A program made the position numbers and the translations under genes. From Thermoproteota archaeon (GTDB taxonomy: Archaea; Asgardarchaeota; Jordiarchaeia; Jordiarchaeales; Freyrarchaeaceae): a stretch of DNA of 23,415 nt. The DNA lies in the NCBI GenBank assembly GCA_029258835.1, contig JAPDJY010000004.1:1-23415 (forward strand), written 5' to 3'. The notes beneath the pieces are model-generated. The model ran no database searches, was not told the DNA's origin, and saw nothing but the letters and a program-made list of their open reading frames with translations. This document shows, piece after piece, positions 1 through 23,415 of the stretch (its first letter is position 1; each line of letters opens with the position of its first letter).

Positions 1-1413
1 AGGGCCTGCAGGGGAGAGGCTGGTTAAGTTTTCACTAGCCCTCGTGGACAACGTTGCCACGCTCGGCAGAGGCGGCCTAGGAGCGGTTTTCGGGTCGAAG
101 AACCTTAAGGCGGTCGTTGTTAGGGGGAGCGGGGAGGTAAGGGTTGCAGACGCTGAAAGGTTCATGGACGCCGTCAAAGGACTTTACGAGAGGATAGAAA
201 GGTATCCGTTCAGGTCCTTCGTAACGGAGTACGGGATGATGGCTGGCTGGGGTGCATGGGCTGAAATGTTCCAGATACCGAGGGAGGAGGCTGAAGCATA
301 CTTCAACCAGGAGGTGTTCTCTGGTAAGGTTAGGGTTGCAACCATAGCATGCCCCTCATGCCCCCTCTCGGACAAGTTCCTGTTCAGGATACCAGGTGAA
401 GAAGTTGAGGTTTGGGCTACAGATTACCTAACCCCTCTAACCGTCTTCGGCTACCTTTTCCAGATAACAGACTACAGGGATATACTAAGAATCACGGCAA
501 CGGTGAACCAGTACGGGTTGGACATGCTCTCCCTCTCGAACCTCGTAAACTTCATACTGGGAATGTACGGTGAGGGAGCCATCACGCGGGAGGACTTGGG
601 GGGCTAAAGCCTGAGAGGAACGCTGAAACCATCATCGCCATAGCAGGGCTGATTGCTCAGAGGGAGAACATAGGAGACTTGCTGGCTGAAGGGTGGCGGA
701 CGATAATTCAGAGGTTTGGCAGGGTGGCGGAGAAGTACGCAATGCACGTTAAGGGGTTAGACGTGCTCTACGACCCGCGGAGAACCTACTTCGGCTCGAT
801 GGAGTTCGAGCAGCTCGTGTGCCCCCGGGGGCCAACGTCTAACTCCGGTGGCTCCCCAACCTACGTGCCGGGGAAAAGCATTGAAGACTTTGAAAGGCAC
901 TGCGACAGGGTTGGAGCGCCGAGGGACGCCATAGCTAGAATACTTGAGGGGGGCGAGGTCAACATCGGTAGGCTCGTCAGGCACTTCGAGGACTGGTACT
1001 CCATCCTAAGCGCCCTAGGAATCTGCAACAGGGCGCAGGTGAACAGGTTCTACAACATCCGCGTTTGCGCCGAGTTCTACTCCTCCGCAACGGGGATAGA
1101 GAAAACGCCGCAGGAGCTTAAGCTGGCGGGGGAGAGAGCGTGGAACATGCAGAAGATTCTTAACGTAAGGGAGGGACACACGAGAGAGCAGGACAAGCCG
1201 CCACGCCAGTGGCTTCAACCATTAACGGAGAGAGGGAGAAGGTACGTTGCAAGAGACTACTACAGGAAGCGGGTGTTGACCGAGGAGGACTTCGAGAAGG
1301 CTCTAAGAGACTACTATGAGGAGAGAGGGTGGAACCCTGAAACGGGAACCCCGACGGAGGAGAAACTCCGCCAACTAGGGCTGCAAGAGGTAAAAGGTAA
1401 AGCTGGCCGCTGA
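1..1413 (+). pseudogene. Divergent aldehyde:ferredoxin oxidoreductase (AOR/WOR family), 5' end outside the window, split by a single frameshift at 598-607
   Basis: Frame from nt 2 reads GPAGERLVKF...GRGGLGAVFGSKNLKAVVV (AOR signature) and later GLD. The second ORF has HVKGL, YDPR and DYYEERGW...G.PT.EKL..LGL. One extra G in the G6 run at 598-603 joins the halves (EDLGGLKPERNAETII...IGDLLAEGW). It may be an intact gene with a sequencing error. Confidence 0.85.
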
Positions 1414-1424
1414 GCGCCCAAACA

Positions 1425-1445
1425 ACCCCCCCTTTTCGGTTTTCA
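1425..1445 (+). terminator. Probable pyrimidine/T-rich archaeal terminator
   Basis: cccccccttttcggttttc immediately after the AOR stop codon. Confidence 0.35.
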
Positions 1446-1537
1446 GCATTAAACCGTTTTTGTAAAAGGGGTTTGCGTCGCATACCCTCAAGGCACGTGT
1501 TGACGAATCCCGCGGACACTTTTCTGGGAGTGCCGCC

Positions 1538-1640
1538 TTACCCTCTCTTAACGCTTCTAATAACGTCTTCTACATACTTTAACGCATCCTCAGCTCCCTC
1601 CCGCGGTGGCTCATTAGGGCGACGGTAAAGCCGTTAGGAC
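1538..1640 (-). pseudogene. C-terminal remnant of a HEPN-domain protein
   Basis: Minus strand reads PNGF, then after a frameshift (P)REGAEDALKYVEDVIRSVKRG*. This resembles the archaeal HEPN C-terminus RYPNGF..GAP.EYYT.EDAE.A.KYA..V. Confidence 0.5.
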
Positions 1641-1821
1641 TCCCTATCAGAGGGGTGATGACTGTTCTCGATATGCCAAACCCGGCGAAAATCAGTTCGG
1701 TCCATATCCCTGAAGCGCCAAGACTTTGCTCAGCGTAGAGTGGCAGGATGGGGGCAACTATCCCAAGCCAAGCATCGACGTGAACACTGAAAGGAGCAAT
1801 AATGAAGAAAACACGTCTCAC
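1641..1821 (-). pseudogene. N-terminal stub of an MFS transporter (DHA1-like)
   Basis: GIVAPILPLYAEQSLGASGIWTELIFAGFGISRTVITPLIG matches MFS TM1-TM2. It is truncated where motif A (G.LSDR.GRR) should begin. Confidence 0.7.
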
Positions 1822-1976
1822 TGTGAACTCTGCCCTTCAGCACCCTTGCAGACTTTTCTCCAACTTTTAAACTGACAACTTGAATCATAAAGGTATTCTT
1901 AGGTGGAAGGTGGTTAGGCTTGCGAGTCGAGACCTTGTGAACGCTGCTTTTTGGACCGGAGAGTGGGGTGGTCGTT

Positions 1977-2742
1977 ATGGGTGAAGAAGAGATTTTGAGT
2001 AAGTTAAGGGATGCTATCGTGAACCTTGACATTAAGGGGTTAGGGAGGCTTGCGAGGAGGCTGTTAGGCGGGTATACCTGTGTTTAAAGTTGTGAGTGAA
2101 GGGATGGCTAAGGGTATGGAAGTGGTTGGGGGGAATTACGAGAAAGGCGAGTATTTCCTAGCTGACTTGGTTGTGGCGGGAGAAGCCATGAAGGAGGGTA
2201 CGAAGATCCTCGAGCCTCACTTGAAGGCTGGCGAGGCGAAGGCATCAGGGAGGGTCGTGACCGGAACCGTTAAGGGGGACATGCATGACATTGGAAAGGG
2301 CGCCGTCGCAACCATGCTTAGCGGTGCAAGGTTTCAAATTATAGACTTTGGGCGTAGACGTCCCCCTGAAAAGTTCGTTGAAGCCGTTAAGAAGGAGACG
2401 CCGGACATAGTCGGCATGTCCGCCCTCCTCACTACCACCATGATCGAAGTGGAAAACGTGGTAAAGGTGCTTAAGGAAGCTGGAGTAAGAGGCAAGGTTA
2501 AGGTTATCGTAGGCGGAGCCCCTGTGTCGCACGAGTACGCCGAGAAGATCGGGGCGGACGCGTACGCAAGAGAAGCTGTTGAAGGAGTGTCGATCTGCAA
2601 GTCATGGGTCGCCGGGAAGGCAGAGGCACGAGCAAAAACGACAAGCAACGTAAACCAGCCAGAGCACCCTCAACATGGTATGGCTGGGAAGCGAAGCCGC
2701 CAGAAGTTAACAGGAAGAAACCTTAATTCCTCATATTTTTAA
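1977..2742 (+). pseudogene. Methyltransferase-system corrinoid (B12-binding) protein, MtaC/MtbC-like, frameshifted
   Basis: ATG at 1977 gives MGEEEILSKLRDAIVNLDIKG. Two missing Gs (~2036-2039, ~2066) break VREACEEAVRAGIP. It continues with YEKGEYFLADLVVAGEAMK, GTVKGDMHDIGK (DxHxxG), GMSALLTTTM and VGGAPV. A compensating +1/-1 pair at ~2347-2365 turns DLGVDVPP into DFGRRRPP. Confidence 0.85.
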
Positions 2743-2807
2743 GCGTCCCCTGTCTTCCACGTTTTAACACGTTTTAGCTGCAAACGCCTTCTGTTGGTGT
2801 CCTCCTC

Positions 2808-3404
2808 CTAAAGGTTTTGAGGCTTCTCCTCCAGTCCGGCAGCTTTCAGGGTTAAGGCTAGGTACGCTATTTCCGCCGAGTGCTCCACCATGCACATGTA
2901 CTGGTAGGCTACATCCATGAACTTGGCGGCTGTGAATACCCCGTGATTCCTAACTATGACGGCGTGACTCCTCCGCAGCGCCTCAGAAACGTTTACTGCA
3001 AGCTCCTCTGAGCCGGGCTTCCCCGACACGACCGGGACCGACTTCAACACGTAGTATCCTTCAGCGTCGGGTGGAACAAGCTCGTCTAGGAAAAGGGACA
3101 GTGCAACGGAGTATGGGGGGTGAGCGTGGAGGACTGCAAGGTTCGGCGTCCTCCGGTATACTTCACGGTGGACTATGGTTTCAGTCGACGCTAAAGCCTC
3201 GAACCCCGAGGGCTTATCCACGTAAACCTGTATAACGTCGTCCACTCTTAACTCCTCCAGTGAGGAGGCATGCCTCGTAATCCACATTATGTCTCCGCTC
3301 CTTATGCTCGCATTCCCCCCATGAGCCGTAACATACCCTCTCCTAGCCATACGCGAACAGTAATCCTTCAACTCCTCGTAAACGTAGGATGGAACCCTAG
3401 GCAT
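2808..3404 (-). CDS. Class II aldolase/adducin family protein (FucA/MtnB-like)
   Basis: GGNASIR, ASTETIVH, LHAHPPY and RNHGV provide the Zn ligands and catalytic Glu. Start is ATG 3404 (or GTG 3410), overlapping the AOR stop. Confidence 0.9.
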   Translation of the reverse strand: MPRVPSYVYEELKDYCSRMARRGYVTAHGGNASIRSGDIMWITRHASSLEELRVDDVIQVYVDKPSGFEALASTETIVHREVYRRTPNLAVLHAHPPYSVALSLFLDELVPPDAEGYYVLKSVPVVSGKPGSEELAVNVSEALRRSHAVIVRNHGVFTAAKFMDVAYQYMCMVEHSAEIAYLALTLKAAGLEEKPQNL

Positions 3405-5190
3405 CCTCACCCACCTCTAACCCTAAACGTTTAAGGGTGCCATGGGTTGGAACCCCATCCTCACCCCAACCTCTGACCCGGTAGTACTCCCTCAGCATCT
3501 CATCCAGAGGAATCCTTTTCCCAGCGCAGACCCCCTCATCCATGGGCGACAGCAGCCTCCCGGGAAGCCTATCCTCCTCCGCGCTTATCCCCGCCCTTAA
3601 GTTGTAGACTCTTTCAAGGTTCCACACTCTCTCACCAATCGCTATGACGGTCTCCTGAGTGAAGTCCTCCCCTGTCACGGCTTTAAGGAAAAGGGAGTAC
3701 ATTTCGTCGTCAAACTCGAAAGCTGTAAACTTGCAGAGAACCATGCTGTCCACCGCAGCCGAAAGGTTCTGGAGGTACGCCACTATGCTAGCCTTCCCCG
3801 CAGCAGAGAACCTGTCCATCAAGTGTGGTATCCCGAAGATCTCCACGGCTATCATGTAAGGGTTCAAGTGGCATCCACCCCTGTTAGCGGTGGCGTAGCC
3901 AAGCCCTTGGCCGAAGGCACCCCTCGGATCATACATGGCCAGCTCCAAACCCTTAACATGCATCGCGTAGGCCTCTCCTCCAACCTCCTCAGCGAACCTT
4001 TTAGCGCCCTCAGCAAGCCTATCCCCGATCCCTCTCCTGTAGGCGGTGGCGACGATGAGCTCACGCACCCTCTCAACGTCACCCCACCCGATCTTCTCCC
4101 CAATCACCCCCCTCTCCGAAAGCTCCATGGCACACGCCAAGGTCACCCCGGTGGATATGGCGTCCAAGCCAAGGTCGTTGCAAAGGTAGTTCAGCGCCGC
4201 CACGTCTTCAACGCTGCCAATCGTCAGCATGGAGCCGAGCGCACCCAACGTCTCATACTCCGGCCCCTCACCGTCCACGTCGCCAACCCTGGTAATCCTC
4301 TTACAGCCGACAGGGCAGTTAAAGCAGCTACTCCTCCTCACAAGAATCCTCTCCCTTAAAGCCTCCCCTGATATGTCCTCGGCACCGCTAAACGAGCCAT
4401 GCTGAAAGTTCCTAGTTGGAAGGATCCCATGCTCGTTAACTATGTTGACGAGGGCGGAGGTCCCATACTCCCTCAAAGCCTTGCTGAGGACAGGGTTCCA
4501 CACAAACCTCGCCTTGACCTTCTCCATAAGCTCCCCGAGCCCCCTCTCGTCAGCAACCTCCACCCTTCTAGTCCCCCTCACAGCTACCGCCTTCAGCAGC
4601 TTGGAGCCCATAACGGCGCCCAGCCCTCCTCTACCAGCAGCATTGGAAACGTCGTTGAGTATGCAAGCATACCTGACAAGGTTCTCCCCTGCGGGCCCTA
4701 TACACGCAACGCTGAACCCTCTAAGCTCCTTCCCCAGCTCACGCCTAGCTTCCCTTGTCCCCTTACCCCAAAGCCAGGAGGCATCCCTGAGCTCGACGTC
4801 GCCATCATCCACGACCAGAAGCACGGGCTTCTCAGCTCTACCCTTAACCACCAAGGCGTCGAAGCCAGCCTTCTTAAGGGCGGCGCCGAAGAACCCGCCG
4901 GAGCTAGAGTAGAAGCAACCCCCAGTCAAAGGGGACTTGCCAGCCACCACGTACCGCCCGGAAGTATAAACTCTCGTAGCGGTCAAAGGGCCAACGGCGA
5001 AAACGAGGATGCTGTCAGGGGAGAACGGGTTGAGTGATGGAGGAACATGATCGTAGACCAGCCTGACGCCTAGCCCCCTACCACCCATGTAGTCGTAGAG
5101 GAGGCCTCTCTCAACGTCAACATGCTTAGCCTCCATGGACGAAAGATCTACGATTAAAAATTCACCACGCCAGCCAAACAAGGCTTCCAC
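3397..5190 (-). CDS. aor: Tungsten-containing aldehyde:ferredoxin oxidoreductase
   Basis: 597 aa with KSPLTG, IGPAGENLVRYA, GRGGLGAVMGSK, LPTRNF, CFNCPVGC, GPEYET, GLDAIS, YDPRG and RGGCH. Confidence 0.95.
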   Translation of the reverse strand: MEALFGWRGEFLIVDLSSMEAKHVDVERGLLYDYMGGRGLGVRLVYDHVPPSLNPFSPDSILVFAVGPLTATRVYTSGRYVVAGKSPLTGGCFYSSSGGFFGAALKKAGFDALVVKGRAEKPVLLVVDDGDVELRDASWLWGKGTREARRELGKELRGFSVACIGPAGENLVRYACILNDVSNAAGRGGLGAVMGSKLLKAVAVRGTRRVEVADERGLGELMEKVKARFVWNPVLSKALREYGTSALVNIVNEHGILPTRNFQHGSFSGAEDISGEALRERILVRRSSCFNCPVGCKRITRVGDVDGEGPEYETLGALGSMLTIGSVEDVAALNYLCNDLGLDAISTGVTLACAMELSERGVIGEKIGWGDVERVRELIVATAYRRGIGDRLAEGAKRFAEEVGGEAYAMHVKGLELAMYDPRGAFGQGLGYATANRGGCHLNPYMIAVEIFGIPHLMDRFSAAGKASIVAYLQNLSAAVDSMVLCKFTAFEFDDEMYSLFLKAVTGEDFTQETVIAIGERVWNLERVYNLRAGISAEEDRLPGRLLSPMDEGVCAGKRIPLDEMLREYYRVRGWGEDGVPTHGTLKRLGLEVGEDA

Positions 5191-5530
5191 CCAAAAGTAA
5201 AGACTGCAACCTTCCTTAAAACATCTACTGAAAAGCTGGTTTTAAAGGGTCTAAGCGGCTTGAATGGCGAGGAAATCCAAGCTGTTGAGAAGGCCGGTTA
5301 AGGTGGGTGCTGAATGCTGGAAGCTCCAATAACACACGTCTTGGCTTTTCCATGCATGACTAGTTCGAAGCCGGGCTTGAAGGTGACAGCCCTGAGGATG
5401 GGCCGATAGTGGGAACATGAAGAACATGAAGAAGAGGAAGCTTCACCCACCAAACCCACTAAAAACTTTATCTTGTAGGTATGTTTTTTAAGATGTTAAA
5501 TTAAAGAGTTTTTAGAATGGAGGTGGATGA

Positions 5531-6166
5531 TTGCCTTTGCTGGAGGACGTTGCCCGCCTTCTCGACGAGGCGGGCTTAGAATATGTTAAGGAGGAGGGCT
5601 TCATCCTGATGGAGTGGGAGACGCGGCGGTTCTCAGACTTAAAGGTTGGAATCGCCACTTCACCTGATGAGGACTGGCTTTTCATAATAGCTTGGCTTCT
5701 CAACCTGTCAGAGGTATCGAGGGAGGAGTGGCCCTCCCTCTTCTACAGCCTTTTAAGGGAAAACTACGCGCAGAACGGTGTAAAGTACGGTATTGATGAC
5801 GAGGATGTAGTGTTCGCCAGCATAGAAACAGCCGACACCGACCTCACGGTGGAGGAGATTCGAAACTACATCTTCTCCCTCCTGGAGGCGTGCGACAGTT
5901 TCGCAGAGAGGTACCTCGGCGCCACGGGTGAAGGTGTAGGGGTGATGGAGGCGTTAACCGAGGCTGAAGCCATAAGCATTGCTGAAAACTTCGTGAAAAG
6001 AAAGGCTAGGACAGAAAAAATCGAAATTACGAGGCGTGAGTGTGACCCATCAGGGTGGCGCATCGAAGGATATTATAGCCTCCCCTACGCAGGAGTCAAG
6101 TTCTTAGTGGAAATCGACCATAAAACGGGGAAGGTAACGGACTACCATACGTGGCCCCTCCCCTAG
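5531..6166 (+). CDS. YbjN/CesT-like chaperone-fold protein with a C-terminal PepSY-like domain
   Basis: Acidic N-terminal ~130 aa with LLRENY..NGVKYGIDDEDVVF (YbjN pattern). C-terminus LTEAEAISIAENFV...W.IEG...VEIDHKTGKV. GGAGGTG RBS before the TTG start. Confidence 0.65.
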   Translation: MPLLEDVARLLDEAGLEYVKEEGFILMEWETRRFSDLKVGIATSPDEDWLFIIAWLLNLSEVSREEWPSLFYSLLRENYAQNGVKYGIDDEDVVFASIETADTDLTVEEIRNYIFSLLEACDSFAERYLGATGEGVGVMEALTEAEAISIAENFVKRKARTEKIEITRRECDPSGWRIEGYYSLPYAGVKFLVEIDHKTGKVTDYHTWPLP

Positions 6167-6249
6167 AGCAGGAATTAACACCATAAAACCGCCTCTACAA
6201 CACATTTCGCCCCTCACAGGCCTCCCATTCGACATGTCTAAACAAAGAC

Positions 6250-6595
6250 GAGTTCACGATCAAACATCAGACGGCTGCCTCCAAGCCTCCAAGGCCCATA
6301 TAGGTAGCTGTGACAAGGAGAACACTTCGAATGAAAGAGCATGCCTCCTAGAAGGGTGTTCAGACATTGTGTTGGCAGGTAATGGCCGAATCCCCTCCGC
6401 ACCTTTCACCACGTCGAATTCAAGGTCGACTTCCACCGCCTTAGAGGTGTTGAATCCGGGTACGCGAGAAGCCCCTAAATGCCTTAAATGCCCTAAATGC
6501 CCTCTCAGCGCTTTGCCGGGAGGAAGAGGGTAAGGAGCGCTTGGCCTCGCGGAACCCTTTAATCCTCCGCCTGCGCCAACCATCTAACTCTTCAC
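6250..6595 (-). pseudogene. Degraded HEPN-domain protein
   Basis: Across shifting frames: VRWLAQAED*, RQSAERAF(RAF)(KAF) (cf. QQAAEKALKA), VDLEF, HYLPTQCLNTLLGG (cf. HYIPTRYPNALPGG). Confidence 0.65.
6474..6500. repeat. 3 x 9-bp tandem repeat (cctaaatgc/cttaaatgc/cctaaatgc)
   Basis: Read directly from the sequence. It lies inside the HEPN remnant at the EKALKA motif. Confidence 0.9.
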
Positions 6596-6599
6596 CCCT

Positions 6600-6850
6600 C
6601 CAAGCCCTCCCTATTATCCTCCCACCTTGTTCCTCAGGAAGACGCTTACTAGAAGACTCCGCTCTACCATTCAGGTGTGAAGATGAATGCCCCCACCTCC
6701 CCCCTCAAGCAACCTCTTCACTCCTTAGCCATTTTCGTTAAGGCACCACCACTAGGACGTCAAGCCACTCCACACCCGGCTCCGCCTGAAGGCGTAGAAG
6801 TTGAAAACCACCTCCAGTTCTCCTTATCCCTGCAGGTTCCTCCTCCAAAC
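6600..6850 (-). pseudogene. Degraded minimal nucleotidyltransferase (MNT antitoxin)
   Basis: EVVFNFYAFRRSRVWSG/LDVLVVVP (cf. LFGSYARG....SDLDVLVV) and EVGAFIFTPE, directly upstream of the HEPN remnant. Confidence 0.55.
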
Positions 6851-7277
6851 CCGTCCCTTCACCCCTTCATCGCTGAGGCTCCACTAAACGCAACGTTCAA
6901 CCCTTAAAGGGGGAACAAAGGGGGACCACAAACCTGCAATTCCTTTTCCATGCATCCAACCATGCTCTGCTTACAGCCCCATAAAGCAACGTGTAAACTA
7001 CGCACCCTAAAGCAGCTAATATTAGGGTTCTTGTTGGCTGTCGCTTCTAACTTCGCCTAGGAGGTTCCTAGAACCTTTCGGCGTGTGATCTTTCATGTAG
7101 TTTCTCCTTTAATGGGGTTCTTTACGTCCTAGGCCTCCTGCATTCCACTAGTTATTGCCCTCTCACCTAGCGGCCATTACCCACCCACTAACTATTACTA
7201 TTTCAAGGGGGGGAGAGGGCTTACATGTCTCTGAGCAGCCTCTCGCACCCGCCTTTACCATCCGTTGCTTGGCGGCC

Positions 7278-8420
7278 TTAGAGTTCACGTTCTATCGTGG
7301 CTCTCTCTATGATTCTCAGTCCTCTCCTCTTTAGTTCTTGGAAGAATTCTTGCGGCTCAATACATCCCTCCGGAGGGAAGACGCCCTTCTCTTTAATCGC
7401 TCCGCTAGCGATCATCTGGGCTCCTATGGATAGCGCTATCCCCGCCTCCCACTCGTTGCCTATCCTGTCGTAGATGTAGGTTGCCTGGTTCCCATCCTTT
7501 CTGCCTTTCACTATCACCCGTGACGCTTTAACTAGCTCTCCTCCACCGGTTAGGCTTCCACTCAGTCTGCTAATCACCGACTTGAGGAGGGCGGCGGTGA
7601 AGTCTCTTGGCACCACCGGAACCCCCCTAACATTGATGGGTTCGGCGTCTCCCAGCCCGTAGGAGAGAAGCCTTATGAACTCCTGTCCGGCCCACACCGG
7701 AACGATGCCACCCTTACAGTACACGTTCTTAACCCGAATGTATCTTGGTATGGTTAATGGCTCGGGGTGCCCGGAGTGGAACACCTCAACTCTGCCTACA
7801 GGGTCGGGGAACTCGACGACCTCCTTATCCGAGCCGGCGGGCACGTAAACCCACTGCCCCTGCTGGTATGAGGGTACGTTTCCGGAGAATGCGCCGATGG
7901 CGTGTAGGGTGGCTGCCTCCCCCGTTCGGGAGATGGCTGGGTGAACCCAGATAAACTTGATTTCCTCCACTTCATCCAGCTTCTGCGCCCCGTACTTGGC
8001 ACACAGGTTCCCTACCCCAGGGTTGTTGCCCATGCCAACTACTACGGTTATGCCAGCCTGCTCGGCCTCGTCATGCAGGTTAAGCTCGTCGACTGTTGGC
8101 TGAGGGTCGTCGCAGATATCAACAAAGTTCACTTCGGCCTCTATTGCCGCCCTGAGAACCTTAACCCCATACTCGCTGAACGGGCCAACAGTGCTGGCTA
8201 CAACGTCAGCATCCTGCATCACCCTCAGCAGCGAGGCATGATCGTTCGCGTCCACGAACTCGGCTGAAACCTGCGTACCTTGACCCCCATAAGTTTCAGC
8301 TAGAAGCTCCGCTTTGCCCTTATCATAGTCGGCGACGACGACGCTTTCAACACCGCTGCTAACCAGATCCTTCAAGGCAAGTTGCCCCATTCCCCCTGCA
8401 CCAAGCAGGACAATCTTCAT
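7278..8420 (-). CDS. Saccharopine dehydrogenase / lysine 6-dehydrogenase family oxidoreductase
   Basis: MKIVLLGAGGMG Rossmann motif, STVGPF, NFVDICDD, GMGNNPG, HPEPLT and GVFPPE. ATG 8420 is preferred to the ORF-track start. Confidence 0.9.
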   Translation of the reverse strand: MKIVLLGAGGMGQLALKDLVSSGVESVVVADYDKGKAELLAETYGGQGTQVSAEFVDANDHASLLRVMQDADVVASTVGPFSEYGVKVLRAAIEAEVNFVDICDDPQPTVDELNLHDEAEQAGITVVVGMGNNPGVGNLCAKYGAQKLDEVEEIKFIWVHPAISRTGEAATLHAIGAFSGNVPSYQQGQWVYVPAGSDKEVVEFPDPVGRVEVFHSGHPEPLTIPRYIRVKNVYCKGGIVPVWAGQEFIRLLSYGLGDAEPINVRGVPVVPRDFTAALLKSVISRLSGSLTGGGELVKASRVIVKGRKDGNQATYIYDRIGNEWEAGIALSIGAQMIASGAIKEKGVFPPEGCIEPQEFFQELKRRGLRIIERATIEREL

Positions 8421-8613
8421 CTCAACACGCTCCCAGCAGCTATCCTCTACAAACCACCTTTCCTCTTTACGCAGCAACATGCAGCGATCTGCCAAATATA
8501 CCTTACTCGTCTTTTCTTACTCTATTAAGTTCCTTCTTGCTATTGAGAACCATGGAAACTAGGCGGCAGGCTAAGCAGGGGGGAAGAAGGGTTGCCTTTT
8601 CCCCACGTTTCCG

Positions 8614-9927
8614 CTACCTCATTCGTTTAAGGATGATGAACGTTGCAGCTGCAGCCGCTGCAGCGACGCCGCATGCGGCGACGTACAGTGTTACCGCCTG
8701 CTGATGGGAAGAGTAGTACTGTACATAGTATAGTGTGGCTAAGGCTGAGAGGGCTGGCTGACCGAGCATTGGACCTTGATCGCAGGTTGGACCATAGGGT
8801 CCGGTTCTGGTGTATGTTTTTGCTTTTTCGGTGAAGGTCAGCCCCTCCTGGTGTCCTTCAAACGCTTCCACCTTGATCTTCTCGCTTCCTATCACTTGGA
8901 CGATGAGGGTGTACTGCTGCCCCTTCAGCTCGCTTGGCTCCTGTCCAACCAGATAGTATGTTACTACCCCGTCTTCCGCCGAGACCTCTCTGAAGTCTGG
9001 CCCTGTTGCGTTGAAGACCCCGACGGGGAGCGGAGACAGCAGGTCTCCGCCAACCGATACGACCATTTGCGAGGCATTGTAGACGTAGTAGACGAATGCC
9101 AGTTGTGTGCTCCAGTTCCAGATGCACGGCTCAGCCCCCTCAAGGAACCAGTTCCCGCTAAGCCTACCCAGCATGTCATAGTCTATTTTTCCGCCTTTCG
9201 GCTCACCAACCCTGTTAACTTTCGAGTAGGCCTTCTCCTTCAGGCTTCCCTCTAGGTAGTCCAGTGGACAGACCGCGTGCGCCGCATCAGGGTAATAAGT
9301 TTCAGGGTGTATGAAGCTGAGCGTAACCTCGTAGTCTATTGCCCCCCAGTCTAGGCATACAGACCCTCCCGGCTGCTTGGACGCTACACCGACTATGTCT
9401 CCAGCCTTAACTGGTATGTTGACTTCAACGCCTCCCCAACCAACTTCGATCTCCCCTGTCTGGCTTATGATCCAATCAGCCACTCCGGAAAGGTGGTAGA
9501 AGTAGCTTTTGAGCGTGTCCGTGTGTTTTATGTAGAGCGAGTAGTCCTGGTATGAGGCACCCTCCTCAGTGCAGTTTTCAATCTCTATTATGACGCCGTC
9601 GGCGGGCGCCCTCACATTGTAAACCCCGTCATTTAGCACGAAGTATATGTGATCACTTGGAAAGGTGTGGCCAGGCGGGCCAAGGTTTCCTAAGGGTATT
9701 ATTTCGTAGTATGCATCGTCCTCTAGGGGGATGACCGTGAATGTAAACTCTGTTTCCTTAACGAACCCTAGAGAAACGGATCCTAGAGAGCTAGCTGAGT
9801 AAGTAGGCACCGTTAAAGCTGACGGCCAGCCTACGCCGCCCAGCCACACTGCTTGGCTTAGGATAGCTCCAGCTATTATGCCACTAAGCAGAAACGCGAC
9901 GGGAAAACAAGCTCTCCGCATGAACAC
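8614..9927 (-). CDS. Secreted, C-terminally anchored protein with an M23/LytM-like (duplicated hybrid) fold domain
   Basis: N-terminal RR plus hydrophobic signal/TM. Internal GHTFPSDHIYF, VRAPADGVI, IKH....SYFYHL and VKAGDIVG. C-terminal hydrophobic Ala-rich helix followed by KRMR. Confidence 0.7.
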   Translation of the reverse strand: MFMRRACFPVAFLLSGIIAGAILSQAVWLGGVGWPSALTVPTYSASSLGSVSLGFVKETEFTFTVIPLEDDAYYEIIPLGNLGPPGHTFPSDHIYFVLNDGVYNVRAPADGVIIEIENCTEEGASYQDYSLYIKHTDTLKSYFYHLSGVADWIISQTGEIEVGWGGVEVNIPVKAGDIVGVASKQPGGSVCLDWGAIDYEVTLSFIHPETYYPDAAHAVCPLDYLEGSLKEKAYSKVNRVGEPKGGKIDYDMLGRLSGNWFLEGAEPCIWNWSTQLAFVYYVYNASQMVVSVGGDLLSPLPVGVFNATGPDFREVSAEDGVVTYYLVGQEPSELKGQQYTLIVQVIGSEKIKVEAFEGHQEGLTFTEKAKTYTRTGPYGPTCDQGPMLGQPALSALATLYYVQYYSSHQQAVTLYVAACGVAAAAAAATFIILKRMR

Positions 9928-10502
9928 TATCTCCTCATAAGGGGTTGGCGGGCTGGAAGGCTGCCTTCATCCTGCCATCAGCCGTATGGAAAGCGCCATC
10001 AAATCCTAAAAAAGTTTATGGTAAAACTTACCAGTCGTTTCAACTAGCCTTTCACGGGGCAGTGCTGGAACGTTAGCACCCTCAATTAGTTCAAATTCCT
10101 TGTAGCTACCGTTCACGTGGACGCTTTACCGCCCCCAGCTTCCAACCATGACTAGCGGTCTGACACCTCATTACACCTGCAGGCTAGGCGCCGCCACCCG
10201 CAAACCTTCATCCTCTAAAGGGAGGTGTCAAAGCGAATGTACCATTGCACTAATGCAACACGTTACGAATGTGCCAGCATCTCTGACTTTGGAGGATGGT
10301 AAGGCGTAGGGTTGGTGTTGGTGGGGTGCGCTCACGTTTGAAGGCTAATCATGCACCGTTATTGAGGGTTATGCTTAAAAACTGTTGCTTTTGCGTGCTC
10401 TCCAGTCGGAGTTGAAAGCCGCAGGTGGGTCTGAGGGTGATGGGCGCCCACGCTGCTGACGGTTTGGCCGGTAGGCCGTCCGCCGCCTCTGCCGTCACTA
10501 TA

Positions 10503-10537
10503 AGGTAAACCTTAAATGCTTACCATTCGTAGTAAAT
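10503..10537 (+). promoter_or_regulatory. Probable vapBC promoter/operator
   Basis: BRE/TATA-like GGTAAA-CCTTAAATG about 35 nt before the ATG. It overlaps inverted GGTAA...TTACC and TTAC...GTAA half-sites of the kind antitoxins use for autorepression. Confidence 0.4.
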
Positions 10538-10550
10538 ATTGGTGGTCTTA

Positions 10551-10781
10551 ATGGGTAAGTATGTGACGGTGTCTGTGAAGGTGCCCTTGGAGGTGAAGAA
10601 GAGGCTTGAGGAGCTTGGCATTAAGCCTTCAGAGGTGCTGAGGAGGGCCATAGAGGAAGAATTGGAGAGAAGGGAGCTGGAGGAGATCGAGAAGGAGCTG
10701 GGTAAGCTATCCTCCGTTTTGAGCAAGTTCTCTAGGGATTTCATTGTGGAGAGCGTTAGGGAGGACAGGGAGTCGAGATGA
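10551..10781 (+). CDS. vapB: VapB-type antitoxin (ribbon-helix-helix)
   Basis: YVTVSVKVP.EVKKRLEELGIKPSEVLRRAIEEE and C-terminal VESVREDRESR. ATGA overlap with the PIN gene. Confidence 0.85.
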   Translation: MGKYVTVSVKVPLEVKKRLEELGIKPSEVLRRAIEEELERRELEEIEKELGKLSSVLSKFSRDFIVESVREDRESR

Positions 10782-11170
10782 GCTTCCTCTTTGACGCCTC
10801 CTCAATATTCGAAGCGCTAGTGGAGAGGAAGGTGAGGGCTCTACACGGGAACTACACCATAGACTTAGCCGTGTACGAGGTGGGAAACATTCTGTGGAAG
10901 AGGAGGCGCCTGCTAAAGGACGTGGACGACGAGGAAATCGCTCAACTAATCGGCTTGATTAAGAGAGTGTTAAGGTTGCTTAAAACGGTTAAAATAGACT
11001 GCCATGAGAGAGAAGTGGTTGACATCGCTGTTAGGTTTGAGGTCACATTTTACGATGCATCCTACGTCTTCGCAGCCAAAAACAATAACCTCACACTCGT
11101 TACAGAAGACGAGAAGCTTAGAAGGAAGGTAAAGGGCTACGTGGACACGCTGAGCCTAAGAGAGATTTGA
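10778..11170 (+). CDS. vapC: VapC PIN-domain ribonuclease toxin
   Basis: FDASS, YEVGNILWK, TFYDASY and LVTED, so the PIN acidic tetrad is intact. Confidence 0.92.
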   Translation: MSFLFDASSIFEALVERKVRALHGNYTIDLAVYEVGNILWKRRRLLKDVDDEEIAQLIGLIKRVLRLLKTVKIDCHEREVVDIAVRFEVTFYDASYVFAAKNNNLTLVTEDEKLRRKVKGYVDTLSLREI

Positions 11171-11361
11171 GGCAGGATGAGCGCTGTCAGCGCCCCCGTC
11201 CTCCCTCAACCGTATGCGATGAGATTGTTCAGCGTTGAAGGATTGAGACTGTGAGGCAGAGGTTCGATGTGGGCTGGTGGAGGCGGCGACGTGAAGGCGC
11301 CCTTCAAGCGCTGGATGCTTCTCTCTAATTGGAGGGGTGTGGGCTCCCGTTAGCAGTAACC

Positions 11362-12168
11362 CTACGGGGTCCCACCCGCCAAGCACTTGATTTCCTCGAC
11401 TATCTTTGGGAGTATATTCCCTGTCATGCCTTGGATAAAGTAGTCGGATACCTCTATTGTGAGTGGTGTTGGTTCGGCGTTAACCTCTATGACTACTGCA
11501 GGGTTTGGCTTTTGCTTTGCGAACCTTGGAAGGTAGGCTGCGGGGTAGACGACCGCTGAGGTCCCAGCAACGATCATGGCGTCACACTTTCTAACCTCTT
11601 CGAGGCTTTTCTTGTAGGCGTCATGCGGGATCGGCTCTCCAAAGTAGACGACATCAGACTTCAAGGGGTGGCCGCAGTCCCTGCACCGGGGAACGTCCCC
11701 TCTCCCCACAATCCCCTTAACGTCAAACTCGCTTCTTCCATACCGTTTTCCACAGTTTACGCAGCGGAGTTTGAAGGCGTTTCCATGGAATTCTATGACG
11801 TTCCTGCTTCCCGCCTTCTGGTGTAGGTTGTCAATGTTCTGGGTGATCACACACTTCAAAATCCCCATTTTCTCCAGCTCCGCCAGCGCGTAGTGCGAGG
11901 GGTTCGGCTGAACGCGCTCAAGGTCTCCAAGGGTGGAGGGCCTACTCACGGCCTCCTCCCAGTAAGCCTTCGGGTCCCTGAGGAACCTGCCGTAGACTTC
12001 GTACGCCCTCCTCTCAGCCTCAGGGTTCTTCGTCCATATCCCCGATGGACCCCTAAAATCCGGTATGCCAGACTCCGTTGAAACCCCTGCACCGGTGAAA
12101 GCCACCGCATACCTAGACCTAAGGAGAACCCTTGCAACCTCCCTGATAACTTCACCCTCAACACCCAA
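11362..12168 (-). CDS. cobB: Sir2-family NAD-dependent protein deacylase
   Basis: TGAGVSTESGIPDFRG, ITQNIDNLH, EFHG, two CxxC motifs and GTSAVVYPAA. Confidence 0.93.
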   Translation of the reverse strand: MGVEGEVIREVARVLLRSRYAVAFTGAGVSTESGIPDFRGPSGIWTKNPEAERRAYEVYGRFLRDPKAYWEEAVSRPSTLGDLERVQPNPSHYALAELEKMGILKCVITQNIDNLHQKAGSRNVIEFHGNAFKLRCVNCGKRYGRSEFDVKGIVGRGDVPRCRDCGHPLKSDVVYFGEPIPHDAYKKSLEEVRKCDAMIVAGTSAVVYPAAYLPRFAKQKPNPAVVIEVNAEPTPLTIEVSDYFIQGMTGNILPKIVEEIKCLAGGTP

Positions 12169-12338
12169 CCCAAACCCTCCAACTACCCCTCCATCATATC
12201 GCTAATAGATAGGGTGAGCCTGAAAGCTTAAAGGGTTTCTCTTAGAATCAAATAAGCGTTTCTCCGGAAGAGATTTTAATTATCAATTAGCAAATGTAGC
12301 AAATAAGTAGTAAAAAGAAGGTGGAGAGGTGTGAGAGG

Positions 12339-13106
12339 GTGGCTAGTGGAAGCGTTACAGGCGGGATTGTGGGCTCGGCTCTAGGCATAATATCCTCCGT
12401 AGCAGGTTTCCTATGGGTTCTGTCATTCATAGCTTTCAATGACGCTTACAACTCTGCGGTTGCCCTGCAGTTCCTCGTATTCGACCAAGCTCATCTCACA
12501 TGGGTTATGCATCAGAGCTTCTTCATGAACATCTACGTCTATGACGTGCTTGACGGATTCATCGGTGCAACCTTCATTCTAAGCATCCTGCTCGCGGTGA
12601 CCATCATTCTCGTGGGAGTTGGACTCTACGGCCTCGGGAAGGCTACGGATACGGAGACGGCGGGCACCGTGGCGCTCGTATCCGGCGTAGTAAGCGGGAT
12701 CTTGGCTCCAATACTACTGCTTATCGGGGCGGCTGCTGGAGAAAACACGATGACACCTCTCTCGATAGCTATACTAAGGTTTCTCCTAATAGAACCCGGC
12801 ATCCTTGAAGAGGCGCCAGTGGGCCTCATTGTCCTCGCAGGCGGCGTCCCAGCAGTCAACCAACCTGCCCTCTGGCTGGGACTCGTAGTGGTCGGCTTGA
12901 CCATCATATTATTCGGGGTAGTGTTCATTAAGCTCAGAGAAGGGCTACCCAGCCCAAGTTTAAGCGTAGCCATAGGAGTGCTCTCAATAATTGCAGGAAT
13001 AGCCTACATGGTCTACGTGCCGGGCTCGATCATAGGATTCATCATGCTCTTCATCATATCCATACTAGAAATCGTTTTATTCGCCCAATCACGGGAGCTA
13101 ACCTAA
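12339..13106 (+). CDS. Polytopic membrane protein of unknown function (~6-7 TM)
   Basis: Long open frame of Gly-rich hydrophobic segments. GTG 12339 follows a GAGGTG RBS (alternative start 12321). AT-rich promoter-like region upstream. Confidence 0.8.
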   Translation: MASGSVTGGIVGSALGIISSVAGFLWVLSFIAFNDAYNSAVALQFLVFDQAHLTWVMHQSFFMNIYVYDVLDGFIGATFILSILLAVTIILVGVGLYGLGKATDTETAGTVALVSGVVSGILAPILLLIGAAAGENTMTPLSIAILRFLLIEPGILEEAPVGLIVLAGGVPAVNQPALWLGLVVVGLTIILFGVVFIKLREGLPSPSLSVAIGVLSIIAGIAYMVYVPGSIIGFIMLFIISILEIVLFAQSRELT

Positions 13107-13239
13107 CTTTAACACCGAAAACATTAGGCTTTCCTCCAACTTTTCCTCCTCATGAGCCCCACACATCCCCCTAAACTTCCACATTTTTTCAAATTAAATT
13201 TAATAAATTAGCCTTGCACCCTTTGAAGGCCGACCGTTT

Positions 13240-13390
13240 CCAGATCCTTTCAACGTTTTAAATTCAGTTTAAGTTCAACAAACTCCTTAAAAGGTAACCA
13301 CTCTTATTTTGACTCCGAAGTAGGCGTGAATCAGTTGCCTCTAATCCCACCATGTTCCTTCAAGGAATATTTTGGTGTCTGCCTTACATC
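13240..13390 (-). pseudogene. Remnant of a DUF86/HepT-like HEPN ribonuclease
   Basis: Minus strand NIP*RNMVGL, then after a frameshift QLIHAYFGVKIRVV (cf. EIPWREMAGMRDKLIHAYFGVD). Confidence 0.7.
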
Positions 13391-13564
13391 GCCTAAAATG
13401 AGAGTCAAAGCTGCTTCATCTTAAAGATTAAGGTTTTCGAGAATGTACGCTCGCCTCCTCCTCGGCAATCTCTCCTCCCTTTCTATCGTCATTAACGCTG
13501 TTTGGCAAAGCTTATAAGTTAGTTGCATTTTCCACCTATTCGTGGATCTGAAGGAGGGTGTGCC

Positions 13565-14374
13565 TTGTCAGAGTATGAGACCCTGATTTTGAAGAAGGAG
13601 CCGCCCTTGGCGTGGATAATCCTGAACAGGCCGAAGGCTAATGCCATAAACCAGAAGCTTATAGACGAGCTCGACAAGGCGTTAGATGAATTGTGGTTTG
13701 ACAAGGATGCTCGCGTGGTTATAATCACCGGGTCTGGCGAAAGGTTCTTCTCAGCTGGAGCCGACCTCAAGGAGCCGCCGACGATCACGCTACCCCAGAC
13801 ACTAGGGGTTCCGCAGGTTGCCGCGATGGTCGAGACCGCAATGTACATGGCGAAGGTGACGCAGAAGATCGAGAGGTTCCCAAAGATAGTTATAGCTGCT
13901 ATTAACGGTTACGCTCTGGGTGGGGGATGCGAGCTCGCCGCCGCATGCGATTTCAGGATAGCAGTTGAGGATGCTCAGATAGGTCAGCCCGAACTCCAGA
14001 GAGGGATAATCCCGGGTTGGGGTGGAACCCAGAGGCTGACACGCCTCGTAGGGCTAGCGAAGGCCAAGGAGCTCTGCCTTCTAGCTGAGCCGATAAGCGC
14101 GGAGGAAGCCTACAGGATAGGCTTGGTTAACAAGGTGGTTCCACGGGATAGGTTTGAGGAGGAGGTTAAGGCGTTCGCCATGAAGCTGGCGCAGGGACCA
14201 CCCATAGCTCAGCGCGTCACGAAGTACGCCCTCAACTTTGGAGCGGAAGCTCCACTCAACACAGGACTGATACTCGAGGCAGCCCTTGCCTCTATAGCAA
14301 GCTCGAGCAAGGATGCAATGGAAGGGGTCATGGCGTTCTTGGAGAAGCGTGCACCACAGTTTAAAGGAGAATAA
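13565..14374 (+). CDS. Enoyl-CoA hydratase/isomerase (crotonase)
   Basis: LNRPKANA, FSAGADL, NGYALGGGCEL and GQPE..RGIIPGWGGTQRL, with both catalytic Glu present. TTG 13565 follows a GGAGG RBS. Confidence 0.95.
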   Translation: MSEYETLILKKEPPLAWIILNRPKANAINQKLIDELDKALDELWFDKDARVVIITGSGERFFSAGADLKEPPTITLPQTLGVPQVAAMVETAMYMAKVTQKIERFPKIVIAAINGYALGGGCELAAACDFRIAVEDAQIGQPELQRGIIPGWGGTQRLTRLVGLAKAKELCLLAEPISAEEAYRIGLVNKVVPRDRFEEEVKAFAMKLAQGPPIAQRVTKYALNFGAEAPLNTGLILEAALASIASSSKDAMEGVMAFLEKRAPQFKGE

Positions 14375-14380
14375 ACACGA

Positions 14381-14398
14381 TCCCTCTCTTTTTTCTTC
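14381..14398 (+). terminator. T-rich terminator
   Basis: tccctctcttttttcttc just after the crotonase stop. Confidence 0.5.
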
Positions 14399-14556
14399 AA
14401 CTAGTAGGAAAAAGAACACGCTTAAGCCGTCAGACGGATGCAAAACGTTGAAAAACGTCCATAATTAGCCTCTATCCCAGAAGTTTTGACGCTTCGCTCC
14501 CACGCTTCCTTCTGTTAAAACGTAAATTGTTCCGGTTATTCGTGTTCGTTTGATGG

Positions 14557-15126
14557 CTAATCTATCAGTCTCAGCTCGTGCCTGCAGCATTCGTGCCCTG
14601 CAGCCCTGCACCTGGTCTCCCAGGACTCAGCGTTGAAGCCTCTAAGCTGGCAGACCTCAGTAAATATTCCATCGATGAGTATGCACAACCTTACGTTCTC
14701 CCTAATCTCTTTGGGTGCAAGTACTCCCTTGCAGAGGGGGCAACCGTAGTCCTCGTACACTATCTTCCCCTCCTCGGGGATCACGGTAACTTTGTCGAAC
14801 TTTTTACCAGTATAAAAGTAGTATGCGAAATCGTAGGTTTTCGCGAACTCATAAAACTCGACAGCATGCTTCCCTACATGCTCAGCATACTTTGTAAGCA
14901 TTCTCGCCCCAGCCTTTCTCCCCAAGTTCCAAAGGGCAACGGTGGCCTTCTCGGCGTCCCCCTCTCTCTCCATAAGGTACTCGAAAGTGGCGAGCAACAT
15001 CGCAATAGCCGAGTCTAAATCAATCTTCTTAGCGACAACGTGCCAGGCGATTCGACCTTTTAACCCCATAAAATCATCCTCCGCAAACTCGTCCTCCATA
15101 AAGCATAAAATAAATGATTTCACCAT
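14557..15126 (-). CDS. V4R-domain protein (V4R / Bet3-TRAPP-like fold), paralog 2
   Basis: LWNLGRKAGAR, CPLC, C...DGIF and ETRCRAAGHECCRHEL (V4R E..C.A.G...C.F pattern). Start is 15126 or 15099. Confidence 0.8.
   Translation of the reverse strand: MVKSFILCFMEDEFAEDDFMGLKGRIAWHVVAKKIDLDSAIAMLLATFEYLMEREGDAEKATVALWNLGRKAGARMLTKYAEHVGKHAVEFYEFAKTYDFAYYFYTGKKFDKVTVIPEEGKIVYEDYGCPLCKGVLAPKEIRENVRLCILIDGIFTEVCQLRGFNAESWETRCRAAGHECCRHELRLID
14573..14641. repeat. 69-bp exact direct repeat, copy 1 (copy 2 at 15181-15249)
   Basis: agctcgtgcc...gttgaagcct is identical in both V4R genes. Confidence 0.95.
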
Positions 15127-15164
15127 GTTGACCCTAACAAGACGTATTCCTTCACGTTTTCAGG

Positions 15165-15677
15165 CTACCTGGTTATTTTTAGCTCGTGCCTGCAGCATTC
15201 GTGCCCTGCAGCCCTGCACCTGGTCTCCCAGGACTCAGCGTTGAAGCCTATGAGACGACATATTTCGGTGAAGAGCCCGTCCACTTGGATGCAGGCCCTT
15301 CCCTCCTCCCTGAACTCTTCAGGGAAGATGAAGCCCTTACACAGCGGGCAATTGTAGTCCTCAAAGATTATAAGCCCCTCTTCCGGCGACACACGTATCT
15401 TGTCAAACTTCTTACTGGAAAGAGACTCATACATCGTATCAAAAATCTTAGCGAGGCCATGCAAGTCTCCACCGTGCTTCCTGATCTTATCAGAGTACCT
15501 GACGAGGAACCTCGCCCCCGCCCTCCTCCCAACATTCCAGCCTTCCCTTATAGCCGCCGAGACGTCTCCCTCCTTCTCTAAAAGGTAGTCTATCATCGAT
15601 TGAGTTATGGAAAGATATGCCTCAAGATTGATCTTCCCACTTACAGGGTAATAGTAACTCCACCCCTTCACCTCCAA
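15165..15677 (-). CDS. V4R-domain protein, paralog 1
   Basis: GWNVGRRAGAR, CPLC, C...DGLF and ETRCRAAGHECCRHEL. TTG 15677 after a G-rich RBS is preferred because the ORF extension to 15812 crosses AT-rich promoter-like DNA. Confidence 0.8.
   Translation of the reverse strand: MEVKGWSYYYPVSGKINLEAYLSITQSMIDYLLEKEGDVSAAIREGWNVGRRAGARFLVRYSDKIRKHGGDLHGLAKIFDTMYESLSSKKFDKIRVSPEEGLIIFEDYNCPLCKGFIFPEEFREEGRACIQVDGLFTEICRLIGFNAESWETRCRAAGHECCRHELKITR
15181..15249. repeat. 69-bp exact direct repeat, copy 2
   Basis: Identical to 14573-14641. Confidence 0.95.
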
Positions 15678-16045
15678 ACGAACCCCCCAGAGAAAAACCA
15701 TTATAACCCATCTTTCTCCTAAATATAAATAAATTTTATTGTTTACAATGAGATTTCCCACCACATTGAAAGCCAAATTTAGAAGACATTCCAAGTTTGA
15801 GCATAAAGCCACGTCTATACATTAAAGCGCTAGGATTAACGGAGAAAAGACATTCCCGGCACATGCAACTTAACGCGAAAATCAACAATGAGAAGAGGCG
15901 GAACTCTCTGGAGTCTGGAAAAAGGCATTTCTAAGGGATTTTACTTAGTCAAAGATCAAGATAGTTAAATGTTGGAGTGAGTCGCCGATGACGCGTAAGT
16001 GAGATGGTTGCGTCGTTCGCTTTCCTGGCCATTTAACGCTGCGTG

Positions 16046-16810
16046 CTACAAGGCTACATCTCTCCTGCCTCCCTTTGACGATACATAGTGTCCGGGGTCT
16101 GACGTGTCGTTCGGGTCGAAGGCTCTCTTGATTCTGCGGAGCCACACCTGATGGTTGTTACAGTAAGGTTCAAACCAGTCGTGGAGTTCGTCCCCTGTTA
16201 TGAAGAAGGGAGTTCCAAGACTGTGCTGCACGTCCGCTTCGTTACACTCCTTTAAGTAGTCTGCGAAGCCCTTACACGACTCCGGGTCTGTAGGGTCGTA
16301 CACCGTTAGAACCTCTAAGTGCTGGAAGTGGCCATGCTCGAAGCTGGTAGTCCACATCCCCTCCCCTCCGTCACCCCCTATGAGCTCCTTTTCAATGTAC
16401 TTAAGCTTGATGGGCCTGTTCACCTTTGCGACCCTCAACGCCATGGCGATCGTATCAATGCCCCCATGAGTGCTCTGGAAGCATGAGGTGAAGCGGAACG
16501 CCGCACTCCCCCACATATTCCTAACACCCTCAGCGTAGCTCGCCGACCTAACCTAACCACTCCCTCCTCGATCAGGTCTATGCCACCCGTCTCCCCTACC
16601 ATCTCCCCCATCACCTTAACCCTGTTAGTTGAACTCCCTCTCGGTGTGGGCTGTTACAAGCACGACGATAACCTTCTGGATCTTTCCCGCGTACTCCAAA
16701 ATCCTGCTTATAGCGTCGTCCCTCGTCGACGAGAACATCGTCGCAACCCCCTCAGGGGGGTGGACATCGCTATCGTAGCAACTTCAGCCCCCCAATCCTA
16801 CAGTAGGCCT
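16046..16810 (-). pseudogene. C-terminal half of an FAD-linked oxidoreductase (VAO/PCMH/GlcD superfamily), 5'-truncated and frameshifted
   Basis: WLRRIKRAFDPNDTSDPG C-terminal motif. Broken upstream frames read GVATMFSSTRDDAISRILEY...VIVVLVTAHTER/EFN*/RVKVMGEMVGETGG. No FAD-binding N-terminus is present. Confidence 0.7.
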
Positions 16811-17123
16811 CTTCCATCGGTTTTCAGCCGACACGTTAATGAATAATTTTTTTAATTTTCAATGAATGATTTTTCCATACACTTTTTTTATATATTATAT
16901 ATGTTTTTATGGCTTATCTATTGACTTATCAATAGAACTTGACACGCAACATCTCCAAAAACCAAGTAAAATCACACGGAAATTACATCGAAAAGAAGCC
17001 GCCCACGCCCTCAACCCTGTTATTTTTCCACCTGCTGCGTGCAACCGCTTCCCCCGCTTAAACCCCCTAACAAAATTCTGAAAATCTTTGGCAACCCGGC
17101 AGAAGCCAGGAAAAGAAAGAAGA

Positions 17124-17153
17124 AAGAAAATTAACTTTAAGAAAATTAACTTT
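17124..17153. repeat. 2 x 15-bp tandem repeat AAGAAAATTAACTTT
   Basis: Read directly. It adjoins the purine run 17109-17130, which is T-rich on the minus strand and a likely terminator for the mutase operon. Confidence 0.85.
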
Positions 17154-17248
17154 CAAATACTGAGCATTGAGGCGGTAAGCGGCTTAACGTCGGCTACCTT
17201 TAACCTGCTTTGGATGGTCTAGTTGCCCGCGTGGCTCCCCGCTCCCCT

Positions 17249-18916
17249 TTAAAACTCTGTTTTGGGAACGCATTCCCCATAAACCTCCCTTAGGACGCTG
17301 CACACTTCTCCGACCGTCGCGTACGCTTTAACAGCTTCTATGATCGCTGGCATAAGGTTCTCCTCTCCCTCACCCGCCTTCCTCCTCAGCCTTTCCAGCG
17401 CATCCCTCACTCTCCTGTTGTCCCTCTCTCTCCGCAGCTTCTCTAGGTTTTTCACCGCTTTCTCCTCTACTGAAGGGTCAACCCTGTGTACTGGAACCTT
17501 AACCTCCCCCTCCTCCCTGAACATGTTGACTCCAACTATAACTACTTCCCCCATTTCGACGTCCTTCTGGAAGCTGTACGCTTTCCTAGATATCTCCCTT
17601 TGAATGTACCCTTTTTCTATAGCTGCAACCATGCCCCCCATCTCGTCGATCTTCTCAATGTATTTTTCCGCCTCCTCCTCTATCCTGTCCGTTAAAGCCT
17701 CAACGTAGTATGATCCTCCGAGGGGGTCTATGGTGTCAGGAACCCCTGTTTCGTAAGCTATTATCTGCTGGGTTCTGAGGGCAACCTTAACCGCTTCCTC
17801 GCTTGGCAACGCTAGGGCCTCATCGTAAGAGTTCGTATGGATGGACTGAGCCCCCCCGAGAACTGCTGCCAAAGCTTGAATCGCAACCCTAACTATGTTG
17901 TTGAGAGGCTGCTGGGCTGTCAGGGTTGAGCCCGCCGTTTGAACGTGAAACCTGAGCATCATAGCCCTCTCAGTCTTCGCACCAAACCTCTCCCTCATTA
18001 TCTTAGCCCAAAGCCTCCTTGCAGCCCTGAACTTAGCCACCTCCTCGAAAAAGTTGTTGTGGACGCTGAAGAAAAATGATAGCCTGCCGGCGAACCTGTC
18101 CAAGTCCAGCCCCCTCTCCAGCACTGCTTCAACATAGGCTATCCCGTTGGCTAGGGTGAAGGCGACTTCCTGTACGGCGTCAGCCCCAGCCTCCCTTATG
18201 TGATAGCCTGAGATCGAGATCGGGTTCCAAAGCGGCATGTTCTCGGCGCAGTACTCTATGACGTCCACGGTCAGCTTCATGGATGGCTTAGGAGGAAAAA
18301 TGTACATTCCACGGGCAATGTACTCCTTCAATATGTCGTTCTGAACCGTCCCCCGCAGCTCGGAGGGCTTCACGCCTCTCCTCTCCGCGAGGGCAACGTA
18401 CATTGCCAATATAACCGGCGTGGGAGCGTTGATCGTCATCGAGGTACTCACCTTGTCAAGGGGTATGCCATCGAAGAGAACCTCCATATCCCTCAGCGAG
18501 TCTACGACCACCCCAACCCTTCCAACCTCACCCGCCGCTAGGGGGTGGTCAGAGTCGTACCCCAACTGGGTTGGAAGGTCGAACGCCACGCTAAGCCCCG
18601 TCTGACCCTGGGAGAGAAGGTACTTAAACCTCCTGTTCGTCTCCTCAGCCGTCCCAAAGCCCGCATACTGGCGCATGGTCCAAAGGCGGCCCCTATACAT
18701 CGTCGTGTAGACCCCCCGGGTGAAGGGGTACTCTCCCGGGAACCCGAGCTTCTCCAAGTAGTCTTCCTCGTGGAAGTCGAGGGGGGTGTAAAGCCTCTTC
18801 ACCTCCACCCCTGATGAGGTCTCAAACCTTCCTTTCCTCTCCGGATGCTTGGCTACGGCGTCGCGAACTTTCAACTCCCACTCCTTCACCTTCCCCTCAA
18901 TTCCCCTCCATCTCAT
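17249..18916 (-). CDS. mcmA: Methylmalonyl-CoA mutase, substrate-binding (large) subunit
   Basis: [42 protein letters not shown] and HTNSYDEAL. Tyr in RQY and Arg in IARG indicate methylmalonyl-CoA rather than isobutyryl-CoA specificity. There is no B12 domain (split archaeal type). Confidence 0.95.
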
Positions 18917-19281
18917 GCAGGATCCTCCCTTGGAACGAATACAACCCCGTAAACCGGCTTGCCATCATCATCCGCCACTACGTCTACTACAGGCTTAACC
19001 CTCATGCCAACCCTTAAGTTTTCCCCCCGAAGCTGACCGAACCCCCTCACACCGCCGCCGAACTCGACTATGCCGAAGGCGCATTCCCCCCTTCCCCTAA
19101 GCCTTCCCGGGAGGGCACGTAGGATGGTGAACGAAATCAGCCTTCCGCTCTCAACGTCCGGATGATACTCGTCAAAGTCTTTGCCCTTACACCGGATGCA
19201 CCTTGCCCTTGGAAGCTGAACCATCCCACACCTCCTACACTTAAAGTAGGTTAACTCCTTTAAAACGTCCACCCCAATCAC
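18913..19281 (-). CDS. DUF35 Zn-ribbon/OB-fold acyl-CoA-binding scaffold protein
   Basis: CRRCG...[20 protein letters not shown] and LRVGMRVKP. It overlaps both neighbours by 4 nt. Confidence 0.9.
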
Positions 19282-20435
19282 CTCCTTTGAAGGACGTGGA
19301 CTACTATGCTGTTGCCGAACCCTCCAAAATTGACGGCGAGCCCCGTCTCAGCCCCGTCAACCTGCCTCCTCCCAGCCTCCCCTCTAAGCTGCCAAGTTAA
19401 CTCGACTATTTGAGCTACGCCCGTGGCGCCGAGAGGGTGACCCCTAGCCTTCAACCCCCCGCTAGGGTTTACCGGTATTCTGCCTCCAATCCACGTTTCA
19501 CCTTCCTCAACGGCTTTAGCACCCTTCCCCTTCTCGAAGAGCCCCGCATCCTCCGACTCGACTATCTCTAGGATGGTGAAGGCATCGTGGAGCTCCGCCA
19601 CGTCCACATCCCTCGGGGTGACCCCGGCCATGGCGTAAGCCTTCCCAGCTGCAACCCTTAAAGCGTTCAGCACCGTTGGGTCCTCTCTCTCAGCCACAGA
19701 CTGCACGTCCGTAGCCTGCCCAACCCCCTTAACTAGGACAGGCGTGTCGGTGAACTCTTTAGCCGCATTAGCCGGGCACAGGACGACGGCAGCTGCCCCG
19801 TCGCTGATAGGGCATGTGTCATAGAGGCGTAAGGGATCCGCTATCACCGGCGAACGGAGCACCTCTTCGAGCGTCACCTCCTTCTGAAAGTGGGCGTATG
19901 GGTTTAAGGCCCCGTTCTTGTGGTTTTTAACGGCGACGAGCGATATGGACTCACGCTTAACCCCATACCTTTCCATGTACATCCGCATTAGGAGCCCTCC
20001 AAAGGACGGCAGGGTTGCACCGTACTTGTACTCCCTTTCAGGGTGCGTCAGCGTCGCTATTACGTCAGCAACCCTCCCGGTCGGGGTTGAAGTCATCTTT
20101 TCCCCTCCAGCCACGAGCACCATGTCGTAGAGCCCCGAGGCGACCGCTAGGAACCCCGCCTTGACCGCGGATCCGCCGCTCGCAGGCCCGTTTTCAACCC
20201 TGTCCGCAGCCGATGGTATAAGCCCAACCCTGTCTGCTAAGGCTGCGGCGACGCCGGTGACCATGTTGAACTCTCCGGAGCACATGTTCCCGACGTAGAC
20301 AGCGTCAAAATCCCTTTCACAGGCGCCTGCGTCCGAGATGGCCTTGAGGGATGCTTCAACAAGGAGGTCGACCAGCGACCTTTCACTCCTTCCGAAGCGT
20401 GTCATCCCACAGCCAACCACGGCTACTTCGCGCAT
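19278..20435 (-). CDS. SCP2/archaeal-type thiolase-fold protein lacking the canonical nucleophilic Cys
   Basis: [39 protein letters not shown] and [17 protein letters not shown]. It has VENGPASG in place of VENACASG. Start is 20435 or 20450. Confidence 0.9.
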
Positions 20436-20507
20436 CACACCACCATTCATAGTAGAAAAGGAGCACCGCTTAAAAAAGATGTGTACGTGGCACGGAGGAA
20501 GGCTCGT

Positions 20508-21683
20508 TTACGGCCTCTCTATCAGGACTGCTGTCCCCTGCCCTCCACCGCAGCACATCGTAGCCACACCGTACCTGCCATCCATGAGTTCAAGTATCCT
20601 TGCTAGGGTTCCGGTCAGCCTTGCTCCCGTCATCCCGAGAGGGTGGCCTATGGCTATTGCTCCTCCCTTAACGTTCACCACGTCAGGGTTTAATCCGAGC
20701 TCCCTTATAGCGTAGAGGGTTACCACCGCGAATGCCTCGTTTACCTCCCAGAAGTCTATGTCGCTCACCTTCAACCCTGTCTTCTCCAGCAGTCTCCTTG
20801 AAGCCGGGACGGGTCCCTTACCCATGACGCTTGGGTCCACAGCAGCCCACGCGGCATACCTCAGGTACGCTAATGGCTCTATCCCGTACTCCTTCGCCTT
20901 CTTCTCGCTCATTAGGATCACCGCTCCAGCCCCGGCGTTTAACGGGGAGGAGTTACCAGCGGTTATGACGCCGTCGGGCTTGAATGCTGGGGGTAGGTTA
21001 GCTATCTTCTCCAGCGTGGTGTCCGGCCTGACGCTTTGATCCCTATCTATCACGGTCTTCGTCCCGTCGGCGAGCGTGACCTCAATCGGGACTAACTCGT
21101 CTTTGAAGTATCCTTCATCATAGGCTTTGGCGGCCAGCATGTGGCTTCTAAGCGACCACTCGTCCATTTCCTGCTTGCTTATCCCCGACTCCTCAGCCAG
21201 CTTCTCGGCGGTTAACCCCATGTTGAACGCTACCGTCCAGTCAAACCTTTTCTCCTGCTGCACATATTCTGGGTTAGGCGAGACGTTTGCGCCCATGGGG
21301 ACATGGGTCATGTGCTCGTATCCTCCCGCAACCACGACCTCCGACACGCCCGTCACGATCTCCATTCCACCTATTCCTATGGCTGTCATGGCCGAGCCAC
21401 ACTGCTTTTCGACGCCTAGGGCTGGGGTCTCAATCTCCAACCCTGCTTGGAGGCTTATGAGCCTGCCGCCATAGTTGAACTGCTCACCTGACTGGTTGGC
21501 GCACCCCAGAATGCAGTGGTCTATGTCCTTCTTGTCTATCCCTGAACGCTCGACGAGCTCCCTTATGACTATGGCCATTAACGTGTCCGCACGGACGCTG
21601 TTGAAAACGTCTCTTTCAGGCTGCCTAGGTCGGGACCTAGATATAGGAGACCTGAGGTATCCAGCAATAACTACGTCCCACAT
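20508..21683 (-). CDS. fadA: Acetyl-CoA C-acyltransferase (classical 3-ketoacyl-CoA thiolase)
   Basis: EKQCGSA (nucleophile), TAGNSSP, VNEAF, GHPLG.TG and [11 protein letters not shown] 21683 follows a GGAGG RBS. Confidence 0.92.
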
Positions 21684-21874
21684 GCTTATCCCTCCGAACA
21701 TACCCGGCAAACCTACACTTCAACCCGTAATAACTCTTTCGAAGGAAGCCGCTTGCACTTAAGCCGTTAATGGTGAAGGCGGCTGGGCGCTGACCCACCG
21801 GAAGCTGCCGGATCCCTTACCAGAGGCAGCGAAAATTAGAAATTAAAATGTTCCATGGTGTTTAGCTGGTGACT

Positions 21875-22497
21875 ATGACCGAGATGTACGCTGTCTTGAA
21901 GGATAAGTCTGCTCTTGGAGCGGCGATTAGGAGAGTGGACGTTCCGGGGATTGGAAGCGGCAACGTGCTAGTTAAGGTTGAGAGGGCGGCGATATGCGGC
22001 GCAGACCTACACATCTTCAACTGGGACGTGGTGGCAAGCTTCATAGGAGGATCCCTCTCATATTTGGACATGAGTTTTCCGGCGTGGGGAGGGAGAGACC
22101 GCTACAAAGGCGGATATAGGCGACTCTGCTTCGGGGAACCCGCATAGCGGATGGGGGATGCTATCAGTGTAGAACGGGGAGGATGCACATATGCAGAAAC
22201 CTTAAAATTCTAGGTGTTGACGTGGACGGAGCCTTCGCCGAGTACGTTGCAGTGCCCGAGCTAAACGCGTGGAAGAATGATAAGAGCTTAAACCCGCGTA
22301 TAGCAGCCTTACAGGAGCCCTGGGGTGCGCGGTCCACGCCATATATCCAAGGGATCACGTAGCCTGTAGCGGGTAAAACCGTGCTGGTCACGGGATGCGG
22401 GCCGATAGGGCTGATGGGCATAGCCGTCCTGAAGTCCGCCGCCGAGAGGGTTTTCGCAGCCGAGGTTTCAGGGTATCGGTTGAAAGAGGATCGCTAG
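21875..22497 (+). pseudogene. tdh: L-threonine 3-dehydrogenase-like Zn alcohol dehydrogenase, multiple frameshifts, 3'-truncated
   Basis: AAICGADLHIFNWD / IFGHEFSG / [36 protein letters not shown]...QEPWG / VLVTGCGPIGLM in changing frames with internal stops. Confidence 0.85.
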
Positions 22498-22534
22498 AGC
22501 TGAGATAAGAAGGCTGAGGGCTAAAGGTCTCTAC

Positions 22535-22975
22535 GTGCCTCCCTCCGATGTGAGGCTTACCCTTCCGCTCCATGAAGTTTCGGTTTTATCTGAGGTTAAG
22601 GTAGAAGACATTATGACGAAAAAGGTGATAACCGTTAAGCCTGAAATGAAAGTCTCGAATCTACTAGATACTATGGTGAAGTATCATCACATGGGATATC
22701 CTGTAACGGACGAGAAAGGAAACTTAATCGGTATGGTGACCTTCGAAGATCTAATGGGAGTGCCAAAGGAAAGGAGGGATAAAGTCACAGTAAAAGAGAT
22801 CGCGAAGAAAAATCTGATTCTAACTTACCCTGGCGAGTCAGTTTTAGACGCTCTAAAGAAAATGGAACAATATGATATAGGAAGGCTACCAGTAGTTGAC
22901 CCCGAAAACCATAAGTTTCTTCTCGGAGTTATAACGAGAAGCGATGTATTGCATGCCCTCGGAAGGTTTATCTAA
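22535..22975 (+). CDS. CBS-pair (Bateman) domain ORF, possibly the C-terminal fragment of a larger protein
   Basis: VEDIMTKKVITV, GYPVTD..GNLIGMVT and IGRLPVVD...GVITRSD. The frame stays open back to 22484 and has no convincing RBS. Confidence 0.75.
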   Translation: MPPSDVRLTLPLHEVSVLSEVKVEDIMTKKVITVKPEMKVSNLLDTMVKYHHMGYPVTDEKGNLIGMVTFEDLMGVPKERRDKVTVKEIAKKNLILTYPGESVLDALKKMEQYDIGRLPVVDPENHKFLLGVITRSDVLHALGRFI

Positions 22976-23003
22976 AGTGCTTGGCAGAGTTCGGTTCATC
23001 CAT

Positions 23004-23342
23004 TCACTCTGATATGTATGGAATAAGACAGATAATCCTGAGTATATCTGTACCAGTATTTCGGAACTGATGTAGCTCATTAGCTGAGATAAAGACGACG
23101 GAGCCCTTAGATATTTGGTATTCACCGTCCTCGCCGACAACAACTCCCTCCCCCTCCAAGACGAAGATTTCATGTTCCCATGGGTGGTTATGTAGGGGGC
23201 TGAATCCTCCGGGCTCAACTTCAAAGAGCCTCATTGCAAAGTTTTCTGCTCCTGTTTCCTTTGTTATTAACCACCTAATCTTTATTTTCTCTCCACCTTC
23301 AGGTTTTTCAGCTTTAACTTCACGATAATTATAGACCTTCAT
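23004..23342 (-). CDS. Cupin-domain protein (TM1459-like metal cupin)
   Basis: NFAMRLFEVEPGG.SPLHNHPWEHEIFVLEGEG...ELHQF, with a GGAGG RBS. Confidence 0.92.
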   Translation of the reverse strand: MKVYNYREVKAEKPEGGEKIKIRWLITKETGAENFAMRLFEVEPGGFSPLHNHPWEHEIFVLEGEGVVVGEDGEYQISKGSVVFISANELHQFRNTGTDILRIICLIPYISE

Positions 23343-23415
23343 TTAACCGTCCTCCATGCGTCTCTACTGTTTGCTTAACGTTGAATAAAAGTTTTTACGT
23401 GAAGTTTATTAAGTT

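Follow-up and report, generated by a model that had tools for sequence, protein, structure and literature searches.

A cysteine-less thiolase-like protein encoded with a DUF35 protein and a methylmalonyl-CoA mutase points to an undescribed archaeal enzyme complex

Thiolase complexes scaffolded by DUF35 proteins are known from mevalonate synthesis, archaeal fatty-acid synthesis, steroid aldolases, benzylsuccinate degradation and Friedel-Crafts acylases. In the succinate-to-propionate operon of Escherichia coli (sbm-ygfDGH), methylmalonyl-CoA mutase (MCM) is coupled genetically to a biotin-independent methylmalonyl-CoA decarboxylase, YgfG, which is of the crotonase fold and lacks DUF35. The steroid side-chain aldolases Ltp2 and Sal use the Tyr of a YDHF/YDCY motif together with Tyr344 (Ltp2) or Cys304 (Sal), and a MaoC hydratase provides their DUF35 as one of its domains (PMC12329534). 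TbSLP, a thiolase-like protein that also lacks the nucleophilic Cys, weakly decarboxylates malonyl-CoA (as cited in PMC12329534) and has been crystallised with this compound (5AB7).

Here we describe a locus in a window of 23,415 nucleotides (the whole stretch of DNA that was analysed) from an Asgard archaeon of the Jordarchaeia. On the basis of sequence comparisons, it points to an undescribed enzyme complex composed of a thiolase look-alike, a docking protein and a B12 mutase. Full-text searches targeting a B12 mutase docked via DUF35, or a conserved Cys-less His/His thiolase-fold subunit, met neither, and no functional study was found in searches on the structure 4YZO, on DUF35 with MCM, or on a thiolase-like protein with malonyl-CoA decarboxylase.

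The operon and the active site of P0002

The four genes of the locus are co-oriented, as an earlier note on this DNA had stated; they lie on the minus strand and were assigned by Pfam and NCBIfam matches. P0001 (20508-21710) encodes a type-II (classical) thiolase (580.7 bits to NF005033, cut-off 511) in which every catalytic motif is present (CGSA, NEAF, GHP and CCGGG); its translation probably starts at the ATG at 21683, given that matches to the family cover the protein only from residue 10 onwards. It is followed by the Cys-less SCP2/archaeal-type thiolase-fold protein P0002 (19278-20450), whose homologs start at Met6 (position 20435), the DUF35 protein P0003 (18913-19281) and the large subunit of MCM, P0004 (17249-18916). 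The overlap of 4 nt that the note had ascribed to the last three genes holds as two overlaps, one between P0002 and P0003 (19278-19281) and one between P0003 and P0004 (18913-18916), at which ATGA can be read directly. Elsewhere in the window are two genes for aldehyde:ferredoxin oxidoreductase (AOR). A crotonase gene at 13523-14374 was considered as a YgfG-type methylmalonyl-CoA decarboxylase and rejected, given that its top NCBIfam matches are ordinary short-chain enoyl-CoA hydratases.

P0002 has the N and C domains of the thiolase fold (PF00108 and PF22691; 485 bits to NF004720, cut-off 420), and its AlphaFold model, predicted with confidence (pLDDT 90.5, pTM 0.92), superposes on 6ET9/6ESQ with a TM-score of 0.93. 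Its frame is intact, and we confirmed the earlier observation that GGG CCT (20184-20189, minus strand) encodes Gly88-Pro89 in place of the nucleophilic Ala-Cys; the minus strand from 20201 to 20172 reads AGG GTT GAA AAC GGG CCT GCG AGC GGC GGA. Pro89 aligns with the nucleophilic Cys of archaeal thiolases of solved structure (Cys85 in 6ESQ; the Cys of EAACASG in 7YVY). The acid/base Cys of the HDCF motif is Ala in 100% of the P0002 family, versus Cys in 71% of canonical members, although HDAF also occurs in a quarter of Cys-bearing thiolases and is not decisive alone. The motifs HDAF (residues 288-291; 19578-19589, minus strand) and GHPLG (residues 337-341) are kept, the GHP portion of the latter (residues 337-339; 19434-19442, minus strand) being invariant and carrying the oxyanion-hole His.

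Across the family, three residues are lost (C89, C290 and H373) and one varies (C212); E117, N183, D217, H288, D289, N328 and H338 are invariant. Residues that stand out as family-specific are G88, P89, S94, K97, C225, E254, L294, S299, F305, W353, F375, F378 and N380, among which there is no obvious acid or base. The family is devoid of both the nucleophile and the acid/base Cys, and strong purifying selection has kept the His/His/Asn site that polarises the thioester. These replacements support the earlier view that P0002 cannot be an ordinary thiolase, and the missing nucleophile excludes the name 'acetyl-CoA C-acetyltransferase' given to proteins of this type by JGI.

Distribution and gene associations

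A survey of thiolases carrying ENGPAS and of their gene neighbourhoods, as the note had proposed, revealed that the motif is a family-wide trait and that the linkage to DUF35 and MCM genes recurs. ENGPASG is present in 113 of the 120 best homolog matches of P0002 and also in 126 aligned homologs, and is an invariant feature of about 120 homologs spread over Jordarchaeia, Helarchaeota, Hadarchaea, Methanoperedens and Bathyarchaeia. Pro occupies the nucleophile position in 100% of 120 family members, and thus the change from Cys is not a private mutation. In the tree, a clade of 40 rows with 100% support is wholly Cys-less, with H-D-x-F and GHP invariant. P0002 is paralogous to the mevalonate thiolase, and the source genome holds 17 matches to the SCP2/archaeal thiolase type. 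The gene for HMG-CoA synthase (HMGCS) is located on contig C4, adjoining a Cys-bearing thiolase gene and its own DUF35 gene rather than P0002, and the same separation is seen in four other genomes. Orthologs of P0002 are 61-66% identical, compared with 46-51% for the mevalonate thiolase in the same genome pairs, and in most of these pairs the family evolves more slowly than that essential enzyme.

A DUF35 gene lies directly downstream of the thiolase-like gene in 30 of 34 non-redundant loci, making this pairing near-universal. MCM is encoded by the third gene in nine of these loci, which belong to Jordarchaeia, Helarchaeota, Promethearchaeia, Methanoperedens and an 'Anaerolineales' MAG, and the order thiolase-like gene, DUF35, MCM is shared by no fewer than four lineages. 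In 20 of the 34, the third gene instead encodes a GNAT acyltransferase, often accompanied by AllF/G/H genes. Among 26 genomes of the Methanoperedens family, the thiolase-like gene and the MCM gene each occur in the same two genomes, where they are adjacent to one another. A 697-amino-acid polypeptide uniting DUF35 and MCM (P0277) is encoded in a closed Freyarchaeota genome from a sister family of the same order, in which the Cys-less thiolase lacks its own DUF35 gene. Such fusions, detected through the open-frame length of the MCM match and then confirmed, fall into three independent protein clusters; a search among longer proteins for fused forms of P0003 found none. With recurrent synteny, co-occurrence and fusion all evident, the mutase linkage proposed in the note is conserved. 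A complex prediction with residues 6-390 of the thiolase-like protein, 6-118 of the DUF35 protein and 40-541 of MCM returned a score of 0.00, which speaks neither for nor against binding.

P0003 is a free-standing protein of 122 amino acids (30 bits to PF01796; DUF35 corresponds to PF01796/PF12172) with an OB fold and a Cys4 zinc ribbon formed by C15, C18, C28 and C31, which are invariant in 16 orthologs. It shares 45% identity with the DUF35 domain of P0277, and P0004 is 69% identical to the mutase part. P0004 is an MCM large, substrate-binding subunit without a B12 domain (795 bits to PF01642, 849 bits to TIGR00641). The specificity residues checked were Y84 (the Tyr of RQYAGF), A111 (the Ala of SVAFD), R202 (equivalent to Arg207) and Y238-H239 (Tyr-His), all of MCM type and invariant in linked orthologs; in HcmA (4R3U), the first three of these positions are occupied by Ile, Asp and Gln. 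These residues suggest a methylmalonyl/succinyl-type enzyme, and an ethylmalonyl-CoA mutase would also be compatible with them. The operon includes neither a B12-binding small subunit nor a MeaB::adenosyltransferase, one gene for each of which is found on contig C17 together with a second MCM large subunit. A second Cys-less thiolase near this second MCM (P0275) was considered as support for a general theme and discarded, since the adjacency is not conserved in relatives.

Candidate function and alternative readings

The earlier note envisaged a retro-aldolase whose propionyl-CoA product drains through the mutase after carboxylation. However, no PF01039 carboxyltransferase was found in the source genome, which is 94.7% complete, or in five other carrier genomes, which would leave released propionyl-CoA without a carboxylation path to the mutase. 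In a set of 151 Asgard genomes, the two families with confirmed MCM-linked loci have PF01039 in 0 of 10 genomes, and a third family with an MCM-linked locus has it in 1 of 25. Strict complementarity between the module and the carboxyltransferase holds for the confirmed MCM-linked loci but fails for a family with the GNAT-type locus (f21) and for one further genome (G030), both of which have PF01039; in G030, a gene for a Cys-less relative (51% identical, with an SGP motif) lies some 1.4 kb away from one for MCM. Some 20 genomes of another family (f9) have MCM and lack both the carboxyltransferase and the Cys-less protein. The complementarity is thus imperfect and phylogenetically non-independent.

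We consider it plausible, rather than probable, that P0002, P0003 and P0004 constitute one module in which the thiolase-like subunit decarboxylates methylmalonyl-CoA. A dimeric, non-thiolytic P0002 would be joined through the zinc-ribbon/OB protein to the MCM large subunit, in parallel with the way that DUF35 joins archaeal thiolase to HMG-CoA synthase, and the B12-binding small subunit and the MeaB::adenosyltransferase would be supplied from contig C17. P0002, possibly a biotin-independent methylmalonyl-CoA decarboxylase, would take (R)-methylmalonyl-CoA from the mutase and convert it to propionyl-CoA. Such a reaction, for which TbSLP sets a precedent, requires an oxyanion hole to stabilise the enolate, and neither a nucleophile nor a general base, and it would pull the unfavourable equilibrium from succinyl-CoA to methylmalonyl-CoA forward without biotin. 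The more specific proposal, that the pair represents a new thiolase-fold, biotin-independent (methyl)malonyl-CoA decarboxylase physically channelled to MCM and providing an archaeal route from succinyl-CoA to propionyl-CoA, is more doubtful. If it is correct, anaerobic archaea, Asgard lineages included, possess a previously unrecognised route between these compounds. For Asgard, Helarchaeota and Methanoperedens genomes, propionate metabolism is at present reconstructed on the evidence of biotin enzymes, and these reconstructions would need to be revised if the family turns over methylmalonyl-CoA. Two Hadarchaeal carriers showed no MCM, and therefore the core function of the family cannot rest on methylmalonyl-CoA made by the mutase. 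Further points against the decarboxylase reading are the GNAT gene that takes the third place in 20 of the 34 loci, and the Gln, rather than Pro, that known Cys-less condensing enzymes with decarboxylase activity have at the nucleophile position.

The Cys-less thiolase and DUF35 might instead form a non-catalytic heterotetramer that serves as a scaffold or acyl-CoA holder for its partner, which is MCM here and GNAT elsewhere. This we regard as possible, if on balance unlikely. Both catalytic cysteines and H373 are lost, two unrelated partners that use acyl-CoA are served from the same gene position, and DUF35 is an established scaffold (bioRxiv 10.1101/2024.07.05.601840; PMC12329534). Yet the remaining active-site residues are all invariant across phyla, and evolution slower than that of an essential thiolase is unusual for a structural pseudoenzyme, even if ligand binding alone could explain it.

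Retro-aldol chemistry, in which a His-based thiolase-fold enzyme would cleave a 3-hydroxyacyl-CoA into an aldehyde or ketone and an acyl-CoA feeding the mutase, appears improbable. P0002 does resemble Ltp2 and Sal (structure-search ranks 35 and 50) in being Cys-less and partnered by DUF35, and genes for AOR and ferredoxin follow the operon in five Hadarchaea/Bathyarchaeia loci, in addition to the two AOR genes of the window. But the catalytic Tyr of YDHF/YDCY is His in P0002, and the second Tyr/Cys position is His/Ala (PMC12329534). The motif is an invariant HDAF and the thiolase-type His/His pair is kept, which argues against the Ltp2/Sal-type chemistry on which the note had drawn. Moreover, Ltp2 is a distant relative (E 2.5e-33, versus 1e-94 to 1e-96 for archaeal thiolases), the ORFs scanned in the window include no MaoC hydratase partner, and propionyl-CoA released without a carboxyltransferase cannot reach MCM; direct release of succinyl- or methylmalonyl-CoA would presuppose an unknown substrate. 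Nor did we find anything specific to the suggested catabolism of branched-chain or isoprenoid lipids, the upstream type-II thiolase gene being linked to the module solely in the closest relatives (L014 and L015).

An ordinary thiolase using a relocated cysteine is very improbable. C213 is conserved in 99% of the family and P0002 also has C57, but canonical thiolases likewise have Cys or Ser at the former position, which thus represents no compensating gain, and only 11% of family members have Cys at position 57, such that the proposed entry of the NMCSG Cys into the active site was rejected. Furthermore, the acid/base Cys is also missing, and the genome already has a canonical HMGCS-linked thiolase. 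That P0002 is a decaying paralog adjacent to the mutase by chance is scarcely credible: its lost catalytic residues and the 17 thiolase matches in the genome would fit, but the frame is intact, conservation is high, the synteny recurs in distant lineages, the genes are gained and lost together, and DUF35 is found fused to MCM, all of which already contradict it.

Comparison with known systems

The archaeal thiolase/DUF35/HMGCS complex (6ET9/6ESQ) is the closest structural match of P0002 (TM-score 0.93, 43% identity). The two systems share the order of the thiolase and DUF35 genes and a DUF35 protein bridging to a second CoA-ester enzyme, and both may work by drawing an unfavourable step forward. 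They differ in that the P0002 module has Pro in place of Cys85, HDAF in place of HDCF, and MCM in place of HMGCS. Also close is the 'thiolase-like protein' ST0096 of Sulfolobus tokodaii (PDB 4YZO; E 1.2e-94 to P0002), which likewise has neither the nucleophile (NTSGSGG) nor the acid/base Cys (HDMA) and keeps both His residues, although Ser stands where P0002 has Pro. This signature is that of the 'TS' branch of the Cys-less clade, in a tree built without 4YZO itself. The Cys-less family is widespread in uncultured archaea and has a solved but unexplained structure, and this orphan structure would gain a function if the decarboxylase reading is true.

The Ltp2-ChsH2(DUF35) and Sal-Shy(DUF35) aldolases (6OK1, 9MYR) share with P0002 the thiolase fold, the absence of the nucleophilic Cys and a DUF35 partner. 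However, they are only 24-27% identical to P0002, which has His/Ala/His and a DUF35 that is free-standing or fused to MCM. Ala290 occupies the position of Cys304 of Sal, and we infer from the spacing that His338, 50 residues past the motif, corresponds to Tyr344 of Ltp2. The benzoylsuccinyl-CoA thiolase BbsAB (7PXP) is likewise a pair of DUF35 and an SCP2-type thiolase, and its product, succinyl-CoA, is a substrate of the mutase; in contrast to P0002, which scores 183 bits against the BbsB cut-off of 750, BbsB keeps the catalytic Cys. KSQ/CLF of polyketide synthases and TbSLP resemble P0002 in having lost the nucleophile and kept carbonyl-polarising residues, and they use malonyl thioesters, but KSQ/CLF has Gln where P0002 has Pro and acts on ACP esters, and TbSLP has YDCF rather than HDAF and only trace activity. 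With sbm-ygfDGH of E. coli, the likeness lies in the coupling to MCM, the decarboxylase there being of another fold.

The four-gene operon and its Cys-less thiolase

Four genes follow in succession on the minus strand of the window. The first (P0001, 20508-21710, likely start 21683) encodes a classical type-II thiolase with every catalytic motif and an NF005033 score of 580.7 bits, above the cut-off. It is followed by genes for an SCP2/archaeal-type thiolase-fold protein (P0002, 19278-20450), a DUF35 zinc-ribbon/OB protein (P0003, 18913-19281) and a methylmalonyl-CoA mutase (MCM) large subunit lacking the B12 domain (P0004, 17249-18916). Overlaps of 4 nt join P0002 to P0003 and P0003 to P0004. 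The P0002 codons at 20189-20184 are GGG CCT, and alignment to solved archaeal thiolases places Pro89 exactly on the nucleophilic cysteine. The best database matches carry the name Jordarchaeales, which makes the source an Asgard archaeon. Gene order, overlaps and codons were all as described, in every detail, in an earlier note.

Several other features of the window were recorded. Downstream of the mutase gene, on the same strand, are adjoining paralogous genes (14557-15126 and 15165-15812; 52% identity over 166 aa) with only a weak V4R match. Divergent from the operon, a 92-aa plus-strand ORF (21869-22147) with a weak alcohol-dehydrogenase GroES-like match may be a gene fragment. Consecutive plus-strand ORFs at 2-607 and 679-1413 both match aldehyde:ferredoxin oxidoreductase (AOR) domains and look like a single gene interrupted by a stop or frameshift, or by sequencing error; an intact AOR gene lies at 3397-5190 (minus strand). 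A methyltransferase-type corrinoid protein (2080-2742, plus strand; MtbC/MtgC-like, below cut-off) adjoins a class II aldolase (2808-3410, minus strand); with 33% identity over 94 aa to the small subunit of the mutase, it is a different protein.

Loss of the cysteine is a family trait. Of the 120 best database matches to P0002 (58-98% identity), 113 contain the motif ENGPASG, and its carriers include Jordarchaeia/Freyarchaeota, Helarchaeota, Hadarchaea, Methanoperedens, Bathyarchaeia and some MAGs labelled Anaerolineae. In a tree of 171 SCP2-type thiolases, P0002 belongs to a 100%-supported clade of 40 rows, none of which has the Cys; Pro, Ser or Thr is found instead, H-D-(A/M)-F is kept in all 40 and GHP in nearly all. 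A comparison with 80 relatives that retain the Cys shows that C89, the cysteine of HDCF and H373 are gone from the family and that C212 is now variable; E117, N183, D217, H288, D289, N328 and H338 are invariant. The NMCSG cysteine, which the earlier note thought might enter the active site, occurs in only 11% of members. The signature of the Cys-less clade is shared by ST0096 of Sulfolobus tokodaii (4YZO, an unpublished structure named 'thiolase-like protein'; E 1.2e-94 to P0002), for which our literature search found no functional study. When the same pairs of genomes are compared, Cys-less orthologs share 61-66% identity and mevalonate-pathway thiolases 46-51%; the family is therefore strongly constrained rather than decaying. 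P0002 has a thiolase fold but is non-thiolytic, and those thioester-polarising residues that it retains are conserved.

P0002 is also a paralog of the mevalonate thiolase. On contig C4 of its own genome, a thiolase that has the Cys is encoded along with HMG-CoA synthase and a separate DUF35 protein. In small genomes of Hadarchaea and Methanoperedens, as in one MAG labelled Anaerolineales, SCP2-type thiolases number exactly two: an enzyme linked to HMG-CoA synthase and a Cys-less form, both accompanied by a DUF35 of their own. The Cys-less operon is found at several loci in MAGs labelled Anaerolineae/Anaerolineales (L017, L034, L037-L041), and the MAG with L017 (G004) additionally has an archaeal-type HMG-CoA synthase; archaeal gene transfer or mis-binned archaeal contigs would account for these carriers.

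Coupling to DUF35 and the mutase

Gene contexts were surveyed at 34 non-redundant loci of the Cys-less thiolase. DUF35, its obligate-looking partner, follows directly in 30. The third gene is MCM in nine loci and a ~205-aa GNAT acyltransferase in 20; the two share one gene position and never occur in one locus. MCM-type loci come from Jordarchaeum, Jordarchaeales, Helarchaeota, Promethearchaeia (order DUF35-MCM-thiolase), Methanoperedens (including the B12 small subunit) and an 'Anaerolineales' MAG. GNAT-type loci often include homologs of AllF/AllG/AllH, the oxamic transcarbamylase genes of E. coli (PMC11326118), and sometimes AOR. Linkage to the upstream type-II thiolase is limited to the closest relatives. 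Outside the window, most lineages join the pair to the GNAT gene (L012, L016, L122, L124, L134, L135 and others), sometimes adding genes for a xanthine-dehydrogenase-like protein, an amidohydrolase and a nucleoside ABC transporter.

The mutase linkage on which the earlier note relied is conserved; it was examined through co-occurrence, gene fusion and mutase type. Among 26 sampled Methanoperedens-family genomes, two have the Cys-less thiolase, and the same two have MCM, as neighbours in both; a carboxyltransferase search of one of these two found none. A closed genome from the window organism's own order (G043) encodes a 697-aa protein in which a charged linker connects DUF35 (45% identical to P0003) to the MCM large subunit (69% identical to P0004); no separate DUF35 gene goes with its Cys-less thiolase, which lies at a distance of 5.4 kb. 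Three independent protein clusters, drawn from different data sources, contain the fusion. The pair is thus genetically coupled to MCM, covalently in one lineage. P0004 and all linked orthologs carry methylmalonyl/succinyl-type residues (Tyr of RQYAGF, Ala of SVAFD, the Arg207 equivalent and Tyr-His), whereas the first three positions are Ile, Asp and Gln in the best PDB match, 2-hydroxyisobutyryl-CoA mutase.

A second mutase cluster of the window's own genome lies on contig C17 (C17:11500-18500; L125:4511-11415, minus strand). Besides an MCM large subunit sharing 69% identity with P0004, it encodes a metallo-beta-lactamase-fold protein, a fusion of MeaB with ATP:corrinoid adenosyltransferase and the only B12 small subunit in the genome. 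Also encoded there is P0275, a Cys-less thiolase-fold protein with its own DUF35; GGMSS occupies its nucleophile site and YGPF replaces HDxF. The adjacency of P0275 to the mutase is not kept in relatives.

Possible roles of the Cys-less thiolase

The earlier note had propionyl-CoA draining through the mutase after carboxylation. The carboxyltransferase domain PF01039 was not found in the window's own genome (94.7% complete) or in five other carrier genomes, and therefore propionyl-CoA cannot reach the mutase by carboxylation here. Searches for methylmalonyl-CoA epimerase gave no match reaching its cut-off. Among 151 Asgard genomes, MCM is present in 109 and PF01039 in 85; in families with confirmed MCM-linked loci, PF01039 occurs in 0 of 4 (f1), 0 of 6 (f2) and 1 of 25 (f9) genomes, family counts that are not phylogenetically independent. 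Complementarity is not strict: family f21 combines the GNAT-type operon with PF01039, one genome (G030) has PF01039 and a Cys-less relative near an MCM gene, and MCM is present in many f9 genomes that lack both the Cys-less protein and the carboxyltransferase.

By analogy with the thiolase/HMG-CoA synthase/DUF35 complex, DUF35 may serve as the dock between the mutase and the thiolase-like dimer, which would let a CoA ester pass from one site to the other. Among methylmalonyl- and succinyl-CoA reactions needing only an oxyanion hole, decarboxylation of methylmalonyl-CoA to propionyl-CoA, which would require neither nucleophile nor general base, fits best, and we advance it tentatively. Because the mutase equilibrium favours succinyl-CoA, such coupling would help, and it would explain what uses up methylmalonyl-CoA in genomes without biotin enzymes. 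However, MCM was not found in the Hadarchaeal carrier genomes searched, which together with the GNAT-linked form shows that the core role of the family extends beyond serving a mutase. Both observations leave room for a scaffold or CoA-ester-presenting role, which we regard as possible but doubtful, and for a His-based aldolase, which we consider unlikely.

Comparison with known thiolase-fold systems

Membership of the Ltp2-type aldolases, the model in the earlier note, fails. In Ltp2 and Sal the base is the Tyr of YDHF/YDCY and the acid is Tyr344 or Cys304 (PMC12329534), whereas His, Ala and His occupy the equivalent positions of P0002, which matches true archaeal thiolases (E 1e-94 to 1e-96) far better than Ltp2 (E 2.5e-33). 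P0275, another paralog in the genome, does show a Gly-Gly/YGPF signature. An Ltp2/Sal-like Gly-Gly/Y-D-x-F signature does mark the Cys-less copy of tandem SCP2-type thiolase pairs on contigs C53 and C6 of the own genome (L006, L008, L010) and in a Bathyarchaeota locus (L080); at L008 and L080 the other copy retains Cys with degenerate His motifs. These pairs may be heteromeric thiolase-fold enzymes.

Full-text literature searches returned no description of Cys-less archaeal thiolases or of DUF35 with methylmalonyl-CoA mutase. Published work on archaeal thiolase/DUF35 pairs reports many pairs per Asgard genome; searched by term, it yielded nothing on loss of the cysteine or on pairs that are inactive. 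We place the P0002-P0004 module, as a variant, with the known DUF35-scaffolded thiolase-fold complexes.
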